IMG/VR virus record: IMGVR_UViG_3300023174_000036 | Span: 292,313 to 356,312 of that record | Length of the DNA stretch: 64,000 bases | Strand: one strand, 5' to 3' | Shown: positions 1 through 64,000 of the stretch, in pieces | Layout: each line of letters opens with the position of its first letter | Numbering within the stretch: the first letter of the stretch is position 1 | The notes under the pieces: model-generated | What the model was told of the DNA's origin: nothing | Seen by the model: the letters and a program-made list of their open reading frames with translations, nothing else | The model's database searches: none | Position numbers and translations under genes: made by a program

Positions 1-1089
1 TTTGCGTGGCGCCTTGCCAAACAGTTTCTCAACTGCTTCTTGTACTTTAGGCATACGTGTTTGTCCGCCAACTAGGATAACTTCATCAATGTCAGCGGAA
101 GTCACTTTAGCGTCCTTCATAGCAATCTTACATGGCTCAATTGATCGCTCGATAAGTTGCTCAACCATTGATTCAAACTTAGCACGACTAATAGTTACAT
201 TCATGTGCTTAGGACCGCTTGCATCTGCGGTAATGTACGGCAAGTTAACACTGGTACTTGCTGTGCTAGACAACTCAATCTTGGCTTTCTCAGCTGATTC
301 TTTCAAGCGTTGCAGAGCCAACATGTCTTTCTTCAAATCAATGCCAGAATCTTTCTTAAACTCGTCAACCAAATGATCCATGATAACTTGGTCAAAGTCT
401 TCACCACCTAGGAATGTGTCGCCGTTTGTGCTTAGTACTTCGATTTGTTTATCGCCGTCGATATTCGCGATTTCAATGATCGAGATGTCGAAAGTACCAC
501 CACCAAGGTCGTAAACAGCAATTTTCCTATCTCTTTTATCAGCTTTATCAACGCCATAAGCAAGAGCTGCCGCAGTAGGCTCATTAATAATACGGAGTAC
601 TTCCAAACCGGCAATGCGGCCAGCATCTTTAGTTGCTTGTCTTTGGCTGTCGTTAAAGTACGCAGGAACTGTGATAACTGCTTGGGTAACTTCATGACCT
701 AAATAGTCCTCCGCGGTCTTTTTCATTTTACGCAACACTTCAGCTGACACTTGCTGTGGTGCAAGTTTCTCGCCGTTAGCTTCGATCCACGCATCACCGT
801 TGTCAGCTTTGATGATTGAATAAGGCATTAGATCAATATCTTTTTGCACAGCTGATTCGTCAAACTTGCGGCCAATGAGACGCTTGCTTGCGTAGATTGT
901 GTTTTTGGGGTTTGTGACTGATTGTCGTTTTGCTGTGGCACCTACTAGAATTTCTTTTTCTGTATATGCAACGATTGATGGTGTTGTTCTAGCACCTTCG
1001 CTGTTTGGGATTACTTTAGCAACTCCGCCTTCTAGGATTGCTACACAGCTATTTGTTGTACCTAAATCGATACCGATGATTTTGCTCAT
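1..1089 (-). CDS. dnaK: Hsp70 chaperone DnaK (3' end runs off the window; missing from the ORF track)
   Basis: Manual translation from ATG 1089: [17 protein letters not shown]...[18 protein letters not shown]...[15 protein letters not shown]...[17 protein letters not shown]...[11 protein letters not shown]; AGGAG SD upstream. Confidence 0.97.
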
Positions 1090-1155
1090 AATTTTCTCCT
1101 TTAAATTAAGCAAGAATATGTAAAACCCTTACGGCGTTTTACAAATTTATTTATC

Positions 1156-1440
1156 TCAGATATTCTCTAAATTCTGAATATTTGACCATTTTTTTAGTTT
1201 TTCAATCTTAGCTTCTTGGGCACGTTCAATGTTAGTATAGCTAACAATATCCATGCTTTGTAAGATATCAATCATGGCCAGCATATCGCCCAATTCTTCT
1301 TCAAGATGTTCTCTGTTAGTTTTGGGCTTTCCTGGTTTGAAATTATCTAGTCCAAAGCGGCTGATTTTACTTACCGCTTGTATAACTTCAGCACATTCTT
1401 CTTGGAGAATATCCATTACTTCTTTAGTTTGACTGTCCAT
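1156..1440 (-). CDS. MazG-like NTP pyrophosphohydrolase
   Basis: EECAEV...EEELGDML motif. Confidence 0.8.
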   Translation of the reverse strand: MDSQTKEVMDILQEECAEVIQAVSKISRFGLDNFKPGKPKTNREHLEEELGDMLAMIDILQSMDIVSYTNIERAQEAKIEKLKKWSNIQNLENI

Positions 1441-1443
1441 ATA

Positions 1444-2028
1444 TTACCTTTGATTTGCAAATGGTGCGATATAATCGCCTGCACTGGTTGTGCTAGTGCG
1501 TAGTGTATTGTAGACATTTTGAATACCCACTGCTTGATTCCAAGCATCTTCCAATGCATGGTGGGCAGTAACTGGTGGGCGTTGTGGGTTGATACCTAAA
1601 TCAAATGCTGTACGCACATCACGCACTTCCCAAAATTTCCAAGGAATAGCACGATTAATTTTGCGGTAAACATGCTCGCAAATGATGATATCAAAGCAAC
1701 TGCCATTTGCCCAAACACGTTTAGCACCCCAACAGAATTTATACAAGCGAGCAAATGCTTCTTCTATATCAAGTCTGTCAGTAGGATCAAAAGCCGCATC
1801 CTGGGCTTCTTTGCTTTGGCTAGCCCACCAAGCAATAGTATCATCGTTAGTGGTTAGTCCAATTCGGTCACAGCTATCTGTGTCTACCTTACAATAAAAA
1901 CTATCCATTTTTGGCTCTTGTAATTCTCTGCCGAACGGATCAAATTTTACTGCGCCGATTGTAAGTATGGTTGCATCTGGAGTAGTGTTAAGCGTCTCCA
2001 AATCAATCATAACGTCTGTATTTGCCAT
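1444..2028 (-). CDS. DEDDh 3'-5' exonuclease (ExoVIII/RNase T-like)
   Basis: MIDLETL, WANGSCFD, RDVRT, HHALEDA. Confidence 0.85.
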   Translation of the reverse strand: MANTDVMIDLETLNTTPDATILTIGAVKFDPFGRELQEPKMDSFYCKVDTDSCDRIGLTTNDDTIAWWASQSKEAQDAAFDPTDRLDIEEAFARLYKFCWGAKRVWANGSCFDIIICEHVYRKINRAIPWKFWEVRDVRTAFDLGINPQRPPVTAHHALEDAWNQAVGIQNVYNTLRTSTTSAGDYIAPFANQR

Positions 2029-2081
2029 TTAAGTTCTTTCTTTATTAGGAACTTAAATTATAGCATAACACAGACGTTATG

Positions 2082-2312
2082 TCAATACATTTTTTTAGGT
2101 AATTGTTGACTTTCGAGTTTCTTGCGCCAACGAGCTTTGGCCGCACCTTTTTTACGTTTGCGTTCTGTCGTTGGTTTTTCATAAAACTCATGCTTTCTAA
2201 GGTCGTCTAGAATACCTGCTTCCTCAATCTTTTTCTTAAATCTTCTCAAAGATTGATTAATATTTTCGTTATCTCTAACAGTAATCCCTGTGCCTTTACT
2301 CTTCTTCAACAT
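2082..2312 (-). CDS. rpsU: 30S ribosomal protein bS21
   Basis: [46 protein letters not shown]; start reassigned to ATG 2312 after GAGG. Confidence 0.92.
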
Positions 2313-2706
2313 CTGTGTCGTCCTCGTCTTGTTTGATTTTTTCAATAATCCAGTCTAAATTATAAATTCTATTTTTACTAATCAACTTATAAGGAATGGT
2401 ATCATCGTTAGTTATATAGTAAGAATTAGGATGAGCCAATAAAAATGTAATAAAGTGACTTGTGATTAAATCACAATTATCAACATCAATAATTATAACT
2501 TCAACTTGTTGTGCAATACTCAGTAACCAACCAATATCGTGATCGTCTTCGTCGTACACAAATACATTTACATCATCTAAAATCTGGCTTAAAATAATTT
2601 GAAACTGCTCTTTAACTTGAGTAGATGGTTTGATTAACAGATAGCTAAGGTTCATATTGAACAACTTATCCGGCGGTGTTATCAGGGTAATTTTTCCTAA
2701 GTTCAT
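2296..2706 (-). CDS. hypothetical protein
   Basis: 136-aa ORF overlapping neighbours in an operon-like arrangement. Confidence 0.7.
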
Positions 2707-3004
2707 ATATCCTTCTTGCGAAATATTCCAGTTTATCTTTTGGATAACTATTAAACCTTGGACCGTCTGTGTTAGTTTTCTCTAAGAAATCTGCCAATTC
2801 AGGTTCCGCGATATTATCTACTGCAACTTGTTCAAATGCACCTTGTGAATAATAAGTGTACAATTCGTCGATGGGTTTCATCTCGGGTCTTGCTATTATT
2901 CTATTCCAAATTGAGTTTGATTCTTGTTGTTCTTCGTTTTGTATGTAGCCTATTCTCGAGCCTTGATCTGTATCGTCCCTGTTTCGTCCTTGATCATGTA
3001 AGTC
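2666..3004 (-). CDS. probable -1 frameshift extension of the 2950-4200 protein (ORF track: 2666-2881)
   Basis: Frame is open from the A9G run at 3004-3013 to the stop at 2666. Confidence 0.6.
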   Translation of the reverse strand, partial: DLHDQGRNRDDTDQGSRIGYIQNEEQQESNSIWNRIIARPEMKPIDELYTYYSQGAFEQVAVDNIAEPELADFLEKTNTDGPRFNSYPKDKLEYFARRIYELRKNYPDNTAG

Positions 3005-4200
3005 TTTTTTTTTGACTCTTCTGATGCGGGCTCAATAACTTCTGTCAAATCAGGTTTGATTCTGTCACCTGTTACTTCTATGAAAGTATTGTCAGCAGTT
3101 ATTGTTTCAGGATGATAGCGTTTTGCCTCTTCTTGTTTTATAGCTTCATGTTCCAACTCGCGTTCAGCTTGTTCGATCATCTTGTTCCATTTTTCTAGCT
3201 CTGACTCTTCAGTGAATGGTACTGAAGGTTCCTCCGATGCTGTTATATCACCTCCTAGTGCAGTCAACGGTGTTTCGCTTGGAACTTCTGTGTGTGTGGG
3301 TTCTATGACAGTAGGTTCGATAACTATGCTATTTCCGCTCTCCGTAGTCAGGCTGTCATCCTCTGCTGATTCTTCTTTGGGAATATATTCTTGTGGTTGA
3401 GGTACAATGTCGTTAATACTTACAGGTACTGGTTCGACTTCTTCTTTCTTCCAACCAAAAGTCATCTGTGCGGCCAGCAACATGATAACTGCTAGCGGAT
3501 CAAACACAACAACAATAAGAACAATGATCCATGTTACTGCTTTTTCCAACATGTTTTCATCTGCGCCATGATCGCCGTAGATGAATTTAGCAATATATTT
3601 TATCGGACCAACTTCCGCTTCAACTTTTCGAACTTCGGCCGCAATTGGCGCACGTTCTTCGTTGAGTCCGGCGATTTTCTTTTGAGACTCTGCAATGTCT
3701 TGAGCGATGCGACTACGTTCTTTCTGCTGGGCTTTTCGAATGGCAACGGCTTTTTCTGCGCCCTTTTCATCCGAACTGCGACCCATAACTTGGTCCACCG
3801 ATTCATCAAGCTGTTTGAGCACTTTGCGATTAGCATCTATGTTTTCTTTTTCTGTTTTGATTTTTTCGTCGTATATGGCAATCTTACTTTGAACATCGCC
3901 GCTGACTAAATTTTGATCATTGTGTGCTTTACTTAGGAATCCAAAGATGCCCATCGATGTTATAATCATTAACACAATCACCGCAGTGATCATATAATAT
4001 TTTATAAAACGTGGAGCACGTTCCCAATTGGCTTTTAACCAAGAGGCACACACAAGTTTACCAACTTCCAAAGCTGAACCCATAATGATAATTGGAATTA
4101 CTGCCGCTGAAAATATTGCGGTAAGACCTACTACTGAGTAATAGATCGCTACCGCAGATATTGTTAAGCCAGTAAGAAGTAGTAACCAGGCTAAAATCAT
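2950..4200 (-). CDS. membrane protein with three N-terminal TM helices, a long coiled coil, a fourth TM helix and an acidic tail
   Basis: Hydrophobic segments and heptad-rich middle in the translation. Confidence 0.8.
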   Translation of the reverse strand: MILAWLLLLTGLTISAVAIYYSVVGLTAIFSAAVIPIIIMGSALEVGKLVCASWLKANWERAPRFIKYYMITAVIVLMIITSMGIFGFLSKAHNDQNLVSGDVQSKIAIYDEKIKTEKENIDANRKVLKQLDESVDQVMGRSSDEKGAEKAVAIRKAQQKERSRIAQDIAESQKKIAGLNEERAPIAAEVRKVEAEVGPIKYIAKFIYGDHGADENMLEKAVTWIIVLIVVVFDPLAVIMLLAAQMTFGWKKEEVEPVPVSINDIVPQPQEYIPKEESAEDDSLTTESGNSIVIEPTVIEPTHTEVPSETPLTALGGDITASEEPSVPFTEESELEKWNKMIEQAERELEHEAIKQEEAKRYHPETITADNTFIEVTGDRIKPDLTEVIEPASEESKKKTYMIKDETGTIQIKARE

Positions 4201-4209
4201 TCGATAATC

Positions 4210-4785
4210 TTAATCAAAAAGTGTTGCTTCGTCAATAATTGAAACTGCAACAGTTCCAAACTGTTGTGTGGCTGTTGCACCTGTTGTTGTTACTGTAAGA
4301 GACATTTGGGTGTCTTCTGCTGTGGCACCGTTGTATACACGAACGTTGGCAACAGTTACATCTCTAATGCCACGTGTAATTGCATCTCTAATGGCCAATG
4401 CAGTTGTAGTAATTGCGGTAGATCCATCGACTGCTGTTCCGCTAACAGTAATTAAAGCAGGTCTGTCATACGCAACTGTAAATGCCAAACTGGTTGCTTG
4501 AGCATCGCCGTTGGTTTCGGTAATGGTGATATCGCGAATTTGACAATCACCCAATCCTGTCAAACGATTAACTACGTTACGGAAACGCATGTTTCCTCTA
4601 GCACGGGCTTTGCCTTTGGCCAGTGTGGTTGGCAATGTGGCAAAACTGTCCGATGCGCTTGGAGTAACTCCACCGTTATCGTCGCTATCTGCGGTTGGGT
4701 AATATGTGCTATTACTCATTGTAATAGTGGCTCTATACATTTCAGCTTGTAGCTGATTTGCGTCGTTTTGAAATCCTGATGGCAT
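4210..4785 (-). CDS. probable virion structural protein
   Basis: Thr/Ala-rich, TAAATA late promoter plus AAGGAG SD. Confidence 0.55.
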   Translation of the reverse strand: MPSGFQNDANQLQAEMYRATITMSNSTYYPTADSDDNGGVTPSASDSFATLPTTLAKGKARARGNMRFRNVVNRLTGLGDCQIRDITITETNGDAQATSLAFTVAYDRPALITVSGTAVDGSTAITTTALAIRDAITRGIRDVTVANVRVYNGATAEDTQMSLTVTTTGATATQQFGTVAVSIIDEATLFD

Positions 4786-4817
4786 TTTATGTGCTCCTTA
4801 ATATCTAATATTTATCG

Positions 4818-5153
4818 TTACTTGAACACTATTAGTGCTAAAAGAGCGGCCTGAACAAAGAATCCAAACCCAATTGTAACAATGTTTAATACATCTTTTT
4901 GTATAGTGGCTTTGACAAAAAAGCAAAATAACCCACTCCATGCAAACAGTACCAAATCAACAGGAGGCATTTTCTCAGTTAATCCCGTTAATACTGCCAA
5001 TAAAGTTGGAAGTGTAGCAAGATGCATGAGAACCACAGCAATCCATCCCATGGTTTCTGCTGAAATGTTGGGTGCGTGTTCTTTGATGTTTTTAACTAAC
5101 AAATTTAAATCAAATGCATCGTGCGCAATTTTTTTAATGTGTTCAATATTCAT
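4818..5153 (-). CDS. small multi-TM membrane protein (holin-like or PQ-loop-like)
   Basis: Three hydrophobic helices; directly downstream of a cell-wall hydrolase. Confidence 0.5.
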   Translation of the reverse strand: MNIEHIKKIAHDAFDLNLLVKNIKEHAPNISAETMGWIAVVLMHLATLPTLLAVLTGLTEKMPPVDLVLFAWSGLFCFFVKATIQKDVLNIVTIGFGFFVQAALLALIVFK

Positions 5154-5161
5154 ACTAGTCC

Positions 5162-5692
5162 TTAATTATAAAAAATGTGACGGCCAATCTTGGCCACAGG
5201 TTGTTTGCCCCATTTTGGGTTAATATAATCGCCATGGAAATAAAGTGCATGTTTTATTGATGGCAATCTAAATCCTTCCAGCAATACTTTTTTGGCTACT
5301 TCCATACTTTCCGTGTACACCGGACCATTCATAGGCTTTTTAGCACTAGGGCCGTCACAATACCAACTGAATTGGCAAAGGACTTTTTCGTACACTACAT
5401 TCTTTTGATATACTACTTGGCAGATGTCCGACGGAAATTGTCCACTTTCTGCTCTATTGATTGTTACTTGAGCAACAGCTACTTTGCCTTCGAAAGACTC
5501 GTAACCTGCTTCATGGTATATGTTACGAGCAAGACAGTCTAGTTGTTTTTGTCTTAATTGTGCTGTAACTGGGCTCGCTTGTTCACGAGCTGATTTCAAG
5601 GTATCGAATTTATAATTAACTGCTCTATACCCTGCAAATACTACTAGCGATATTGCTAGTAAAAATACTACTGCTTTTATGATGCGTATCAT
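5162..5692 (-). CDS. SleB/Hydrolase_2 cell wall hydrolase with N-terminal anchor
   Basis: CLARNIYHEA..E...GKVAVAQVTINR, QFSW, ALYFH, KIGRHIFY. Confidence 0.9.
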   Translation of the reverse strand: MIRIIKAVVFLLAISLVVFAGYRAVNYKFDTLKSAREQASPVTAQLRQKQLDCLARNIYHEAGYESFEGKVAVAQVTINRAESGQFPSDICQVVYQKNVVYEKVLCQFSWYCDGPSAKKPMNGPVYTESMEVAKKVLLEGFRLPSIKHALYFHGDYINPKWGKQPVAKIGRHIFYN

Positions 5693-5860
5693 TTTATTTC
5701 TCCTTTACGCTGGATCACGGAATTGCTAGTCCCGCTGTTACAAATGGCTTCGATACATCTCCTTGTGCGTTAAAAGCCTACTGCTTAATTGCCCTAAAAC
5801 CTATTAGGGCAATATATAATTATCATCTGTGTACATGGTACAAAATACTAAGTTTATAGT

Positions 5861-6244
5861 TTAACGTCTCATACGACTAATGTCAACAGCTTGTTCATCG
5901 CTAAACACCGGTACTGCGTTGCTTTTATGCATGGTTGCAATGCCTTTAACCATTGTGCCTGTATAAACTTTGGATGGAGCAAGTGTAGCATTGCCACCTG
6001 TGTCTCTACTAGGAATATGTGACGTGCCACGACCTTCTGGAATAGACAAACTATAATGACCTTTTAAGGGTTCAGCTGTTAAGCCTCTCTTACGTTTTTT
6101 ATCCTCAGCTTCAATAGCCCAACGTTTTTGTAATTCTTTCCAAGACTCATCCAATTCTCTAGCCTTTCTGGCATGCTCTGCCGAAGCAAATTTCTTTTTA
6201 CCTTTTTTCTTGCCAGTGGTACTTAGCCACGGACCTTCTAAATG
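5861..6244 (-). CDS. conserved basic phage protein
   Basis: YTGTMVKGIATMHKSNAVPVF motif; sigma70 promoter upstream. Confidence 0.65.
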   Translation of the reverse strand, partial: HLEGPWLSTTGKKKGKKKFASAEHARKARELDESWKELQKRWAIEAEDKKRKRGLTAEPLKGHYSLSIPEGRGTSHIPSRDTGGNATLAPSKVYTGTMVKGIATMHKSNAVPVFSDEQAVDISRMRR

Positions 6245-6319
6245 CATACTCAAAATAATCTCCAAAAATAATAACGATACTAGTATTATACTAATAAAAT
6301 TCGACTAAGTCAAAGGTTG

Positions 6320-6646
6320 TTATACTCGAAATGATTCACCGCATCCACAACGATCTCGTTCGTTGGGATTGATGAAATCAAAACCTTCATTGAGTCCATT
6401 GCGAACCCAATCCATTGTCAAGCCATTTAGATAAGCTAGACTTTTGGCATCTATTAATACCACAAAGTCTTTTTGAGCAAAGTTGGTTACACCCACTTCG
6501 GCAGTGTACTCGTCCACGTATTCCATAGTGTAGGCCAATCCACTACAACCAGTGGTTCTTACACCTATACGAATACCAACACCCTTGCCGCGTTTGAGTA
6601 AATTTTGTTTTATTTTTTTAGACGCTGTGTCGGTTACGGTAATCAT
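6320..6646 (-). CDS. iscA: Fe-S cluster A-type carrier IscA
   Basis: GCSGLAY and CGCGESF motifs. Confidence 0.93.
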   Translation of the reverse strand: MITVTDTASKKIKQNLLKRGKGVGIRIGVRTTGCSGLAYTMEYVDEYTAEVGVTNFAQKDFVVLIDAKSLAYLNGLTMDWVRNGLNEGFDFINPNERDRCGCGESFRV

Positions 6647-7001
6647 TTACAGCCGCTTTGATAGCATCTTCTGCTAGAATAGAACAATGTATTTTAACTG
6701 GAGGCAATGCTAGTTCTTCTGCAATTTGACTGTTCTTGAGATTAATAGCATCATTGATGTGCATACCTTTGACCCACTCCGTAACCAAACTTGAACTGGC
6801 AATTGCTGAACCACAGCCGTATGTTTTGAATTTGGCATCAGTAATGATGCCATCTTCGTCTACTTTTATCTGTAGTTTCATTACATCGCCACATGCCGGA
6901 GCACCAACCATGCCAGTACCCACGGTGGGATCATCTTTTTCAAATGATCCCACATTGCGTGGATTTTCGTAGTGGTCGATTACTTTTTCTGAATATGCCA
7001 T
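6618..7001 (-). CDS. iscU: Fe-S cluster scaffold IscU
   Basis: MAYSEKVIDHYENPRNVG, GAPACGDVM, GCGSAIASSS, LPPVKIHCS. Confidence 0.96.
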   Translation of the reverse strand: MAYSEKVIDHYENPRNVGSFEKDDPTVGTGMVGAPACGDVMKLQIKVDEDGIITDAKFKTYGCGSAIASSSLVTEWVKGMHINDAINLKNSQIAEELALPPVKIHCSILAEDAIKAAVNDYRNRHSV

Positions 7002-7002
7002 A

Positions 7003-7314
7003 TTATTGTATACAGGTCCTAGTTCTAGTTATTGTGCCATCTGAGTGCTGGGTTTCCGTCCATACTGTACAGCTTGGTTGCGGAGTTACTGAATACACGG
7101 GTTGCGACTGTATGATAACTGGTTGTTGTACAACCACAGGAGGTTCATAGTAACGTGGACGATTTAACTCGTATCCAATTACTCCTCCAATAATCACAGG
7201 TGCAATCCAATTGTTATTATAGCCGCCGCGATAGTGTCCACCATGATGATGCCATTGTGCATTGGCCGTGCCTACCATTGCCAACATTGAGATTGCTAGT
7301 AATATCTGTTTCAT
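7003..7314 (-). CDS. secreted Gly/His/Pro-rich protein
   Basis: Signal peptide ending ANA; low-complexity body. Confidence 0.65.
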   Translation of the reverse strand: MKQILLAISMLAMVGTANAQWHHHGGHYRGGYNNNWIAPVIIGGVIGYELNRPRYYEPPVVVQQPVIIQSQPVYSVTPQPSCTVWTETQHSDGTITRTRTCIQ

Positions 7315-7362
7315 AATAGTCTCCAGGCTATACTAATATAACGCCTTAGGCGCTAGTTTCGT

Positions 7363-7482
7363 TTACTCTGCCTTCTTAAACATACCCATTACTTTTGCTT
7401 GAATATTTTTGGCAAAATTTGGCTGAGGAAAGTTCCAGCCGATAAAAGCACCCAGTGCTAACCAAAATAAAGTTTCTAACAT
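7363..7482 (-). CDS. 39-aa membrane peptide (not in ORF track)
   Basis: GGAGG SD; MLETLFWLALGAFIGWNFPQPNFAKNIQAKVMGMFKKAE. Confidence 0.7.
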   Translation of the reverse strand: MLETLFWLALGAFIGWNFPQPNFAKNIQAKVMGMFKKAE

Positions 7483-7520
7483 AATACACCTCCTAAAAAG
7501 AGCGTACTATATTTATCAAA

Positions 7521-7724
7521 TTATTTTGCAACTTTTGCTTCAGATCTTGCGTTCTTAACTGCGGTAACATCGTTACGAGTTTCTTTGCACAACTTGGCCA
7601 AATCTTGACAATGTTTACGTACACGGGTGCCGGCAGCGCCAACTTCCTTGTCATAAAACTTTTCGAAGTCTGCTTCCATTGCTTCTACGATCTTTGTAAA
7701 TTCTGCGTGTTTGTTTGTAGCCAT
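7521..7724 (-). CDS. histone H1-like Hc1 family protein
   Basis: DFEKFYDKEVGAAGTRVRKHCQDLAKLCKETR matches the Hc1 N-terminal domain pattern. Confidence 0.75.
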   Translation of the reverse strand: MATNKHAEFTKIVEAMEADFEKFYDKEVGAAGTRVRKHCQDLAKLCKETRNDVTAVKNARSEAKVAK

Positions 7725-7795
7725 TTTTAATAATCCTTTATATGAAGTACAGAGTACTTATACCTAGTGTACAAGGGTTAAAAATAAATGTCTAG

Positions 7796-8101
7796 TTAAT
7801 TGGCAATAACGTTTGGAGAACCGGCAGTAATGGCACCGGCATCGGTAGAATCGCCCACCCGAGCAACACCAATACCGCCAACAAACACATTACCCGAACC
7901 AGCATTGATAGCCGCGCCATGTGGTACACAATTCCTTCCACTTTTGATTGTGTGAGCGGCTGTGGGGTTACCAATGCATTCAACAGCAATACCATTTGCA
8001 AACACTTTGGCGCCAGCGCCAGTAGGACCAGTCACAGTTGTTGTACCGTCACAACCGTGACCTGTGGTAGTTGGATCTCCGTCTCTGGCTATTGCTGGCA
8101 T
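7796..8101 (-). CDS. PAAR-repeat baseplate spike tip protein
   Basis: MPAIARDGD..TGHGC, GSGNVFVGGIGVARVGD, GSPNV. Confidence 0.9.
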   Translation of the reverse strand: MPAIARDGDPTTTGHGCDGTTTVTGPTGAGAKVFANGIAVECIGNPTAAHTIKSGRNCVPHGAAINAGSGNVFVGGIGVARVGDSTDAGAITAGSPNVIAN

Positions 8102-8109
8102 AATACTAT

Positions 8110-8400
8110 TTATTTTAAAGCAATGCCGGTAGTATTTTGAATATACTGATCCGAAGCATCTTTAGCAGTTGGTGCTAGCACCATAATAGTTGAACGCGAA
8201 ATACTAACATTAGTATCCATTTCAACTGTAAACAAAAATGGCACAAGTGCAATACCTTTTTGACCTGCTGTTAACACCAATGGCTTATTCACTGTAACTG
8301 ACATTGGATTCTCGTCAACTAATTTAGCAACGATTTCTTCGCCTGCTGTTGTTTTGATTGTTACTACTTCGCCCGTTGCGATACCTTTATTGATTAGCAT
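8110..8400 (-). CDS. conserved phage protein (Sm-like fold suspected)
   Basis: TIKTTAGEEIVAK...YIQNTTGI. Confidence 0.55.
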   Translation of the reverse strand: MLINKGIATGEVVTIKTTAGEEIVAKLVDENPMSVTVNKPLVLTAGQKGIALVPFLFTVEMDTNVSISRSTIMVLAPTAKDASDQYIQNTTGIALK

Positions 8401-8402
8401 GT

Positions 8403-8645
8403 TTACCCTTTGAGTGTGTTAAAAAATTCTTCGTCTTTACCTGCAAGGCCTTGAAAGCCGCCAGGAAGGAGAACGCCATCCTTGAAAATTTGTGGAACAC
8501 TACGCAGTCCCTGATCCATCAAGAACTCACGTGCAGTTGGTTCATCTTCCATTTTAATAACTGTGAACGGAACATCTTTACTTTCTAATAATGCTTTGGC
8601 TCTGTCACAAAACGGACAGTTGTTTTTTGAATATACTGTGATCAT
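8403..8645 (-). CDS. glutaredoxin
   Basis: CPFC, RSVPQIF, GGF; adjacent to nrdB. Confidence 0.93.
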   Translation of the reverse strand: MITVYSKNNCPFCDRAKALLESKDVPFTVIKMEDEPTAREFLMDQGLRSVPQIFKDGVLLPGGFQGLAGKDEEFFNTLKG

Positions 8646-8654
8646 TGTTTTCTC

Positions 8655-9755
8655 TTATAATTCTGGTAATGCATCATACTCTAATGTCTCGCTCATTACA
8701 CCTAGTACGTAGTTAGTACTTTCGTTTTCTTGTAATGCAGTTTGTTTCTTGCTGGTATCACTGTGTTTGTTGAACCAAGGAATTGGTGTTGACTTTGGAG
8801 CACTTGATTGATATTTGATCCCAATTTGTTTAAGCGCATCAACTGCTGTGTAGTCCACAAAGTCACGAAGGATGTTTGCATTGAGTCCAATGACTGGCCC
8901 CATCTTGAACAGATAACTGGCCCAATCTTTTTCTTCACGAATCACATCCATGTACAGTGCGTAGACTTCTGCTTCACATTCTGTTTTGGCTTCAACAAAG
9001 CGTGGATCTTCTTTGACTACTTGATTGATCAAATACGCAGTCCAACCTTTGTGCAACAGTTCGTCTTGCAAGATCAAACTGATAATATTACCATTGCCAA
9101 TAAAGATTTTATTCTCAACCATGGCCAAACTAGTGGCAAACGATGTCATAAATCGAAACGCTTCCAAAGCATAGCTGGCATGCAATGCCATCCAAATGGC
9201 TCGAATATGTTCTTTCTCTGTGACTTCCATACCAAGTTCTTTACGACAATTAATTTGATGTAATGCATCGTAGTAATTACCCACACTACTAGCCATGTCA
9301 ATAATTTCTTTAGTGTCGTGGATTGTGTTGAACACATCCTTAGGCACGTTGTAAATGTTACGGATAATATGACTATAACTTTTGCTGTGAATATTGGTTT
9401 CAAAAAATCCCCAGTTGTACATCAATGCCTCAACTTCAGGCAAGCTACACACTGGTGTGAACACTTGTGTTGGCCCACGGCCTTGCAAACTATCCAACGC
9501 TGTTTGACGTAACAAGTTGCTGGTAAAAATATGTTTCACAGCATCACTTGCTTCTTTGAAGTCGTTTGAATCTTTGGTAAGACTTACTTCTTCCGGTTGC
9601 CAAAAGAAGCCACGTGCAGTAGCATCAAAGTCTGCAATCTTTTTGTATTTGACTTCTTCAAAGCGTTGGATAGTCACCGGACCTGCTGGATCCAGAAACA
9701 TCTTACGGCTTAGGTAGTCTGTTTTTGTTGTTAAGTTATATTGTGCGGTGCTCAT
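8655..9755 (-). CDS. nrdB: class Ia ribonucleotide reductase beta subunit
   Basis: FFWQPEEV, QTALDSLQGR, IHSKSY, LEAFRF, QDELLH, ALQENESTNY; start at the TAATG overlap, 9755. Confidence 0.95.
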   Translation of the reverse strand: MSTAQYNLTTKTDYLSRKMFLDPAGPVTIQRFEEVKYKKIADFDATARGFFWQPEEVSLTKDSNDFKEASDAVKHIFTSNLLRQTALDSLQGRGPTQVFTPVCSLPEVEALMYNWGFFETNIHSKSYSHIIRNIYNVPKDVFNTIHDTKEIIDMASSVGNYYDALHQINCRKELGMEVTEKEHIRAIWMALHASYALEAFRFMTSFATSLAMVENKIFIGNGNIISLILQDELLHKGWTAYLINQVVKEDPRFVEAKTECEAEVYALYMDVIREEKDWASYLFKMGPVIGLNANILRDFVDYTAVDALKQIGIKYQSSAPKSTPIPWFNKHSDTSKKQTALQENESTNYVLGVMSETLEYDALPEL

Positions 9756-10411
9756 TAATATTTTCCTGATGCAAGTACTATCTTGCAAATATGTTCTAAT
9801 CTTTCTATGTGCTCATATGCACGCCAAGGACTAGTGTCAATAGCAACAACTCCGTGTCCTTTGATGCCTACAATGTCATAGGCAATGTTTCCCATCTTGT
9901 CTAATTGTAACATCTTATGACACTGATCCGCAAGCTCTTGACTGATAGGAGGTACATCTCCCACATTGGGTGCAACCTTGGTATAACGATTCAATTCTGG
10001 AAACGCATCGCTAATAGTGCTGAGATCGATACCGGCATGCATTGCGGCAATACAGTAAGTAGGATGAACATGTACTACTACTCGAACTTCTCCACTGTGC
10101 TGGCCCATTTCTTTTTGTAAGCCAAAATGTAATGGAATCTCACCGCTGGGTACTAGATTTTTACTGATATCGGTATACGGCAAATCTCTCCAACTATAAC
10201 CAAAGATGCCTGTGCCGTTGCCACTATTGATAGTTCTATCAATTGCAATTTTTTTGAACTGATCAGGTTGTAGAGTTTGTTTACGTACACCGCTTGGTGT
10301 AATGTAAAAGTGATCACGGTCGTGATGACGAATACTCACGTTACCATCACGACTGGTAATCCAGTTACGCTTGTAAGCGTCTACCATTATGTCACATATT
10401 GTTTCTAACAT
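9755..10411 (-). CDS. class II aldolase/adducin family protein
   Basis: DGNVS, ITPSG, PSGEIPLH, VVHVHP, GHGVVA. Confidence 0.88.
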   Translation of the reverse strand: MLETICDIMVDAYKRNWITSRDGNVSIRHHDRDHFYITPSGVRKQTLQPDQFKKIAIDRTINSGNGTGIFGYSWRDLPYTDISKNLVPSGEIPLHFGLQKEMGQHSGEVRVVVHVHPTYCIAAMHAGIDLSTISDAFPELNRYTKVAPNVGDVPPISQELADQCHKMLQLDKMGNIAYDIVGIKGHGVVAIDTSPWRAYEHIERLEHICKIVLASGKY

Positions 10412-12732
10412 TACAGTTTACAAGACTCGCAGTCTTCCTCGCTATCAAAATCTATTGGCTCCAGCATTGTAGGAGCTTCTTCTGCTTTCATCTTACTGCC
10501 TGCTTTGTTAATCAAACTATAGTAAAATGTTTTTAAACCCCACATGTGTGCTTGCATCAAATTCTTAGCAATCAATGTGGTTGGCACTTTGCGATCTGCA
10601 AAATGTGCTGGATTATAGAATGTGTTGGTGCTGATACTTTGATCCACATATGCCGCAAGCACTGCACTGGTTTTCAAATAACCGTCACAGTCTTTTTGAT
10701 CCCACATCATTTGATACTTGTTCTTGAGTTTGTGATATTCTGGTACCACTTGCACAAACGATCCTGCTTTGGATTCTTTCACACTGATCAAGCTCATTGG
10801 CATTTCGATACCGTTAGTACTGTTGATAACAACGCTTGAACTTTCTACCGGAGCGATAGCCATCAGTGTAGCATTGCGAACACCGTACTGTTTCATATTG
10901 ACTCGTAGGGTTTCCCAATCTAGTTCTGGGGTAAAGTCAGCTAGTTCATTTACACCGTTGGCTCGTAACTCCCACGGAAACGTACCCTGGCCGTATCGTG
11001 TGTGTGAGCTATGCTGACAAGCACCACGCTCTCGGGCCAACTCAACTGTTGCTTCCGTTAAGTAAAACGCTTGATGTTCCATCCATGCTTTAACGTCTTG
11101 TAATGCATCTTTTTCGCCGTAGCGTAACCCACGCTTGGCATGCCAGTAGGCAAGGTTAGTAACACCAATGCCCAATGGTTGTATTTCATCATTGCTTAAC
11201 TTAGACTGGATAGATAAGAAGTCTTGGTAATCAAGTATGTTGCATAGACTACGCTGTAAAATGCGGCAAGCACGGCGCATGTCTTCTGGATTACGGAATG
11301 CTCCCCAGTTGATCGAGCCGAGTGTGCAAAGAGCAATGCGGCCATCAGCATCATCAAGACGCTTGAAAGATTTAGTAGGTAATAGTATTTCACAGCATAA
11401 GTTACTTTGGTAAATTGTATGATACTCTGGGTCGAATGGTCCTTGTTTCATTACATTGTCAATAAACACAAGATAGATACGTCCTGTATCAGTGCGCTCT
11501 TTCAGTATGCCCGACTTGAACACTTCTTCGGCTGACATTGTTTTCTTGCGAAAACCTTTTTGTTTTTCATATTTTACGTACAATTCTTCAAACAGTTGTG
11601 TATTTGCATAAAAGGCTTCGTACAAGTCAGGTACTTCATTGGGGTCAAAGAATGTTATGTCTTCTTTGTTTTTAAATCGTCTCCAGAAGAAAGCACTAAG
11701 CACAACCCCATAATCCATATGACGGACTCGGGTTTCTTCTGTTCCTTGGTTGTTTTTAAGAACAATAAGATCATCAAACTGATGATGCCAAATAGGATAG
11801 AATACAGTAGCACTTGCATTGCGAATACCTCCTTGTGAACATGATCGCAAATCACCAAACCATTTCTTCAAGAAAGGTATCATACCAGTGTGCATGATTT
11901 CGCCGCCGCGAATCGGGGAGCCCAATGGGCGTAAGCGACCGATTTCCAATCCGATCCCCGCACGTTTACTGGCATACTTGGCCATCATTTCGCCTGACGC
12001 GAAAATACTGTCCAAATCATCATCCGAGCGAATAAGAACGCAACTACTAAATTGCTTAGTAGGCGTACCAAGCCCTGCCAACACTGGCGTGGCCAATGTA
12101 AATAGTCCGTCACTTGCGGCATTGTAATACTCCTTAATGTAACGCATACGAGCTGTATTAGGCTCTTCTTTGTGAAAGATTGTTGCTGATGCAATCATGT
12201 ACCTAATTTGTGGAGTTTCGTAAGTTTGTTTAGTACTGCGGTTTTTAACAAGATACTTTTCAATCAATTGTTCAATGGCCGCATACGAATATGTTTCGTC
12301 CTTTTCGTGATCCAACATATCGTCCATTCGATTCCAATCTTCTTCGGTATACCATTCCAGAAGTTCACTGGTATACAAACCAGTTGCTACATTTTTCTGC
12401 ACAATGGAATATAAACTGGGAACTTCATAATGACCATACACATCTTTGCGTAGCATACTCAGTCGTTGTTTGCCTGCCACATATTGATAATTAGTGTGAC
12501 CAACATCTGGATTATTTTCTACATCAATAAGGTCTACTATAGCACGGAGTGTTATACCATCAATTTCTTCTGTAGTGATTCCATCATAGAAGTGAGGCTG
12601 TGCTTTGATTTCTATCATACTCTGACTGACGTCAGCTATACCTTTACAGACTTTGGCCACCTGCGCTTGCCATTTTTCAATGGTCAACGGTTCTTTTTCA
12701 CCGTTTCTTTTTATTACTGTAATTTTATTCAT
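10411..12732 (-). CDS. nrdA: class Ia ribonucleotide reductase alpha subunit
   Basis: ATP cone VIKRNG, QFSSC, SNLCCEI, APVESSS, KTFYY, C-terminal CESC. Confidence 0.97.
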   Translation of the reverse strand: MNKITVIKRNGEKEPLTIEKWQAQVAKVCKGIADVSQSMIEIKAQPHFYDGITTEEIDGITLRAIVDLIDVENNPDVGHTNYQYVAGKQRLSMLRKDVYGHYEVPSLYSIVQKNVATGLYTSELLEWYTEEDWNRMDDMLDHEKDETYSYAAIEQLIEKYLVKNRSTKQTYETPQIRYMIASATIFHKEEPNTARMRYIKEYYNAASDGLFTLATPVLAGLGTPTKQFSSCVLIRSDDDLDSIFASGEMMAKYASKRAGIGLEIGRLRPLGSPIRGGEIMHTGMIPFLKKWFGDLRSCSQGGIRNASATVFYPIWHHQFDDLIVLKNNQGTEETRVRHMDYGVVLSAFFWRRFKNKEDITFFDPNEVPDLYEAFYANTQLFEELYVKYEKQKGFRKKTMSAEEVFKSGILKERTDTGRIYLVFIDNVMKQGPFDPEYHTIYQSNLCCEILLPTKSFKRLDDADGRIALCTLGSINWGAFRNPEDMRRACRILQRSLCNILDYQDFLSIQSKLSNDEIQPLGIGVTNLAYWHAKRGLRYGEKDALQDVKAWMEHQAFYLTEATVELARERGACQHSSHTRYGQGTFPWELRANGVNELADFTPELDWETLRVNMKQYGVRNATLMAIAPVESSSVVINSTNGIEMPMSLISVKESKAGSFVQVVPEYHKLKNKYQMMWDQKDCDGYLKTSAVLAAYVDQSISTNTFYNPAHFADRKVPTTLIAKNLMQAHMWGLKTFYYSLINKAGSKMKAEEAPTMLEPIDFDSEEDCESCKL

Positions 12733-12949
12733 TATTGTCGAAACCTAACATTCATCTTGTAATTAACCTTACGAGGAAGTATTTAGTGAGAAAATCTTAT
12801 TCGAATATTCTTCTTCGTATACACCGTTTTATGGGTGTTTTAAGGCACTAACAAAATGACATTGGGCTAGAAAAGTCCTTATCATTAGCGTAAACTAAAT
12901 TATATACGCATTTTTTAAACTTGTCTAGCCCAACGGCGGAAATATTTGA

Positions 12950-14863
12950 TTATAGGTAGCTGGAATAAGAATAGTTAAAATAACCCTGATCAGTTTGGTT
13001 ACCCCAAGCAAGATTGGTGTAATAAATTCCAATTGATGTTGGTACTTGTCCTGGTGCGCCCGTGAATACAACACCGGCAGCATCAATAAACTGAGCTTTG
13101 AAATCCAATAACATTTGGTTATTACCAGACGGGTCAGTGCCAGCAAAGTTATAGTCATCACTCAACTGTAATTTGGCATTTAGAACATCAGCCACTATTT
13201 GAATAGTGCCTTGTCTAGTGAAATTTTGTGCTGTGCTTTTATAAAAATATTTGATAGTGTGTGTAATACTTTCTGTGGGAACTCCAAATGCATCAGTTGA
13301 ACATGGCAATCTAAAAGCCAAGTCAGCAGTGGTTCGATAACCTAAAATAATTTTATTAAACATTTGAGGAGCGTAACTACCATGTCCAGCAAACTCAGGC
13401 ACATACTGAGTAGTCAGCACCAAAGAAGTTGCCATCTCAATGTGTCTATCAGATATATCATTCACACTGCCGTTGCCATATGTGGCAAAATATATTTGCG
13501 GATATCGGGCGCTGAGACTACTGGTGCCACCGTCATTGCCTACATTTTTGTATATGCAATTTCTAGTGGTATTGTTAGTGCCAAGACCTAGATACACTGC
13601 ATGTCTTTTAATGTTGTTGAATCTGCAATTGGTAATATTGGTGTTGCGCGGTCCGTACTGTTGTCCCACGGTCTGTCCATCGGCACCTTCTCCAAACACA
13701 AAACTTTGATAACCGTTATCAAAGAAACAGTTTTCAAAATCGTTATCAATTATGTCTTGTTTTGCGTATACTGCGTATGTAAAGTTTGTAAATCGAATAT
13801 TTTTAAACAAGTTAGCAGAGCAAGTGACCAAACTGCTAAAACTGTTCAATGCAATACCAACGTTTTTAGTATTGGTTACTCCGCCCCAATCGCCTTGTAA
13901 ATTTAAATCCGTAAACTTACTGTCTTTGACACAGTTCAAAGTCAAACATCCGTTTTTACCAGTAGGTGCATGAATAGTCATGCCTTCTAATTCAATGTTA
14001 CGTGGTTGATTACTGTTGGTGGTTGATGAGATGATGGACGGATTTCCAACTGTTGATGTATCATTAACAAACTCTATGGCAGACTTGGTCAATGTAACAG
14101 TAAATGTTATGGCAGTTTGTGTGACTGTGGCGTTGGCGCTCAGCGTTACACTAACGTTGGGAACAACACTAACAATAGTAGCTCCAGCAGGAATTCCGTT
14201 GCCGGTTATCAATGCACCGACCATACGTGCATTTGCTCCGCTGGTAGTTAATAAAGACTGTCCATTAGTAGTTGCACCTGTAACAGTAGATACTGGATTA
14301 TAATATATGAAAGTCTTATCGGCGCCTGCACCTACTATGCTTGCATATGCCGGAACATATAATGTAGACGATATGTTATATACACCAGGTTGTAGTACCA
14401 ATGTTACTCTAGTTCGTTTGGCAATAACCGATGTACCTGACGATTTGGTAGTGGGATTTAAAAATAACTGATTGATAGCACGTTGTAGTGTAACAGTATC
14501 GTCCGCAACTCCATTGCCAGTTACACCAAAATCGTAAGCTGAAACAACATCATCTAATTTGTCTTGTAGTAATCGTGTAGTGGGATTATTGGCTGTGGGA
14601 CCAGTAGTTATGCTGGAATCGGTAGCATGATAAATGTGTTTGATAGTGTTAAGAATGTTGAATTGTGTTTCAAGATCCTTTTGCGTAAGAATTTTTGTAT
14701 TTCCTACTGCCGGACTGCCTTCGCTGACAGCTCCGTTGCCAATGTACAATTCCTGACTATCAATGGCCCACGCCATTTCGCCCGATGCCAATTGAGGTAG
14801 CCCAGTACCACTATTAATTTTACCGCGTCGAACTTGAATTCGACTAATTTGAACCACAGCCAT
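12950..14863 (-). CDS. virion structural protein with beta-helix (pectate-lyase-like) region
   Basis: MAVVQISRIQVRRG..LPQLASGEMAW, DFGVTGNGVADDT..LQRAI, repeated NCxF strands. Confidence 0.75.
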   Translation of the reverse strand: MAVVQISRIQVRRGKINSGTGLPQLASGEMAWAIDSQELYIGNGAVSEGSPAVGNTKILTQKDLETQFNILNTIKHIYHATDSSITTGPTANNPTTRLLQDKLDDVVSAYDFGVTGNGVADDTVTLQRAINQLFLNPTTKSSGTSVIAKRTRVTLVLQPGVYNISSTLYVPAYASIVGAGADKTFIYYNPVSTVTGATTNGQSLLTTSGANARMVGALITGNGIPAGATIVSVVPNVSVTLSANATVTQTAITFTVTLTKSAIEFVNDTSTVGNPSIISSTTNSNQPRNIELEGMTIHAPTGKNGCLTLNCVKDSKFTDLNLQGDWGGVTNTKNVGIALNSFSSLVTCSANLFKNIRFTNFTYAVYAKQDIIDNDFENCFFDNGYQSFVFGEGADGQTVGQQYGPRNTNITNCRFNNIKRHAVYLGLGTNNTTRNCIYKNVGNDGGTSSLSARYPQIYFATYGNGSVNDISDRHIEMATSLVLTTQYVPEFAGHGSYAPQMFNKIILGYRTTADLAFRLPCSTDAFGVPTESITHTIKYFYKSTAQNFTRQGTIQIVADVLNAKLQLSDDYNFAGTDPSGNNQMLLDFKAQFIDAAGVVFTGAPGQVPTSIGIYYTNLAWGNQTDQGYFNYSYSSYL

Positions 14864-14890
14864 GAGAATATCCTCTATATAGGATATTTA

Positions 14891-15607
14891 TCAGTTTTCT
14901 CTGTAGTACTGCTCCACCCTATTCCACCACTGCTTTTCCCAGTGAGCAAACATGTCTGGGGTAAGAATAAACTCCTGATAAGCCGGTTCTCCCCAAACCA
15001 TAGGTGTAATTTCGGGAGGTTTTACGCACATGAATACTACACCTTTGCGAATGTTGGTCTTATGTACTTCGTTATGAGCCAGCGCATAAGCCACCATTTG
15101 CAAGTAATAGTCTTCAATCCACTCTTCTTTTTTGGGTTTGTTGGTTTGTTTATGGTCCATGATTGCACCCTCATTCAAATGAAGTCCTACACAATCAGTA
15201 GTTCCCGCATATAAACCTGGATAATACAAACCAACTTCAACACCCCACACTTCGTTAACGTTTTTAAGTCCATGTTCGATAATGTGTTTGGCCATCTTGT
15301 GACTTTGCACACTGTATGGATTTGATCCTGGATCGTTGAGTGTGCCTTGCACAATGTAATCTTCCAAATACTTGTGCATACGTGTACCGCGGCTGGCAGC
15401 TTCGGTAACAATCTCAGTGGCTTTCTTTTCGCCCACAGATCGCCGCCATGCTTGTAAGGCGGCAACTTTTTCTGCTGGTTTGGTTTTGTCTAGTATTGTT
15501 GTAACGGATGGCAGTTTGCCACCGTCTGGCGTGGCGTATAAACGCTTGCCTTCTACACTTTCTCTGTTTAGGGGAGTGTAGTCATATCTTTCAGTTAATA
15601 AGGTCAT
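14891..15607 (-). CDS. PD-(D/E)XK exonuclease (Cas4/MGME1-like)
   Basis: LPSVTTIL, RGTRMH, YAGTTD, DHKQT, YYLQMVAYA. Confidence 0.85.
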   Translation of the reverse strand: MTLLTERYDYTPLNRESVEGKRLYATPDGGKLPSVTTILDKTKPAEKVAALQAWRRSVGEKKATEIVTEAASRGTRMHKYLEDYIVQGTLNDPGSNPYSVQSHKMAKHIIEHGLKNVNEVWGVEVGLYYPGLYAGTTDCVGLHLNEGAIMDHKQTNKPKKEEWIEDYYLQMVAYALAHNEVHKTNIRKGVVFMCVKPPEITPMVWGEPAYQEFILTPDMFAHWEKQWWNRVEQYYREN

Positions 15608-15644
15608 ACAGTATGTTAAACTATATGACCTTATTTGTCAATGC

Positions 15645-15997
15645 TTATTTGCCTAATTTGGTTGCACGTTTTGCCATTTTCTCAACTTCGCCGGTTTTTT
15701 CTCCGCCTTGTTGTTGTCTGTTTTGTTGATTATTGGTTTTTAACACAATGCCTTGACCATCAAATCGATCAATGAACTTTTTCAGTAATGGGCCTTCTTG
15801 TGGATCATCCCAACGGGCAACAAATGCATCATATGCTTCAGCATCACTGTCACCCAGTGTGGGCATGTCTCTATTGGCCAATTCAGTGTTTAATGTATCC
15901 CATCGAAGATTGCCTTCGATTCCGTTAGGGCCTTGATTGTTTGCGTCTGATTGAAGAACCCAAAGAATACGTTCTAAGGGTTCTATGTTCTCAATTA
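15645..15997 (-). CDS. probable -1 frameshift extension of the 15995-16990 protein (ORF track: 15645-15881)
   Basis: Open frame from the A10 run (15998-16007) with no canonical start codon until 15881. Confidence 0.65.
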
Positions 15998-16990
15998 TTT
16001 TTTTTTTGAAGCTAACAACATGCCCAACTTGCGGCTATAGTCAATGCTTTCACGCTTCTCACGACCCACTTCAGGTGCTGGAGGAGTTTCTTCTGCTGGT
16101 GCGGCGCCTGACATGTCAGCGGCCATGCCTGCCATTGCATCACCTCCCATGGAAGGCAATCCGCCTGTTGGTGCAGGTGCGCCCATTGTTGGTGCTTCAC
16201 CGCCTGATACTAAAGATAAGCCTGTTGATAGACCGGTTCTTGAAGTTTCTAATGCTGTGTATACTGCCTCTAATGCAGGTTTAACTGCATCTTGATATTG
16301 TTGTGCAACATCACTTCCTTGAGTTTCTCTTATAGAGTCCATTAGTTCAAGCAATTGTTCTGCTTTCATTGCGGCCACATCTTCTAGCCAGCCTGTAATA
16401 CGGTCTACCATGTCTTTTGTAGCCATGATGATTTCGGCCTTGTCTTCTTCGCCTTCAGCAAGAATATAACTTGCTTGTGATTCTGTTAAGTCGTAACGAA
16501 TTGATAATTCTGCTTTGAGTTCTGCGTTGTCGCTTTCGCCCAATGTCATTCGTTGAATTGCACTGTTGATCCAATTTGATGGAACTGAAAACCCTTTAGC
16601 ACGTTGTCCAATAATGGTTGCTTTGTATTGGTTAACACTTTCATTTTTCTTTTGTTTTTTCATTGTTTCTTCTTCGTCTTGTGATTCATCAAGATCGCAC
16701 TCACATGGCGCTTTGTGGCAATCACTGCATTTGCCTTCTTCGCGTTCCATGATTTCTTGATTGATAACATCAAGCAAAGCACGAGTCTTTTGATAAGCTG
16801 GACTTCCACTCAATGAGTCAAAACTTTCATTCATTTCGAGTTGGCTCATTTCAGTGCGTAGTTTGTTTTGCACGTCTGAAAGCTGAACATCGTTGAATTG
16901 TTCCAGTTTCAATTTGTATCCAAAGTTCTTAGCTAGACTTTCGTTGAGTCTTTTGCTAGTAACAGGTTTTGATAGTTCTCTAATTTGCAT
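15995..16990 (-). CDS. probable head-internal/scaffold-like protein
   Basis: Helical and acidic, many L/M-x-E sites, MQIREL N-terminus, late promoter. Confidence 0.6.
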   Translation of the reverse strand: MQIRELSKPVTSKRLNESLAKNFGYKLKLEQFNDVQLSDVQNKLRTEMSQLEMNESFDSLSGSPAYQKTRALLDVINQEIMEREEGKCSDCHKAPCECDLDESQDEEETMKKQKKNESVNQYKATIIGQRAKGFSVPSNWINSAIQRMTLGESDNAELKAELSIRYDLTESQASYILAEGEEDKAEIIMATKDMVDRITGWLEDVAAMKAEQLLELMDSIRETQGSDVAQQYQDAVKPALEAVYTALETSRTGLSTGLSLVSGGEAPTMGAPAPTGGLPSMGGDAMAGMAADMSGAAPAEETPPAPEVGREKRESIDYSRKLGMLLASKKK

Positions 16991-17029
16991 GATGGCGTCC
17001 TAAGATATCTTATTGTGTATTTATACTTT

Positions 17030-17485
17030 TCAGCTGGCGAAAGTCCATTTAAAAGACTGTGATATTTGATTCTTGTAATGATCCGACCTATCCTGACTGT
17101 ATTCCAACTTATTTAACAATATCAAATACCTATCATAATCAATAGACTTCTTGGCAATGTTGTTTTTGAATACTAGTGTATCACAATAATGCGTCCAATA
17201 GTGCCTATCCAACTGCTTGATACTGTTGAATTTATTAAGGTCTAATCGATGATATGCTTTTGCGGCCATAAGAGCACAGGTTTTGAGATAAAACTGTTCT
17301 ATGAATGGCCCGGATTTGTAATGTAGTGCCCAGTTTTTAAATTTGTCTAATTTAATTACAAATTCTTTATAAACAATGTCGCCGTTAGGCTGTATGCTTA
17401 TAGGCAGAGTTTTTGCAAGGTCTACTTCAAACTGTCCAGCAAGTTCTTTGATAAATTTAGGTTTGGGTTTATTTGATTTTTTCAT
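17030..17485 (-). CDS. hypothetical protein
   Basis: About 150-aa ORF in operon. Confidence 0.65.
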   Translation of the reverse strand: MKKSNKPKPKFIKELAGQFEVDLAKTLPISIQPNGDIVYKEFVIKLDKFKNWALHYKSGPFIEQFYLKTCALMAAKAYHRLDLNKFNSIKQLDRHYWTHYCDTLVFKNNIAKKSIDYDRYLILLNKLEYSQDRSDHYKNQISQSFKWTFAS

Positions 17486-17723
17486 TTGCAACTACACTAG
17501 GATCGTTCATTCCTATTTTAGTTATCAAACTCTTGCGTATCATGACCTGAACTTTGAATTGATCTTGCTCACTCAGCTGACTGAGTTTAACTGGTTGTTT
17601 TAAACGTGCTAAGAGTTTAGCTTCTTCACGGGTAGTCCAAATATCAAATCCGTCAAGGATATTGTATATTTTTTCGTTCTTTGGACTGTGTTCGTAGCCG
17701 TCTAAAAGTTCGCTTATTTTCAT
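17469..17723 (-). CDS. hypothetical protein with MKISEL leader
   Basis: ORF with ATGA overlap. Confidence 0.65.
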   Translation of the reverse strand: MKISELLDGYEHSPKNEKIYNILDGFDIWTTREEAKLLARLKQPVKLSQLSEQDQFKVQVMIRKSLITKIGMNDPSVVANEKIK

Positions 17724-18526
17724 CTTAAGCCTGCGATAGTTCTCATTTTTTCTAGTAACTCATCATCAGCTTGTTTGGCCGCAGTGTCTGCACTTGGCGT
17801 CACCGGCTTAATAGATTGTGGTCTATCCGATGGTTGCTGACTTGTTGGCATATTGTCTGCTTGAGCCGCTAGTGATTTTAAGTCGTCAATCATTTTTAAA
17901 AATTCTGGATCATTAAAAACCTGAGACATTTTTTGCATAGTCAACACTATATCAACATTACCATGCCCGTCTGGAACTATGAATTTCTTTGCAGATTCCA
18001 TATCAGCTGGACTTAGATCCGTATCGTTTTCACGTGCTGTTTGTGCCAACCCTGCCATAAACTCTTCAGGAGTCATACTGAAACTGTCGTCTTGATCTTC
18101 GTAATTATAACTGCCTGTCACATGTGGTTTCACACTGACATCTTTGATAAAGTCATCAGTAGGATCTCCGCCGATATCTTCTGCGGCCGCAAGTTCAACA
18201 TTCGCTCCTATTGCCGGACCCATTGGTTTATTAGGATCTTGATTGGCATCAGCTACTGCATCGGGATTCAAAGTAAACTTGTTAGGGTCAGTGGGATCAG
18301 CCATGACAGACGCTACTTTCTCTGGAGGCAGTATGAGTTGTGTGCCGTCTGGTTTGGCCAAAGTCAAACCAGTGTTGGGGTCGTTTTGTGTAACTTTGTA
18401 TGCTTCACCATCTTCGTTGACATCAGCTTGAGGCATGCCGGGTTTGGTAGTTTGTTGTTGTGGCTTTTTGGTATAGAGCTTGGCTCTGTGGCCTTTTTTA
18501 TGTTCTACAATATCTTTAATCTTCAT
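17720..18526 (-). CDS. acidic probable head-internal protein
   Basis: MKIKDIVE leader; C-terminal LEKMRTIAGL. Confidence 0.6.
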   Translation of the reverse strand: MKIKDIVEHKKGHRAKLYTKKPQQQTTKPGMPQADVNEDGEAYKVTQNDPNTGLTLAKPDGTQLILPPEKVASVMADPTDPNKFTLNPDAVADANQDPNKPMGPAIGANVELAAAEDIGGDPTDDFIKDVSVKPHVTGSYNYEDQDDSFSMTPEEFMAGLAQTARENDTDLSPADMESAKKFIVPDGHGNVDIVLTMQKMSQVFNDPEFLKMIDDLKSLAAQADNMPTSQQPSDRPQSIKPVTPSADTAAKQADDELLEKMRTIAGLR

Positions 18527-19223
18527 CTTGTTCCCCGAGGCTTAGTTGTTTGCTTTGTAAGTGATCAATGCGTTTGCGCAATTTGTCTATCTGTCCCCTG
18601 GAACGCAATAGCTTAAATGCCAAATTCTCAATGCTGTATTCGCCGCCAGATTCTAATCCAGCTTTGCGTAAACGATAGATGTGATCCATTGTTTCTTCAG
18701 CAGTATTTAAGTCATTTGACCGTAGAGATTGGTTTATCTTTCCTGCGTAGTTGCGGGCTTTCTTTTTGATTTCTTTAGGATCTACATCAGGAGTAAGTTC
18801 TTTAGGCTCACTCAGCCATTTGCTGTCTAATACACTATAAATGCCTGCGCTATGATGTGGCTCTGCGGCATCTTGCACATACACTTCTACAGGTATATCT
18901 TTAAGTGTAATTCGGTATTGGCTGTTGTACTGATTTTTCTTAGCATTGAACAGCTCCTTGAGATCTGGATGATCCTTGGGCATGTTGGCTATCAAGTGTA
19001 GATCTATGTCGCTGTGCTTGCTGTAACCAAAGCTGGCATTGCTGCCGCTGATGGTAATGTCAGTAAGATCCAAATTGGGTATGTTGATGTAGTCTATAAA
19101 GTGCTTGGCAATTTGTAGCAGTTTATAACGGATTTCCAGTTTGAGTTCGGTGCCGTCCCACAGGCTGGGGTTTAGCTTGTTGTGCGTGGGTGCAAATTCT
19201 GATTGAGTTTCTTGAGCATACAT
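18516..19223 (-). CDS. Pol-beta superfamily nucleotidyltransferase
   Basis: ISGSNASFGYSKHSDIDLH, VEVYVQD, GEYSIENLAFKLLR. Confidence 0.8.
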   Translation of the reverse strand: MYAQETQSEFAPTHNKLNPSLWDGTELKLEIRYKLLQIAKHFIDYINIPNLDLTDITISGSNASFGYSKHSDIDLHLIANMPKDHPDLKELFNAKKNQYNSQYRITLKDIPVEVYVQDAAEPHHSAGIYSVLDSKWLSEPKELTPDVDPKEIKKKARNYAGKINQSLRSNDLNTAEETMDHIYRLRKAGLESGGEYSIENLAFKLLRSRGQIDKLRKRIDHLQSKQLSLGEQDED

Positions 19224-19242
19224 GGTACTGTATTTAACAGAA

Positions 19243-19590
19243 TCACAAGCCTAGGAACTTTAATACATGTGGAAAATTAATAGCGTTGATCCAACCAGCA
19301 CCTGCGGCAAATGCCAAACCTACCATGGCATACATGGTGTATTTGTTTTTGATCTTTTCTAAGCTGGTGATTTTGTCAGCTAGTTCTGCATGTTGCGTGT
19401 TACTGGCTGTGGCCATTTCACACAGTTTTGTGTCTAGCAAATCACGAGTGTTGTCTAGACAGTCGTGCATTTCTTTGACGCCTACTTTGAGTTCGTCAAG
19501 TTTTTCTTCTATTTGATGTACTTTGGTTTCAACTACTGCTACACGCTCTGGTAACAGTGCTAACTGTGCTACTGCTTCTTTTGTGGCCAT
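19243..19590 (-). CDS. coiled-coil protein with C-terminal TM helix (holin/XhlA-like)
   Basis: Heptads followed by MYAMVGLAFAAGAGWI. Confidence 0.55.
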   Translation of the reverse strand: MATKEAVAQLALLPERVAVVETKVHQIEEKLDELKVGVKEMHDCLDNTRDLLDTKLCEMATASNTQHAELADKITSLEKIKNKYTMYAMVGLAFAAGAGWINAINFPHVLKFLGL

Positions 19591-19700
19591 TATTAGGCTT
19601 CTCCAATGTTATAAGTCAGGGACTCGCTCCGAGTCATGTGCCTAGTGTATGATTGAATGCCTAAGTGTTTACGTGGATAAATTGCCTACAATGTTATTTA

Positions 19701-20102
19701 TTACTTTTGATGAAAAACAATGTTTTTGTTTTGGCCTTCGGTGACAAACACAGCAAAACGTTGTTCCATGAGTTCGTCAAGACCTGATATGTAGGGCACA
19801 CCGTTGAAATCGTCTTTGAGATATCCTACTGCGTCATCATCTTTCTGATATAAGAAATCACGCTCTGTACTGAAATCAAAACGCCACACTTTGACAACGT
19901 CTTCCATGTCAAATCCTATTACAGTACCTTTGACTGTGGTTGCTATGGGTTTTTGCACATACGAAATGTTAGCTCGCATGCCAAGTGTTTGTACTACTGA
20001 ACTAAAATTTTGTTCTTTCCAACGTAAGGATTCTTTACCAGCTTCATGACGATATTGTCCTGTGCTGGTTATGTCTATCAATGTGTATAGTTTATATTCC
20101 AT
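19701..20102 (-). CDS. hypothetical late protein
   Basis: YTLIDITSTG N-terminus; TAAATA 4 nt before ATG. Confidence 0.65.
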   Translation of the reverse strand: MEYKLYTLIDITSTGQYRHEAGKESLRWKEQNFSSVVQTLGMRANISYVQKPIATTVKGTVIGFDMEDVVKVWRFDFSTERDFLYQKDDDAVGYLKDDFNGVPYISGLDELMEQRFAVFVTEGQNKNIVFHQK

Positions 20103-20119
20103 GCAGTATTTAACAGTCG

Positions 20120-20147
20120 TAAAAAAGCCTACTATAAAAGTAGGCTT
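20120..20147 (-). terminator. intrinsic terminator
   Basis: AAGCCTACT/AGTAGGCTT hairpin plus U-tract on the minus strand. Confidence 0.7.
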
Positions 20148-20177
20148 AGTCTTCCCATCCCTGAGAATTAAAACAAA

Positions 20178-20585
20178 TTACAGTGTTGTACCAATTGCAA
20201 TTGTTGGAATTGAGATTGTAGTTGCGGCACTTGCATTTAAAGCGGCATTGATTGCGGCTTCTGCTAAACCAAAACCTGTACCTTGTGTATTACCACTGTC
20301 AGCACCGTTTGCTGTATCTGCGGCGATAACAGCAATAAAGCCTGTAGCTACTGGTGCGTATACTGCATAAACTTCTACAAAGTTTTGTAATGTACGAACT
20401 GCTTTGCTGTACAAACTTGCTGGTAGTGTGTAAGACAATGAGCTGGTAGCGCCGTCTTGATAACGCATGTCGTTTGAACCGCCTGTTACTAACACTTTAA
20501 TTACTGTTAGTTCACGAGTACCAAACTGTGTGCTTTCTGTTGTTTTTAGCCAATTGGCTGATGTTGTTGAGTCTACTGATGGCAT
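20178..20585 (-). CDS. probable small virion (decoration-type) protein
   Basis: Ala/Thr-rich, strong AGGAG SD, own terminator. Confidence 0.55.
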   Translation of the reverse strand: MPSVDSTTSANWLKTTESTQFGTRELTVIKVLVTGGSNDMRYQDGATSSLSYTLPASLYSKAVRTLQNFVEVYAVYAPVATGFIAVIAADTANGADSGNTQGTGFGLAEAAINAALNASAATTISIPTIAIGTTL

Positions 20586-20666
20586 AATATTTCTCCTCTA
20601 TATGCTTTTTAGAACACCCTCTGTGTCCTTTGTATATTTATTTACCTATTTTGGTAAAAACCTGCT

Positions 20667-21593
20667 TTAAATGCTAACGATTTGACGAATAGCTTTGAAC
20701 CAATCCACTGACCCTTCTTTGAGGAAACGTTCTGGGTATTTCTTCTGCATATCGCCTTTGAACTGTGCTAAACGTGGGTTGTCTATGCCTTGTGGAATGT
20801 GTTGCAGTATACGTTCCACTGTGGCTAACCAGTCCTGATTGGCAGATGGATCATTGAACAAGCGTTGTGCTATCTTATGTACATCACGCTCCAACACTTC
20901 GCCATTGGCACGACTTTTCAGTGCGCCGCCCATGCCGTAGTACAAGAACGCTTTTTCAAGATGATTGGGAATACTGTTGGCCAAGCTGGACAGCGCCATT
21001 TGCTGGTCTTGTCCGTCATATTGATAGTCTTGTGAGTATTCGTGTTCGTGATGTTTAACTGTGGTGGCCGCATGTTCTGTAGTTGGAAAATCCACTTGAT
21101 AATAAGCCGCAACTTCAGTACCCAGTGCTGGCACGTTAACAGTATAGCCTGCTGGAATTCCAAGGTGTACTTGCTCGCCAGTCTGTGTTACACTGTCAAA
21201 ACTTTGGCTGAGATACTGTGCCAATGCGCTACGGATTGCACCGTCGTCAGCATCTGCTTCTAAACCTAACTTAGGAGCAATTTCTTTACTGCTGATATGA
21301 ATGTCTATATCGCCAGCAGTTGTTTTGACACTGCCCATTTTGTAGTAAGGATGGTTTGGATGCCACGAACCTGCTGATCCGCTGGTCCAGTGTCCTTTGG
21401 TGCCAAGTGCATCCAACACTGGCTGTACTTGTTGTACAATAGCATCGTAAGCCTTGCGTGGAATACGCACAATAACACCTTTGATGTTTTGTGGATCTAT
21501 CTTCTTTTTTGGTTTGGCAGTAGGGCCTAATCGTGCGGCATTGATTTCTTCAACGCCATATAGCCCTGCTGGTTCTAATGCAAATCCGCTCAT
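20667..21593 (-). CDS. second nucleotidyltransferase-like protein
   Basis: SGSAG...TAGDIDIH...YYQVDF. Confidence 0.65.
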   Translation of the reverse strand: MSGFALEPAGLYGVEEINAARLGPTAKPKKKIDPQNIKGVIVRIPRKAYDAIVQQVQPVLDALGTKGHWTSGSAGSWHPNHPYYKMGSVKTTAGDIDIHISSKEIAPKLGLEADADDGAIRSALAQYLSQSFDSVTQTGEQVHLGIPAGYTVNVPALGTEVAAYYQVDFPTTEHAATTVKHHEHEYSQDYQYDGQDQQMALSSLANSIPNHLEKAFLYYGMGGALKSRANGEVLERDVHKIAQRLFNDPSANQDWLATVERILQHIPQGIDNPRLAQFKGDMQKKYPERFLKEGSVDWFKAIRQIVSI

Positions 21594-21841
21594 TCTTTAC
21601 TCTCTTGTATGCGCTTGATGCCACGTTTGAATTTGCTGGCATCAGCTGTTCTAATGCTGTTGATGAATCTGCGCTCTAACTCAGCGGCCGTTTCGATATC
21701 ATAGCTGGCCCTAATCTGCTCCAATAAGTTCACAGCACTTTGGATGATGTTGGAACCGCGGCTTTCGATAACCAAGTCAGTGTCTCGGTTAATGCCTAAA
21801 TCGCTTAATTCCTGTAAAATACTTCTTGTTGTTTTGCGCAT
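21590..21841 (-). CDS. conserved hypothetical protein
   Basis: MRKTTRSILQEL...ELERRFINSIR. Confidence 0.7.
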   Translation of the reverse strand: MRKTTRSILQELSDLGINRDTDLVIESRGSNIIQSAVNLLEQIRASYDIETAAELERRFINSIRTADASKFKRGIKRIQESKE

Positions 21842-21986
21842 ATATGATCTTCCAAGTGTATTTATAGTATACTATGCTTGATTAATAATATCAAATAACT
21901 TGGTAAATGTTGCAGTGCCATGTATACTTGCTAAATACTCAGTAGAAACCATGAGTAGCTACACACTTAACACACAGGAAAGTAAA

Positions 21987-22163
21987 ATGAAATACCTATC
22001 AGAAAAGATGCAGTCTATACTGGAACGTCTATCCGAAATGTTCCCAGGTAGCAGTTATCAATCAAGTCTAGATGCTTATCTAGCAGACAAAGGCATTACC
22101 GATGCCGCACAGTTGGAAAATTACATCCGACAATTCAACTCCCAAAAGGAACGATTTCTATGA
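21987..22163 (+). CDS. small DUF3563-like protein
   Basis: LDAYLADKGITDAAQLENYIRQF; AGGA SD. Confidence 0.5.
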   Translation: MKYLSEKMQSILERLSEMFPGSSYQSSLDAYLADKGITDAAQLENYIRQFNSQKERFL

Positions 22164-22401
22164 AAAACACATTAACTAAAATTGGCAATTTTTTTGTTGC
22201 TTGGGCAGAGGCCCTACACGAATACCGTAACCGTAAAGGATACCGTAATGGTGGATATTATTGAACGATTACAGCATTACGAACACAAATATGGCGAAAA
22301 AACAGCCGCAATAGCTATTGTTGCCATTGTAGTTTATCTAGTTATAGCACAGTAATCTTGCACCGTAAGGTGTAAATACATACACACAGGAGGTCTTATA
22401 G

Positions 22402-22830
22402 ATGACTACTAAGTTTTCACACGTTAAAGGTTCTGAGGTAGAATTTAAGGGTGGCGGATTACGCGACTTTTTTCTATACAAAGATCTTGGCGTAGCAGAT
22501 GCAACACACGGGCGTGTGCTTGCTCATATTACCAAAGCTAACTTACCTCCAGAAGGTTCAGGCGGTACTGGCTGGCACATTCACGTGGCTGAGTTCCAAA
22601 TCGTTTACATGTTAAAGGGTTGGGCCAAGTTCATGTATGAGGACAAAATCCATCTAGTTGAAGCAGGCGACTGCGTACAGCAACAGCCAGGTATTGTACA
22701 CTATCTATACGACTACAGTCCAGACATGGAGTATTTGGAAATCATTACTCCAGCTGATTACGGCACAGAGCCAGCTGAAGGCCCTTGCACTATACCAGAT
22801 CCCCAACCTTGGCATAAAATTTTAGACTGA
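22402..22830 (+). CDS. cupin domain protein
   Basis: GWHIHVAEFQIVYMLKGW...GDCVQQQPGIVH. Confidence 0.88.
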   Translation: MTTKFSHVKGSEVEFKGGGLRDFFLYKDLGVADATHGRVLAHITKANLPPEGSGGTGWHIHVAEFQIVYMLKGWAKFMYEDKIHLVEAGDCVQQQPGIVHYLYDYSPDMEYLEIITPADYGTEPAEGPCTIPDPQPWHKILD

Positions 22831-22831
22831 T

Positions 22832-23407
22832 ATGACACTTGTTTACATCCATGGCGCCAGTGCCACAAGCGAAAGTTTTAACTATATTAGGGGCAAGTTG
22901 GGAAAAGGCATAGACATTAACTACGATAGTCGAAATGGGTTTGAAAATAACTTAAATGAAATGCAAGCTCAATTAGAAGGCGTTAACGACATTGCATTTA
23001 TAGCACATAGCTTGGGCGGAGTATATGCCATACATCTGGCCAATGCCATACCCACACAGGTATTGGGTGCTGTTACACTGAGTACACCCTATGGAGGTGC
23101 TGAAGTGGCTGAAATGGTCAAATACTTCTTGCCGTTCAGTAGACTGATGCGCGACATTGGACCCAGTTCATGGGCCATGAAACAGGCTGATCGGATCAAG
23201 ATACAGCATCCGTGGACTAACATTGTTACTGTCAAAGGCCAAAGCCCATTCATGCATGAACCCAACGATGGTGTGGTAACCATAGCCAGTCAACGGCATC
23301 ATGAGGACATGGAACTGATAGAAGTGGACTACAACCACTACGAAGTGGTGTTGGCAGAATCAGTGGTCAAGATCATTAAAGAAAGAGTAAAGAAATTTAA
23401 GAAATAA
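22832..23407 (+). CDS. alpha/beta hydrolase (esterase/lipase)
   Basis: YIHGA, AHSLGG nucleophile elbow, STPYGG, NDGVV, NHYEV. Confidence 0.88.
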   Translation: MTLVYIHGASATSESFNYIRGKLGKGIDINYDSRNGFENNLNEMQAQLEGVNDIAFIAHSLGGVYAIHLANAIPTQVLGAVTLSTPYGGAEVAEMVKYFLPFSRLMRDIGPSSWAMKQADRIKIQHPWTNIVTVKGQSPFMHEPNDGVVTIASQRHHEDMELIEVDYNHYEVVLAESVVKIIKERVKKFKK

Positions 23408-23502
23408 CTCATTCAGCTTTACACACAGTTTTGTATACTGTATAATAAATACATGGACAGCAATAGTGCTGTTGAACACAAACATACACACAGGAGATTA
23501 AT

Positions 23503-23745
23503 ATGTTTACATCATTTGACACAATCATCGACACCGTTCAAGGTGCTCAAACTAAGTTCGTAGAAACTTACGTTACAGACAAAAAGATCCAAGCAGAGCT
23601 AGTTAAGCTAACAGAAGCACAAGCCAAGTTTGCAAAAGGATCTTACCAAACTACTCTAAGCATTGCTGAAGCTGTATTTAAAACAACCAACGACGCTGTT
23701 CAAAGCCAAGTTAAGAAAGCAACTGCCAAAAAGGAAACTGCGTAA
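23503..23745 (+). CDS. amphipathic helical protein (phasin-like?)
   Basis: Helical A/K/T/Q-rich 80 aa; strong SD. Confidence 0.5.
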   Translation: MFTSFDTIIDTVQGAQTKFVETYVTDKKIQAELVKLTEAQAKFAKGSYQTTLSIAEAVFKTTNDAVQSQVKKATAKKETA

Positions 23746-24014
23746 TGTCTGAATTCAATACACCAAAACTACCAGAAGTTAAATTCAGCAAGAACGGTTA
23801 CGAGATCCGCACAGACGTGTTGGCTATGGCCAAAGACGCTGTTATGGAAGAATACCACTCAAAGTTCCGCGGTTGGGAAATGTCAGTTGCTCGTGATGAA
23901 AAGACTGGACAAGTTGTAACCCGAGTAGGTATGCCAGAGTTTCCAGGTCTAGACAAGATCATGGAAGCCGCTGAAAAGTTCTATGGGTTTGTTAATACAG
24001 GCACAAAGAAGTAA
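23745..24014 (+). CDS. conserved phage hypothetical protein
   Basis: KNGYEIRTDVLAMAK...AEKFYGFV. Confidence 0.7.
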   Translation: MSEFNTPKLPEVKFSKNGYEIRTDVLAMAKDAVMEEYHSKFRGWEMSVARDEKTGQVVTRVGMPEFPGLDKIMEAAEKFYGFVNTGTKK

Positions 24015-24057
24015 TACATTAGCATAGCTAGTTCGCCAGAATAGCGTAACATTCACT

Positions 24058-24080
24058 AGCACCTTCGGGTGCTTTTATTT
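24058..24080 (+). terminator. intrinsic terminator
   Basis: AGCACC-TTCG-GGTGCT followed by TTTATTT. Confidence 0.85.
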
Positions 24081-24172
24081 TGGTTAAATGAATTGTCAAC
24101 TAAGTGTAACTCTAAGGCGTTGTATATATGTAGGGATAGAAATTCCTACACTAACCTAAAGGAAACTTTAAA

Positions 24173-24376
24173 ATGAAAGCTATCGCAACCGTAATCGCAA
24201 CTTTGTTTGCCGCAACTGTATTTGCCGCTGAGCCAGCTAAGGCACCAGCAACTCCTGCTTCAGCACCAGCTAAAGTGGAAGCCAAGAAGGACGAAAAGAA
24301 GCCTGTCAAAAGCGAGCCTGCTAAGAAAGACGCACCTAAAGCAGACGCAAAGCCAACTGCCCCAGCCGCTAAGTAA
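24173..24376 (+). CDS. secreted Ala/Lys/Pro-rich peptide
   Basis: Signal peptide ending VFA; low-complexity basic tail. Confidence 0.75.
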   Translation: MKAIATVIATLFAATVFAAEPAKAPATPASAPAKVEAKKDEKKPVKSEPAKKDAPKADAKPTAPAAK

Positions 24377-24553
24377 TCGCAGTTTAGATGACAATGATGA
24401 CCTCATAATAGACGATGAGGTCACATTTGGTCGTAATAGACGAGCTGAACAGTTTGGAAAACTGGTACATGATTACGATGACAAAGCACCGTTAAGTGAT
24501 TATGTGTTAGCCAGACTGGCTCAAGCTAGAGAATTAGCAATGGCCGCATATAG

Positions 24554-24581
24554 AAAAGCCCACGCATAAGTGGGCTTTTTT
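24554..24581. terminator. bidirectional terminator between convergent genes
   Basis: AAAAGCCCAC-GCATAA-GTGGGCTTTTTT. Confidence 0.8.
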
Positions 24582-24582
24582 G

Positions 24583-24993
24583 TTATTCTACTGATTCTTT
24601 ATCAAAGTAGTCTGGATGCTGTTTGCCCCAGTTGCGCATGATTACGGCGGCCTGTGCGTTAGCATCATTTTCTTGTGGTGATCCAGTCGAGCCTGCGTCA
24701 TCGTCAGCCAGCTCATCATTCAAGTCTTGTTTGAAGTGTACCATTTCGTGTGCCAATGTTCTACAGATATCGTTGATGTGACGATTCTTCACAGTAATAG
24801 TGATGTGTTCAGCACCTGGCTGATATCCACCAAATGATTTGCGTTCCACACTTTGCTTTGAATCAAACACAAAGTCAAACTTTGGCAGTGTTTTGAGTTC
24901 CAAGTGTTCAGCGGCAAAGCGCACAAAGTCCAATAGGATTGGATACGTATCCTTTTTACCAAGGCCTTCAGTGAGTATTTCTTTAACTTTCAT
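24583..24993 (-). CDS. HExxH zincin-like protein with capsid-targeting-like leader
   Basis: RTLAHEMVH...ENDANA; MKVKEILTE. Confidence 0.7.
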   Translation of the reverse strand: MKVKEILTEGLGKKDTYPILLDFVRFAAEHLELKTLPKFDFVFDSKQSVERKSFGGYQPGAEHITITVKNRHINDICRTLAHEMVHFKQDLNDELADDDAGSTGSPQENDANAQAAVIMRNWGKQHPDYFDKESVE

Positions 24994-25007
24994 ATGTATA
25001 TTTAGCG

Positions 25008-28000
25008 TTATGCGCCGCGCACCATTACGCCACTGAAATACGAAATTGTGGATCCAGCTGTGGTAGTTTTATTACTGCCACTAGTCTGTTGGATCCGAAT
25101 ATGAAAACTATCTGTAGTACCATTGGCATAGGCTATGTCAGATACCTGCATTGAATACCAATTTGCACCTTGTTCTGTGCCGCCTTCGTTAGTGCCACGA
25201 GCATATTCGTTGGCGTTTTTGTAAAGCACAATCATAATTTCGCCAGTGCTAGCCGGGCCGTCAATACGAACAGTAGCATTGAATTGATAGTAGCCTTCTA
25301 TTGTAGGTGTAAATGTATTACTGGTAAAACAGTTGTCAGTGTCAAAGTTTTCAGCGCCAAATGTTACTGTTAGCTGACTGCCTGATGAAAGAGTTTGCGC
25401 TGTAGATACATACGCTCTAAATGCTGGGCCGTTGACTGCTTTCTTACCGCTTACTTGATAATCTCCGCTAATACTTAAATTACCAGTATTACTTAAAATT
25501 AATAGAGTTGATGAGTAATCACTATTGACAATCTCTACAGCGCCTGTGCTACTCAATCGGAATGTCTTACTACCGTTAGTAACACCGCTGGTAGTATTAG
25601 TAACTTTTAAGAAGTCAAAGTATCCAGTGCCACCCTGTGTGTCTTTACCTGTGGCTAATATTGCTTGTCCAGTTGTTGACGCTGGCGTATAGGTCACATT
25701 TACAGGCGAAGATGAACTGTTGGTAACAGCTAGGCTTGTTAGTGTTCCAACTGATGTTAAACTACTATTTACTACTGTTGAATTTAATGTTACGCCAGTT
25801 AGTGTACCTGCCGCGGCTGTAACTGTAATAGCCGCAGAGCCATCAAAGTTAACACCGTTGATAGCACGAGCTGTTGCTAGTTTAGTTGCTGTTGCGGCAT
25901 TACCAGTGTAGGCAGTTGTCTGTGTCGTAGTGTCTGGAAATGTGATCTTGGTTGTATCAAATGTCCAACTGACAGTTGAACCTAATTCTGGCAAGCCAGT
26001 AGATAATGAAATACTGGCATTGCCACTTGCGGCACTGATTGCTGTTCTAAAAGGATCGCCTGGAGCAGGTGTTGAGTTAATCCAAAGTACACTGCCATTA
26101 ATACTGCCTGCTATTGTATTAGTGACTGTTAAGTTAGTTAATGTGCCAACACTAGTCAAACTACTTGTAACCACAGCTGGGGCAAGTACGGTTCCTGATA
26201 AAGCATTGGCATCAACAAAGCTGGCGGCCGATGAAATTACGCTGGCAAAACTTCTTAAGTCCCATACGGAAACAATAGTAGCTTTGGGAGTATTACTATA
26301 ACTTGTCTTAGTTTGATAAACAACTTTATACAGTGGACGGAATTCTACAACAGGAAAACCTGTTAAGTTCAAGTCATTCCACTCAATGGCTTCGGCATCA
26401 TTTTGATTAGCGTGTTGCGTTTGACTTATAACTCCCATCACTGGATAGTTTATATTGTTGGTGGCAATGATAAATGTAACACCAAACTTGTTGTTGTCAA
26501 TATCAGGAGTTGACCAAGTGCCTGCTGTGTTTAAGTTATATACTGGACGAACTGATCCTCTCTTTAACGGAAAGGTAGTTGGATTATCTCTTACCCAGCC
26601 AGTTGTTCCAGACAGATAGAATATTGGTATTTGACTTGGGCCCGTTAGATCTTGTTCCCAAGTGTTGGCAGTAGGTGTGTTAGTGCTGACAACATCCACT
26701 TGTAAATCTTCATCAAAGAATGTGCCCGAGGCAATGTCTAGTTGTATGTGCGTGTTAAGACTGCCATTGCCACCAAGTATATAATTACTAGCACCAAAGC
26801 CGTTGGCAATGGCCGCGCCACGTGTGCGGTGTAGGTATTCATGTGTTTGCCAATCTAAAACAATGCCGTGTCGTTCGTCAGCCACCATAGGTGCTTTGCC
26901 AGTGCCTGAGTTCCAATAGACATAAGCGGTAGGGGCTTGGTTAGGCCAATCAAAGTATGTTGTTTGATATTGTAATGCGCCTGCGGCATCAAAGTAAATG
27001 TAGTACAAGCCAGTTGTATTAGGAATAGTCACAGTACGAGTTGTGCTGATAACAAACTTAGCACCTTTGACCCAAACATTATAAGAACCGCTTACTGGAC
27101 TAATTGTAAATGTTCTTGTTGAATCATTAAACGAAATGGTTGACTGACTCTTATCAGCGTGTCCCATTGGTTCTGTTGTAGCAGAGAACACTTCCTGGAT
27201 TGGTCCAATGTCTGGTATAGTTGGTTTGTTCTTGATAAAGTCTAAACTGGCATTGTTAGACTGTGTCCAATCACTTTGTATCTGAGCGGCTGGAATAGTG
27301 GGCTTGTTGGTTAAGTCAGTATATGATCCACTGAATGGTGCGGCTACACTGATAACACCTGCGTTGATAGTTATATTGCTACCAATCTTGACACCACCCA
27401 ATATTGTGTCAGTTGCTGTTGGTAAAGTGTAAGCACTGGGTATTGTTGGCTTGTCTGTTAAGTCATTATAGCTACCCGAGAACAATGTGGGCTTGCCAGT
27501 TAGACTGGCGTATGCTCCATCAAACAACGTTGGCTTGTTAGTTAAGTCAGTATAGCTTCCACTGAACAATGCTGGTTTGTTTAGTATCTGTGCTAGTCCA
27601 GAACTGGCATTCCAATCACTATTAACTTGTGCGGCTGGTATTGTAGGCTTGTTAGTTAAGTCAGTATAGCTTCCACTGAACAATGCTGGTTTGTTTAGTA
27701 TCTGTGCTAGTCCAGAACTGGCATTCCAATCACTATTAACTTGTGCGGCTGGTATTGTAGGCTTGTTAGTTAAGTCAGTATAGCTTCCACTGAACAATGC
27801 TGGTTTATTAGATAGGTCAGTATAGCTTCCACTGAATCCGCTGATAACTTGATTGTTGATGGTAATAGTAGTGCCATCAATTTTCACACCACCCTTGACT
27901 GTGGTGCTGGCTGTGGGTAATGTGTAGTCGCCGCCACCTGTGCCGCCACCGCCAATAATAGTGCCGCCGGGGGTATCGTCTAACTGTATACGGAATGTGT

Positions 28001-28103
28001 TGGTTTCTGAATCGTACCAGATACGATTGAGCTGGCCGATGCGAGTATCGCCATCTGTGCGAGTTTTATAACTGGTGAATAGTTTTTGTATGAATTCCGA
28101 CAT
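25008..28103 (-). CDS. tail fibre/virion fibre with internal repeats and C1q/TNF-like C-terminal domain
   Basis: SGSYTDLTNKP repeats, ATKLATARAINGVNFDGS, PAFRAY...FTPTIEGYYQF...YFSGVMV. Confidence 0.8.
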   Translation of the reverse strand: MSEFIQKLFTSYKTRTDGDTRIGQLNRIWYDSETNTFRIQLDDTPGGTIIGGGGTGGGDYTLPTASTTVKGGVKIDGTTITINNQVISGFSGSYTDLSNKPALFSGSYTDLTNKPTIPAAQVNSDWNASSGLAQILNKPALFSGSYTDLTNKPTIPAAQVNSDWNASSGLAQILNKPALFSGSYTDLTNKPTLFDGAYASLTGKPTLFSGSYNDLTDKPTIPSAYTLPTATDTILGGVKIGSNITINAGVISVAAPFSGSYTDLTNKPTIPAAQIQSDWTQSNNASLDFIKNKPTIPDIGPIQEVFSATTEPMGHADKSQSTISFNDSTRTFTISPVSGSYNVWVKGAKFVISTTRTVTIPNTTGLYYIYFDAAGALQYQTTYFDWPNQAPTAYVYWNSGTGKAPMVADERHGIVLDWQTHEYLHRTRGAAIANGFGASNYILGGNGSLNTHIQLDIASGTFFDEDLQVDVVSTNTPTANTWEQDLTGPSQIPIFYLSGTTGWVRDNPTTFPLKRGSVRPVYNLNTAGTWSTPDIDNNKFGVTFIIATNNINYPVMGVISQTQHANQNDAEAIEWNDLNLTGFPVVEFRPLYKVVYQTKTSYSNTPKATIVSVWDLRSFASVISSAASFVDANALSGTVLAPAVVTSSLTSVGTLTNLTVTNTIAGSINGSVLWINSTPAPGDPFRTAISAASGNASISLSTGLPELGSTVSWTFDTTKITFPDTTTQTTAYTGNAATATKLATARAINGVNFDGSAAITVTAAAGTLTGVTLNSTVVNSSLTSVGTLTSLAVTNSSSSPVNVTYTPASTTGQAILATGKDTQGGTGYFDFLKVTNTTSGVTNGSKTFRLSSTGAVEIVNSDYSSTLLILSNTGNLSISGDYQVSGKKAVNGPAFRAYVSTAQTLSSGSQLTVTFGAENFDTDNCFTSNTFTPTIEGYYQFNATVRIDGPASTGEIMIVLYKNANEYARGTNEGGTEQGANWYSMQVSDIAYANGTTDSFHIRIQQTSGSNKTTTAGSTISYFSGVMVRGA
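27532..27806. repeat. perfect 114-bp (38-aa) tandem repeat, about 2.4 copies
   Basis: Identical DNA units encoding PALFSGSYTDLTNKPTIPAAQVNSDWNASSGLAQILNK. Confidence 0.9.
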
Positions 28104-28124
28104 GAAATACCCTAGTTAGAGTAT

Positions 28125-28406
28125 TTATCGGCTAATAAGTTGTTTGATTGCTTGGAGTAAGCTGTCGTCGGCAGATTTAGTTTCACTGCCAATATTATCG
28201 TCCTGCGTCATTTTGTCAATAACAGGGCTTTCTTTACCTAATTCGGCTTTGTGTAACTCTAAATGCTGTTGTAACGGAGGAACCATTACAGGATTTGATT
28301 GAAACTCTGGCTCGTTTTGTTCTTGGCCTGTTGAAATTTCAGGCTCGCCATCACCATTAATCTTAATGTTGATTGGAATATTAATAGTGAATTCTTTTGC
28401 TCTCAT
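28125..28406 (-). CDS. small protein with MRAKEF leader
   Basis: MVPPLQQHLELHK motif; late promoter. Confidence 0.65.
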   Translation of the reverse strand: MRAKEFTINIPINIKINGDGEPEISTGQEQNEPEFQSNPVMVPPLQQHLELHKAELGKESPVIDKMTQDDNIGSETKSADDSLLQAIKQLISR

Positions 28407-28439
28407 GCTAGTATTTATTAGAATCCGTTAGTGGCCATA

Positions 28440-29360
28440 TTATACGCCCCACTTACTGCTGAGGTAGTCTTCTAGAGCTATGATCTCATCATCTGTTAAG
28501 GCACGGTTGTAGGCTATCTGTTCAGCAAGGTCGCCGTCGGTTGCACTCATAGTTTCAACATAGGTCGCTGTAGTTGTAAGAGTTCCGCTTGGTGGTGTTC
28601 CACCGTTGGTTACTGTTATGTTTGTCTTAGCCCATCTAAATGTACATCTACTGGCCACAGCCGCTGTGCTGTCATAGCGCATTGTGATAATCTTCCAAGT
28701 GCCATCAGGGTCTATGTTATTAGCTACTGAGGCTGAACCTACAGGGGTATAGAATTGGTAAGCTGAATTAGATAGGTATCTAACTCCAGTTAAACTGCTT
28801 TGTGCAGAGTTGGTTATCATAAACAGGGCAGGATTAAATCCCACTGTGCTAACTGTTTTGGCCAACATAACCACAGTCCATCCGGTGATATTGTCAAAGG
28901 CCTCAGTGGTAAATCTAATATTATCGTATGAGCCAGCTGTGGCAAATCTAATCACAGGATAACCGTTGAGTGTATCGCCCACACCGTTCTGTACAGTTGG
29001 CTCTCGTCCGGCACTACTTCCCGCACCATTTGTGCCGGTCGCTCTGTTAGTTAAGGCTGTAACAGTAGTTCCGTCTGAGAATGTTCCACCGTTGATAGTT
29101 GATGCTAGAGCTGTGTCGTACCATATAGACAATCCTGAGAATAAGTTTGGAGTTTCTGATGATGCCCAAGGACGTCCAACAACTAACCCGCCACTATTAA
29201 TATTATCTACAACATCATTACCTGAATACTTAGTGGGCAGTTCTGATATATCGTAAACTGATCTACGCCCAGTTGCGGCGCGGTCAGTAGCGGCCAAGTC
29301 TAGTTTAGCTTTTTGACGCAACTCTTTAGTTGCTAGTTCTGATATTCCGTTTGCGGCCAT
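28440..29360 (-). CDS. virion protein with LamG/ConA-like C-terminal domain
   Basis: WYD..., GDLAEQIAYNRALTDDEIIALEDYLSSKWG. Confidence 0.75.
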   Translation of the reverse strand: MAANGISELATKELRQKAKLDLAATDRAATGRRSVYDISELPTKYSGNDVVDNINSGGLVVGRPWASSETPNLFSGLSIWYDTALASTINGGTFSDGTTVTALTNRATGTNGAGSSAGREPTVQNGVGDTLNGYPVIRFATAGSYDNIRFTTEAFDNITGWTVVMLAKTVSTVGFNPALFMITNSAQSSLTGVRYLSNSAYQFYTPVGSASVANNIDPDGTWKIITMRYDSTAAVASRCTFRWAKTNITVTNGGTPPSGTLTTTATYVETMSATDGDLAEQIAYNRALTDDEIIALEDYLSSKWGV

Positions 29361-29361
29361 A

Positions 29362-30363
29362 TTATAATCCGTAGTAGCTCTTGGTTGTATTATAGTTGCT
29401 CAACATTTCTGCATCTGTTAGTGCGCCGTTGTAGATCTGTATAGCACCAATACCACCTTGCATGTTTGGATCTGGAGGATTGCCCCAGTTTGACTTGCCA
29501 ATATAGCATAAGGTTCGTGTGATGTTTACTGGCTTGCCGGTTACACCTGATCCGTACGGTTGTCCATCTATGTAGATTTTAGCAAGCCCTTGACTGAGGT
29601 TGCCTACAGTGTTGAGTGTAAATGTGGCACAGATCTGATGCCAGACGTTTAATAATACTGTACTGGAGCCTGGGTAAGTTGATTGAAACTGTGATCCTTC
29701 AATATAGATGCCGGGCTTGCCTGTACCTCCATACGTGTTGGATAACAAGATGTTGTTAGAGCCAGCGCCATTACCAAAGTCTATGATTCGGTTCCAGTTT
29801 AATACTGCGCTGACATAAACCCAACTCTGTATGGTAAATGAGTTACCATCAAAATAAACGTTAGGCACACATTGAGCGTAATTAGCATCACCGCCTGGGA
29901 ACACAGCACAACTTTGTCCGCCTACTGTTCCATAGGCCACTGAGCCATAGATGGTAGCATCATTGTGATTGCTGGTTAGATCGTACCAAGTACCTGGACT
30001 GGCAGTTCTTGCTAGACTGTTGGTATTTCGACTGTCCAAGTTCAAGATTAAGGTAGCACCACTGGAACTGGTTTCAATAACTGTAATAGCAGTATCTGGA
30101 TTAGTTGTTGACCAAGGACGGCCTTTAACTAGCCCACCTGTGTTGACATTGTTAGTTATGGCATTGACGTTATATTTTGTTGGTAATAATGTTGTATCTA
30201 ACGTATTAGCGGCTCTGTAATAGTTCTTTGTTGCATCTGTACTGCCACTAATTGTGCCATCACGGGCCACAACTTTGCCCTGTCTTTTGGCAGTGGCTTT
30301 GGCCAATTTGGCTTCTTGCTTTAATTGTTTATTTGCTAGCGTTGATATCCCGTTTGCGGCCAT
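29362..30363 (-). CDS. virion protein with LamG/ConA-like C-terminal domain (paralogue)
   Basis: TWYDLT, FTIQSWV, WHQICATF, IYNGALTDAEMLSNY. Confidence 0.8.
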   Translation of the reverse strand: MAANGISTLANKQLKQEAKLAKATAKRQGKVVARDGTISGSTDATKNYYRAANTLDTTLLPTKYNVNAITNNVNTGGLVKGRPWSTTNPDTAITVIETSSSGATLILNLDSRNTNSLARTASPGTWYDLTSNHNDATIYGSVAYGTVGGQSCAVFPGGDANYAQCVPNVYFDGNSFTIQSWVYVSAVLNWNRIIDFGNGAGSNNILLSNTYGGTGKPGIYIEGSQFQSTYPGSSTVLLNVWHQICATFTLNTVGNLSQGLAKIYIDGQPYGSGVTGKPVNITRTLCYIGKSNWGNPPDPNMQGGIGAIQIYNGALTDAEMLSNYNTTKSYYGL

Positions 30364-30415
30364 TATTATAATCCTCTAGCAATATTTAGCGTTTATTATG
30401 CTGGATAAATATTGT

Positions 30416-30634
30416 ATGAATCGTATTATAAACATTGCAATAAGCCTAGCACCCATGCCCTTGTTTGTGGCAGGAGCGGTGTATTCTTATCTAAATCCCA
30501 GTATGTGTGGAGCTGCCAATGAAATGCTACTGATGTGGATTGTAATGGCGGCAGCGCATGTTTCGCCTTGGATCATGTATTTGGAACAGCGACGTTATCG
30601 CAAAATCCAACACTTGCCCCATAAACAGCAGTGA
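30416..30634 (+). CDS. small two-TM membrane protein
   Basis: Hydrophobic; start 4 nt after TAAATA. Confidence 0.6.
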   Translation: MNRIINIAISLAPMPLFVAGAVYSYLNPSMCGAANEMLLMWIVMAAAHVSPWIMYLEQRRYRKIQHLPHKQQ

Positions 30635-30822
30635 TAGTGACCCGCCAACACTGCTTGAGCTTCCCAGTACAAATTATCTAACAGATCAAAGCGGCCAGTC
30701 ATCCACACAATTTCATCCACTTGCACAGTGCCTCGGACTCCTTGGATATACACACGCCAATAATTGCCTTGAGGGTCTTGTCGCCACTTGTAAGGCTCAA
30801 CAGTTTCCCATTCCATATGACG

Positions 30823-32598
30823 TTATGGTAGGCTTGAGATCTGTTTGACGGTGATAACACCTATCATGCCACCATGTAATTGGCAGAGATATCCGTAAGC
30901 ACCTGAGATGTTCTGTGGTATCTGCCAGTACAATGTTCCTGAAGTTTTGCCTTGAGCATTAGTTCCAGTACTCACAGTGCCGTCAGTGGCCACGTGAATC
31001 AAGCCAGTGTCATAATTGGCTCCGCTGAATCTAATCAAGAACGGATGACCACTCACGTTGAGATTGAACGCAATGGTAGTTCCGCTGATAGCATACAAGG
31101 TAGGATTATTACCCGAGTACTGATTGTTGAACAAGTATGCAGTGGAACCACTGTTGGTCACATCCAAACGTGTGATAGCTGGAATTACGCTGGAGGCCGC
31201 TACAGGAGTGAAACCCAATGCAGTGGTAACGGCACTGGAGTTGATGCCAGTTATGTATCCAGCACCATTTGTCAATTGATTGTTATTGGTGGGTATTGCT
31301 GATGTGAGCGCATAACCTGTCAGTGCTGAACTTGTTATGTAACTGTTTGGGTTGGCATTGCTGTAAGGAGTGAAACCCAATGCAGTGGTAACAGCACTGG
31401 AGTTGATGCCAGTTATGTATCCAGCACCATTTGTCAATTGATTGTTATTGGTGGGTATTGCTGATGTGAGCGCATAGCCCGTTAATGCTGAACTTGTTAT
31501 GTAACTGTTTGGGTTGGCATTGCTGTAAGGTGTGAATCCCAATGCAGTGGTAACCTGAGTGCTGGTCAAAGTATTTGCACTGATGCTGGTCACTGTGGCT
31601 GCATTGCCTGACACACTGCCAGTAATGGTATTGGTCACTGTGAGATTAGTCAATGTACCCACACTGGTCAAACTGCTGGACACCACATTCGCGGCCAGTA
31701 CTGTACCAGTCAGTGTGCCGGCCGCGGCAATTCCTCCGGCAGCAATTTGTTGCCAAACTGTGCCACTGTACAACACAAAATCACCTGCAGAAAATGTTAT
31801 ATTACCAGCTCCAAAATTCACTGTGCCGCCCACGCTCACAGCATATTGAAATCCAGCTGTGCCTGTACCGTTGACCAAAGTAGGAGAGTTAGTGCTGGCA
31901 TTCCACGTGCCTTTGTACACAACAGCGCCAGCACCTGTGGCTGCAATTACGCCTGAACCATTTATTGTGATAGTTGACCCATCCACTTTTACACCGCCCA
32001 ACACACTGGTAGTAGCAGTAGGTAATGTGTAAGTGGTGTAGTTTGCCACCAATTGATTACTGCCATTCAATGTTATAGTACTACCATCTATTTTGACACC
32101 ACCCAGCACTGACGTACTTGCAGTGGGTAATGTGTAAGTGGTGTAGTTTGCCACCAATTGATTACTGCCATTCAATGTTATAGTACTACCATCTATTTTG
32201 ACACCACCCAGCACTGATGTACTTGCAGTGGGCAATGAATAGTTAATATAGTTTGCCACCAATTGATTATTGCCATTCAATGTTATAGTGCTACCATCTA
32301 TTTTGACACCACCCAGCACTGATGTGCTAGCAGTGGGCAAGGTATAATTTGAACCGCCGCCTGAAGATACTAACTGCCCGCTACCGTTGATTGTAATGGT
32401 ACTGCCATCAATCTTAACTCCGCCCAACACTGAAGTTGAAGCCGCTGGCAGTGTGTATGATGTAATTTTATTGTTTACATACGTGGCCAATGCGCTTGCA
32501 GACACAGTCTTGTTGGCTCCACTATCTAAAACTGGAATTCTTGTTGCATCTACTGGATTAGCCAGTACAGGTAGTTGTGATATCTTTATATTTGCCAT
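30823..32598 (-). CDS. virion fibre with tandem repeats and C-terminal cupredoxin-like domain
   Basis: MANIKISQLP; about 5 copies of YTLPTASTSVLGGVKIDGSTIT; two 54-aa repeats; GHPF...YLCQLHGGM. Confidence 0.78.
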   Translation of the reverse strand: MANIKISQLPVLANPVDATRIPVLDSGANKTVSASALATYVNNKITSYTLPAASTSVLGGVKIDGSTITINGSGQLVSSGGGSNYTLPTASTSVLGGVKIDGSTITLNGNNQLVANYINYSLPTASTSVLGGVKIDGSTITLNGSNQLVANYTTYTLPTASTSVLGGVKIDGSTITLNGSNQLVANYTTYTLPTATTSVLGGVKVDGSTITINGSGVIAATGAGAVVYKGTWNASTNSPTLVNGTGTAGFQYAVSVGGTVNFGAGNITFSAGDFVLYSGTVWQQIAAGGIAAAGTLTGTVLAANVVSSSLTSVGTLTNLTVTNTITGSVSGNAATVTSISANTLTSTQVTTALGFTPYSNANPNSYITSSALTGYALTSAIPTNNNQLTNGAGYITGINSSAVTTALGFTPYSNANPNSYITSSALTGYALTSAIPTNNNQLTNGAGYITGINSSAVTTALGFTPVAASSVIPAITRLDVTNSGSTAYLFNNQYSGNNPTLYAISGTTIAFNLNVSGHPFLIRFSGANYDTGLIHVATDGTVSTGTNAQGKTSGTLYWQIPQNISGAYGYLCQLHGGMIGVITVKQISSLP

Positions 32599-32638
32599 TA
32601 TATTGTCCCCTACCAATATTTAGCTTAAATAGCTTACT

Positions 32639-33838
32639 ATGATTAATCACAAACCCTTTGAAGATCTAATACAAAACCTAAAAGATTCAGGAAAATATCG
32701 TGTTTTTAACGATATCGTACGTGAAAACGGCAAGTTTCCTAATGCCATTTGGTACGGACCATACAACATCAAAAACATAGTGAACTGGTGCTCAAACGAT
32801 TATTTGGGTATGGGCCAGCACAAAGTGGTGCTGGATGCCATGCACACAGCACTGGACCATACTGGTTCGGGTTCTGGCGGTACTCGCAACATTGGCGGTA
32901 CCAGTCACTATCACGTGGCTCTGGAGCATGAGTTGGCAACGCTACACAAGAAAGAAAAGGCAGTGTTGTTTAGTTCAGCTTATGTGGCCAACGAATGGAC
33001 GCTGATTGCACTGGCTAAGATTATCCCCAACATTGAATACATCAGCGATGCCAATAATCACAACAGTATTATCATAGGTATTAGTCATAGTAAGGCAAAG
33101 AAAGTTGTGTTCAAACACAACGACTTAGAAGATCTAGAACAGAAACTCAAGATTAGTTTTGCACAAGGCAATACACCTTGCGTGGTATTTGAATCAGTTT
33201 ACAGCATGGATGGCGATGTGGGACACATCAAAGAAATATGTAGATTAGCTGAAAAGTACAAAGCTATAACATACATTGATGAAGTTCATGCTGTGGGCTT
33301 GTATGGTGCAACCGGTGGTGGCAAAGTAGAAGAGCTTGGACTTGAAAACAAAATTGACATAGTCAATGGTACCTTGGGAAAGGCCTACGGAGTTCAAGGC
33401 GGTTACATTGCCTGTGACCGGATTGTGGCTGATGCTATTCGCAGTGTGGCCGCCGGCTTTATCTTTACAACGTCAATGAGTCCAGTAACATGTGCTGGTG
33501 CAATGGGCGCAATCAAATATTTAAAAGCACATCCTGAGATCCGCGAGCGTCATCAAGAACGTGCCGCCACATTAAAACGCAGATTAAAAGAAGCATGTAT
33601 TCCTGTCATGGAGTCAAGTACTAGTCATATTGTGCCAGTATTTGTTGGCGATGCTAAACGTGCTAAAGCCATGAGCGATGCACTGTTAAATGACTATAAC
33701 ATTTATGTACAGGCTATCAACTATCCCACAGTTGATGTGGGAACGGAGCGGTTGCGATTTGCACCTACTCCGTTTCATGATGATGGAATGATTGAAGACT
33801 TAGTTGAAGCATTAACTAAGTTATTTAATACAAACTGA
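32639..33838 (+). CDS. hemA: 5-aminolevulinate synthase (PLP-dependent, Shemin pathway)
   Basis: [69 protein letters not shown]. Confidence 0.93.
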
Positions 33839-34055
33839 TCAGTTGTGTAACACCAAACACTAGAGCCGCGGTAGCTTGTTGATCTGCGGCGCCTTCTTCT
33901 AATTTCTCTGTACTGATCAAATCTTGTAAGATTTCTTTGGCTTCGCTTGGACTCAGTTGTCCAGCACCCACAGCTTCATGTACTTGTAATGCATATTGGG
34001 CACGTTCTGCGGCCCACGGATGACCACTATTCATTAGTTCTGCTAGTACGCTCAT
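33825..34055 (-). CDS. hypothetical protein
   Basis: TAATG-coupled to the upstream lipoprotein. Confidence 0.65.
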
Positions 34056-34438
34056 TAGAATCTCCCTTGTACTGAACCTGTTAAGATTTCAGTTTGTTGT
34101 TTAATAATTTTTACTTTGAGGTCGCAATACAATGGACTTACTGGACCAGTTTTCAAACGATCTTGATACTCTTTAACTGTTGTTGTCAATGTACTTGTTA
34201 ACTTGCTAATATCTCTTGTTGGTTTAGTCTTGGCGTAAATGTCAAACCACTCTACATTTAACGACAATGCATTTAACTGTGCGGCTTGGTCGCCTTTACA
34301 ATCAAAGTGATTAACTTGTACTTGTATGTCTGTAATTACTTTTGCTTGGTTAACGTCCCAACGACTTGGAATCTTTTCCATTATGCCGGCACAGCCTGTT
34401 AAACTTAAAAATGCTATAATTGTTATTAGTTTTTTCAT
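34055..34438 (-). CDS. lipoprotein
   Basis: Lipobox LTGC after hydrophobic signal. Confidence 0.75.
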   Translation of the reverse strand: MKKLITIIAFLSLTGCAGIMEKIPSRWDVNQAKVITDIQVQVNHFDCKGDQAAQLNALSLNVEWFDIYAKTKPTRDISKLTSTLTTTVKEYQDRLKTGPVSPLYCDLKVKIIKQQTEILTGSVQGRF

Positions 34439-34845
34439 TTTGCTTCATCATCCGTAATTGGTCCACCGACTACCCAAGCATCGCATGTGCGTAAGCTGGC
34501 ACATTTGAATTTTAAAAACTGGCAATAGCCTAAATCACCTGCACCTATTGTTGCTTTGGCATCTACATCGCCTATGCCTTTTTCTATACAGTCTAGAACT
34601 TTTGACGTTTGATCAAATGCCGCGCAGTTGCCGCATCTTGATTGTTTAACTGATTCTATATCATCAGTGTTCCATTTGTCAGCAATGCGTTGCCAGTATT
34701 CGTCATTGGGCAGTTGTGGATTCAATGGACCGTAGTTGTTTTCATCAATGGCCTTCTGACGATTCTTTAAATTCAGTTCAATGTCCTGTGTTGCGGGTGG
34801 ACAGCCTTTTTCCAAAGCTTCAATTAGTGTTATAAAGTTTCTCAT
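34435..34845 (-). CDS. Cys-rich conserved phage protein
   Basis: CPPATQDI, CGNCAAF, GYC..KFKCAS.RTCDAW. Confidence 0.7.
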   Translation of the reverse strand: MRNFITLIEALEKGCPPATQDIELNLKNRQKAIDENNYGPLNPQLPNDEYWQRIADKWNTDDIESVKQSRCGNCAAFDQTSKVLDCIEKGIGDVDAKATIGAGDLGYCQFLKFKCASLRTCDAWVVGGPITDDEAK

Positions 34846-35771
34846 TTGTGTTTAGCTCTTCCTGCTTTCATGTTAGCTAGCCAATGTGCCAGCTGTCCTT
34901 TACGTCCGCCTTGTTTGGCAGTTTTACGTAATGAACTTATACTTGCTTTAGTATTAATGCCGTGGCGTTTGGCATCTCCCTTGTCTTGTGGATTACGTCC
35001 ATCAGCAAAGTTCTCATCTCGTTTGGTATATACTTGCTGTGCTTTTCTATCAATTTCGCCACGTTCTATTTTATCAGGGTCTTTGGCTTTTTCTTTTTCA
35101 AAGTACTTACGCATTTCTTCCGAAGACACTTTGGGTTTCTTAGCTACCTTTGTTGGTGTTGTTAAGAAACCCATTATACCTTCGTTTGTTCTATGATATT
35201 CGCTTGCTTCGCCTTCTAGACTAACGTGCCAAGCATAGAACTTAGTCTGCGGATACTCATCTTTGAGTTCCACAAACGATTCTAAGTTAGGCACAGCATC
35301 ATCATACATGATAGCTTTTGTATAATGTCCTTGGTCCATTAACTTACGAATAATAATCTTTTTCTTTTCTTCTGTTTGCATTTTGCCGGTCATGTTGCCC
35401 GCACGGTACACATGCACTTTGCCCATGTCTACTCCATACTTGCGGAATGTATCAAGAAATAGTTCTTTATCGTCAAAGTCAGCACGGGCAGTTACCATTA
35501 CCACTTTGTTACCTGTGGCAATGTCATGCTTTAACTGATCCATCATTGGTATAATTGGTTTACTGTTATGAAAGAAATCGTGTGCGTTGCGAAAGTTTTC
35601 AAAGTCAAAAGTTTCGCCGGGTTGTAGTTTGTAGTGTGTGAAGTCGTGACTATTGAGTTCTTTAATAACTTGACCATCTTTGATTACATTTACTTTTGTC
35701 TGGGTATGAACAAGAGTGTCATCTATATCAAAGATAACCAATTTCTTTGGCTGAAACTCTTGTGCTCTCAC
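34842..35771 (-). CDS. HAD-family phosphatase fused to basic C-terminal modules
   Basis: FDIDDT, VTAR, K, MYDD; MRAQEF leader. Confidence 0.78.
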   Translation of the reverse strand: MRAQEFQPKKLVIFDIDDTLVHTQTKVNVIKDGQVIKELNSHDFTHYKLQPGETFDFENFRNAHDFFHNSKPIIPMMDQLKHDIATGNKVVMVTARADFDDKELFLDTFRKYGVDMGKVHVYRAGNMTGKMQTEEKKKIIIRKLMDQGHYTKAIMYDDAVPNLESFVELKDEYPQTKFYAWHVSLEGEASEYHRTNEGIMGFLTTPTKVAKKPKVSSEEMRKYFEKEKAKDPDKIERGEIDRKAQQVYTKRDENFADGRNPQDKGDAKRHGINTKASISSLRKTAKQGGRKGQLAHWLANMKAGRAKHK

Positions 35772-36473
35772 TTAGCAATTCCATTTACGCAGTGCTAGAG
35801 CTTTGCGTGTTGGCTTACCGTTGGGTTTTTTCATTGGGCCTTTGACTCCGCCCATTCTAGCACAGAATGATTTACGACGCTTGGCTGCTTTACTGCCTGA
35901 TTTTAGTTTGCTGGGTTTTGTTGTTACGGCCATTTGCAGTTTGCTACCTGGATTCTCTCTGCGATAGCTGGCAACACCTTTGGCATTTAGGCCGCCTTTC
36001 TTACTCTTACCTGCACTCCTACGCCAGGCAGCAGATTCGTCTAGTAATTCGTGATCATCAACTGATTCAAAGTCTTCCCAAATTTGTTCTGTATCAACAC
36101 CATGTGCTTCTGCAAGTGCTTCTACCATTTCTTCAATTATGTCAAACAGTTGGTTAGGATCTATACTTTCATTGGGCACACAGTTGCGTACCTGGCCGCC
36201 ATTCTTGCCTTTCTTAGTGCCAGCGGCATGATGTCCTGGCCAGCATTTGGTTACACCGTTTGAATCTTTGGCACCTTTTTTGATTTCATTCAGTGTGCCG
36301 TGCGATTGGCACATGCCGCAATCTTCACAAACCATCTCCATTTCAACGGATTCCGTGTGCTTCTTTTTGCCAGCACAATGAGCCTTTTGACTAAAGCCTT
36401 TAGGGTGTGAGCAGTTAATACTTTTCTTGTACTTTTGACTCCATCCTTCAGTAATAAATTCAGTTGCTCTCAT
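35772..36473 (-). CDS. modular basic head-internal protein
   Basis: MRATEFITE leader; several short Cys/Lys-rich modules. Confidence 0.7.
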   Translation of the reverse strand: MRATEFITEGWSQKYKKSINCSHPKGFSQKAHCAGKKKHTESVEMEMVCEDCGMCQSHGTLNEIKKGAKDSNGVTKCWPGHHAAGTKKGKNGGQVRNCVPNESIDPNQLFDIIEEMVEALAEAHGVDTEQIWEDFESVDDHELLDESAAWRRSAGKSKKGGLNAKGVASYRRENPGSKLQMAVTTKPSKLKSGSKAAKRRKSFCARMGGVKGPMKKPNGKPTRKALALRKWNC

Positions 36474-36611
36474 GATTTGTTAAGTCCTTTATAGTCAGTG
36501 GAATACCCGCCATTCCGCAACCAAACAACGCCAAGCCATTATATAGGGCTATAAGGATTTCTTTTAGAATCGGTTCCATCGTCTTCTGGCCACACTGGAT
36601 ATTTATCGGGT

Positions 36612-37427
36612 TCAGTCAGCTTTGCCACATTTTGCTCTTTTTGCGTTTGTTAATGCTCCAAAATCAACTGGCCATTCTTGCCCTGGCGCTAGTTCAACAG
36701 CACCAGCTGGAAATTTATAGTCAACTCCTGCTAGTTTTTCTATTTCTACAATGGGCTTGCGGAACACAGTAAGGTCATTGCCCAAATTAACGTAAGGTTT
36801 GGTATGTGGAAATACCCATCCAGCAATTTGTCGAGTTTGATTGTTAATTACAATTTTGTAGTAGCCATGCGGAACAATAACTCCGGCGCCAATTGTAGGA
36901 TCACCAGCGCCATATAATGCTCCCACGAATACGGTATAACTCTGGTTGGTTTGAACTGCCCAACCTCGGACGGATGTCTCCAACAATTTCCAAATTCCCC
37001 TGTTTAAAGAGCCGTGTTGAGGGTACATGTTTGTCATTAAAAAACTTTCATATTCCACTTGTTGGCTCCAGCTTAGGTCGCCGTCTGGAGCGGCATGTCC
37101 TTTGTCGTAACCAGTGCCAGCATAGTCATCTGGTCTAGCACCAGTTCCGCCTAGACTTTGATCAGCTACAAATGCATTGGTGCGTGGAAAACAACCCAAT
37201 GCGTTTTGTGGCAACAGTGTGTAAGCCACATAAACTGGAATCTTTACTGGAGCATCATATGCCACTAGATACGCTTCTCTGCAAATAGGTTGTGCTGTGC
37301 GGGCTGTTTGAGCAAAGCCGTAAGGGCTGTGGACAGCGCAGGCTTGTACGGGTAATGGAGCACGTTGCTCCCAGGCTTGGGCCAATCCTGCTGTAAACAG
37401 CAAGATCAAAGCTAATAATCGTTTCAT
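36612..37427 (-). CDS. secreted DNA/RNA non-specific endonuclease (NucA/Serratia type)
   Basis: Signal peptide; YDKGHAAP, TNMYPQ..LNRGIWKLLE, VPHGYYK. Confidence 0.9.
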   Translation of the reverse strand: MKRLLALILLFTAGLAQAWEQRAPLPVQACAVHSPYGFAQTARTAQPICREAYLVAYDAPVKIPVYVAYTLLPQNALGCFPRTNAFVADQSLGGTGARPDDYAGTGYDKGHAAPDGDLSWSQQVEYESFLMTNMYPQHGSLNRGIWKLLETSVRGWAVQTNQSYTVFVGALYGAGDPTIGAGVIVPHGYYKIVINNQTRQIAGWVFPHTKPYVNLGNDLTVFRKPIVEIEKLAGVDYKFPAGAVELAPGQEWPVDFGALTNAKRAKCGKAD

Positions 37428-37463
37428 GTAGTACCTCTTTAAGTACTACTATTTATGATTAAA

Positions 37464-38138
37464 TTATTGTATTATTGAGATGATTTCTTTAGCTATTTGT
37501 TGGTGCCACAAGTGTCCTGGATGCTGTCTGTCCAATGCAAAATCTAGGAATTCGCTGTGATTTTTCATAACTCTATGGTCAGTCACTGGCGAGTATTCGA
37601 AGTTCCAAGATTCAGCACCACCAAACACTTTCTTGAGATTTTTACTGTCTAAATAAAGTGCGGCATGATCCATATACAAGCAATTGGTAATTGACAAATG
37701 CCGATCACTGTGTGTTTTGTAAAAATTGTGTGCAATTTCCAATTGTTGATTGATTGATAAATTTGATTTATCTGATTGATACTTCATCAAGTCAGCACCA
37801 ACAGGATGTTTTAATATCTTTAAAGAGTCTTCAGCCATCCAAGGTTGTACGTTGATAAAATCATTATTTTCCAATATTAACGTTGCTGTTCCTAGCGATG
37901 GCCATTGCACCAATACTATATCAGTGGACTCAAATCTAAAATTTAATATTTTTAAAAGTACATCTAATGCGCCAGAGCCTGGACTACTGAGATTAATGCA
38001 CTCACATGTCAATTGTTCTGCCACTAAATTAGGGTAAGCAAACTTGCTTGGTGTTGAGCCTGGAGAATAAGGAGGAGTAAAGCAGTCTTCTAATCCATGC
38101 CCAAACATTTCGCTAGGTCCAAATGCTATTATTCTCAT
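37464..38138 (-). CDS. SGNH-like hypothetical protein
   Basis: AFGPSEMFG, INLSSPGSG, DRQHPG. Confidence 0.55.
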   Translation of the reverse strand: MRIIAFGPSEMFGHGLEDCFTPPYSPGSTPSKFAYPNLVAEQLTCECINLSSPGSGALDVLLKILNFRFESTDIVLVQWPSLGTATLILENNDFINVQPWMAEDSLKILKHPVGADLMKYQSDKSNLSINQQLEIAHNFYKTHSDRHLSITNCLYMDHAALYLDSKNLKKVFGGAESWNFEYSPVTDHRVMKNHSEFLDFALDRQHPGHLWHQQIAKEIISIIQ

Positions 38139-38140
38139 AA

Positions 38141-38575
38141 TTAAAAACTGTTATTGAACCAGCCTATCTTACGGCCTTCTGCAATACGCTTGTCATGTTC
38201 TTCTACACTGCCTGGAAAACGCCATGCCCATACAGCTACCAACAACATGAATATGCCTGTGTAGACTACACCTTTAACTGGCACAGTAAAGCTCATGATA
38301 ATCAAACTAGTGCTCATCATGGCCAGCATAAAATATTTCATCTTTGTAGGGAACACACGTTTTTCTCCCCAGTTGGTTAGAAACGGGCCAAAGATCTTGT
38401 GGTTATACAACCAGGCATGCATTTTAGGCGATCCTTTGGCAAAGCAATAGGCCGCAAATACTACAAAGCAACTGTAAGGTATGCCTGGTGTGATTAACCC
38501 CACATAGGCCATGCCTAGGCTTAAAAAGCCTAGGACTTTCCATAAAAATTGTTTTACTTTAGATATTGTAACCAT
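38141..38575 (-). CDS. YbaN/DUF454 family inner-membrane protein
   Basis: GFLSLGMAYVGLITPGIP..F...AAYCFAKGSPKMHAWL..HKIFGP. Confidence 0.85.
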   Translation of the reverse strand: MVTISKVKQFLWKVLGFLSLGMAYVGLITPGIPYSCFVVFAAYCFAKGSPKMHAWLYNHKIFGPFLTNWGEKRVFPTKMKYFMLAMMSTSLIIMSFTVPVKGVVYTGIFMLLVAVWAWRFPGSVEEHDKRIAEGRKIGWFNNSF

Positions 38576-39066
38576 TCGGTATGCCTTACGTTGAACTCTT
38601 GCTTCTTGCGCTTATTTACAAGATTGTAGTAGTCTGGCTTGTAAGGTTTGACTCTTGGCTTGATACCCAGTTTGTCGCTCTTGTGGCTGTTGCATGGTCC
38701 ACAGGCAGTTACACAGTTATCCCATGTGGTCTTACCGCCTTTAGATACTGGCAACACATGATCTAATGTAGCAACTTTGCGTTCTATTTCGCAACCGCAA
38801 TACTGGCATTGTCCATCGTCACGCAGGTATACATTGGATCTACTAAATCTAACTGTAGTTTTGATTTTCATGTAGTCGCGCAGAATGATTACGCTGGGCA
38901 CTGGTGTTTCCCAACGTGCTGAACGTACTACCCAATTGTCGTGCCAATGCAATACAACAGCCTTATCCAAGACCATGTATTTGATTGACTCTTGCCAATT
39001 GATTGTGCTTAACGGTAGTACACTAACTGGTAAACCGTCAGCGTTGAGAACTAAACAGTCTGACAT
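38554..39066 (-). CDS. HNH endonuclease
   Basis: LVLNAD, RDDGQCQYCG, TLDHVLPVSKGG...NCVTACGPCN. Confidence 0.92.
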   Translation of the reverse strand: MSDCLVLNADGLPVSVLPLSTINWQESIKYMVLDKAVVLHWHDNWVVRSARWETPVPSVIILRDYMKIKTTVRFSRSNVYLRDDGQCQYCGCEIERKVATLDHVLPVSKGGKTTWDNCVTACGPCNSHKSDKLGIKPRVKPYKPDYYNLVNKRKKQEFNVRHTEWLQYLK

Positions 39067-39135
39067 TTCTTTTCTTCTAAATGGGGTTATTACAGAAACA
39101 ATTATAACTTCACTTTGTATTTAAGTCAAGATCGA

Positions 39136-39684
39136 TTACAATAATATGTTTTGGGCAAATTCTAAACCGCTTTGGTCCAATGCACTGCACCATTGTTCTT
39201 GTTGATCGCTACCAAAAATTAAATTTAAATTTGATTTGGTCAAACACCAACTATTTTCTTTGGTCCACGGTGCTTTGCCTTCGATTTCACTGTCCAACTG
39301 TCCCACAGCCCATCCGCACATACCAAGGAATATTCTATAGTATTCGGGCCTGTCCCCTGATGCTAGTCTGTGTATCATATCACCAGTACTGCTAAGTGAT
39401 AGTTCATTGGATATGCGCAATGTATTTGAAGTACGCCATTCGCTTGAATGAAGCATGGTTAGGCTCTGACTGTTTACTGGGCCACCTACATAGATATAAC
39501 CGGGCAAATCTATGTCACAGTTCATCTGCTGGCCAAACTCAACAATACTCAGAGTGCTACGTTTGTTTAGTACAAACCCTACACTGCCTGCGGCGTGATG
39601 TTCAGTGACAGCAATTACAGTTTTATGCCAGAAATTGTTTTTTACTGCGGGTGGGGCGATTAATAAGGTACCTGCTAGATTCAT
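39136..39684 (-). CDS. YqgE/AlgH family protein
   Basis: GTLLIA, GFVLNK, GGPV, FLGMCGWAVGQLDSEI. Confidence 0.88.
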   Translation of the reverse strand: MNLAGTLLIAPPAVKNNFWHKTVIAVTEHHAAGSVGFVLNKRSTLSIVEFGQQMNCDIDLPGYIYVGGPVNSQSLTMLHSSEWRTSNTLRISNELSLSSTGDMIHRLASGDRPEYYRIFLGMCGWAVGQLDSEIEGKAPWTKENSWCLTKSNLNLIFGSDQQEQWCSALDQSGLEFAQNILL

Positions 39685-39707
39685 GTAGGTATTTATTTGT
39701 GCTTAAA

Positions 39708-41024
39708 TTAAGCAGATTTTTTATCTGTTCCTGAACCAAATAAACGCATTGCACTTTCAGCAAATCCCAATCTTTCAGGATAACTTTTTGGACTGGCCAC
39801 TTCATATTTGTTCATAATAATCTCAACACATTTTGCAAGATTATTTTTGTTAGCTTCTAATTCAGGCAATACGTGTTTGTATTTTCCAGTCAGCTCATGC
39901 CATGTGAAATCTAATTGCAATTCAAGATCATGCCATTTCTTTTTAAGTTTCTTTGCAAAATTAGCAAGATTTTGTAGCCTATCCATGCGCCATTGCACGA
40001 TACCTCTGGCATTTTCGTTTTTGTTGTGTGCGGCGGTATTAACTCTTGACTCAGTGTAAATATTTCCAACAAATGCCGCACACTGATTATCATTAAGTCC
40101 TTTGCCTTTGAAAAACTCAAATACATCGCTGGCCGAATCAACATTTCTTATTTCATATTTGCCTGAAGATCGTTTCTTGATTGGTGCAGGTGATGGTGCT
40201 GTATCTGGCTTTACATCTGGCTTTACATCTTGTTTGGGAGCTATTGCAGTACTACCACTTGATGGAATTGATATAACATCACCAGGATAAATTCGATCAG
40301 GGTTTTTAATTTGTTTATTGGCGGCAATCAAATCTGCCAATGCAACACCGTGAGCTTTGGCTATCTTAGTAAGATTGTCTCCAGATACCACAGTGTAATC
40401 GCCAGTAGAAACTTTTGGAGATTGATTTGGTTTAACAACATCAGGAGTAATTATGTCGGCTTTTGCAACATTAGAACCAGCCGCTAGCAATTTTTTATAA
40501 CCGCCATATGGGTGAATGCCATCGCCTTTTCCACTATGCATACCCGAGTCGTAGTCTTCTAATGGGCCAAGAAAAGTTGCGCCAAACGATTGTGCCATTG
40601 ATTCCAATCGTTCGTTAACTCCGGTTAAATCAACTCGATATTTTTTGCCGCCGGTCCAACTTGTTCCTGGAAATGCTATTGACTTAGTACTACCTGTTCC
40701 TACCAGTGCTACTGTTGCACCTGCAGCCTTGAGAGCTTTCAATTGGTCTTCAACTGGTTCCAATCCGCCATTACCTGTTTTTTTAATTCCACCTTCTAAT
40801 TCAATAGGAGAACTATTACTTGCTCCACTACTTAAGATAACAGTGGCACCTTTGGCTTTTCCAGATTTAATAAATGCATTAACTCGTTTTAAAACTTCAA
40901 CGGTGGATATGCCACCTTTTGCATAAGGCTCGCTGCCTCCAATACCAACAGCAATGCTATCACCTATGATAACAACAGACTGTTTATTTTCTTTTAAAAC
41001 TAATTTAAATTCTGTAAATCTCAT
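39708..41024 (-). CDS. SGNH-like + LysM + phage tail lysozyme-like protein
   Basis: IIGDSIAVG...DGIHP; YTVVSGDNLTKIA...NPDRIYPG; GNIYTES...GIVQW...QLDF. Confidence 0.82.
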   Translation of the reverse strand: MRFTEFKLVLKENKQSVVIIGDSIAVGIGGSEPYAKGGISTVEVLKRVNAFIKSGKAKGATVILSSGASNSSPIELEGGIKKTGNGGLEPVEDQLKALKAAGATVALVGTGSTKSIAFPGTSWTGGKKYRVDLTGVNERLESMAQSFGATFLGPLEDYDSGMHSGKGDGIHPYGGYKKLLAAGSNVAKADIITPDVVKPNQSPKVSTGDYTVVSGDNLTKIAKAHGVALADLIAANKQIKNPDRIYPGDVISIPSSGSTAIAPKQDVKPDVKPDTAPSPAPIKKRSSGKYEIRNVDSASDVFEFFKGKGLNDNQCAAFVGNIYTESRVNTAAHNKNENARGIVQWRMDRLQNLANFAKKLKKKWHDLELQLDFTWHELTGKYKHVLPELEANKNNLAKCVEIIMNKYEVASPKSYPERLGFAESAMRLFGSGTDKKSA

Positions 41025-42007
41025 CGTTGATTCTTCCTTGTGCCGTAGTCGGGCAAAGGCCCACCATACTTACGTCCCTTAATCTTTTTGCCGCCAACAG
41101 TCACACGTACTTTACGTTTACCAGCAGTAATTAAATGACTCTTCTCGCCGTCCCTTGCCCGGAGTCCTTGACTTTTACAACTGGCTAATTGGCTTGCACC
41201 TAACTCGTGATCAGGTTTGCCACCAGTACATAATGCACGACTTGCTTTGCCTTCTTCTGCCAAGTCATCTGGAGTATCAACACTTGCTACATATTGATCA
41301 GCATTGCCTTCAATATCCGCTTCAGCTCTTTTGTTTAGACTGGATGGTATACCTTTCTTTAATTTTTCAATATAGGCCTTAAATGCCGAAATACGTTCTG
41401 TTAATCCATTGGTGCCGCCATTAACTCTAACTGATACACCATGTATGTCGTTGGCGCGATAGTTGGGTCTGATAAATGTATTCCAGAACCACAATGCTGA
41501 ATCAGCGGCAACTTGTTTATTTGTTGCAACTAATTCAGGATTCTTAACAATATTTTTGCAGGAAGGAACTGCGGCCGCACATTTGGTATAATTCTCTCTA
41601 CCAGTCAAGTGCATGAATCCTCTGCCTTTGAATAAAGGTCCGTCGCCTCTGTATTTGTTACCAAGTATTAGTTTGCCTTCGTATGCAGAACCATCTGCCC
41701 ATTCTTCTAAACTAGTGAACCCAGCTGTTTCAACTTTGGACTGTGCCATAAAGTTAGCTAACTGTACGCCTTTGATGCCATCGGCTTTGGCTTTGGATTC
41801 AATGTATGCACCTAAGCCTTTAGGTTCCAATGCAACATGTATTGGCGGAGTTCCAGCAGGACGTTGAGGTTTAGCGTTATTAGGTTTAGGTGCGGGTGTG
41901 GCATTTTTAGACTGCGCCGTTAACCGGTTTGCTAAGTCGCCGATTGGATCCACGGTGTCTCTGGTAGGCCCATCTCTTTCAAATAAAATAAAATCTTTAG
42001 CTCTCAT
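41021..42007 (-). CDS. GH19 chitinase/lysozyme-like protein with basic C-terminal module
   Basis: FMAQSKVETAGF, FKGRGFMHLTGRENY, SALWFW, VNGGTNGLTER. Confidence 0.87.
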   Translation of the reverse strand: MRAKDFILFERDGPTRDTVDPIGDLANRLTAQSKNATPAPKPNNAKPQRPAGTPPIHVALEPKGLGAYIESKAKADGIKGVQLANFMAQSKVETAGFTSLEEWADGSAYEGKLILGNKYRGDGPLFKGRGFMHLTGRENYTKCAAAVPSCKNIVKNPELVATNKQVAADSALWFWNTFIRPNYRANDIHGVSVRVNGGTNGLTERISAFKAYIEKLKKGIPSSLNKRAEADIEGNADQYVASVDTPDDLAEEGKASRALCTGGKPDHELGASQLASCKSQGLRARDGEKSHLITAGKRKVRVTVGGKKIKGRKYGGPLPDYGTRKNQR

Positions 42008-42391
42008 TTAGACCCCGTATTGATTACGTTTTGGTTTGGATACAGGACTAACTGTATTAACATCTGTTTCTGTACTCTTACTACTGGCAATACGGGTAGC
42101 TTTAACTCCCATTAGTTTATCTGCAAGTCTAATAGTTTCTTCATCGTCGGGAGAAAATGTTATTAATGATAAGTTTTCTGCCCATGCACTTTCCTGATCA
42201 AAATCTATATCATGATCCTTGTTGGCTCTTGCCGCCGCTATTGCCATACCATAACGATATTGCATGTAAGGGTCTGTGTTACGCAAGTCTCGTTGTACAA
42301 ACGCACCAGGCAAACTGTTAGATACTTGTGCATCCACTTTGCCAAATTTACCGTGTAGTTTAGTTTCTGGAAGGAATTCTTTAGCTCGCAT
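42008..42391 (-). CDS. hypothetical protein with MRAKEF leader
   Basis: NTDPYMQYRYG, VNTVSPV..PKRNQYGV. Confidence 0.7.
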   Translation of the reverse strand: MRAKEFLPETKLHGKFGKVDAQVSNSLPGAFVQRDLRNTDPYMQYRYGMAIAAARANKDHDIDFDQESAWAENLSLITFSPDDEETIRLADKLMGVKATRIASSKSTETDVNTVSPVSKPKRNQYGV

Positions 42392-43038
42392 TATGCTGTG
42401 TTCCTCATAGGGTCTACTGGTCTACCAGCAACATGTGTTTCCCAATGTAAATGCGGTCCAGTGCTGTGTCCAGTATTGCCTGACAACGCAATCACTTCTC
42501 CAGCAGTAACCTGATCATTGGTTTGAACTAAAATTTTAGAAAGATGGAAGAATTTATGCACAACTCCGTCAGCATCCAGTATTACATAGTTGCCTTCACC
42601 ACTTTTCGAACTGCCAGCGCCGGTAACTACTCCATCCGCTGGCGCAACTACCTTGGTACCTGTAGGTACTGAAAAATCTGTACCGTTATGATTGCGGGCC
42701 GAGCCTACACTAGTTCTGTAACCGAATGGACTAGATACTGGCCCTTCAACTGGTACAATTGATGGTTCTTGTTTGCTTAATATCCTGCGAGCTGGGCGAT
42801 TCTTTTTTTCGTATGATTTAATTGCAAGAGGATCTGGTTTTTGAGTGTCTTTAGGATCTATGCCCTTGGCATAAGCATCTATAGCGGCTTGGGTATAAGG
42901 ACCTACAATGCCGTCTACACCGTCTCCATTGGGTCCGTACGGACCTAGATCATAGCCCAGATCTCGCAACTTTTCCTGAGTTTTTACAACGGCAGGGTCA
43001 CTAGTGGCTTCTAAAATAAGGAATTCTTTTGCTCTCAT
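42391..43038 (-). CDS. PG-binding domain + M23 metallopeptidase
   Basis: DGIVGPYT; HNGTD, HLS, GNTGHSTGPHLH. Confidence 0.9.
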   Translation of the reverse strand: MRAKEFLILEATSDPAVVKTQEKLRDLGYDLGPYGPNGDGVDGIVGPYTQAAIDAYAKGIDPKDTQKPDPLAIKSYEKKNRPARRILSKQEPSIVPVEGPVSSPFGYRTSVGSARNHNGTDFSVPTGTKVVAPADGVVTGAGSSKSGEGNYVILDADGVVHKFFHLSKILVQTNDQVTAGEVIALSGNTGHSTGPHLHWETHVAGRPVDPMRNTA

Positions 43039-43859
43039 AATTTATATTTATCAAGCCATTCCTCCAAAGTGATCCAACGCTGGGTTCCTATGCTGTCTTC
43101 TAACTTAGATGTGTCTGAACAAGTGTATGTTTGATAGCTGGATTTGAGAATTTCAGGCATTTCTATGTATTCTATGGAAGAATCATACTTTCTACTGATT
43201 AAATCTGCAACATGTTGAAAACTAATAGCTTTACCAGTTCCAATGTTCCATACACCAGAATCTTTGACACGTTTGATATATTCTACGTGTACCCTACAGA
43301 TATCCTCAACAGCAATAAAATCACGTAGGTAATTATCACTGTTGTGAAATAGTTTAATCTTACCAGACTCTGCTTGTTTGCTGAATTGGCTTACAGGACT
43401 GCCTTGATTACCTTTGTGTTCTTCTTGGTTGCCGTACACATTAAAATATCGGAAACCTTGTACTATATTGCCGCCTTGGTGTTGCTTGTGATAATATTCA
43501 CACAGGTACTTGCTCCATGCGTATGGCGTACGGGGATCTGGCATTGCTGTTTCTTTAAAGTCTGTGCCAAATCCGTAAACACTTGCACTACTGCTGTATT
43601 GAAAATTAACGCCGTATGTTTTACAAGCATTGAACAACTGTCTAGTAAAGTCTACATTTTGTCGCATTACTTTATCTAAATCGCGTTCTGTTGTACTGCT
43701 GATTGCACCTATATGTATTACCCAATCTTGTTCCATTACACTGGGCATGTTGCTGTCACCCCATTCATATAGATCCACACTCCAGTCTGTGTTGTCGTAG
43801 ATGTACTGCACTAAATTTTGTCCTATGAATCCTTTGTAACCAGTTACCAATACTCTCAT
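43035..43859 (-). CDS. hldD: ADP-L-glycero-D-manno-heptose 6-epimerase-like (copy 1)
   Basis: TGYKGFIG, GAISSTTE, YSSSASVYG, YAWSK, FRYFNVYG..EEHKG, YQTYTCSD. Confidence 0.85.
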   Translation of the reverse strand: MRVLVTGYKGFIGQNLVQYIYDNTDWSVDLYEWGDSNMPSVMEQDWVIHIGAISSTTERDLDKVMRQNVDFTRQLFNACKTYGVNFQYSSSASVYGFGTDFKETAMPDPRTPYAWSKYLCEYYHKQHQGGNIVQGFRYFNVYGNQEEHKGNQGSPVSQFSKQAESGKIKLFHNSDNYLRDFIAVEDICRVHVEYIKRVKDSGVWNIGTGKAISFQHVADLISRKYDSSIEYIEMPEILKSSYQTYTCSDTSKLEDSIGTQRWITLEEWLDKYKL

Positions 43860-44596
43860 TGTATTTCCTCTAGTGTAGGAGCATGTACTCCAAAATGTTG
43901 TACAGTAACCGCACTTGCCTTGATGGCAAAGTTAATTGACTGTAGCAAGTTTTTTGTGTTGATATATTGATATGCAAATGCCGCAAGGAATGTATCTCCT
44001 GCACCTGTAACATCACTGACTTCTACATTGGGAGCAGGACATGTAATATCATGATGCAGTACACTTGCACCACTTGCCCCATGTGTAACAATCAATCCAG
44101 AACATTCGCTAGTAATCTTACTGTATTCTAAATCATTAATCTTTACCCATGCGCCTTGCATACGGGCTAAGTCTGTTTTCTTTGTATCAACAAATACAGG
44201 AATTTTAGTTGCAATCAGTTCCTCTATTAGTTCGTAAGTCACTGTGCCTTTATTGTAATCGCTGACTATAATAGCATCATATACATTGGGTATAGCTGTA
44301 GCAAATGTTAATGGATCAGACTTAATGTCATTGTCAATACGAACAATCTGTTGTTTGCTACGTGCATCAATAATTCTAGTCTTGGTACTAGTTTCGCCGT
44401 GCAAATAATTAACATAGCAACCCAATGCTTCCAAATTATTGGCCACATTGCCGGCCATGCCGTCACGGGTTTCTGTGTAAGTAGGAACAAATACCGGAAC
44501 CGGAGCTTCTGGACTTAGTCTGTCTATTGTGCCGTATTGGTAGATGTCTTTACAGTTGTCACCTACTAATAATATTTTGAATTGTGTTTGTTGTTG
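43856..44596 (-). CDS. heptose-7-phosphate kinase (RfaE/HldE domain I, PfkB family)
   Basis: RLSPEAPVPV, GMAGNVA.NL, SDYNKG, DVTGAGDTF. Confidence 0.88.
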   Translation of the reverse strand, partial: QQQTQFKILLVGDNCKDIYQYGTIDRLSPEAPVPVFVPTYTETRDGMAGNVANNLEALGCYVNYLHGETSTKTRIIDARSKQQIVRIDNDIKSDPLTFATAIPNVYDAIIVSDYNKGTVTYELIEELIATKIPVFVDTKKTDLARMQGAWVKINDLEYSKITSECSGLIVTHGASGASVLHHDITCPAPNVEVSDVTGAGDTFLAAFAYQYINTKNLLQSINFAIKASAVTVQHFGVHAPTLEEIQ

Positions 44597-44960
44597 AGTA
44601 TTCGCCGACTCTGTCATAATAAATTACCTGTTTGCAATATTGTTCTGCGGTGGATTTCTTATCGTGCTTCCAGTCACTGCCTTTAACATAGACATCTGGT
44701 TTGTATAATTCCATTAGTTTAACTAGTTCTTCTGTACTGTCAAAGAACACAACAATATCCACAGCTTTGAGATTACTCAACATTATCTTTCGATCTGTTT
44801 GATTGTTGATTGGACGCTTATCGCCTTTGAGTTCTTTGACTCGTCTATCTGTATCGATAGCTACAACTAACCAATCTCCATAACTACGTGCGGTGTTTAA
44901 CAAGGCAACGTGTCCCGGATGTAACACATCAAATGTACCATTGACCATTACTGTTGTCAT
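44559..44960 (-). CDS. heptose-1-phosphate adenylyltransferase (RfaE/HldE domain II)
   Basis: NGTFDVLHPGH, LKGDKRPIN, VKGSDW, YSTT. Confidence 0.88.
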   Translation of the reverse strand: MTTVMVNGTFDVLHPGHVALLNTARSYGDWLVVAIDTDRRVKELKGDKRPINNQTDRKIMLSNLKAVDIVVFFDSTEELVKLMELYKPDVYVKGSDWKHDKKSTAEQYCKQVIYYDRVGEYSTTNTIQNIISR

Positions 44961-45371
44961 TTATGACTTTCGTTTACGATTAGTTCGTTTGACAGCTGGC
45001 GCAGTGCTTGCTGGTTTGGCTTGACTATCACCGGGCATCACTCGGTAGTTGTCTTCCACACTGTCAGGAGTACTGACTTCAATTATGATACCTTGTTTGA
45101 TACAGATCAACTGATGCGGCTCCAGTGGAAAGTTTCTCCAAGTATCACCTTCATTAAGTATCTTGCTGTGCATACTTGCATCTTTGGTATCGATATACTT
45201 TACTTCAAACTGGCCTTCTAACACAAACCAAGTTTCGTCTTTCTCATCATGAAAGTGCATACTGAACTTTGCACCTTGTTTGAAGTACATGAGTTTACCG
45301 CAATATAAATCGTTGGTGGCAAATATCAGTTCGCCGCCCCATCCTTTTTCAACTTGTCCTTCAAGTCTCAT
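44961..45371 (-). CDS. cupin sugar isomerase-like protein
   Basis: KGWGGELI, SMHFH..KDETW, EVSTPDSVEDNYR. Confidence 0.75.
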   Translation of the reverse strand: MRLEGQVEKGWGGELIFATNDLYCGKLMYFKQGAKFSMHFHDEKDETWFVLEGQFEVKYIDTKDASMHSKILNEGDTWRNFPLEPHQLICIKQGIIIEVSTPDSVEDNYRVMPGDSQAKPASTAPAVKRTNRKRKS

Positions 45372-46185
45372 AATGTAACCACTCGAATACGTTTAACCAT
45401 TTTCTTTTTCCTATTGTCTCTTTTAGTTTAGTAAGATCTGCTTGCGTCTTCCAACGCATAGACTTGGCATACTCAGCACTTACAGGTTCAAATTCAATAG
45501 AGACCTTTTCCTGCTCTGCTATTTCTTCCGCAATATCTAAGAAACTGTGTGACAGTCCAGTACCTACATTCCATATGCCCGAACCATTCACTGTTTTTAT
45601 AAAATCTATCTGTAGTCGACACACATCTCCGACCCATGTCCAATCACGTTTTACTGTTTCGGCATTTTCCCAAACTGTGATCTTGCCTTCCTTACGAGCT
45701 TGTTCTCTCCATTTGTGTATAACATTGGACCGCTTGTCACGCAGGTGCATGTACTTGCCGTACACATTGAAGTATCTAAATCCCTGCACCATCACATGTT
45801 GCTCTTGTTGGAACACCCAACGATCAAATAGATATTTGCTCCATGCGTAAGGTGTATCGGGTTTGCACGGAGCATACTCGCTGAAGTCTTTGGTGTCACC
45901 GTACACACTACTTGAACTGGCATATTGCAAGTGTACGCCATGTCTATTACATTCTTCAAACAGCCATTGGCTAAACTCATAATTTTGTATCATGACTGCA
46001 TCAATATCCTTGGCAGTCATATCGGCTACGGCGCCCAAATGTATGACCCAGTCATACTCAATTACATTTGGTTTGCTTTTTGGATCCCAGTCCCATCCTT
46101 CAACTTGCCATCCTTCTTCAGCATGGCACCAGTCCATCATGTTTCGGCCAATGAACCCTTTGTAGCCCGTTATCAAAATCTTCAT
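45361..46185 (-). CDS. hldD: ADP-heptose 6-epimerase-like (copy 2)
   Basis: TGYKGFIG, YASSSSVYG, YAWSKYLFD, FRYFNVYG. Confidence 0.8.
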   Translation of the reverse strand: MKILITGYKGFIGRNMMDWCHAEEGWQVEGWDWDPKSKPNVIEYDWVIHLGAVADMTAKDIDAVMIQNYEFSQWLFEECNRHGVHLQYASSSSVYGDTKDFSEYAPCKPDTPYAWSKYLFDRWVFQQEQHVMVQGFRYFNVYGKYMHLRDKRSNVIHKWREQARKEGKITVWENAETVKRDWTWVGDVCRLQIDFIKTVNGSGIWNVGTGLSHSFLDIAEEIAEQEKVSIEFEPVSAEYAKSMRWKTQADLTKLKETIGKRKWLNVFEWLHYET

Positions 46186-46208
46186 GTTAACCCTTTAACG
46201 CTAGGTAT

Positions 46209-46382
46209 TTATTGAGCGTTGTCTTCTTGGGACTTTTTTGTTTGGTAACGATATTCGCGTTTTAGCCAATATTTGTATTGGTCCCAATAACGCTGTTTGG
46301 TGACAGGACGTTCGTGGTATTCCATGTTCTCGTCACAATTTTGTAACCAAAGCTCGTGTACCCAATGTCTGAAATTTGTCAT
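46209..46382 (-). CDS. conserved small phage protein
   Basis: FRHWVHELWLQNCDE...YKYWLKREYR; start reassigned. Confidence 0.6.
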   Translation of the reverse strand: MTNFRHWVHELWLQNCDENMEYHERPVTKQRYWDQYKYWLKREYRYQTKKSQEDNAQ

Positions 46383-46489
46383 ATGCAAATTGTCCTTGTT
46401 TGTATTGTGTACTCGGGGATTTCTATATAACTCAGCCCAACCAAAAAGATAGCTGTGGCCAGTAGAAAGCCCAAGAAAAAGTTTTTCAT
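46379..46489 (-). CDS. 36-aa membrane peptide (not in ORF track)
   Basis: MKNFFLGFLLATAIFLVGLSYIEIPEYTIQTRTICI; ATGA overlaps on both sides. Confidence 0.55.
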   Translation of the reverse strand: MKNFFLGFLLATAIFLVGLSYIEIPEYTIQTRTICI

Positions 46490-46836
46490 GCCAATTCCAA
46501 TTCCTTAATGTGTTTGCAATTGCCTCGGAATGTATAACCTGGGCAAGTACAAGTATTCTCATCCAAGTCAACAATGTACTTTTGGCCTTTGCTACCTGTT
46601 ACTTCTTTTATGTTGCTAGGAGTAAGCACATTCATACTCATATTAAACATAGTATCACTGACCCGCTCAAACTTTCGGCCACTGCGACTAAAACCTTTGA
46701 TTGGATTTTTAAACCAAAATGGTTCAGTTGTGCCGTAACGAATGTAGGCAACCATTTTGTCGCCGTCCAGTAGATATGTGTGATTGACCGCAGTTTTGCC
46801 ATCTGCCCAAACTGTGATTTCTTTAACTGCTTCCAT
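46486..46836 (-). CDS. SWIM zinc-finger protein
   Basis: GSKGQKYIV...CTCPGYTFRGNCKH. Confidence 0.8.
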   Translation of the reverse strand: MEAVKEITVWADGKTAVNHTYLLDGDKMVAYIRYGTTEPFWFKNPIKGFSRSGRKFERVSDTMFNMSMNVLTPSNIKEVTGSKGQKYIVDLDENTCTCPGYTFRGNCKHIKELELA

Positions 46837-46867
46837 GAGTAACCCCGGGTGTGTTGTACTTGTAGTT

Positions 46868-46947
46868 ATTATATAACATATCTTCTTGATAGTCAAAAGG
46901 TTTGTTAGCCAAATTAGATTGACTAAGAACAATAGCTAATATATAAT
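46868..46947. promoter_or_regulatory. divergent sigma70 promoter pair at the strand switch
   Basis: Minus: TTGACT(46896)-17-TATAAT(46873); plus: TTGACT(46919)-17-TATAAT(46942). Confidence 0.85.
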
Positions 46948-47032
46948 AGCGACATGTACAGCAGTTCCGCTGTGCATATGGTCGTGTAAGACCGAACAAA
47001 TGGGCAAGATGCCCGCAAAAAAGGAAACTAAA

Positions 47033-48196
47033 ATGACAGCACTAACTCACGCTCAAATTGTCAATGGGCGATATCTCAACAGCACCTCTAACTTCATATC
47101 GTTACAGCAACGACTAAATGAAGCATTGAAATTTGCTCCAATGTTTGCTCCAATGTTGGTAGCAGTGGTGGACGAATTCAAACGCAGACATTCTGAATGG
47201 CAACAATTTAAAGATTTGGAACTGTGTAAGGCTATTCAGGTCAATATGGATAAAATCCTTATTGATACTACAATGCAACGTAGTTTGAATATGCGACACA
47301 TTTTGAATATTCTGCAGAACTTCCGTAGTACAATGACTATGGCTATTCAAGTATATGTAGACGAAAACAAACCTGGTTATTATATTGCATGGGATGGACA
47401 GCACACTGCCATTGCACTCTACATTATCCTTACCAAAGTGTTTGGTGAGCAAACAGCAAAGGCAATGATTCCAGTTGTTGTTTATAATGTCAAGCACAAA
47501 TTAGAAATCCGTCGTAACTTTATTTTGTTGAACGGCGAAGCCAAACAAGAATTAGATTTTATTGACATCTATTGCCAGATGGTAAATGGTGCCAAAGTTG
47601 ACGGCGCTACTGATACTGAATGGACAGACACAGCACTCAAGAACGATTACCTTGCGGCCGCAGGCTTGTTTGCCACACACAGCAAATTGGGCGATGACGA
47701 CCAGCCTGGTGCATTTACCTTGCTGGCTGACACACTGATGAGCAAGAGCTTGAAGACTCGCAAGCATCCAGAAGTTACTCGTATGTTTGCACGTTATTGG
47801 AGTTTCTTAAATGAACAGCGTCCTGTAGAACCCAAGGAAGCTAGACAGTTGTATGAGTATTTCAATCTTTGCTATGAACAGGATATTGATGTAGACGACA
47901 CATACCTGTTGGAGTTTGTTAACTTTACCAAACAAAACTTTGCCGCTGACTTTAGTCCGTCTAGTCCGTTTTGGGATAAGGTACAAACAGCATATAAGAA
48001 TTGGTACAGAGCCGCTAACAAGAACAGCACCGATGTTGATTCCAACGGTGATGTAATTGTTAGAGGATTTACAACAGAAATGCGTACAGGCATTCCGTTT
48101 TTGATTGCTCAACTCAAGAAGAGTACCAAACTCAAAGTGCCCAAGTTTATTCCCAACAATGGCTTTACTGTAGTTAACAAAGCGGACTTGTGGTAA
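47033..48196 (+). CDS. ParB/Srx-like (DGQH) domain protein
   Basis: ILIDTTMQR...IQVY...YIAWDGQHT; AAGGA SD. Confidence 0.65.
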   Translation: MTALTHAQIVNGRYLNSTSNFISLQQRLNEALKFAPMFAPMLVAVVDEFKRRHSEWQQFKDLELCKAIQVNMDKILIDTTMQRSLNMRHILNILQNFRSTMTMAIQVYVDENKPGYYIAWDGQHTAIALYIILTKVFGEQTAKAMIPVVVYNVKHKLEIRRNFILLNGEAKQELDFIDIYCQMVNGAKVDGATDTEWTDTALKNDYLAAAGLFATHSKLGDDDQPGAFTLLADTLMSKSLKTRKHPEVTRMFARYWSFLNEQRPVEPKEARQLYEYFNLCYEQDIDVDDTYLLEFVNFTKQNFAADFSPSSPFWDKVQTAYKNWYRAANKNSTDVDSNGDVIVRGFTTEMRTGIPFLIAQLKKSTKLKVPKFIPNNGFTVVNKADLW

Positions 48197-48197
48197 T

Positions 48198-48665
48198 ATG
48201 ACTACACTACGTGATCCTAGCAAAGACAAGTTAAAGGGTCAAAGTGTCCTCAAGGAACAGATTCGACACAATCGAATCTGTTGCATGGACGGATGTAAAA
48301 ATCCTCTGTCCATGTTTGAGGGCCCTGGCAGTGACATCTTATGTAGAGAACACAGCCTCAAACTTGTTGAATATGGTGGCCCTGGTAAGATTGATAGACT
48401 GCACACATTACATCGTAAATGGATTTGTGATGATTGCGGTATAGATGTATCTGAACAGGTTAGACTAAAATATCCCACACTGGAAACAACTAGCCCTGTG
48501 CTGTTTAATAGACTGTGTCGTAATCGTATTATCGGCGACCATCAAGTTAGACAAGCAGATGGCGGTGATGACTCTGAAGAGAATATTCGATCCTTGTGTT
48601 TGAATTGTAACTCGGATAAGACTATTATCAATGAAGATTGGCGCAAAGGAACTGAACCAAAATGA
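48198..48665 (+). CDS. Zn-binding HNH nuclease
   Basis: CDDCG, GDHQVRQADGGDDSEENIRSLCLNCN. Confidence 0.8.
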   Translation: MTTLRDPSKDKLKGQSVLKEQIRHNRICCMDGCKNPLSMFEGPGSDILCREHSLKLVEYGGPGKIDRLHTLHRKWICDDCGIDVSEQVRLKYPTLETTSPVLFNRLCRNRIIGDHQVRQADGGDDSEENIRSLCLNCNSDKTIINEDWRKGTEPK

Positions 48666-50926
48666 TATACATTAACTTAACGATACGCAATCCTTGGAGT
48701 GATCGTTTTGAGCACATTCGTGCTTGGTCAGGGCCCTTGTCCAAAAACAAGTATTGGGAAATAGAATGTTATCGCTCAGATACCATAGCTGAAGTAGAAT
48801 GTAAGTTCACAGTTCAAGAAGATCATGCGGGACTTACTGTTGGCTTAGGGCTGTTCAGTTACACCATTCGAGCGCAAGTGTACGATACTCGCCACTGGGA
48901 CTATGACAAACATGCCTACAGTCAATCTAACAGTTAGCCAATGGCAACGCATTAGAAAAGAGATGCACAATGAGCATCCAAAAACTGTGTTCATGTTGCG
49001 TGGCAAGATGAAACAAGTATTGGGTTTTACTGTGCGTGAACACAATGAATGGGTTATCAAACCAGATGGCGGATACGTCGAACACTCGATTAGGCTAGAC
49101 TTTTATAATGAAAGAAAGTACACTATGTTTCTATTGAAGTATAGTGAGTTTATCAACAGGGCCGACTAACATGAGAGACATAATCGAAATTAAACTAGAA
49201 AATTTAGGACTAGATCCCAAAGACTACAAACAGCTTGAAGACGAAGATTTGTTGGAGTTCTTTTTGAACACATTTGATCTAAAGAGTCCGGTTAAAAACG
49301 ATTCTGAGTTGATCAAAGAAAACGAACGTATGCGAGAAGAGCTGAGAAAACTGTTTGGCGTTGAGCGTCCGTTTGTCTGTGGTACTGCTGGTGGCACGGG
49401 TGCTGACGGCATGGCTGATTATGTGCTAGTGTGCCCTGCTTATGGTGCAGATGGTGCGGCCATGTACAAAAAGTACAAAGACTACTCAGCACCGGAATAT
49501 TGATATGAAACATGTAGAAGTTGGCATGTGGAGACTTCCAGGCTTGTCTTTTGAGGCAGGTGAACTAACTCCCGAACTAAATGAAGAAATGATTGCTTGG
49601 GCCACAGCCGAAGGTGTGGGTATGAGCATGACTGAGAACTTGTGGAGCTTCAAAAAAGAAGCACATAGAGAATGGTTTATCTTACGTTGGATTGATAGTA
49701 TTCCAAAAATTAAGGAAGATTAAATGTACAAGACAATTTATACAGAAGTTGAAGTGGATGTGGACTTGGGCGACTTTGATGCAGAAGACCTAATTGAAGA
49801 ATTAGAAAGCCGTGGTTCGGGTGTTATGGGCTACGGCGACGGCAAGGAAGTGTTGCAAGCAATTTACGAAAAGCGTAGACTAGGCCAAGACTATCAAACA
49901 GAACTACAAACTCTAATCTATCTTGGACTTGGCCGTATTGTATGACTAATGAGATCACTGTGGATATGCTGGACCACACCATTGTGTGGTGTGAGCAAAA
50001 TGCATTTTGGGGCAAAGGTTCTGCCATACAGCGTATGCAGGATTTCTACTTTGAAAAAACTCGTGCCAGTGTAACTGAAGATTGGCCTGAAAGTTTTACA
50101 TTGCAGGAACTAGCTGACACCTTGGGTATAGAACAAGTGCGTTACAGGATTTACTACAGCGAAGACAACCTCACATTAAGACTGTTTGTGTTCCGGCCTC
50201 ATTGTGTTTGGGACGAACAAAAAATCATGTTGGACTTGGGGTTTGTGGTTGCCCAAGAAGGTGATGCGGACAACATACCCAACAAACCTGTAGAGGCAGT
50301 GGAACAATGAACTTAGCTGAGTATTTTGAACAGCATCGTCCTAAACCTCGATACAAGTTTGGCGATAGAGTAGAAGGCAAGTACAAAGGCGTGCCTTATG
50401 TTGGTACTGCATATGGAGATAATATGCGTAATGAAACAGAAGGACCTATGGTGAGTATACATTTGGACTTGCCTATGAAGATTGGTGCAGAGTGGCACAC
50501 TTACATTCGTGTCACATACAAAGACATTAAAGGACTTCGAACATGATTAAAAACCTAGTAGGTGGCCCGGGTGTAGTGGTATCTGGTGGTAACACTACAC
50601 CTCAGTATATCAATCAAAACAACAGCAATCCCATGCAGGGCATGATTCGTATATGGGGCAGTGACTTTCAAGTGTTTGATGGCAATGGCTGGCAAATGTT
50701 GGCCACAGGATATCCCAGTGTGAGTTTGGATCCAGAAACACAGGATCTGTTGTTATGGGCACGTACACAACGCACACTTGAACGCAATCGTGCTACATTA
50801 ATTGAAAACAATCCTGTTCTTGAAAAAGCATACAAGGCCGTACTACGTGCAGAACAAAACTTTGACATACTCAGCAAGTTTGTTGAAAACGACTTAGATG
50901 CAGAACTAAGAGAGATAGCACCATGA
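48662..50926 (+). CDS. run of eight small overlapping hypothetical genes (48662-48937, 48914-49169, 49171-49503, 49505-49723, 49724-49945, 49942-50310, 50307-50546, 50543-50926)
   Basis: ATGA/TAATG-coupled ORFs on the plus strand. Confidence 0.65.
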
Positions 50927-51417
50927 TTATATATTTAGACATGGATGATGTAGTAGCCGATTGGCACACTGCCGCACAAGAATTTTTAAAGATGCGTTGG
51001 AACAAAGACAATGAACGTATTCCGCAAGAGGATTGGGACAAGATTAAAATGAACGCTAGATTCTATCGTCATTTGCCATTAAAAGAAAATGCACACGATC
51101 TTGTACAATATTGTCGTGATGCTGTTAGTAAAGGACGAGCAGATGGAATGGCGTTTTTATCTGCACTTCCACGCAACAACGATATGCAGTTTGCGGCACA
51201 GGATAAAGTATGGTGGGCACATGAACACTTTGAAGGCATTCCAGTATTCCTCGGTCCATACAGCTATGACAAGTGGAAACATTGTAAGCCAGGTGATATA
51301 TTAATTGATGACCGTACCAGCAACTGTGAAGAATGGATCGCGGCTGGTGGCCGCTCACACATTTATAAAACTTGGGAGGCTTGCAAGCCATGGCTGGAAC
51401 ACACCCTTGGACAATAG
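50923..51417 (+). CDS. 5'(3')-deoxyribonucleotidase (NT5C, HAD)
   Basis: IYLDMDDVVAD, KVWW, DILIDDR..NCEEW..AGG. Confidence 0.88.
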   Translation: MIIYLDMDDVVADWHTAAQEFLKMRWNKDNERIPQEDWDKIKMNARFYRHLPLKENAHDLVQYCRDAVSKGRADGMAFLSALPRNNDMQFAAQDKVWWAHEHFEGIPVFLGPYSYDKWKHCKPGDILIDDRTSNCEEWIAAGGRSHIYKTWEACKPWLEHTLGQ

Positions 51418-51428
51418 ATTTAACTGAA

Positions 51429-52308
51429 TGGATGCCCAGCCCTAAAATCAAATGGCAACGATTGCCAGGACTTAAACTGCAAGCCTATGTAGATGACATC
51501 CTACCTAGAGGATTTGAGCGAGGCTTGAATGAGTCTGATATGGATCCTGTACAGGCATGGACAGATGAATGTCGCTGTGGAGTACGCATGAGCTTTAATG
51601 TTTGGAAGTTTAAGAGTGAAAAGCAAATCACCATGTTTTTAATTAGGTGGACATCATGAAATATAACTATGGTTATTCTAACAACGTCAAACACAACGAC
51701 AGTGCTGGAGACTTGGAGTATTTTATTTCTAAGTTTGATTGTCGAATTGAAGACAGCCGCGAGTATAATCAGTATCGGAGACAAGCGCCTGCTTACCACC
51801 GCGACTTCTATGACACTGACAGTTTTAAAATGGAAACTGAGATACTGCCTATGAAAGCCATACACTTAACTTCAACCAATCTAGCAAGATTAGTGGCAGA
51901 GCAGGAACACATGCAACAGCTGGGTGCCGATGCCGAGTATGGCAAGAAATGCTGGGCCGATGAACGTAAGGATCGTATGGTGCGTGATGAGAATCCCGCA
52001 GTGGCCAAAGCATATCGTAACTATCAAATGCTGTTGGAGTTAGCACGTAAATGAATAACTTAGAACAAGAAATGCTGGATTCTGCTGGCAGTAGAATGGC
52101 CGCTGAGATAGACTTTCAAATTCTTGCAGACATGCTTTGTCAAATAGGCTGGCGTAAAATTATACTCAAACCCATGACCTGGGAAGATGGCTATGATATC
52201 GATGCATGGACTGCCCAGCACATTAAAGGTCCTTTTGAAACTATGGGACTAGTGTGGGTATTTGAACGAGAAGAAGATGCCAACTGGTTTGCACTGAGGT
52301 GGTTGTAA
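51429..52308 (+). CDS. three small hypothetical genes (about 51429-51659, 51656-52054, 52051-52308)
   Basis: Coupled ORFs; two end in F.(L/I)RW. Confidence 0.6.
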
Positions 52309-52323
52309 ACTATTAAATAGTAG

Positions 52324-53136
52324 ATGAAAAAATTATTACTATCGATCCTTATCTGTTACAGCACAGCGGCACACGCAGGTGGTGCTTATGCATTGTATGA
52401 TTACGATCAGCACGAATATCAAGTGTCGTTCAACACTTACGAAGTACGCCCCATTGCCAGTATTACCAAACTGTTCACTGCTGTCACTATATTGCGTAGC
52501 GGTGTGGAACTAACGGAAAAAGTCCGAGTAAAAGGTAAGAGTGGAGGTCGTTTCCCCAACGGTATGATGGTATCTCGCCATGATCTAATGAAGGCCATGA
52601 TGATCAGCAGTGATAATAGAGCAGCCGAAACTTTGGCCAATACTTATCCAGGTGGCTTTGACCAGTTCATCAAAGATGCAAACACCTACATAAAAGGTCG
52701 TGGTTTAATAAACACCAGCATTGAAGAGCCCACGGGTCTAAGTAAGAACAATGTAAGCACAGCAACTGAACTAATCAGTTTTATTGGTGCAATTAAAGAC
52801 AACGAAGCACTGAAATCATATTCAGACGAAAAAACTGCTGACATATTGATACCACGAGGTAAAAAGCAAGTGCATATCAAATTGCACAACACCAACCCCA
52901 GCATCTTTAAGTTTGACAACATATTGATCAGCAAGACCGGTTACACTGATCCAGCAGGCCGTTGTGTGGTCATGCTGGTTGAAAAGGGTAAGAAGTATTA
53001 TGGCATTGTGGTATTGGGACAGAAGAATGTTAATGAACGTAGTGAATTGGCCAACGGGTTGATTACCAAACCACCTTTGCCTTCCAAACCCGTTTCAAAA
53101 GAAGTTGATCCTATTGTGTTTGATTTGGCTATGTAA
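52324..53136 (+). CDS. peptidase S11 D-Ala-D-Ala carboxy/endopeptidase (PBP7/DacA-like)
   Basis: Signal peptide; ASITK, SDN, KTG; PTGL..NVSTA. Confidence 0.9.
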   Translation: MKKLLLSILICYSTAAHAGGAYALYDYDQHEYQVSFNTYEVRPIASITKLFTAVTILRSGVELTEKVRVKGKSGGRFPNGMMVSRHDLMKAMMISSDNRAAETLANTYPGGFDQFIKDANTYIKGRGLINTSIEEPTGLSKNNVSTATELISFIGAIKDNEALKSYSDEKTADILIPRGKKQVHIKLHNTNPSIFKFDNILISKTGYTDPAGRCVVMLVEKGKKYYGIVVLGQKNVNERSELANGLITKPPLPSKPVSKEVDPIVFDLAM

Positions 53137-55443
53137 TGGCGATAATAACCAAAACTAACTCGGGTTTTATGGCAGAACCAAAAGATATCGAAACCCACGA
53201 TGTTATGGTGTTTGGTGACCAGGCCTACAAAATTCACACTGTGGTTGTACACCGTTTTCGAATGGGCGATGTGGAAGATCCAGACTTGTATGCCGCTGAA
53301 CCGTTGTACCAATGGCAACAAAGTGAAATGGGACAATGGGTCATGTCTCGTGCGGTAGACACTCCGGAATGGCATAGACAAATGGATCAAATGCAATACC
53401 ATATGCAATATGCTGTTGTAGCCAAACTCAAAGATATCGATTATACCTTTTGGACTCTCAAATGGGGAAATGACGTTGACAAGCAGGAGTAAAGCTGTTA
53501 TAATTACTGTACGATAAACTAGCAGTAAACAGCAATGAAAAAAATCTACTACGAAAAGATTGGACGCAAATATGTGCCAGTTAGTGAGTACGATAACGAC
53601 TTTCTGGACAGCTTTACCCGAGGCACTCATTTGGTTATGAGCTACCCCGGAGGCTCAAGCCGCCGCTACAACATTGATCCTAACTATGCCGCTATGATAG
53701 CCGCTGGTCGTGTGGCTGAAGATGCTATTTGCAAGGCTATTAGTAAGGCCAGCGAACTACGTCCCAAACAAACTCCCATTACCCCAGGCCAGAAGCGAGC
53801 ATGGGAACGATTAGCCAAAGAGTTTGGTGACGATCTTTGCACACTGAATGGACTCAGTGTTCATGACTGTGCAGAAGCAGGTGTAAAGGCTATGATGTTG
53901 GAAGCAGATAAACTCATGGCCAATCCCATTGTTCGTAAAGCCTACGAACGTTTCCTTTTTGTTGCTGAACTAACGAAAGAACACAATGAGCAAAGCAAAA
54001 CATAAACCATATCAATGGATTGATGGAGAGACTGCTGATCGCATTACCAGTCTTAACCTAAAAGACTATCGTGCATATCTCAAAAAAGAATTAAAACAAT
54101 GGAAGAAGAATCCCAAGAGTGATTCAAACCCTGACGGTTATTGGCTACATCCAGAAGATGTGGGCCTGAATGTACAAACCATTGCGGCATTAGATTTGAT
54201 TATTAGTCATTTTGTAGTAACGGAGGATGAACATGAGTGAACAAGTATTATGCAAGGATTGCAAGCACAGTTTTAGGAAACTATCAGAGTTTCCGCAATG
54301 GGGCACTGGAATTGAATTGCGGTGTCGTTTAAACTATATTGAAAATGAAGTTGTAGAAAATCGCGTAACAGGCAATACTGTCAGGCCGCCTTACTATGAA
54401 CGATGTTCACTTACTCGAATGGATTATCTGAGCAAGGATCGTAATGAAACCTGCGGTAAAGATGGCAAATGGTGGACTCCTCAAAATAAAAAGGACTTGT
54501 TTAAGTTTATTAAACATGTAAGTGTATGAGTGGTTGGAACACAATTCAAAGAATTCGAAATCTTGAAGAGAAAATCGATCTCCTTGGCTTCAAGTTCAGC
54601 AAAAGCAAGCACGGTGATTGGACAGACAGTCACGGTGCCTTAAGCCTTGTGCCAAAAGATGCAGATGCACTACCAATGTACAGCCGCGATGCGGAACTGT
54701 TCGTGGGCAGTATTGAACGATTGGAAGATTGGCTTGCTGGAGTACAGTGGGCACGTGACTACGACCGCATGTGTAAGATCAGCACGGATAAGACTCGTGC
54801 GGCCGCAGAACAAAAGGAACGCAACAGGCAACTGATGCGCACATTAAAAGAAGGTAAGAGAATTGAAGGAGTAGTGGAATGACATTGGATTCAGCAAGTA
54901 ACTTTTTGGCCTGTACTATATTGGTGTGTTTGGGAATTGCCTGTTTGGCAGTACTCGTAGTGTTCTTAAATAACCTGTTTCATAGGTACTGGAACCCAAT
55001 AACTTGGAACCTTTATAGCTTTTTGGGCACAAAACACTATGATTTCCCGCATGATGCATTAAATAATACTACCAATCAAAAGGATCAAAATGGAAAATCT
55101 ATTTGAACTACTAATTGCAGGCGCAGTGGGCTATTACATAGGCTCTTGGGTTAAAGAACAGATCATGCTGGTACGCATGGTTCGCAATGCCAAAGACATT
55201 ATCAAGTATTTGGAACATGCCCAAAAGGTACTTGAAGAAGTGGAAGTTGAAGGCCTGCCTGAAGATGCTATCGAAGTTGAAGTTGAGCGGGTCAATGGAT
55301 TTGTCTACGCTTACAACAAAATGACTGGCGAATTTTTGGCACAGGCACAGAGTCTACACCAAGTAATGACCTTGGCGGCCAAACGATATCCTGGCAAGAA
55401 GTTTTGGCATCCTGAACTCACTGAAGATAGCCGAACAGCTTGA
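53136..55443 (+). CDS. run of hypothetical genes (53136-53492, 53535-54005, 53986-54240, 54233-54529, 54526-54882, 54879-55106, 55090-55443)
   Basis: Coupled ORFs; sigma70 promoter TTGACA(53476)-17-TATAAT(53499). Confidence 0.65.
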
Positions 55444-55513
55444 GTTTCATCTTTACCTGTAGTATACTAAGTCTAACTAGTGGATACTAGTAAAACTTAA
55501 AAGAGGAAATATT

Positions 55514-55786
55514 ATGAAATTCATTTCAAAAGAAACTAAGACCTACAAATTGTTCAATGCATTGTACAATGGTGAAAAAGTAACTGGTGCTCAAGCTGAA
55601 AAGCGTTTTGGCATCAAGAACATTGCTGCCGAAGCAAGCCGTATTCGTCAATCAGGTTATGCTGTTTACAGCCGTAGCCGTGTGGCTGGTAACGGTGTTA
55701 CTGTTACTGAATACGAAATGGGCAATGCCAGCCGCGAAATTATCGCACTTGGCTACAAAGCCAAAGCAATGGGCATCACACTTTAA
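55514..55786 (+). CDS. winged-HTH DNA-binding protein
   Basis: VTGAQAEKRFGIKNIAAEASRIRQSGYAVY; high-expression codon usage; terminator at 55807-55830. Confidence 0.7.
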   Translation: MKFISKETKTYKLFNALYNGEKVTGAQAEKRFGIKNIAAEASRIRQSGYAVYSRSRVAGNGVTVTEYEMGNASREIIALGYKAKAMGITL

Positions 55787-55861
55787 TTTTTAAAGTGCAA
55801 TCCGAAAGCTCGCTTAGGCGGGCTTTTTTATTGACTAAATATTTGTCAGGAGGACTCAACC

Positions 55862-56020
55862 ATGAAACAGAAAAAACTTTTAGTTAAACTGTACAGGGCT
55901 TGCGTCGACCATGATACAGAAACGGTTTCCGAACTGCGTAAAAAAGAGTTCGCTAAGATACTGAAACACAAGGCCGAAGGCAAACCATTTACAACAAAAT
56001 GGACGCTGGTGCAAATTTAA
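55862..56020 (+). CDS. 52-aa basic protein (not in ORF track)
   Basis: AGGAGG SD; [14 protein letters not shown]... Confidence 0.6.
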
Positions 56021-56064
56021 CACAACTGTAACATTACACACCCGATACTACGATAAATATTGCT

Positions 56065-56949
56065 ATGCAAAAAACTTATCGTAGTATTTTTGTGAGTGAC
56101 GTCCACTTGGGTACAAGAGACTGCAAGGCGGAACAACTCAATAATTTCCTCAAACACAATTCATGTGATACTCTCTACCTCGTTGGTGATATCATCGATG
56201 CTTGGAAAATACAACAAAACAAATGGCGTTGGAAACAAAGTCATACCAATGTGGTACGCAGAGTACTGGGTCATGCCAAACGCGGAACCCGTGTGGTATT
56301 CATAGCTGGTAATCACGATGAATTTCTGCGTCCCATGATACCATATGGATTCTCGTTTGGGCTTGTTGAAATACACAATCAAATAGAACACATAGGTGCA
56401 GACGGCAAGCATTATCTAGTCACACATGGTGACTTGTTTGACGGCATAACAAGATTGGCGCCTTGGATAAGTTTTTTAGGAGACAAAGCATATGATATCA
56501 TTTTATCGCTTAATAGCAAATTCAATTGGCTACGTCATCGTCTTGGTTTTGGGTACTTTAGTCTTAGTCAATATCTCAAACATAGAGTAAAACGTGCTGT
56601 GGACTTTATGTTCAAGTTTGAGGAAAATCTTGCCAACTACTGTAAAAAGCGTGGCTTTGACGGAGTAATATGTGGACACATACATCACGCAGAGATCAAA
56701 GAGATCAATGGTGTTGTGTACATGAATGATGGTGATTGGGTAGAATCATGCACAGCCCTAGTGGAACATTGGAACGGGCAGTGGGAGATAATTACTTGGA
56801 CACAGGAGAAGGATGATGTGGTTACTGATCCTAATAGCAGTACACGTGAACGATCCAACAGATCAGCCGGGAAGAGTGGAACTACAGTTCGCGGATCAAA
56901 AAACCTGCGAGCAGGCCCTAAGCACACTCAAGTGGCAACTAAAGTTTAA
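56065..56949 (+). CDS. LpxH-like metallophosphoesterase, PlcP (phospholipase C) type
   Basis: YRSIFVSDVHLG, LVGDIIDAW, GNHDEFLR, HGDLFD, LGDKAYD, GVICGHIHHA, NDGDWVESCTAL. Confidence 0.85.
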   Translation: MQKTYRSIFVSDVHLGTRDCKAEQLNNFLKHNSCDTLYLVGDIIDAWKIQQNKWRWKQSHTNVVRRVLGHAKRGTRVVFIAGNHDEFLRPMIPYGFSFGLVEIHNQIEHIGADGKHYLVTHGDLFDGITRLAPWISFLGDKAYDIILSLNSKFNWLRHRLGFGYFSLSQYLKHRVKRAVDFMFKFEENLANYCKKRGFDGVICGHIHHAEIKEINGVVYMNDGDWVESCTALVEHWNGQWEIITWTQEKDDVVTDPNSSTRERSNRSAGKSGTTVRGSKNLRAGPKHTQVATKV

Positions 56950-56992
56950 AAGTTTCAAGGTAGAAGGCAAATGTCTAAGACAATCCTCATAA
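56813..56992 (+). CDS. 59-aa overlapping protein (not in ORF track)
   Basis: GGAG SD; MMWLLILIAVHVNDPTDQPGRVELQFADQKTCEQAL...KCLRQSS. Confidence 0.6.
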   Translation: MMWLLILIAVHVNDPTDQPGRVELQFADQKTCEQALSTLKWQLKFKSFKVEGKCLRQSS

Positions 56993-57987
56993 TAACAGAC
57001 AATTTAAAGGATCAAATCAATGGCGTGGTTACCACCTACAAAAATATTGAGGCGTGTGCAACTCGTGACGGTTATAACGTTGTGGTGCTGGATCCCGGGT
57101 GGTTCAGCTACATTGATTGCCCTGGCTACAACGAAGTCAAGATTGCCTATCCCAGGAACTTGGGCAAGAAGATTGAGGAGATATCTCCGGATTATATCCA
57201 TATCGCCACAGAGGGTCCTCTTGGTCTGTGGGCTAGAGCATATCTTTCATTGGGTGATATTCGCCACAATACCGCTTATCATACTAAGTTTCCTGAAGGG
57301 TTGAAAAAGCTGTTTGGCATACCTGAAAGCCTAACGTGGCGTTTTGTACGTTGGTTCCACAAGCATTCAGGCAAGGTCTTGACCACAACACCCAGCATGG
57401 TTCGTGAACTCAAGTCGCATGGCTTTGGGGGTGAAGTTATACCCTGGACCCGTGGCGTGGATCGTGATATCTTTAACCCCAGCTATCGAGTCAAGACTGT
57501 GGTAAACGGTCCCGTATTGTTGTGTGTCAGCAGGGTCAGCAAGGAAAAGAATCTAGAAGCCTTCTTTGAATTGGACTACCCAGGTGCCAACAAGATCATG
57601 GTGGGCGATGGCCCCATGTTGGACACTTATCGAAAGGCCTACCCTGACGTCATGTTCACAGGCTTTAGGACTGGAGTGGACCTAGCACGTTACTATGCCA
57701 TGGCAGATGTGTTTGTGTTCCCCAGTCAGTGGGAAACGTTTGGCATTGTTATGATAGAAGCCATGGCCTGTGGCACACCTGTAGCCGCTTACCCATGCCA
57801 GGGTCCAGAGGATGTGATTGATGAGGGTGTAACTGGCTGTTTAAATGACGAGCTCAAGCAGGCTGTGAAAGATGCCTTAATGTTGAGCCGACAGCAGGTT
57901 TGGGAAGGCAGTGCCCGTTGGACTTGGCAAGAAGCGTGGCACATATTCCGTGACAATCTAGTGGAAATGAAATCGGGTACAAGATAA
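56971..57987 (+). CDS. GT4 glycosyltransferase (Agt-like glycolipid synthase)
   Basis: QINGVVTT, IHIATEGPLG, YHTKFPE, WTRGVD, RVSKEKN, ETFGIVMIEAMACG. Confidence 0.88.
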   Translation: MSKTILIITDNLKDQINGVVTTYKNIEACATRDGYNVVVLDPGWFSYIDCPGYNEVKIAYPRNLGKKIEEISPDYIHIATEGPLGLWARAYLSLGDIRHNTAYHTKFPEGLKKLFGIPESLTWRFVRWFHKHSGKVLTTTPSMVRELKSHGFGGEVIPWTRGVDRDIFNPSYRVKTVVNGPVLLCVSRVSKEKNLEAFFELDYPGANKIMVGDGPMLDTYRKAYPDVMFTGFRTGVDLARYYAMADVFVFPSQWETFGIVMIEAMACGTPVAAYPCQGPEDVIDEGVTGCLNDELKQAVKDALMLSRQQVWEGSARWTWQEAWHIFRDNLVEMKSGTR

Positions 57988-58088
57988 GGTATCGCTGGAA
58001 TTCGTAACCAGCACTAAAGGGCCCCGGCTCTTTTTTTATGGCTATTCACTTCTTGCATACGCCACAAGGCGGCCTGTATAATTACAGT

Positions 58089-58764
58089 ATGCTTGATAAT
58101 ATATTTAAACCCACCCTGGATTGGATACGCGATGACTACACCAGTAATAGAATACGTTTTTGTCTTGAGAGCCTTGCTTGGGCTATCTCTATTGGTTGTA
58201 GTATCACTATGGCCACAACTGTGCCCACACCTCCCTTACTTGTCTTGTACCCAATTTGGATTACAGGTTGTGCTATATACGCTTGGTGCGCTTTTAGTCG
58301 GCGTTCCTTTGGTATGTTGGCTAATTATGTGCTTCTTACCACAATCGACACTGTGGGATTGATAAGGATGCTATGATAACAGATGCCGAACTAGACACCC
58401 TGATAAACCAATTGGATGCTGTGTTGTTACAGTATAACCATTGCCCAGCCCATGAAGTAGCGGGCGCATTACTCAGCAGAATAACCTTGTTAATGACCAT
58501 GGATCCCTCAGTGGGCAAGCACATGCTGAAGTTTGTGTGGGAGAAACTGGACGAAATTGAACAAGCCAATCCGGGAGGTATGATATGATTGATATGAAAC
58601 TCAGCAAGTACTGGGTGGGCTCAAACCATCATGAATTTGAACTGATGGCAGTGTACACAGAGTCGGATACCAAATGGGCACGTTATAGAGACATCTTGAA
58701 CGACAAAGAGTACAACTGTAGACTTGAAGCGTTTTTGGCGAGATTCAGCCCCAGCGTAGATTAA
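58089..58764 (+). CDS. three small genes (58089-58376 membrane protein; 58373-58588; 58585-58764)
   Basis: ATGA-coupled ORFs. Confidence 0.6.
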
Positions 58765-58984
58765 CACACCGCGAAGCGGCTGCGAAAAAATTTTTGAGCA
58801 CCCTGTAGTCTATAACCATTCACAAGCCAATGCACAGGCCTCGGCTTGTTCTGGGCGTGGATAACCAAACACATTGACTAACCAACTGAAGTCCCGTATA
58901 CTGTGTACATGAACTTGACTCATGTTGCTTTCTTCTTACTGTTGACTATCATTGTGATAGACATACTAACACGATTAGGCTAAC

Positions 58985-59212
58985 ATGGGTCGACTCATAA
59001 TAGTGTTGATAGCAGTGTGCCAATTGACAGGCTGTGCGGCATACACAGTGGCCAATACTGTCACTTACATAGCAACGGATAAGAGCATGATGGATCATGG
59101 GTCTAGCACACTGGTGAAAGCCGATTGTGATGCAGTTCGCGTGGTACAAAAAGGCACTTATTATTGTGAAGTTCGTGATGTAAGCACTACGTATAATAGG
59201 AACGCATTCTAG
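58985..59212 (+). CDS. small lipoprotein
   Basis: Lipobox LTGC. Confidence 0.65.
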   Translation: MGRLIIVLIAVCQLTGCAAYTVANTVTYIATDKSMMDHGSSTLVKADCDAVRVVQKGTYYCEVRDVSTTYNRNAF

Positions 59213-59335
59213 TATGAAAGAGCTGATTCTGCGTATATGTGACAATGAGTTACTGTATACACTAGCATTGATATATGTATGCACTATGGCATTCACTATA
59301 AGCTTCTTGACAGCATACTTGATAGCGTAAGCTAT

Positions 59336-59671
59336 AAGACCCCGCTGTGACTGCTAGCACACTAAGCTATCAAGTCTAATTTGGGTCGGGGCACTAATAG
59401 TGTGTCTGCTAACAACGCTAGACTCAGTCGGTCTTCCCGTATGTAGAAGCGTATGCCCACGGCCATTACTGTGTATGAGTAACTACAATAGCCCAGTTGA
59501 TCCATGACATCTGGATCCACCGTATAAGAATCAAAACAGTATAAGCGCATAGTGTATATAGCAAAAGACCCCGCTGTGGGTTCATGGGTTTCCAACATGA
59601 GCGCACTGTGAACGCTTCGCTGTGCCGGAACTATACGCTAGTACACACTCGACTGAAAAGACCCCGCTGTG
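59336..59671 (+). repeat. three direct copies of AAGACCCCGCTGTG
   Basis: At 59336-59349, 59565-59578 and 59658-59671. Confidence 0.85.
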
Positions 59672-60002
59672 AGGTATAGTGATTTGGGGGTTTTTGTGTG
59701 GGAATAGTGAGTAACCATTAAAACTATGCCTCTCTGCCCCACTCGCAACCGATTTTTTCTACCCTATGCCCACGGTTGCCCGAGCAGAATATGACTCATA
59801 ATCCAGAATCTGTTGCACTTTGTCACACAATTCAACACTTTTTGACACTTTTCTAGACCAGCTCCCTCACTGTATAGCTCTATACGCAAGCGGGTGGCAG
59901 TCTACTCACACTATTCCAACAGTTCCTATACACTATATACAGTCTAGCACGGTGAAAGATAGTGTTCACTGTTAAATACTATGTCAAGACCGGAGGTGTA
60001 CA

Positions 60003-60263
60003 ATGGCAAGAGGTATAGCACAAATACGTTTTCCTACTCATCAAGCGTATATAAGTCAAACAGAAGATGGGTTAGTATGCTTTAAACACAATGACCGTAG
60101 CTGTGATATGGAAGTATTCCCATTAGATAATAACATAGCGGCCAGTGACTATCTACTAGAGCCATTAAAAAACTATGAATATCACATAGCATGGAGTGAG
60201 GAATCCGAGATGGCAAAGGAACTGTGGACTCCTATTGTGTGTAGGCGGTCCAATCAGATTTAA
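60003..60263 (+). CDS. hypothetical protein
   Basis: TAAATA promoter plus GGAGG SD. Confidence 0.6.
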   Translation: MARGIAQIRFPTHQAYISQTEDGLVCFKHNDRSCDMEVFPLDNNIAASDYLLEPLKNYEYHIAWSEESEMAKELWTPIVCRRSNQI

Positions 60264-60289
60264 ACAGTCAAAAGAGGCCGGACTCAGTC

Positions 60290-60437
60290 CAACCAAAACC
60301 CGCATTGTCAAGCGGGTTTTCTTTTTTGAGTAGCGCAAAAACAACACCAAAAGTCGTCACCGTTCTAGTTAGTTGGCGCACACTAACTTAATACCTTTCG
60401 CCGCAGTCGCCGTCCACCCCCACTATGTTCGAACGAT
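60290..60437 (-). ncRNA. candidate small RNA
   Basis: TTGACA(60472)-17-TATAAT(60449); internal stems; terminator-like hairpin 60295-60320; no credible ORF. Confidence 0.5.
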
Positions 60438-60562
60438 GCTTATATTATACGTCTTTTAAGCCGTGCTGTCAACAGGGTCTTTCCCTAGTGTTGTGAAAAA
60501 GCCACGGGGCGAGTGCGGGGCGTTTGGTTGACTGCCTCGAGCTTCTGCGCTATAATTATGGC

Positions 60563-60889
60563 ATGAAGACAAAAAGAACTGCCCGCAAAGACTCAAACTA
60601 CATCATCTACGAAGCCGTTTCGGAGCGTGGAGAAAACTACATTGGCCTAACCCGCAAGGGAGATGTCACAGTAGCCAAGGCTGTGAAAGAACGCTGGCGC
60701 AAGCATCTAAGCCGTGCCCGTAACGAAAACAGACTGTGGGCACTCTACATCTACTTGAAGTCGGGTGGATTAGACATGGCTTGGGAGCATAAGGTCATCA
60801 CTGTGATTAGGGGTCGTGCTGAGGCTTATGCATACGAGCGTAGCCTAGTCAAAGAGCTTGGCCCTTCACTAAACGATCAATATCAATAA
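60563..60889 (+). CDS. GIY-YIG-like nuclease
   Basis: YIIYE...ENYIGLT...RWRKH...E...LN; apparently leaderless. Confidence 0.75.
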   Translation: MKTKRTARKDSNYIIYEAVSERGENYIGLTRKGDVTVAKAVKERWRKHLSRARNENRLWALYIYLKSGGLDMAWEHKVITVIRGRAEAYAYERSLVKELGPSLNDQYQ

Positions 60890-60958
60890 CCCAGCGGTTG
60901 ACTGGGTCTTTGATTCCTGCTATAATTATGGCATACACTAACAAACAAGGAGCGAACC

Positions 60959-61663
60959 ATGTTTAAATTGCTTTCAACGGCGAACCCCAAAATCCAAAAA
61001 GGAACGAAACTTGGATACCTATCATTCATCTTACACCTTGCCCCAGCTGATCTCAGCGGACGCGAGACCTGCCCTAAGCGTACTCCAGGCTGTACCGCCG
61101 CTTGCCTTAACACTGCCGGTCGCGGTGGCATGTTCAAGCGTGGGGAATCCACTAACACGATCCAGCGGGCACGTATACGTAAGACCAACGAGTTCTTCAA
61201 TAATCGCGAACAGTTCATGTTCGACTTATACCACGATATAGTCAAAGCCAAGAAGTTCGCTGACAAGCAGGGTTTGATTCCAGTGTTTCGTTTGAATGGC
61301 ACTAGCGATTTGAGCTGGGAGAAGTACACCGTAGGCACTACGGACATGAACTTGTTTCAATTGTTCCCCACTACCCAGTTCTATGACTACACTAAGATCT
61401 TGGGCCGTAAGGTTAGCCAATACCCCAACTACCACTTGACGTTCAGCAAGGCAGACGGCAATGACGCTGATGTTGCAGAAGCATTAATGCAGGGTATGTC
61501 AGTGGTTGCGGTATACGATGCTATCCCAGAGGGTGTTCCGTCAGCTGATGAAACAGACTTGCGCTTCTTAGACCCTAAGGGCATTATGCTTGGTTTGAAG
61601 GCTAAGGGTCGTGCTAAGAAGGACTACAGTGGGTTCGTAATCCGTTTGAAGGAGGTTGCATAA
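60959..61663 (+). CDS. Gp88-like protein (radical-SAM-like Cys motif)
   Basis: CPKRTPGCTAACL..AGRG, FRLNGTSD, FYDYTK, NYHLTFS, DLRFLD. Confidence 0.8.
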   Translation: MFKLLSTANPKIQKGTKLGYLSFILHLAPADLSGRETCPKRTPGCTAACLNTAGRGGMFKRGESTNTIQRARIRKTNEFFNNREQFMFDLYHDIVKAKKFADKQGLIPVFRLNGTSDLSWEKYTVGTTDMNLFQLFPTTQFYDYTKILGRKVSQYPNYHLTFSKADGNDADVAEALMQGMSVVAVYDAIPEGVPSADETDLRFLDPKGIMLGLKAKGRAKKDYSGFVIRLKEVA

Positions 61664-62958
61664 TGGCTCAAGTAGACGGCGTCACAGTTCGAATTGGTGA
61701 CTGGGTAGGCTTTAAGAGCGACATTGAGCAGAGTGGCCGTATTGTAGCCATCAAGCAGACCTATGCGGGTACGAGCTTGACACTGGAAAACGAGTGCGGG
61801 TTCAGTGGGGACTACATTGGCGGAGAAACAATAACCACAGAGCTAGCCAGGGATTGTTGGATAGACGGTTGACGTCAGACCCAAAAGGCAGTATAATTAA
61901 GACATAGACACACAAAGGAGCGATACTTATGTATGACATAGTCAAAAACCCAATTCCCCGTAGCGGATTGTTTGCTACGCCCACCCTGGATCAGATTGCC
62001 AATCAAATTGATGGCTTCCCAGCAGAGACCAAAGCCCAACTGTATTTGGTAATGCAATTGACTCTCAACGCTTGCCACAAGATTGTGGAAGACGAGATCC
62101 TTTCAAAAGAGGTATTTGCACAATGATGTTCACACTGGAAATCTACAAGAAGGATGCTCGCAAGAAAACAGGCGAGCGACTGGTTGGCAAGTACGACTAT
62201 GACCGTAAAGATCGTGAGGCCATGTTGCGTGAGAGCAATGAGCTTTATGATGCTTATCCACCCAAGTTGGGCTACAGGTTTGAAATACACGAGACTTATG
62301 TGAAGAAGCATAATTTAATGGGTGGGGGTGAGTTCCAGGAACGTTATGACACTCCTCACTATTGTAGCCCGGCAAGCGAATCTTATTGGAGCATGTGATG
62401 TTGACTACAGTACTTAAATGGGTAGGGACGATCCTTACAGTGGGTGGCGCATTAATGACAGCTATTGATGTGGACCCTTTGAACATCTACTTGTTCAATG
62501 CGGGTGCCCTGGCTTGGCTCGTTGCGGCCGTCCGTATGAAAGAGCTTTCATTGATTGTGGTTAATGGTGCTCTGTTGACAATCTACGTGATTGGCTTTAT
62601 ACTACGTATACCAACTTAAAAAGGAGCGAAGATGTTATCAATCAAAGAAGTGAATCAGGCGATCATGCTACAGACGTGGACGGACATTGAACTCCGTAGC
62701 ATGATTGATGCGGTACAGTGGAACAGGGCCCAGCTGGCCAAACGTGTCAAACGTTCAATCAGTGTAGGCGACAATGTAGAGTTCACGAGTAGCAAGACAG
62801 GCAGACTCACACGTGGGTTCGTAACCAAAGTGGCCATCAAGTATGTCACAGTGGACACTGGCATGGGCCTGTGGAGAGTGCCAGCGAACATGTTGTCAAA
62901 GGTTGAGGATGATCCAATGGATGACTTCAACTATGTGGGATCCAAGCATCACTATTAA
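61663..62958 (+). CDS. early small genes (61663-61872, 61929-62126, 62123-62398, 62398-62619 membrane, 62632-62958)
   Basis: AAGGAG SDs and coupled ORFs. Confidence 0.65.
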
Positions 62959-63012
62959 CCCGCCAAAGTGAATGGGAATTGACAGGGATCAGTTCATGTG
63001 CTATAATAAGCA

Positions 63013-63125
63013 CATGAACAGTTAGAAAGCAAGGCGATCCTCAAATGCAAGGACCCACGCAGAAATGCAAAAAGGGTCGTAGCCAAGGGATACGAAGAGA
63101 GTTTGGAGACTCTGCCTAAGCAAAA
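63013..63125 (+). ncRNA. structured leader/ncRNA 1
   Basis: AGGC/GCCT, GACCC/GGGTC, GCA-GAAA-TGC and AGAGT/ACTCT stems after a sigma70 promoter. Confidence 0.55.
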
Positions 63126-63141
63126 CAAAGAAGGAGCGAAT

Positions 63142-63282
63142 ATGTCAAAAGAGATGTATGAGATTCTAGCGCACCTAGACCGTGCCGCAGAGCTGATGTT
63201 TGAGTATGGCCTGAATGGCTATGCCGAAGATGTTGGCATCTTGATGGGCCAGCTAGAAGCAGATGCACTAGAAGTTGAGTAA
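63142..63282 (+). CDS. 46-aa acidic protein (not in ORF track)
   Basis: AAGGAGCGA SD; MSKEMYEILAHLDRAAELMFEYGLNGYAEDVGILMGQLEADALEVE. Confidence 0.7.
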   Translation: MSKEMYEILAHLDRAAELMFEYGLNGYAEDVGILMGQLEADALEVE

Positions 63283-63328
63283 TCCGTAGGGTTATTGACA
63301 AAATCTGTTTCATGTGCTATAATAAGCA

Positions 63329-63618
63329 CATGAACAGTTAGAAAAGAGTTAAAGGTTACCTACACCGTTAGGTACTACGATATCCCTAAGTGGCGGCGAC
63401 GGCTTCCGGGGACCGGAGTACATGAAACAGGAGCAATCCGGAGAAGCGGCGGAGTATGTAGGCAGTAATGACCGTGCAGGCCTATACGAGACGTTCGTAT
63501 AGGTAGACATAGATGTACAATGGTTCCGCTAGTTCTTTTCTAACTGATTAGGGGCGCTCAGGTGCAAGGCCGGTGCTTAAACGAGAGACTTACTTCTCAC
63601 GCCCAGTCGGTTCTACCA
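63329..63618 (+). ncRNA. large structured ncRNA 2
   Basis: 13-bp closing stem 63335-47/63534-46, several hairpins, own promoter, no ORF in track. Confidence 0.65.
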
Positions 63619-63718
63619 AGAATAACCATGTTGTCAACCAGGTTATTTTTTTAAGCGAGTTGACGTTTTGGTTCTTTTGCGTTATAATACATATACACAG
63701 ACACAAAAGGAACCCAAA

Positions 63719-63973
63719 ATGCTTACAAACTGCATAGCAAAAGCAAAGCTCGTTTTTAACAAAAATTTAAAAACATACAAACTCGTCGTAGCCTTTAACG
63801 CACACAAAACAATTAAGCCAAACGGGCAAGTCAAATATGCGTTCCCTACGCAAGCAAAATGCGCTTATGTTAGTGGAGACTTACTTGCAGAAAACTTGCA
63901 AGCAGAGTTAACAAAAGTACTACCTACAGTCTACAGCACACTACGCACAAACAGCGTAGAATTTGTAGAATAA
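63719..63973 (+). CDS. early hypothetical protein
   Basis: Promoter at 63660; AAGGA SD; start reassigned. Confidence 0.65.
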   Translation: MLTNCIAKAKLVFNKNLKTYKLVVAFNAHKTIKPNGQVKYAFPTQAKCAYVSGDLLAENLQAELTKVLPTVYSTLRTNSVEFVE

Positions 63974-64000
63974 CCCTACAGCCCGTAAGGGCTTTTTATA

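What the first reader, a model, noticed from the sequence alone, without database searches (positions are those of the whole stretch)
32626..33838. Shemin-pathway ALA synthase in a phage with apparent betaproteobacterial affinities
Seen: an intact ALAS inserted on the opposite strand among virion genes with its own TAAATA promoter. Established: ALAS is typical of alphaproteobacteria and mitochondria, while most other bacteria use the tRNA-Glu-dependent C5 route. Inference: it gives the host a tRNA-independent heme entry step during infection. IscU/IscA and YbaN (often near heme-uptake genes) point to a wider iron/cofactor programme.
Basis: partly seen in the sequence, partly recalled or inferred. 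Interest (0 to 1): 0.6.

Follow-up and report, generated by a model that had tools for sequence, protein, structure and literature searches.

The report
Phage-encoded ALA synthase (known valaS type)
A 356-kb freshwater jumbo phage carries an intact gene for 5-aminolevulinate synthase, the one-enzyme entry step to heme synthesis, but this kind of phage gene (valaS) was already described and shown to work in 2024, so the main finding is real but not new.

Summary
Window 32639..33838 (+) is an intact 399-aa 5-aminolevulinate synthase (TIGR01821, 563 bits against a cutoff of 339; BioF, Kbl and SPT models fall below theirs). All catalytic residues are present. It is the only + strand gene in a long run of − strand genes, in the last 64 kb of a 356-kb freshwater jumbo phage.

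It is not novel in kind. Wegner et al. 2024 (Nat Commun 15:8783) described viral alaS, showed that one complements an E. coli ALA auxotroph, and proposed the same tRNA-Glu-sparing idea.

This phage fits their picture:
- The heme-feedback residues are missing.
- hemO and a bilin reductase sit side by side 34.8 kb upstream, just outside the window.

The betaproteobacterial affinity has support (beta-type two-piece tmRNA; IscU closest to Burkholderiales) but is unproven. The nearest cultured relatives by DNA polymerase infect Rhizobiales.

Additions from this work:
- A DUF454/YbaN gene is linked to ALAS in 64 of 87 phage loci and in 0 of 45 cellular loci.
- Phage-type ALAS is nested in chromosomes of reduced Neisseriaceae-like genomes that show no glutamyl-tRNA reductase.
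- The TAAATA box is a genome-wide promoter-like motif.

The parts
32639..33838 (+). 5-aminolevulinate synthase (viral alaS), 399 aa, intact
   Evidence: TIGR01821 563.4 bits against cutoff 338.55, with sibling models below their cutoffs. Best solved relatives are bacterial ALAS 7x98 and 2bwn at E 1e-124 to 1e-126. PLP lysine K248 and 11 other catalytic or substrate positions are invariant.
32613..32638 (+). Conserved upstream element CCAATATTTAGC-TTAAATA-N4-ACT directly before the ATG; the TTAAATA box is 32625-32631
   Evidence: Conserved in most of 19 related phage loci even where the sequence further upstream is unrelated (alignment A1). TAAATA is 14-fold enriched upstream of the 411 gene starts. 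79 of the 272 genomic copies lie within 45 nt of a start. Promoter function is inferred, not shown.
30823..32616 (-). Divergently oriented tail-fibre-like gene; only 22-40 bp separate its start from the ALAS start
   Evidence: Pfam Phage_head_fibr, PHROG tail and baseplate-connector families; sequence.
33825..34055 (-). Small convergent ORF (76 aa) overlapping the ALAS 3' end by 14 nt; retained in 62 of 80 close relatives
38141..38575 (-). DUF454/YbaN-family inner-membrane protein, the gene most persistently linked to viral ALAS
   Evidence: PF04304 93.9 bits. A homolog lies 7 bp to 5.9 kb downstream of ALAS in 57-58 of 80 close viral loci, and directly downstream on the same strand in 7 of 7 divergent phage loci. 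It is found in 0 of 45 cellular ALAS loci.
6618..7001 (-). IscU Fe-S scaffold
   Evidence: PF01592 181 bits. 79-84% identical to IscU of sampled Burkholiales-order genomes (Burkholderiales), at most 77% to sampled Alphaproteobacteria.
6320..6646 (-). IscA-type Fe-S carrier, directly downstream of IscU
   Evidence: PF01521 57-58 bits

Best explanation
The gene is a functional viral 5-aminolevulinate synthase (valaS), an auxiliary metabolic gene of a freshwater T4-related jumbo myophage. During infection the PLP-dependent homodimer would condense glycine with succinyl-CoA to make 5-ALA in one step. Because it lacks the heme-sensing residues of the regulated bacterial enzyme, it would do so without feedback control. 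The host's own downstream enzymes then turn ALA into heme and other tetrapyrroles, since the phage has no ALAD or ferrochelatase. The phage's adjacent heme oxygenase and bilin reductase, its IscU/IscA genes and the linked DUF454 membrane protein belong to the same iron/tetrapyrrole programme. If the host uses the C5 route, as the beta-type signals suggest, the enzyme also uncouples ALA supply from Glu-tRNA. The gene seems to travel as a small unit with its own conserved upstream box (TTAAATA, a variant of a T4-late-like (G/T)ATAAATA motif used throughout the genome). That box sits so close to the ATG that the mRNA would be leaderless or nearly so. Shown here: enzyme family, intact active site, phage context, gene complement, motif conservation. 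Shown elsewhere for a homolog: activity. Inferred: role in infection, host, promoter function.
For: Family assignment and exclusion of BioF, Kbl and SPT. About 53% identity-level match to solved bacterial ALAS, with R21, N54, T83, N85, H142, E185, S189, D214, H217, T245, K248 and R374 (R. capsulatus numbering) all conserved. These positions are invariant in 91 phage-type sequences. The His342 position is R/K/L/V and never His, and a C-terminal Cys is present in only 1 of 80, as reported for vAlaS. Phage context: 356-kb virus record, tail-fibre, PAAR and lysin genes, T4-family DNA polymerase, 29 tRNAs. 492 IMG/VR stretches encode relatives. The phage-type clade has 100/100 support. hemO and FDBR are adjacent in the same genome. 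No ALAD or ferrochelatase. [quoted passage not shown] A metatranscriptome contig with no mismatches lies inside the gene. Three reduced Neisseriaceae-like genomes carry a phage-type ALAS and show no GluTR, so this enzyme type can apparently serve as the sole ALA source in a non-alphaproteobacterium.
Against: No activity, expression timing or phenotype is known for this protein. The RNA-library contig could be DNA carry-over. The host is unknown, so the tRNA-Glu-sparing benefit is conjecture. The phage also brings two tRNA-Glu(UUC) genes of its own, which weakens the idea that Glu-tRNA is limiting. The heme-feedback residues are also absent from most of the alphaproteobacterial ALAS sampled here (His in 6 of 39), so their absence is weak evidence of deregulation. 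Genes carrying the TAAATA box have mixed functions, so no temporal class can be assigned.
Confidence: 0.78

Rival explanations
1. The host is an alphaproteobacterium that already uses the Shemin route. The phage copy then simply supplements or replaces the host's tightly regulated ALAS with an unregulated one, and no tRNA-Glu bypass is involved.
For: The ALAS clade is nested within alphaproteobacterial ALAS. The nearest cultured phages by DNA polymerase are Sinorhizobium phage Phosso (49%) and Agrobacterium phage Atu_ph07 (46%). Wegner et al. place many valaS contigs with pelagimyophages, and CB_2 with Methylocystis. Phage tmRNA type can mismatch the host.
Against: The phage tmRNA is the betaproteobacterial two-piece type (RF01850, 126 bits against 84), whereas an alphaproteobacterial genome scores only 58 bits on that model. 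IscU is closer to Burkholderiales (up to 84%, found in 200 of 301 genomes) than to Alphaproteobacteria (at most 77%, 39 of 151). Phage-type ALAS has entered Neisseriaceae chromosomes. The polymerase identities of 46-49% are too low to transfer a host.
Confidence: 0.25
2. ALA made by the phage enzyme is mainly feedstock for the phage's own heme oxygenase and bilin reductase (bilin production or iron cycling), not for sustaining respiration.
For: hemO and an FDBR are adjacent in the same genome. Three-gene or 'broken' cassettes are a recurrent pattern. Fe-S assembly genes IscU and IscA are also present.
Against: hemO/FDBR lie 34.8 kb from ALAS and are not within 6 kb of ALAS in any of the 87 related phage loci, so there is no tight linkage. 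The purpose of bilins in non-phototrophs is unknown.
Confidence: 0.2
3. The enzyme is an alpha-oxoamine synthase with a different substrate pair (Kbl-, BioF-, SPT- or CqsA-like), mislabelled as ALAS.
For: All these enzymes share the fold and Pfam domain PF00155. Sibling models give E-values of 1e-94 and weaker.
Against: Only the ALAS equivalog passes its curated cutoff, by 225 bits, and all siblings fail theirs. Residues that contact glycine and succinyl-CoA in R. capsulatus ALAS are all conserved. A vAlaS homolog has the canonical activity.
Confidence: 0.03
4. The gene is host DNA captured by mis-assembly or mis-binning and is not part of the phage.
For: Many 'cellular' ALAS hits at 63-71% sit in MAGs.
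Against: Those MAG contigs share several other phage genes with this genome, so they are the mis-binned ones. ALAS sits in conserved synteny in 80 IMG/VR contigs. Assemblies from independent studies cover the junctions on both sides without mismatch. GC content (0.42) is close to the genome's (0.40).
Confidence: 0.02

Closest known systems
Viral AlaS (valaS) of freshwater phage CB_2 and of marine and freshwater metagenomic phages (Wegner et al. 2024, PMC11480375)
   Same: A phage-borne Shemin-pathway ALAS with all catalytic residues kept and the heme-feedback His/Cys missing. It clusters apart from bacterial ALAS and co-occurs with hemO and a bilin reductase ('broken cassette'). It comes from a freshwater habitat. 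The same proposed benefit: unregulated ALA supply and sparing of Glu-tRNA.
   Different: A different phage lineage: an Atu_ph07/121Q-related jumbo myophage with beta-type tmRNA, rather than a pelagimyophage-like phage or the Methylocystis phage CB_2. The PLP lysine is at 248, not 250. hemO/FDBR lie 34.8 kb away. The DUF454 linkage is not mentioned in that paper. I could not place this sequence in one tree with the published vAlaS sequences, because they were not available by reference.
Rhodobacter capsulatus AlaS (PDB 2BWN/2BWO/2BWP) and the bacterial ALAS of PDB 7X98
   Same: Same length, fold family and active-site residues; E about 1e-125.
   Different: The regulatory His342 is Arg here, and the C-terminal tail is shorter and has no Cys400 equivalent. 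The gene is encoded by a virus.
ALAS listed among porphyrin-metabolism genes of large freshwater phages (Chen et al. 2020, bioRxiv 10.1101/2020.02.13.942896)
   Same: Large (159-527 kb) freshwater phages carrying ALAS together with ho1 and a pcyX-like gene.
   Different: No pmoC was found here, although that search's control matched nowhere and so is uninformative. The relationship of this genome to those phages was not tested.
Horizontally acquired heme gene ('ALA5') of Neisseriaceae louse symbionts and the fur-associated OTU 5 (PMC11436785)
   Same: These ALAS sequences are 60-69% identical to the window's and fall inside the phage-type clade (100/98).
   Different: They are chromosomal, flanked by LptD, patatin, TolC-like and ABC-2 genes. 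They have no DUF454 neighbour, and their genomes show no GluTR. The paper flags the gene as putative HGT but, in the passages I read, names no phage source.

Membership tests
5-aminolevulinate synthase, EC 2.3.1.37 (NCBIfam TIGR01821 equivalog) | Full-length score above the curated equivalog cutoff | tested here: met
   563.4 bits against cutoff 338.55, covering residues 6-397 of 399; the same result in a six-frame genome search.
5-aminolevulinate synthase, EC 2.3.1.37 (NCBIfam TIGR01821 equivalog) | PLP Schiff-base lysine and PLP-contact residues (R. capsulatus K248, H142, S189, D214, H217, T245) | tested here: met
   All are present at the aligned positions K248, H141, S189, D214, H217, T245 and invariant in 91 phage-type sequences. 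The list of roles is from my memory of the 2BWN structure paper.
5-aminolevulinate synthase, EC 2.3.1.37 (NCBIfam TIGR01821 equivalog) | Residues contacting glycine and succinyl-CoA (R. capsulatus R374; R21, N54, T83, N85) | tested here: met
   R373, R21, N53, T82 and N84 are conserved.
5-aminolevulinate synthase, EC 2.3.1.37 (NCBIfam TIGR01821 equivalog) | Catalyses glycine + succinyl-CoA -> 5-ALA + CoA + CO2 | not testable with these tools
   Shown only for the homologous CB_2 vAlaS (PMC11480375).
Viral AlaS (valaS auxiliary metabolic gene, Wegner et al. 2024) | Encoded in a bacteriophage genome | tested here: met
   356-kb virus record; tail-fibre, PAAR, lysin and virion-protein PHROGs; T4-family DNA polymerase nearest to jumbo myophages.
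Viral AlaS (valaS auxiliary metabolic gene, Wegner et al. 2024) | Clusters separately from bacterial AlaS | tested here: met
   The phage-type clade has 100/100 support within alphaproteobacterial diversity. The only cellular members are three reduced Neisseriaceae-like genomes.
Viral AlaS (valaS auxiliary metabolic gene, Wegner et al. 2024) | Same clade as the published vAlaS sequences (CB_2, marine contigs) | not tested
Viral AlaS (valaS auxiliary metabolic gene, Wegner et al. 2024) | Lacks one or both heme-feedback residues (His342, Cys400) | tested here: met
   Arg341 stands at the His342 position, and the tail ends LFNTN with no Cys.
Viral AlaS (valaS auxiliary metabolic gene, Wegner et al. 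2024) | Frequent co-occurrence with hemO and pcyA/X | tested here: met
   Heme_oxygenase (72.5 bits) and Fe_bilin_red (71.2 bits) are adjacent at G000 289444-290686, which is 34.8 kb upstream of ALAS and 1.6 kb before the window.
BioF / Kbl / serine palmitoyltransferase / CqsA (other alpha-oxoamine synthases) | Score above the family's curated cutoff | tested here: not met
   BioF 316 against 426; Kbl 315 against 460 and 261 against 493; SPT 205-232 against 500-670; CqsA-type 159 against 428.
T4-type late promoter (TATAAATA box) | Octamer TATAAATA about 6-7 nt upstream of the transcription start, used by many late genes | tested here: inconclusive
   Genome-wide (G/T)ATAAATA motif: 79 of 272 copies lie within 45 nt upstream of starts, and it is 14-fold enriched there. 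ALAS has the TTAAATA variant, conserved in its orthologs. There are no transcription-start data, the genes carrying the box have mixed functions, and a gp55 homolog was not searched for.

The most novel reading that the evidence does not exclude
ALAS and the DUF454/YbaN membrane protein form a phage-specific two-gene module. The pairing has survived deep divergence, an inversion and repeated gene insertions between the two genes, yet it is absent next to cellular ALAS. DUF454 would then act on the product side of ALAS, for example by handling ALA or porphyrin traffic or toxicity at the inner membrane. That would give the first functional handle on a widespread protein family of unknown function that the literature already ties loosely to iron starvation and heme-oxygenase loci.
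Probability: 0.25. Interest if true: 0.55.

Novelty: new member of a known kind. Interest (0 to 1): 0.3.

Why it matters
The core finding adds one more well-documented case, in a different jumbo-phage lineage, to the published picture that aquatic phages carry the Shemin enzyme to control tetrapyrrole supply in infected cells. It does not change that picture. Three side results could be worth a specialist's time:
1. DUF454/YbaN is the gene most persistently linked to viral ALAS, which gives a testable hypothesis for a family of unknown function.
2. Phage-type ALAS sits in chromosomes of reduced Neisseriaceae-like bacteria that show no glutamyl-tRNA reductase. This is a natural demonstration that the enzyme can replace the C5 route outside the Alphaproteobacteria, and it points to phages as the vehicle of that transfer.
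3. Several species-representative MAGs from unrelated phyla contain mis-binned contigs of this phage group, one of them 335 kb long.

Tried and rejected
- **Phage DNA search:** a search of 7.9 kb of the window against 50,697 phage records found nothing. An earlier call was one base over the size limit.
- **ALAS against phage records:** tblastn gave only Kbl/BioF-like hits of at most 35% identity; the annotated ones lie in host-derived or transduced DNA, and most of the others are unannotated records. No PHROG family matches ALAS. So cultured-phage databases do not show this gene, although IMG/VR and the literature do.
- **TAAATA as a private ALAS promoter:** rejected. TAAATA-N4-8-ATG occurs as often as in shuffles (43 against 43.2), and the signal is a genome-wide box upstream of many genes.
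- **Expression timing from box-bearing genes:** their functions are mixed, so no conclusion.
- **Naming the host from the tmRNA:** Polynucleobacter, two Neisseriaceae, a Francisella MAG and Terasakiella do not carry it. Sharkady & Williams 2004 is not held.
- **Host from the mis-binned MAG labels:** rejected, because the labels span five phyla.
- **pmoC search:** uninformative, because the control matched nowhere.
- **Two genome-search runs** failed on a parameter slip.
- **Not run, on purpose:** the large representative-protein search (the protein was not left open; operators' cost note), structure prediction (about 53% identity to solved ALAS, and a published vAlaS model exists), and complex prediction (I make no binding claim).

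Full report
**1. Observation**

Window 32639..33838 (+) is an uninterrupted 399-codon ORF. Every other credible gene between about 24.6 and 46.9 kb is on the − strand.

The divergent upstream neighbour (30823..32616) and three genes before it are tail-fibre-like. The downstream genes are small unknowns, a PNK/HAD-like protein, a DUF6321 protein and a nuclease. So 'among virion genes' holds on one side only.

The window is the last 64 kb of a 356,312-bp IMG/VR virus record estimated 96% complete. That record has 40% GC, about 412 ORFs, 29 tRNAs and a tmRNA.

**2. What the protein is**

It scores 563.4 bits on the ALAS equivalog TIGR01821 (cutoff 338.55). BioF, Kbl, serine palmitoyltransferase and CqsA-type models all fall well below their cutoffs. 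The best solved relatives are bacterial ALAS 7x98 and R. capsulatus 2bwn (E 1e-126 and 1e-124), then mitochondrial ALAS, with Kbl and BioF far behind.

In the HMMER alignment to 2bwn, these residues are all conserved: R21, N54, T83, N85, H142, E185, S189, D214, H217, T245, the Schiff-base K248 and R374. They are invariant in all 91 phage-type sequences I collected.

The position of the heme-feedback His342 is Arg here and is never His in the phage-type clade. The C-terminal tail is short and has no Cys. A caveat: only 6 of 39 cellular ALAS in my sample have His there, so this is weak evidence of deregulation.

**3. It is already described**

Wegner et al. 2024 (PMC11480375) report viral alaS in marine and freshwater phage contigs. 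It occurs alone, in a three-gene cassette with hemO and pcyA/X, or as a 'broken' cassette. Their findings:
- The catalytic residues are kept.
- The heme-feedback residues are often lost.
- The K250A mutant is dead.
- Their Fig. 7 hypothesis is that in non-alphaproteobacterial hosts vAlaS frees Glu-tRNA for translation.

Chen et al. 2020 had already listed ALAS, ho1 and a pcyX-like gene in large freshwater phages.

This explains why the cultured-phage resources are blank (no true ALAS in 50,697 phage records; no PHROG) while metagenomic resources are full. More than 120 protein clusters are at least 87% identical, some on contigs of 264-354 kb, and 492 IMG/VR stretches encode relatives.

**4. 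Gene complement**

A heme oxygenase (G000 290117-290686) and a ferredoxin-dependent bilin reductase (289444-290136) lie side by side on the − strand. They are 1.6 kb before the window and 34.8 kb from ALAS. This is the 'broken cassette' layout.

IscU, IscA and DUF454/YbaN are confirmed in the window, and a second IscA lies at G000 205583-205885. ALAD and ferrochelatase were not found, so the phage supplies only the entry step. The pmoC search is uninformative.

**5. Phylogeny**

I built a careful IQ-TREE (LG+C20+F+G4) of 52 ALAS sequences rooted on Kbl-like proteins. Support values are ultrafast bootstrap / SH-aLRT (the 77-row quick tree agrees):
- All phage-type sequences form one clade (100/100), nested within alphaproteobacterial diversity. 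It is nearest to the Rhodobacterales and Caulobacterales groups, with weak support.
- True alphaproteobacterial ALAS is 47-57% identical to the window protein.

The 63-71% 'cellular' hits in MAGs labelled Crocinitomicaceae, Neomarinimicrobiota (a 335-kb contig), Vibrio, Polynucleobacter, Flavobacteriales and Rhodobacteraceae share several other genes with this phage. They are mis-binned phage contigs.

Three sequences are different: Neisseriaceae PsAf, Neisseriaceae OTU5-Ma and a MAG labelled Francisella.
- They share only ALAS with the phage.
- They sit in one conserved chromosomal neighbourhood: LptD, an APH-family kinase, patatin, ALAS, a TolC-like protein and two ABC-2 permeases.
- They fall inside the phage-type clade, next to the close viral group (100/98).

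Their genomes (1.2-1.8 Mb) show no glutamyl-tRNA reductase above cutoff (best 45 bits against a cutoff of 209.6). A Polynucleobacter MAG scores 407 bits and Terasakiella 315 bits. The louse-symbiont paper flags the heme gene 'ALA5' as putative HGT (PMC11436785). My tree suggests that the donor pool was this phage clade. The direction is inferred from nesting only.

**6. Host**

For betaproteobacterial affinity:
- The phage tmRNA (G000 278207-278623) is the betaproteobacterial two-piece type (RF01850, 126 bits against a gathering score of 84). An alphaproteobacterium reaches only 58 bits on that model. Only 3 of 151 sampled genomes of the order around Polynucleobacter exceed the threshold.
- IscU is 79-84% identical across that order (200 of 301 genomes hit). 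It is at most 77% identical in Alphaproteobacteria, where 39 of 151 genomes are hit.
- Shine-Dalgarno AAGGAG is 21-fold enriched upstream of starts, which argues against a Bacteroidota host.
- Phage-type ALAS has entered Neisseriaceae chromosomes.

Against:
- The DNA polymerase is closest to Sinorhizobium phage Phosso (49%) and Agrobacterium phage Atu_ph07 (46%), then to the 121Q/CBB/GAP32 group at about 43%.
- Melnitz shows that a phage tmRNA can be of another class than its host.

I rate a non-alphaproteobacterial (Burkholderiales sensu GTDB) host as more likely than not, at about 0.6. It is not shown.

**7. Promoter claim**

Across 19 related loci, a 26-nt element (CCAATATTTAGCG-TTAAATA-N4-ACT) directly precedes the ATG, even where sequence further upstream is unrelated. 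So the gene travels with its own upstream element.

TAAATA is not private to ALAS:
- It is 14-fold enriched in the 28 nt before the 411 gene starts.
- 79 of 272 genomic copies lie within 45 nt upstream of a start, a zone that makes up 2.6% of the sequence space.
- The extended consensus is (G/T)ATAAATA, close to the T4 late box.
- In 23 genes, ALAS among them, the box begins 6-14 nt (mostly 10-13) before the ATG. That leaves no room for a Shine-Dalgarno site and implies leaderless or near-leaderless mRNAs. This last step is inference.

The simple sigma-70 scan adds nothing specific. Genes carrying the box have mixed functions.

**8. DUF454 linkage (new here)**

- A homolog of the window's YbaN lies 7 bp to 5.9 kb downstream of ALAS, in convergent orientation, in 57-58 of 80 close viral loci. 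Most loci that lack it have short flanks.
- In all 7 divergent phage loci it lies directly downstream on the same strand.
- In that divergent set it is the only window neighbour kept in 7 of 7 loci; the next best is 4 of 7.
- A profile search finds no DUF454 within 4 kb of ALAS in 45 cellular loci, nor in 25 Kbl/BioF loci.
- Wegner et al. do not mention it.
- In the literature, DUF454 is induced by iron starvation in Avibacterium, and it co-occurs with heme oxygenase next to T11SS hemophore loci.

This fits a functional tie, but within the close clade it is indistinguishable from plain synteny.

**9. Environment and expression**

The 5-kb stretch is held by lake and freshwater metagenomes from five studies at a word share of at least 0.64. 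One metatranscriptome has a 242-nt contig with no mismatches inside ALAS (32764-33005) and contigs over the downstream − strand genes, but none over the tail-fibre gene. This is suggestive only, because DNA carry-over cannot be excluded.

**10. Verdict**

It belongs to a kind published in 2024, including the proposed mechanism. The interest lies in the side observations: the DUF454 linkage, the phage-type ALAS that replaces the C5 route in reduced Neisseriaceae-like genomes, the beta-type host signals, and the leaderless T4-late-like box.

Noticed in passing
G000:C1:289444-290686 (1.6-2.9 kb before window position 1); loci L177, L178: Adjacent heme oxygenase (190 aa) and ferredoxin-dependent bilin reductase (231 aa) on the - strand. 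Together with ALAS they make the 'broken cassette' of Wegner et al.
   Followed up: yes
window 38141..38575 (-) and loci L003, L005-L009, L012, L082-L161: DUF454/YbaN is linked to viral ALAS in 64 of 87 phage loci: convergent in the close clade, and directly downstream on the same strand in the divergent clade. It is found in none of 45 cellular ALAS loci.
   Followed up: yes
L002, L010, L011 (genomes G003, G005, G004): A phage-type ALAS sits in a conserved chromosomal neighbourhood (LptD, APH, patatin, ALAS, TolC-like, ABC-2 x2) of two reduced Neisseriaceae genomes and a MAG labelled Francisella. All three show no glutamyl-tRNA reductase above cutoff. The identical synteny makes the 'Francisella' label doubtful.
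   Followed up: partly
G000:C1:264184-278623 (outside the window; locus L175): A cluster of 27 tRNA genes, including two tRNA-Glu(UUC), plus a permuted two-piece tmRNA of the betaproteobacterial type. ARAGORN predicts an unusually long tag that ends ...ANDADFAMAA. A weak sub-threshold cspA-thermoregulator match lies just beside it.
   Followed up: partly
L003, L005 (335,231-bp contig), L006, L007, L008, L009, L012: Contigs of this phage group are binned into species-representative MAGs labelled Crocinitomicaceae, Neomarinimicrobiota, Vibrio, Polynucleobacter, Flavobacteriales and Rhodobacteraceae. They share ALAS, DUF454 and other phage genes with this genome, so these are contaminated bins.
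   Followed up: partly
whole genome; in the window e.g. 8112, 19236, 20112, 25004, 28417, 39695, 43050, 52314, 56054: A (G/T)ATAAATA box begins 6-14 nt (mostly 10-13) before the ATG of 23 genes, with no room for a Shine-Dalgarno site, which suggests a class of leaderless transcripts. 56 further copies sit 17-45 nt upstream of starts.
   Followed up: partly
window 38554..39066 (-) and 39136..39684 (-): An HNH endonuclease overlaps the start of the DUF454 gene by 22 nt, and an AlgH-like (DUF179) protein follows. Both are retained in most close relatives (58 and 47 of 80).
   Followed up: no
G000:C1:58213-68091, 104339-118807, 195686-205558: Three giant ORFs of 3292, 4822 and 3290 aa. Also a 758-aa ATP-dependent (Lon-like) protease at 172685-174961 that weakly matches a PHROG annotated 'porphyrin biosynthesis' (an AAA/CobS-like region).
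   Followed up: no
G000:C1:205583-205885 (locus L180): A second IscA-type gene far from the IscU-IscA pair, so the phage carries three Fe-S assembly genes.
   Followed up: no
genome G002 (Terasakiella pusilla, locus L025): This alphaproteobacterium has both an ALAS and a glutamyl-tRNA reductase above cutoff (315 bits), so both ALA routes are present in one genome.
   Followed up: no
window 7796..8101 (-): A PAAR-motif protein (phrog_281) preceded by a TAAATA box, a few hundred bases from the IscU-IscA pair.
   Followed up: no

What the first reader, a model, noticed from the sequence alone, without database searches (positions are those of the whole stretch)
34842..36473. Putative polyproteins of short basic, Cys-containing peptides separated by Glu cleavage sites
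Seen: 35772-36473 reads as beads on a string: tag-ITE|GWSQKYKKSINCSHPKGFSQKAHCAGKKK ... LNE|IKKGAKD..KCWPGHHAAGTKKGKNGGQVRNCVPNE| acidic helical block LDE|SAAWRRSAGK...RRKSFCARM...LRKWNC. 34842-35771 appends TNE|G... and RDE|NFADGRNPQDKG...HWLANMKAGRAK to a HAD domain. The GH19 protein appends LAEE|GKASRALC...SCKSQGLRAR... (about 41021-41260). The modules are K/R-rich and nearly Glu-free internally, and several have a Cys pair. Inference: the prohead protease releases them as individual injected peptides (DNA-binding, anti-defence or host-takeover effectors), and modules shuffle between carrier genes.
Basis: partly seen in the sequence, partly recalled or inferred. Interest (0 to 1): 0.72.

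Follow-up and report, generated by a model that had tools for sequence, protein, structure and literature searches.

The report
Tagged, shuffled phage head-cargo polyproteins
A 356-kb uncultured jumbo phage encodes proteins that start with a T4-like capsid-targeting tag and consist of interchangeable small basic modules and enzymes, joined at hydrophobic-x-Glu junctions that match the cutting site of the phage's T4-type head protease; this points to a natural one-tag, many-cargo way of loading the phage head, but cleavage has not been shown.

Summary
The 233-aa protein (35772-36473, minus strand) is tag, M1a, M1b, M2, acidic block, then DUF6321. The HAD protein (34842-35771) ends in a 56-aa basic module N. 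The GH19 protein ends in a 77-aa basic module G.

Each module recurs in hundreds to thousands of metagenomic proteins, on unrelated carriers and in different orders. Carriers include deaminase, NUDIX, HAD, lysozymes, M23, GNAT and HExxH proteins.

The residue before a module is Glu in 65/65 (M1a), 70/75 (D) and 99/99 (N) distinct contexts. P3 is hydrophobic in 73-96%. Where a module directly follows the N-terminal tag, the tag's Glu is that same Glu. One relative encodes only tag plus N.

N is single-copy in 16 of 16 related records. About 65-87% of carriers bear the tag M-[RK]-x-x-[ED]-[FIL], which resembles the T4 capsid targeting sequence MKTYQEFIAE. The genome encodes a T4 gp21-type (S77) prohead protease.

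Best reading: these are capsid-targeted polyproteins cut by the prohead protease. Module shuffling is shown. Targeting, cleavage, injection and peptide function are inferred. I rate it a new variant of the T4 internal-protein system.

The parts
35772..36473 (-). 233-aa modular protein: tag, M1a, M1b, M2, acidic block A, DUF6321
   Evidence: ORF. DUF6321 at 78.6 bits against a cut-off of 28.5. About 8000 homologs and 5095 representatives at 50% identity.
36447..36473 (-). N-terminal tag MRATEFITE, resembling the T4 capsid targeting sequence and ending in I-T-E
   Evidence: T4 CTS is MKTYQEFIAE (PMC8442874).
36351..36446 (-). Module M1a (residues 10-41): basic, with an invariant Cys pair
   Evidence: Glu precedes it in 65/65 contexts and P3 is L/V/I/M in 60/65. 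It also occurs inside the 815-aa protein of Synechococcus phage S-SCSM2R.
36285..36350 (-). Module M1b (residues 42-63): acidic, with a C-x2-C-x2-C-x2-H motif
   Evidence: The three Cys and the His are invariant in alignment A1. Composition.
36168..36284 (-). Module M2 (residues 64-102): basic C-W ... N-C-V-P beta hairpin
   Evidence: Matches six PHROG families at varying positions. Duplicated or inserted in relatives. Predicted as a hairpin by AlphaFold2.
36036..36167 (-). Acidic helical block A (residues 103-146), net charge -16, ending L-D-E
   Evidence: Relatives carry variable inserts exactly at its N-terminal edge.
35775..36035 (-). Module D (residues 147-233): DUF6321, net charge +25, Cys pair that includes the C-terminal Cys
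   Evidence: Single copy in this genome and in 5 relatives.
35181..35771 (-). HAD-superfamily phosphatase core carrying the tag MRAQEF, with no Glu site after the tag
   Evidence: Pfam Acid_phosphat_B, weak, E 1.1e-4; phrog_415. The motif FDIDDT starts at residue 14.
35013..35180 (-). Linker module H2 (residues 198-253), from TNE|G to RDE|N
   Evidence: Found with N on HAD and deaminase carriers: 30 of the proteins scanned.
34845..35012 (-). Module N (residues 254-309): 56-aa basic three-helix module
   Evidence: 2274 proteins; 90-98% identical across unrelated carriers. Glu precedes it in 99/99 contexts. One copy in 16 of 16 records. AlphaFold2 pLDDT 73.
41255..42007 (-). GH19 glycoside hydrolase core carrying the tag MRAKDFILFE
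   Evidence: Pfam Glyco_hydro_19; phrog_181 endolysin.
41024..41254 (-). Module G (residues 252-328): basic, Cys pair, following L-A-E
   Evidence: 388 proteins. Carriers include M23, Phage_lysozyme2, DUF6321 proteins and sigma-70 region 4 proteins.
39708..41024 (-). Tagged (MRFTEF) protein with LysM and Phage_lysozyme2 domains
42008..42391 (-). Tagged (MRAKEFLPE) 127-aa protein of unknown function
42391..43038 (-). Tagged (MRAKEFLILE) M23 peptidase with a peptidoglycan-binding domain
28125..28406 (-). Tagged (MRAKEF) 93-aa protein
24583..24993 (-). Tagged (MKVKEILTE) 136-aa HExxH protein; the same HExxH module follows module N in relatives
   Evidence: weak Peptidase_M91 match.

Best explanation
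These genes encode head-internal cargo of a Rak2/GAP32-like jumbo myovirus.

Proposed mechanism:
1. A roughly 9-aa N-terminal tag, M-[RK]-x-x-[ED]-[FIL]-Phi-x-E, works like the T4 capsid targeting sequence and takes the whole chain into the assembling prohead core.
2. The chain is a string of independent units: enzymes, small basic Cys-pair modules and acidic spacers. Each unit is bounded by a hydrophobic-x-Glu site.
3. The phage's T4 gp21-type (S77) prohead protease then cuts after those Glu residues.
4. The tag and the acidic spacers leave the capsid or are degraded.
5. The basic peptides (M1a, M2, DUF6321, N, G) and the enzymes stay with the packaged DNA and enter the host with it.

Because a module only needs to sit downstream of some tagged protein, evolution moves modules freely between carriers while keeping about one copy of each per genome.

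Shown here: the modular architecture, the shuffling, the junction motif, the tag, single-copy status, and the presence of the protease.
Inferred: capsid targeting, cleavage, retention and injection, and that the basic peptides act on DNA.
For: 1. Junction motif. Glu at P1 in 65/65 (M1a), 22/25 (M2), 70/75 (D) and 99/99 (N) distinct contexts, with P3 L/I/V/M/F in 73-96%. Module G follows Phi-x-E plus 0-2 residues. Homology-block ends fall exactly on Phi-x-E 80 times out of 409, against about 12 expected.

2. The tag's Glu is the module's Glu. Examples are MRAYEFVIDE|NFADG, MKIKEIINE|NFADG and MRANEFLPE|EGKASR. A gene of only tag plus N exists in L032.

3. Internal modules also end in x-x-E...KTNE|A...KHE|S...LEE|G.

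4. Carriers are unrelated: PF00383, PF00293, PF03767, PF00959, PF01551, PF18013, PF10463, GNAT and HExxH proteins. The carrier is swapped in place: a deaminase replaces HAD in a relative whose 233-aa protein is 94% identical. Module order is permuted in relatives. A module inserted in relative P0049 lies on a different ORF in this genome.

5. N is single-copy in 16 of 16 records, in reading frames of 67 to 769 aa. DUF6321 is single-copy in 6 of 6.

6. The tag is on 85%, 65% and 87% of the three carrier sets. The MRAxEF DNA pattern occurs 5 times in this genome and not once in the reversed-pattern control. It shares the E-F-I-x-E core of the T4 CTS MKTYQEFIAE. In T4, residue 7 contributes to targeting and residues 8 and 10 to processing.

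7. An S77 protease is present. It is 32% identical to T4 gp21, including the shared HP and GVSSRG motifs, and lies in T4 gene order: portal, protease, scaffold, MCP. The MCP has L-L-E|S where T4 gp23 has L-T-E|A.

8. Among 372 ORFs, the largest Phi-x-E excess belongs to the scaffold, then the 233-aa protein, then the protease, then two tagged proteins.

9. A DUF6321-carrying homolog in cyanophage S-P4 is annotated as a virion structural protein. Related jumbo coliphages show internal, DNA-embedded protein in bubblegrams (PMC7247149).
Against: - There is no proteomic or biochemical evidence of targeting or cleavage for any member.
- Several junctions in this genome have a non-hydrophobic P3 (HTE|S, PNE|S, TNE|G, RDE|N).
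- AlphaFold2 places the A|D junction inside a continuous helix.
- The HAD carrier has the tag but no Glu site after it, and the HAD fold starts at about residue 11, so that tag cannot be removed.
- Cyanophage carriers of DUF6321, such as S-P4 gp060 and S-SCSM2R gp176, lack the tag.
- The nearest cultured relative by MCP that was tested, Vibrio phage 2.275.O, has neither the MRAxEF pattern nor DUF6321.
- Distinct upstream contexts are not phylogenetically independent, so the junction counts overstate the statistical weight.
- The Phi-x-E excess per ORF (p = 0.003-0.03) would not survive correction for 372 tests.
Confidence: 0.6

Rival explanations
1. The proteins are uncleaved multidomain virion or internal proteins. 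The basic modules are DNA- or capsid-binding domains that act in cis. The conserved Glu is the first residue of each module or a helix cap. Hydrophobic-x-Glu is a linker signature, or a by-product of recombination at module edges.
For: AlphaFold2 runs a helix through the A|D junction. Some junctions lack a hydrophobic P3. In cyanophages the modules sit at the C-termini of very long untagged proteins annotated as structural. The acidic block A and D usually travel together.
Against: Five unrelated modules share the same upstream motif. The hydrophobic P3 lies in the non-homologous carrier sequence, where recombination alone would not create it. The tag's own terminal Glu doubles as the module's Glu. 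A domain acting in cis should track its enzyme, yet N sits on more than 10 unrelated enzymes, stays single-copy per genome, and also stands alone behind a tag.
Confidence: 0.22
2. The N-terminal motif is not a capsid-targeting signal. It could be a translation-initiation or mRNA feature, or a cassette for recombination. The proteins would then be cytoplasmic enzymes with nucleic-acid-binding tails.
For: dCMP deaminase, NUDIX and HAD carriers look like ordinary nucleotide-metabolism enzymes. The HAD tag cannot be cleaved off. No virion data exist for this clade.
Against: The tag codons differ at synonymous sites between genes (AGA/CGA, GCA/GCT, GAA/GAT, TTT/TTC), and the upstream DNA is unrelated. 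Conservation is therefore at the protein level. The tag shares the E-F-I-x-E core with the experimentally defined T4 CTS. The tagged set includes three peptidoglycan hydrolases in a row, typical of virion-delivered enzymes.
Confidence: 0.1
3. The chains are processed, but by a co-packaged zincin-like HExxH protease: the tagged 136-aa protein at 24583-24993, whose module is fused after N in relatives. This would resemble the MPTase of polyvalent proteins rather than the action of the S77 prohead protease.
For: A tagged HExxH protein is present, and the same module is fused downstream of N in P0172, P0207 and L009. Polyvalent proteins are proposed to be processed by embedded metallopeptidases (PMC5512222).
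Against: Cutting after Glu with a small or hydrophobic P3 is the hallmark of T4, phiKZ and SPN3US prohead proteases (PMC5694885). The HExxH match to a peptidase family is weak (E 0.0025, below the cut-off).
Confidence: 0.05

Closest known systems
Phage T4 internal proteins IPI, IPII, IPIII and Alt, with the capsid targeting sequence (CTS)
   Same: A roughly 10-aa N-terminal tag with an E-F-I-x-E core that ends in a gp21 site. The cargo is basic. Cargo varies between related phages. A gp21-family protease is encoded in the same gene order.
   Different: T4 internal proteins are cut once, next to the CTS, and are single units. Here the chains carry several units, each bounded by Phi-x-E, and the units move between carriers. 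The cargo includes 30-90-aa Cys-pair peptides and metabolic enzymes. No sequence similarity to IPI-III was seen.
T4 core proteins gp22, gp67 and gp68, cut by gp21 into short fragments and internal peptides
   Same: Several gp21-type cuts within one chain yield small peptides (PMC5694885). In this genome the scaffold has the highest Phi-x-E excess.
   Different: Those are assembly proteins whose fragments mostly leave the head, and they are not combinatorially shuffled. Here the pieces are conserved, basic, single-copy modules.
Inner-body and ejection proteins of phiKZ, 201phi2-1 and SPN3US
   Same: Many head proteins are processed after Glu at a short motif by a gp21-related protease. Propeptides carry redundant sites.
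   Different: The motif there is A/S/G-x-E. The proteins are large and no modular bead architecture has been described. The phage lineage is different.
Polyvalent proteins (Iyer et al. 2017, PMC5512222)
   Same: Several effector domains in one polypeptide, packaged in the head and proposed to be processed into separate units. Lysozyme, GNAT and metallopeptidase domains recur.
   Different: Polyvalent proteins are very large, have 2-15 globular domains and an embedded MPTase. Here the proteins are small (60-770 aa), carry a T4-type tag, and processing would be done by the prohead protease. Their signature domains were not tested here.
Pfam DUF6321 (PF19846)
   Same: Residues 155-231 of the 233-aa protein match at 78.6 bits.
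   Different: Pfam gives no function. No paper in the searched library mentions it. Its position as one bead among several, its preceding Phi-x-E and its single-copy status are new observations.
Adenovirus core proteins pVII and pre-mu, cut by adenain (recalled from memory, not checked here)
   Same: Highly basic DNA-associated peptides released inside the capsid by the maturation protease.
   Different: An unrelated virus, protease and cleavage motif. This is an analogy only.

Membership tests
T4-type CTS-directed head internal proteins | Roughly 10-aa N-terminal targeting peptide resembling MKTYQEFIAE | tested here: met
   MRATEFITE, MRAKEFLPE, MRAKEFLILE and MRAKDFILFE share the E-F-Phi-x-E core. 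The DNA pattern occurs 5 times, against none for the reversed control.
T4-type CTS-directed head internal proteins | The tag ends in a prohead-protease site (hydrophobic-x-Glu) | tested here: met
   Met for the 233-aa, GH19, M23, 127-aa and 136-aa proteins. Not met for the HAD protein, whose tag runs straight into the HAD fold.
T4-type CTS-directed head internal proteins | The genome encodes a gp21-family (S77) prohead protease | tested here: met
   PF03420 at 91.9 bits. 32% identity to T4 gp21, including the HP and GVSSRG motifs.
T4-type CTS-directed head internal proteins | The protein is packaged in the capsid and the tag is removed by the protease | not testable with these tools
   Needs virion mass spectrometry or a packaging assay. 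The complex prediction returned no answer.
T4-type CTS-directed head internal proteins | Sequence homology to T4 IPI, IPII, IPIII or Alt | tested here: not met
   Pfam, PHROG and PDB searches give only DUF6321 and unnamed PHROG families.
Pfam DUF6321 (PF19846) | Score above the Pfam gathering threshold | tested here: met
   78.6 bits against 28.5, covering profile positions 1-72 of 72. 80.7 bits on the genome.
Polyvalent proteins | Large polypeptide with several globular effector domains plus an embedded MPTase or head-packaging domain such as MuF | tested here: not met
   Of 107 carriers scanned, 103 show only DUF6321 in Pfam. The window proteins are 93-438 aa with at most one enzyme domain.
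HAD-superfamily phosphatase (carrier of module N) | Motif I (D-x-D-x-T) and a family profile match | tested here: inconclusive
   FDIDDT is present at residues 14-19. Acid_phosphat_B scores 22.2 bits, below its cut-off of 27. phrog_415 matches at 1e-10.

The most novel reading that the evidence does not exclude
A large clade of uncultured jumbo phages uses one N-terminal capsid-targeting tag to load polyproteins. The prohead protease then cuts these into a fixed toolkit of small basic Cys-pair peptides (DUF6321, N, G, M1a, M2), one copy of each per genome, plus optional enzymes. On this reading the peptides are a new class of phage chromatin-like or injected DNA-escort factors, and T4-like cyanophages and pelagiphages share them on other carriers. 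The acidic spacers would act as charge-masking pro-pieces that are discarded on cleavage.
Probability: 0.35. Interest if true: 0.85.

Novelty: new variant of a known kind. Interest (0 to 1): 0.72.

Why it matters
If cleavage is confirmed, four things follow.

1. It would extend the T4 capsid-targeting principle from one tag with one cargo to one tag with a string of cargo units. That explains how head contents can be re-assorted quickly in a virus-host arms race.

2. It would give a first functional context to DUF6321 and to several unnamed module families. These are abundant in metagenomes: 5095 clusters at 50% identity match the 233-aa protein. They also occur in marine T4-like cyanophages and pelagiphages.

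3. It would predict that enzymes such as dCMP/cytidine deaminases, NUDIX and HAD phosphatases are delivered into the host with the DNA.

4. It would provide natural tag and linker sequences for packaging foreign proteins into phage heads.

The junction rule (hydrophobic-x-Glu before every module) is directly testable by re-searching existing virion proteomes for semi-specific peptides.

Tried and rejected
- tblastn of the HAD tail and the GH19 tail against 50,697 isolate phage records found nothing. These two modules are so far known only from metagenomes.
- Pfam and PHROG scans of the separate modules gave no named family apart from DUF6321.
- PDB sequence search gave nothing meaningful.
- Foldseek of the 233-aa model against PDB had no hit with E below 1. 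The viral library returned only DUF6321 proteins.
- I suspected that module N is a SAP/HeH-type DNA-binding hairpin. AlphaFold2 gives three helices, but neither PDB nor Swiss-Prot models gave a significant match, so I dropped the idea.
- The ESM Atlas feature search for N gave only unnamed viral clusters.
- Complex prediction of protease plus the 233-aa protein returned 'no answer', which is neither for nor against.
- Literature searches for DUF6321 and for module motifs found no paper.
- A look-up of T4-GC119 in the supplements of Sullivan et al. 2010 found no occurrence. The 'structural protein' status of the cyanophage homolog therefore rests only on the GenBank annotation.
- Vibrio phage 2.275.O, the second-best MCP match among isolate phages and the only one checked, has neither the MRAxEF pattern nor DUF6321, so it cannot serve as a test system.
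- The first Pfam scan of 150 carriers exceeded the size limit and was repeated with 107.
Full report
WHAT IS THERE

The window is the last 64 kb of a 356,312-bp IMG/VR virus record that is 96% complete. Its major capsid protein is 68-71% identical to those of the Rak2/GAP32/CBB group of jumbo myoviruses. The head genes run portal, a 302-aa acidic-then-basic protein, protease, scaffold, MCP. T4 runs portal (20), 67, 68, protease (21), scaffold (22), MCP (23).

The protease matches Pfam Peptidase_S77. It is 32% identical to T4 gp21, including the shared HP and GVSSRG motifs.

Both ORFs of the finding lie on the minus strand at the stated coordinates. The HAD ORF starts with GTG directly after the stop codon of the 233-aa gene.

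ANATOMY

The 233-aa protein splits as follows:
- tag, residues 1-9
- M1a, 10-41: net charge +7, two invariant Cys
- M1b, 42-63: net -5, motif C-x2-C-x2-C-x2-H
- M2, 64-102: net +6, two Cys
- acidic helical block A, 103-146: net -16
- D, 147-233: net +25, two Cys; this is Pfam DUF6321

The HAD protein is a HAD core, then a linker module H2, then a 56-aa basic module N. The GH19 protein ends in a 77-aa basic module G.

AlphaFold2 models residues 1-66 poorly. It gives M2 as a beta hairpin, A as helices and D as four helices with pLDDT 66-88. N is modelled as three helices with pLDDT 73. No solved or Swiss-Prot structure resembles either model.

THE MODULES ARE INDEPENDENT AND MOBILE

The 233-aa protein has about 8000 close homologs. 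Relatives carry variable inserts exactly after the N-C-V-P-N-E end of M2: a second M2 copy, a Cys-rich block, or a G-L-Y-Y-x-V-N-K-R-K block. In this genome that last block sits on a different tagged ORF, at genome position 167986-168588.

An exhaustive search found 5095 cluster representatives. Their matches begin and end near query residues 7, 64-66, 101-107 and 142-149, which are the proposed junctions.

Module N occurs in 2274 proteins and is 90-98% identical across very different carriers. These include dCMP/cytidine deaminases, NUDIX, HAD, GH24 lysozyme with LysM, GNAT, nucleotidyltransferase, Peptidase_U49, HExxH proteins and DUF6321 proteins.

Module G occurs in 388 proteins. Its carriers include GH19, M23, Phage_lysozyme2, DUF6321 proteins and sigma-70 region 4 proteins.

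In a relative whose 233-aa protein is 94% identical, the gene directly downstream is a deaminase rather than the HAD, with the flanking gene order unchanged. In record G005 one ORF carries D, then M2, then G, a different order from this window. M1a and M2 lie on separate ORFs in G003, G004 and G005.

In T4-like cyanophages, M1a, M2 and D form the C-terminal ends of long basic proteins. One of these is annotated as a virion structural protein.

THE JUNCTION RULE

I counted only distinct upstream contexts.

| Module | Glu at P1 | Hydrophobic P3 |
|---|---|---|
| M1a | 65/65 | 60/65 (L/V/I/M) |
| M2 | 22/25 | 24/25 (I/L/V) |
| D | 70/75 | 72/75 (L/I/V) |
| N | 99/99 | 72/99 (L/V/I/M/F) |

Hydrophobic residues make up 20% of these proteins. 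Module G follows Phi-x-E plus zero to two residues.

As an unbiased check I ran all-against-all BLAST on 150 representatives. Homology blocks end exactly on a Phi-x-E Glu 80 times out of 409, against about 12 expected. Block starts peak at the Phi residue, 158 of 1094 against about 32 expected.

When a module is internal, it also ends in x-x-E.

When a module directly follows the N-terminal tag, the tag's last Glu is the module's preceding Glu. One relative, L032, encodes nothing but tag plus N, 64 aa in all.

THE TAG

Six genes in the window start with M-R-[AF]-x-[ED]-F (five ATG, the HAD gene GTG), and four more start with an M-K variant. The DNA pattern for ATG-started MRAxEF occurs 5 times in this genome, 4 times in a related 340-kb record, never in Vibrio phage 2.275.O, and never in the reversed-pattern controls.

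The tag codons differ at synonymous sites between genes and the upstream DNA is unrelated. The conservation is therefore in the protein, not in the DNA.

The tag is present on 85%, 65% and 87% of the N, 233-aa-like and G carriers. Many of the remaining carriers have close variants of it.

The T4 capsid targeting sequence is MKTYQEFIAE (PMC8442874). In T4, residues 4 and 7 matter most for targeting and residues 8 and 10 for processing (PMC9026906). The F, I and E of the tag here correspond to T4 residues 7, 8 and 10.

COPY NUMBER

N is present exactly once in this genome and in each of 15 related records. The reading frames that carry it range from 67 to 769 aa. DUF6321 is present once in 6 of 6 records. 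G is present once or not at all.

A generic DNA anchor for cargo would be expected on many proteins per genome. A domain that works in cis would be expected to stay with its enzyme. Neither pattern is seen.

LINK TO THE PROTEASE

[quoted passage not shown] It always cuts after Glu (PMC5694885).

Among 372 ORFs of this genome, the largest excess of Phi-x-E over what composition predicts belongs to:
1. the scaffold (27 observed, 15 expected)
2. the 233-aa protein (9 observed, 3.2 expected)
3. the protease itself
4. and 5. two further tagged proteins

Each p-value is modest (0.003-0.03) and would not survive correction for 372 tests. The ranking is suggestive only.

The MCP has L-L-E|S about 25 residues before the conserved P-V-I-R-R-V segment. 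T4 gp23 has its known L-T-E|A site in the matching position. That the T4 site is the gp21 cut is from my own knowledge of T4.

INTERPRETATION

The simplest model that fits all of this has three steps. The tag carries the whole chain into the prohead core. The prohead protease cuts after each Phi-x-E. The basic units and enzymes remain with the DNA, while the tag and the acidic spacers are lost, as in T4.

The alternating charge along the chain (+7, -5, +6, -16, +25) suggests that the acidic segments mask the basic ones until cleavage. That point is inference.

What the basic peptides do is unknown. DNA condensation or escort is the most economical guess, given 20-30% Lys plus Arg. The conserved Cys pairs and the CCCH motif point to Zn binding or disulfides. 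Nothing here tests an anti-defence role.

CAVEATS

- No member of these families has been examined experimentally.
- Several junctions in this genome have a non-hydrophobic P3 (HTE, PNE, TNE, RDE).
- AlphaFold2 draws a helix across the A|D junction.
- The HAD tag cannot be removed, because the HAD fold starts right after it.
- Cyanophage carriers lack the tag.
- The counts of distinct contexts are not phylogenetically independent.
- Complex prediction gave no answer.

COMPARISON AND NOVELTY

The principle of a CTS plus a gp21 cut is textbook T4 biology, and head cargo is known to vary between T4 relatives. Polyvalent proteins are another known way of packing several effectors into one chain (PMC5512222).

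What I did not find described is a combinatorial system of small, single-copy basic modules. Each is framed by the protease motif, rides behind a T4-like tag on interchangeable carriers, and is shared across jumbo phages, cyanophages and pelagiphages. No paper in the searched library mentions DUF6321 or the module motifs.

I rate this a new variant of a known kind. The architecture, the shuffling and the junction motif are well supported by sequence. Targeting, cleavage and peptide function are untested.

Noticed in passing
window 32639-33838 (+): A 399-aa class I/II aminotransferase-fold protein (PF00155, E 7.5e-65) lies on the opposite strand, in the middle of a minus-strand block. By eye its sequence resembles the 5-aminolevulinate synthase / 2-amino-3-ketobutyrate ligase family. 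It may be an auxiliary metabolic gene.
   Followed up: partly
window 36612-37427 (-): A non-specific DNA/RNA endonuclease (Endonuclease_NS) whose N-terminus looks like a signal peptide. A close relative has an SNase-family nuclease near this position instead, so the nuclease appears to have been exchanged as well as the HAD/deaminase carrier.
   Followed up: partly
window 39708-43038 (-): Three tagged peptidoglycan hydrolases lie in one run, interrupted only by a tagged 127-aa protein of unknown function: LysM plus Phage_lysozyme2, GH19, then M23 with a PG-binding domain. This suggests a head-delivered cell-wall-degrading set.
   Followed up: partly
window 24583-24993 (-): A tagged 136-aa protein with an H-E-M-V-H motif and a weak Peptidase_M91 match. 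The same module is fused after module N in relatives (P0172, P0207, L009). It could be a co-packaged metalloprotease or an effector.
   Followed up: partly
genome 82430-83338 (L084:10431-11339, -), outside the window: A 302-aa protein between portal and protease has an extremely acidic N-terminal half and a basic C-terminal half. It occupies the position of T4 gp67/gp68, the precursors of the T4 internal peptides.
   Followed up: no
genome 162221-171987, outside the window: A second cluster of long, Lys-rich proteins that have tag-like N-termini, many Phi-x-E sites, or both. Examples are the ORFs at 167986-168588 and 171616-171987. This is probably another internal-protein locus.
   Followed up: partly
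window 34055-34845 (-): Two small ORFs lie just downstream of the HAD gene. One is a 127-aa predicted lipoprotein with a signal peptide ending L-T-G-C, conserved in relatives. The other is a 136-aa Cys-rich protein with no family match.
   Followed up: no
window 43035-43859 and 45361-46185 (-): Two paralogous NAD-dependent sugar epimerase/dehydratase genes (phrog_540) flank a phrog_8133 gene. A glycosyltransferase lies at 56971-57987. Together they may be a sugar-modification cluster.
   Followed up: no
window 38141-39684 (-): A DUF454 membrane protein, an HNH endonuclease and a DUF179/AlgH-like protein. They are conserved in the same order in a close relative.
   Followed up: no
L011:1820-2107 and L011:2104-3642 (related record G001): Further basic Cys-pair modules appear on tagged proteins. 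One reads D-W-F-K-D-K-W-V-R ... K-P-K-C-L-P. Another has the core W-P-S-A-Y-A-S-G and is also present in cyanophage S-P4 gp060. The module toolkit is therefore larger than the five modules seen in the window.
   Followed up: no

Follow-up and report, generated by a model that had tools for sequence, protein, structure and literature searches.

Proteobacteria replace phosphorus-containing membrane lipids with sugar lipids by a two-gene pathway, in which the phospholipase C PlcP (also called LpxH2; Sinorhizobium meliloti SMc00171, Phaeobacter MED193_17359, Pseudomonas aeruginosa PA3219) is encoded together with a gene for phosphorus-free lipid synthesis, such as agt, another glycosyltransferase, or btaAB, and the plcP-agt operon layout and the activities have been published (PMC4796936, PMC8528852). 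Described Agt/Agt1 proteins include Agrobacterium tumefaciens Atu2297, P. aeruginosa PA3218 and Agt of SAR11 HTCC7211, and PA3218 and PA0842 have been characterised by expression in E. coli with lipidomics (PMC8528852). LpxH, the UDP-2,3-diacylglucosamine diphosphatase of the lipid A pathway, shares the core fold and is the usual database label for proteins of the PlcP type. Marine T4-like phages carry other host phosphorus-stress functions (pstS, phoH, phoA), which import or signal phosphate, whereas a viral PlcP-Agt module would recycle an internal pool, the membrane lipids. No earlier report of a phage plcP-agt was found, and our literature searches returned no paper combining PlcP with phage-encoded or auxiliary metabolic genes.

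Gene content and boundaries of the cassette

The window analysed here is a stretch of 64,000 nucleotides (positions 292,313 to 356,312 of IMG/VR record IMGVR_UViG_3300023174_000036) from a 356-kb T4-type jumbo myovirus from lakes. The phage is uncultured, and no near-identical DNA was found in the phage collection searched. A preliminary description of the sequence had proposed a plcP-agt-like pair behind a TAAATA late promoter, and this observation was confirmed: two co-directional genes, A and B, are present, A contains LGDKAYD, GVICGHIHHA and NDGDWVESCTAL, and B contains NGVV, HIATEGPLG and YHTKFPE. The features of the locus are as follows.

55804-55832 (+): intrinsic-terminator-like hairpin plus U run, closing the upstream wHTH gene (55514-55786) and marking the 5' border of the cassette (10-bp stem, -14.6 kcal/mol, z -2.95, followed by UUUUUU; not listed by a consensus terminator scan).
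55862-56020 (+): small basic ORF of 52 aa with a good Shine-Dalgarno sequence (AGGAGG) and no Pfam hit; a homologue lies within about 250 nt upstream of A in roughly two dozen of 80 IMG/VR loci.
56052-56059 (+): GATAAATA, a T4-type late-promoter-like -10 element 5 nt before the ATG of A, with no Shine-Dalgarno sequence, so that the mRNA is predicted to be leaderless.
56065-56949 (+): gene A (294 aa), a PlcP/LpxH2-type metallophosphoesterase, predicted to be a phospholipase C that releases diacylglycerol; the conserved functional part is codons 1 to about 250 (56065 to about 56815).
56816-56992 (+): gene X, a conserved 58-aa protein in a different frame, overlapping the tail of A and the first 22 nt of B.
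56971-57987 (+): gene B (338 aa), an Agt-type GT4 (retaining GT-B fold), predicted to be a UDP-sugar:diacylglycerol glycosyltransferase.
58016-58040 (+): weak terminator-like hairpin followed by T7 at the 3' border, listed by the consensus scan but with a weak fold (-6.4 kcal/mol, z -0.35).

One correction to the annotation concerns gene X, which the preliminary description had missed. The last ~44 codons of the 294-aa A frame are not under selection in that frame, and functional A is therefore about 250 aa. The X frame is open and conserved in 46 of 80 viral loci, the codon-position diversity pattern fits this frame, and a Shine-Dalgarno sequence, GGAGAAGG, lies 5 nt upstream. X has a hydrophobic N-terminus and two invariant Cys. 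In contrast to the bacterial plcP loci, X is inserted between A and the glycosyltransferase gene. No Pfam, NCBIfam or PHROG family was recovered for X, and the Atlas gave only viral hypothetical clusters. A predicted complex of A (residues 1-255) with X scored 0.09, which is not evidence either way.

Family membership of the two enzymes

Protein A is recognised by Pfam as Metallophos (PF00149; 45 bits, cut-off 21.5) and carries the five blocks of calcineurin-like metallophosphoesterases (D12/H14, GD41-42, GNHD82-85, H121 and GHIH204-207), with all metal-binding residues invariant in the alignments. Whether A might instead be a true LpxH had been named beforehand as an alternative, and the evidence was consistently against it. 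A scores only 47 and 33.8 bits on the two LpxH equivalog models (NF003743 and TIGR01854), whose cut-offs are 134 and 190 bits, and is only 17-20% identical to LpxH. Gamma- and betaproteobacterial genomes with an A-like gene also possess a true LpxH scoring 282-340 bits, while their A-like paralogue scores 37-55 bits. Block 3 reads GNHD in A, GNHD or GNHE in 84 of 84 bacterial A-like proteins and in 5 of 5 phage copies (A and four others), and GNRD in 4 of 4 LpxH, which is the published difference between LpxH and LpxH2 (PMC3087551); the same paper cites that P. aeruginosa lpxH2 does not complement E. coli lpxH. In the tree, LpxH and the A-like clade split with 100 SH-aLRT, and phage A nests inside the A-like clade, which holds the PA3219-type gene of the P. 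aeruginosa group.

The link to characterised PlcP rests on genomes of the right genus, on synteny and on published identities. In 29 of 31 genomes of the genus of P. pseudonitroreducens there is one A-like gene, 52-55% identical to A; this is the 269-aa LpxH paralogue followed by a GT4, matching PA3219-PA3218. PA3219 is itself only 46-47% identical to the other characterised PlcPs (PMC8528852). The AF2 model of A has a core pLDDT above 90 with a helical insert at 123-195, and its 25 best PDB matches are all LpxH (E about 1e-10); no solved PlcP or Agt structure was found in the PDB, only LpxH and generic GT4s. The nearest bacterial branch in the tree lies on a 348-kb contig and was examined as a possible mis-binned jumbo phage, but its flanks share nothing with the phage genome.

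Protein B matches Glyco_transf_4 (PF13439) plus Glycos_transf_1 (PF00534), carries an EX7E motif at 255-263, and gives an AF2 model with a pLDDT of 91.7. Over its full length it is 37-45% identical to the GT4 immediately downstream of the A-like gene in 55 of the 80 best proteobacterial loci. In Pseudomonas genomes the best match of B is the plcP-adjacent GT4 (232-238 bits), while the next match scores 101-109 bits and other GT4s score below 52. In the tree B nests among plcP-adjacent GT4s, although the phage clade sits on a long branch of 1.62 substitutions per site. Most of its nearest reviewed structural matches act on diacylglycerol or glycolipids (MgtA, SQD2 and MGlcDAG synthases, TM 0.80-0.87), but the sugar specificity, glucose or glucuronic acid, cannot be read from the sequence.

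Distribution, selection and the upstream motif

At least 586 IMG/VR contigs encode a relative. In the best 80 of these, all 78 with enough downstream sequence have a glycosyltransferase within 1 kb downstream of A (76 directly abutting), either a GT4 (27) or a short, non-homologous GT2 (51), an alternative partner which the preliminary description did not include. The GT2 was not found next to plcP in the 80 bacterial loci, and NCBIfam gave only weak generic GT2 hits. In a second, more distant viral set, 57 of 69 loci have a downstream glycosyltransferase. The pair is under purifying selection in phages, with codon-position diversity of 0.118/0.063/0.446 for A and 0.235/0.150/0.438 for B. The sequence occurs in lake and freshwater metagenomes. 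Fragments covering A and B were present in four lake RNA libraries, although DNA carry-over cannot be excluded and most pieces come from diverged relatives.

The motif GATAAATA occurs 9 times in the window against 2.6 expected (0 of 100 shuffles reach 9), and ATAAATA-N5-ATG occurs 4 times against 0.40 expected (0 of 100). It resembles the T4-type late -10 element TATAAATA, it also stands before tail-fibre and virion genes, and the phage has a T4-type Gp23 capsid protein; on present evidence, which is from sequence alone, it is late-promoter-like. TAAATA-N3-7 directly before the in-frame ATG of A is present in 46 of 80 related phage loci and in 0 of 80 bacterial loci. The bacterial plcP genes are under PhoB control through an upstream Pho box, a regulatory feature of those genes and not of the enzyme; no match to CTGTCATNNNNCTGTCAT with up to 3 mismatches was found between 47,040 and the end of the window.

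Predicted function and alternative readings

The most likely explanation, to which we assign a probability of roughly 0.6, is a phage-borne version of the proteobacterial PlcP-Agt membrane lipid remodelling operon. In this view, A is a Mn/metal-dependent phosphoesterase predicted to cut the phospho-head group off host glycerophospholipids (PE, PG, PC) at the cytoplasmic face of the inner membrane, leaving diacylglycerol, and B is predicted to transfer glucose or glucuronic acid from a UDP-sugar onto that diacylglycerol, so that the bilayer is refilled with a phosphorus-free glycolipid. The Pho-box control region would be replaced by a late-type motif placed so that transcription should start at the AUG, and the pathway would therefore run on the timetable of the phage whatever the PhoB state of the host. 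The most likely benefit would be the release of lipid-bound phosphorus for the very large DNA demand of a 356-kb genome in phosphorus-poor lake water, with host enzymes completing the release of phosphate. Family membership, synteny, selection, the motif and the distribution in viruses are demonstrated by the present analysis, whereas the enzymatic activities, substrates, products, timing and phosphorus benefit are inferred.

The preliminary interpretation, that the phage mines host membrane phosphate for its DNA synthesis independently of PhoB while glycolipid keeps the membrane intact, was thus only partly supported: the enzyme assignment is well supported, but phosphate mining as the purpose is plausible and inferred. 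The lake habitat and the association of distant viral copies with pstS point to phosphorus: the copy of A in the cultured Pelagibacter phage Mosig is the divergent neighbour of pstS, and a PstS-like gene lies within 3 kb in 5 further viral loci. An E. coli-sized cell holds about 2x10^7 phospholipid P atoms, roughly 30 copies of a 356-kb dsDNA genome at 7.1x10^5 P each; for a jumbo phage this pool is of the same order as the phosphorus needed for a burst. However, PlcP releases phospho-alcohols and not phosphate, and no recognisable PhoA, PhoD or PstS was found in the phage genome, although phoH is present. Moreover, if the motif really is a late promoter, expression comes late for feeding replication. 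The commoner partner in related phages, a short GT2 of unknown specificity that was not found next to bacterial plcP, also weighs against the explanation.

A broader and tentative possibility is that lipid remodelling is a widespread, overlooked viral takeover function, by which many aquatic phages, both freshwater jumbo myoviruses and marine SAR11 myophages, force infected cells to convert phospholipid into glycolipid from a leaderless late transcript, whatever the phosphate sensing of the host, using a modular cassette of PlcP, an optional small protein X, and an interchangeable GT4 or GT2. The module is common, it is seen in many lake metagenomes, and a cultured SAR11 phage has a copy, but it is routinely mislabelled as lpxH or LPS biosynthesis, so that surveys of viral auxiliary metabolic genes misplace it. 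Since non-phosphorus lipids are used as markers of bacterial phosphorus stress, virus-driven remodelling would affect how those markers are read, and, if this broader reading holds, part of the glycolipid-to-phospholipid signal read in lakes and oceans as bacterial phosphorus stress would in fact report viral infection. The cassette is small and easy to test in E. coli or in plcP/agt mutants, and gene X and the predicted leaderless late-start layout are useful corrections to the annotation of this phage group.

Among the alternatives, the one that survives best, although it is less likely, retains the same enzymes but places the selected benefit in a changed membrane: blocking superinfection or adsorption of progeny to infected cells and debris, hardening the envelope through the long latent period of a jumbo phage, or tuning fluidity together with the phage desaturases. 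The phage encodes a DesA-family desaturase whose 5' end (GATAAATATTGC...ATG) is nearly identical to that of A (GATAAATATTGCATG versus GATAAATATTGCTATG), suggesting broader membrane tuning, plus a second, more distant desaturase homologue, and a desaturase lies 1-3 kb downstream of the cassette in at least 13 related contigs. The absence of a recognisable phosphatase or PstS in the phage fits this view, published work links lipid remodelling to antimicrobial resistance (PMC8528852), and a further paper, judging by its title, links lipids to phage attachment (PMC9938194). The pstS neighbourhoods and the habitat in lakes and oligotrophic sea argue for phosphorus instead, but the two motives do not exclude each other.

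It is very unlikely that A is a late-expressed lysis helper degrading the inner membrane at the end of infection, with a functionally unrelated glycosyltransferase acting, for example, on virion proteins or DNA. The late-type motif is shared with structural genes and T4-type phages glycosylate DNA, but the coupling of A to a glycosyltransferase in 78 of 78 viral contigs and 55 of 80 bacterial loci argues for one pathway, the closest relatives and folds of B act on lipids, and no holin, endolysin or spanin gene was recognised among the ten neighbouring ORFs scanned. Weakest is the reading of A as an LpxH-like UDP-2,3-diacylglucosamine hydrolase and of B as an LPS glycosyltransferase, altering the outer membrane or the phage receptor, which is favoured by database names, by the nearest solved fold and by a Lake Baikal viral transcript survey listing lpxH under LPS biosynthesis (PMC9611531) but is already largely refuted by the equivalog scores, the separate true LpxH in the same bacterial genomes, the GNHD block, the split of the two clades, the cited failure of P. 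aeruginosa lpxH2 to complement lpxH, and the grouping of B with plcP-linked diacylglycerol GT4s.

The cassette and the phage that carries it

The virus record has a length of 356,312 bp and an estimated completeness of 96%, and the window covers its last 64 kb. The preliminary description of two adjacent genes, a metallophosphoesterase (A) followed by a GT4 glycosyltransferase (B), held: two co-directional open reading frames were found, and every peptide motif attributed to them is present. A is a calcineurin-like metallophosphoesterase, whereas B contains the two GT4 domains PF13439 and PF00534. The features of the region are as follows.

55514-55786 (+), small winged-helix protein
55804-55832 (+), strong terminator-like hairpin (-14.6 kcal/mol, z -2.95), after which the cassette begins
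55862-56020 (+), basic 52-aa ORF directly upstream of A, with a good Shine-Dalgarno sequence (AGGAGG)
56052 (+), start of the late-promoter-like motif GATAAATA
56065-56949 (+), A, metallophosphoesterase, 294 aa
56816-56992 (+), X, conserved 58-aa gene in the +1 frame, overlapping the nominal tail of A and the first 22 nt of B
56971-57987 (+), B, GT4 glycosyltransferase, 338 aa
58016-58040 (+), weak hairpin plus T run, at which the cassette ends

The 52-aa ORF travels with the cassette in roughly two dozen related contigs and returned no family hit.

The phage genome (G000) encodes a T4-type Gp23 capsid protein that is 70-78% identical to those of the GAP32 / PA5oct / Serratia BF / Sinorhizobium Phosso group of jumbo myoviruses, all of which infect Proteobacteria; a proteobacterial host is likely. 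The window holds ribonucleotide reductase (RNR) subunits, tail fibres and baseplate genes, and DNA of the cassette was detected in many lake and freshwater metagenomes. None of the cultured jumbo relatives has an A homologue; in the phage collection searched, homologues were present only in Pelagibacter phage Mosig (49% identity), Synechococcus phage S-SRM01 (36%) and two metagenomic records.

Family placement of A and B

A belongs to the PlcP/LpxH2 branch and is not LpxH. It scored 47 and 33.8 bits against the two LpxH equivalog models, whose cut-offs are 134 and 190. In Pseudomonas, Chromobacterium, Cupriavidus and Pantoea genomes that carry an A-like gene, a separate true LpxH scored 282-340 bits and the A-like paralogue 37-55 bits, while Azospirillum has only the A-like gene. 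The two branches were defined by Opiyo et al. 2010 (PMC3087551): LpxH has Arg in block 3 (GNRD), whereas LpxH2, exemplified by the 270-aa P. aeruginosa and the 281-aa S. meliloti proteins, retains His, and the authors cite that P. aeruginosa lpxH2 does not complement E. coli lpxH. In our set, block 3 reads GNHD or GNHE in A, in 84 of 84 bacterial A-like proteins and in the other 4 phage copies, but GNRD in 4 of 4 LpxH. The placement relative to true LpxH, which had been set beforehand as a test of the assignment, was examined in a maximum-likelihood tree, where LpxH separated from the A-like clade with 100 SH-aLRT; A of the window grouped with two related huge-phage copies (100), sister to Mosig plus one MAG (97), inside the proteobacterial clade.

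A single A-like gene at 52-55% identity to A was found in 29 of 31 genomes of the genus of P. pseudonitroreducens. PA3219 has been shown to be the PlcP of P. aeruginosa and is 46-47% identical to the Phaeobacter and S. meliloti enzymes (Jones et al. 2021, PMC8528852), and phage A therefore lies well within the spread of the family. All metal ligands are invariant. The AF2 model has a confident core and a helical insertion at residues 123-195, and its 25 best PDB matches are all LpxH at 17-20% identity; no PlcP structure exists.

B is an Agt-type GT4. In 55 of the 80 proteobacterial loci found with A, a full-length GT4 that is 37-45% identical to B lies immediately downstream on the same strand. 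This plcP-agt layout has been described as the commonest neighbourhood of plcP (Sebastian et al. 2016, PMC4796936), and in P. aeruginosa it corresponds to PA3219-PA3218 (PMC8528852). In Pseudomonas genomes the best match of B is the plcP-adjacent GT4 (41-42% identity, 232-238 bits), followed by a second GT4, plausibly of the Agt2 type (101-109 bits), while the remainder scored below 52 bits. In the tree the phage B clade (100) is placed among plcP-adjacent GT4s. B carries an EX7E motif at 255-263 and gave a confident GT-B model (pLDDT 91.7), and most of its nearest reviewed structural matches act on diacylglycerol or glycolipids, namely MgtA, Arabidopsis SQD2 and the MGlcDAG synthases (TM 0.80-0.87), although the sequence does not reveal which sugar would be transferred.

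Distribution in viruses, the overlapping gene X and predicted control elements

At least 586 IMG/VR contigs encode a relative of A. Among the best 80 (loci L139-L218; 75-93% identity, contigs of up to 360 kb), 78 have enough downstream sequence, and all 78 have a glycosyltransferase within 1 kb downstream of A, directly abutting in 76. It is a B-like GT4 in 27 and a non-homologous, short GT2 of 238 aa in 51, so that in about two thirds of these contigs the GT2 replaces the GT4 at the same position after A. The GT2 of the related phage contig L002 (6907-7623) has TIGR04283 as its best NCBIfam hit, at 66.8 bits and far below the cut-off, and the GT2 was not found next to plcP in the bacterial loci examined. 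The cassette sits in different genomic neighbourhoods in related phages.

A second scan with the Mosig protein as the query identified further viral clades, in which 57 of 69 loci with room have a GT4 (43) or a GT2 (14) downstream. A PstS-like phosphate-binding protein gene lies within 3 kb of the viral plcP-like gene in 5 of these (L253, L263, L269, L297 and L298), and in Mosig itself pstS is the divergent neighbour (L005, 2894-3841). Both genes are under purifying selection in phages, with nucleotide diversity by codon position of 0.118/0.063/0.446 for A codons 1-250 and 0.235/0.150/0.438 for B. A DesA-family desaturase lies 1-3 kb downstream in at least 13 contigs. Two fatty-acid desaturase homologues were found in G000 outside the window, at 282012-282713 (+) and 275062-275736 (-) of the genome; the first is of the DesA family (its L002 homologue scores 394 bits against a cut-off of 400), and the second is more distant.

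In A codons 251-294 the diversity pattern flips to 0.455/0.311/0.180, which is the signature of selection in the +1 frame. Five homologues have stops in the A-frame tail, and the tail of the AF2 model is disordered. The +1 frame encodes X, which is preceded by a strong Shine-Dalgarno sequence (GGAGAAGG) and has a hydrophobic N-terminus and two invariant cysteines. X is open and conserved in 46 of 80 viral loci, with either glycosyltransferase type, and absent from the bacterial loci; searches for a family assignment returned none. Where X is missing, A ends at about 250 aa and the glycosyltransferase follows at once.

The motif GATAAATA lies 5 nt before the ATG of A, which has no Shine-Dalgarno sequence. 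The motif is enriched (9 observed against 2.6 expected) and stands before tail-fibre and other virion genes. Across G000, 16 of 75 ATAAATA sites are followed after 4-5 nt by an ATG that opens an ORF of 72-897 aa; sites of this leaderless-type layout include 56052, 39696, 28418, 8113, 30404 and 43052 in the window. One of the 16 precedes the DesA-family desaturase gene, whose 5' end (GATAAATATTGCATG) is almost identical to that of A. With T4 late-promoter geometry, transcription would start on the A of the ATG, giving a leaderless mRNA. TAAATA-N3-7 directly before the in-frame ATG precedes A in 46 of 80 related phage loci and in Mosig, but in 0 of 80 bacterial loci, and a search for a Pho box found none. 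The proposal in the preliminary description of a late promoter acting independently of PhoB is therefore plausible, as judged from sequence alone. Fragments of both genes occur in four lake metatranscriptome assemblies (window 55400-58400), although DNA carry-over cannot be excluded. One run has exact pieces over 55400-55910 and 55923-56204, the second of which spans GATAAATA; if it is RNA, this would mean read-through from upstream.

Predicted function and further genes of the window

Family membership, synteny, selection, the motif and the viral distribution are established by the present analysis, whereas the activities and their benefit to the phage are inferred. In this view, A would cleave host glycerophospholipids to diacylglycerol plus phospho-head groups, and B, or the GT2 in other phages, would cap the diacylglycerol with a sugar, so that the membrane stays intact while lipid phosphorus enters the soluble pool. 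The interpretation in the preliminary description is supported in part: the family assignment is supported, whereas the purpose, freeing membrane phosphate for phage DNA synthesis, is only inferred. We place the probability of the enzyme and pathway assignment at about 0.85 and, given that assignment, the probability that phosphorus recovery is the main benefit at roughly 0.6.

The phosphorus motive fits the habitat, the pstS neighbourhood and the arithmetic, since we estimate that the roughly 2x10^7 lipid P atoms of an E. coli-sized cell equal about 30 genomes of 356 kb. However, no PhoA, PhoD or PstS was found in the phage, so host enzymes would have to release the phosphate, and late timing is not ideal for feeding replication. 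Alternatively, the putatively co-regulated desaturase suggests that membrane properties themselves may be the target.

The enzymes are new members of known families; what differs from the known system is the viral context, the promoter swap, the inserted gene X and the interchangeable GT4 or GT2. Our literature searches found no paper describing a phage plcP-agt module, and phage records and a Lake Baikal viral transcript survey label it lpxH or LPS biosynthesis.

Elsewhere in the window, class Ia RNR small and large subunits (8655-12732, -) and a GP88-family protein (60959-61663, +) are encoded. In addition, a D-alanyl-D-alanine carboxypeptidase (52324-53136, +; Peptidase_S11, 115 bits) has an N-terminus that looks like a signal peptide, and could be a cell-wall remodelling gene.
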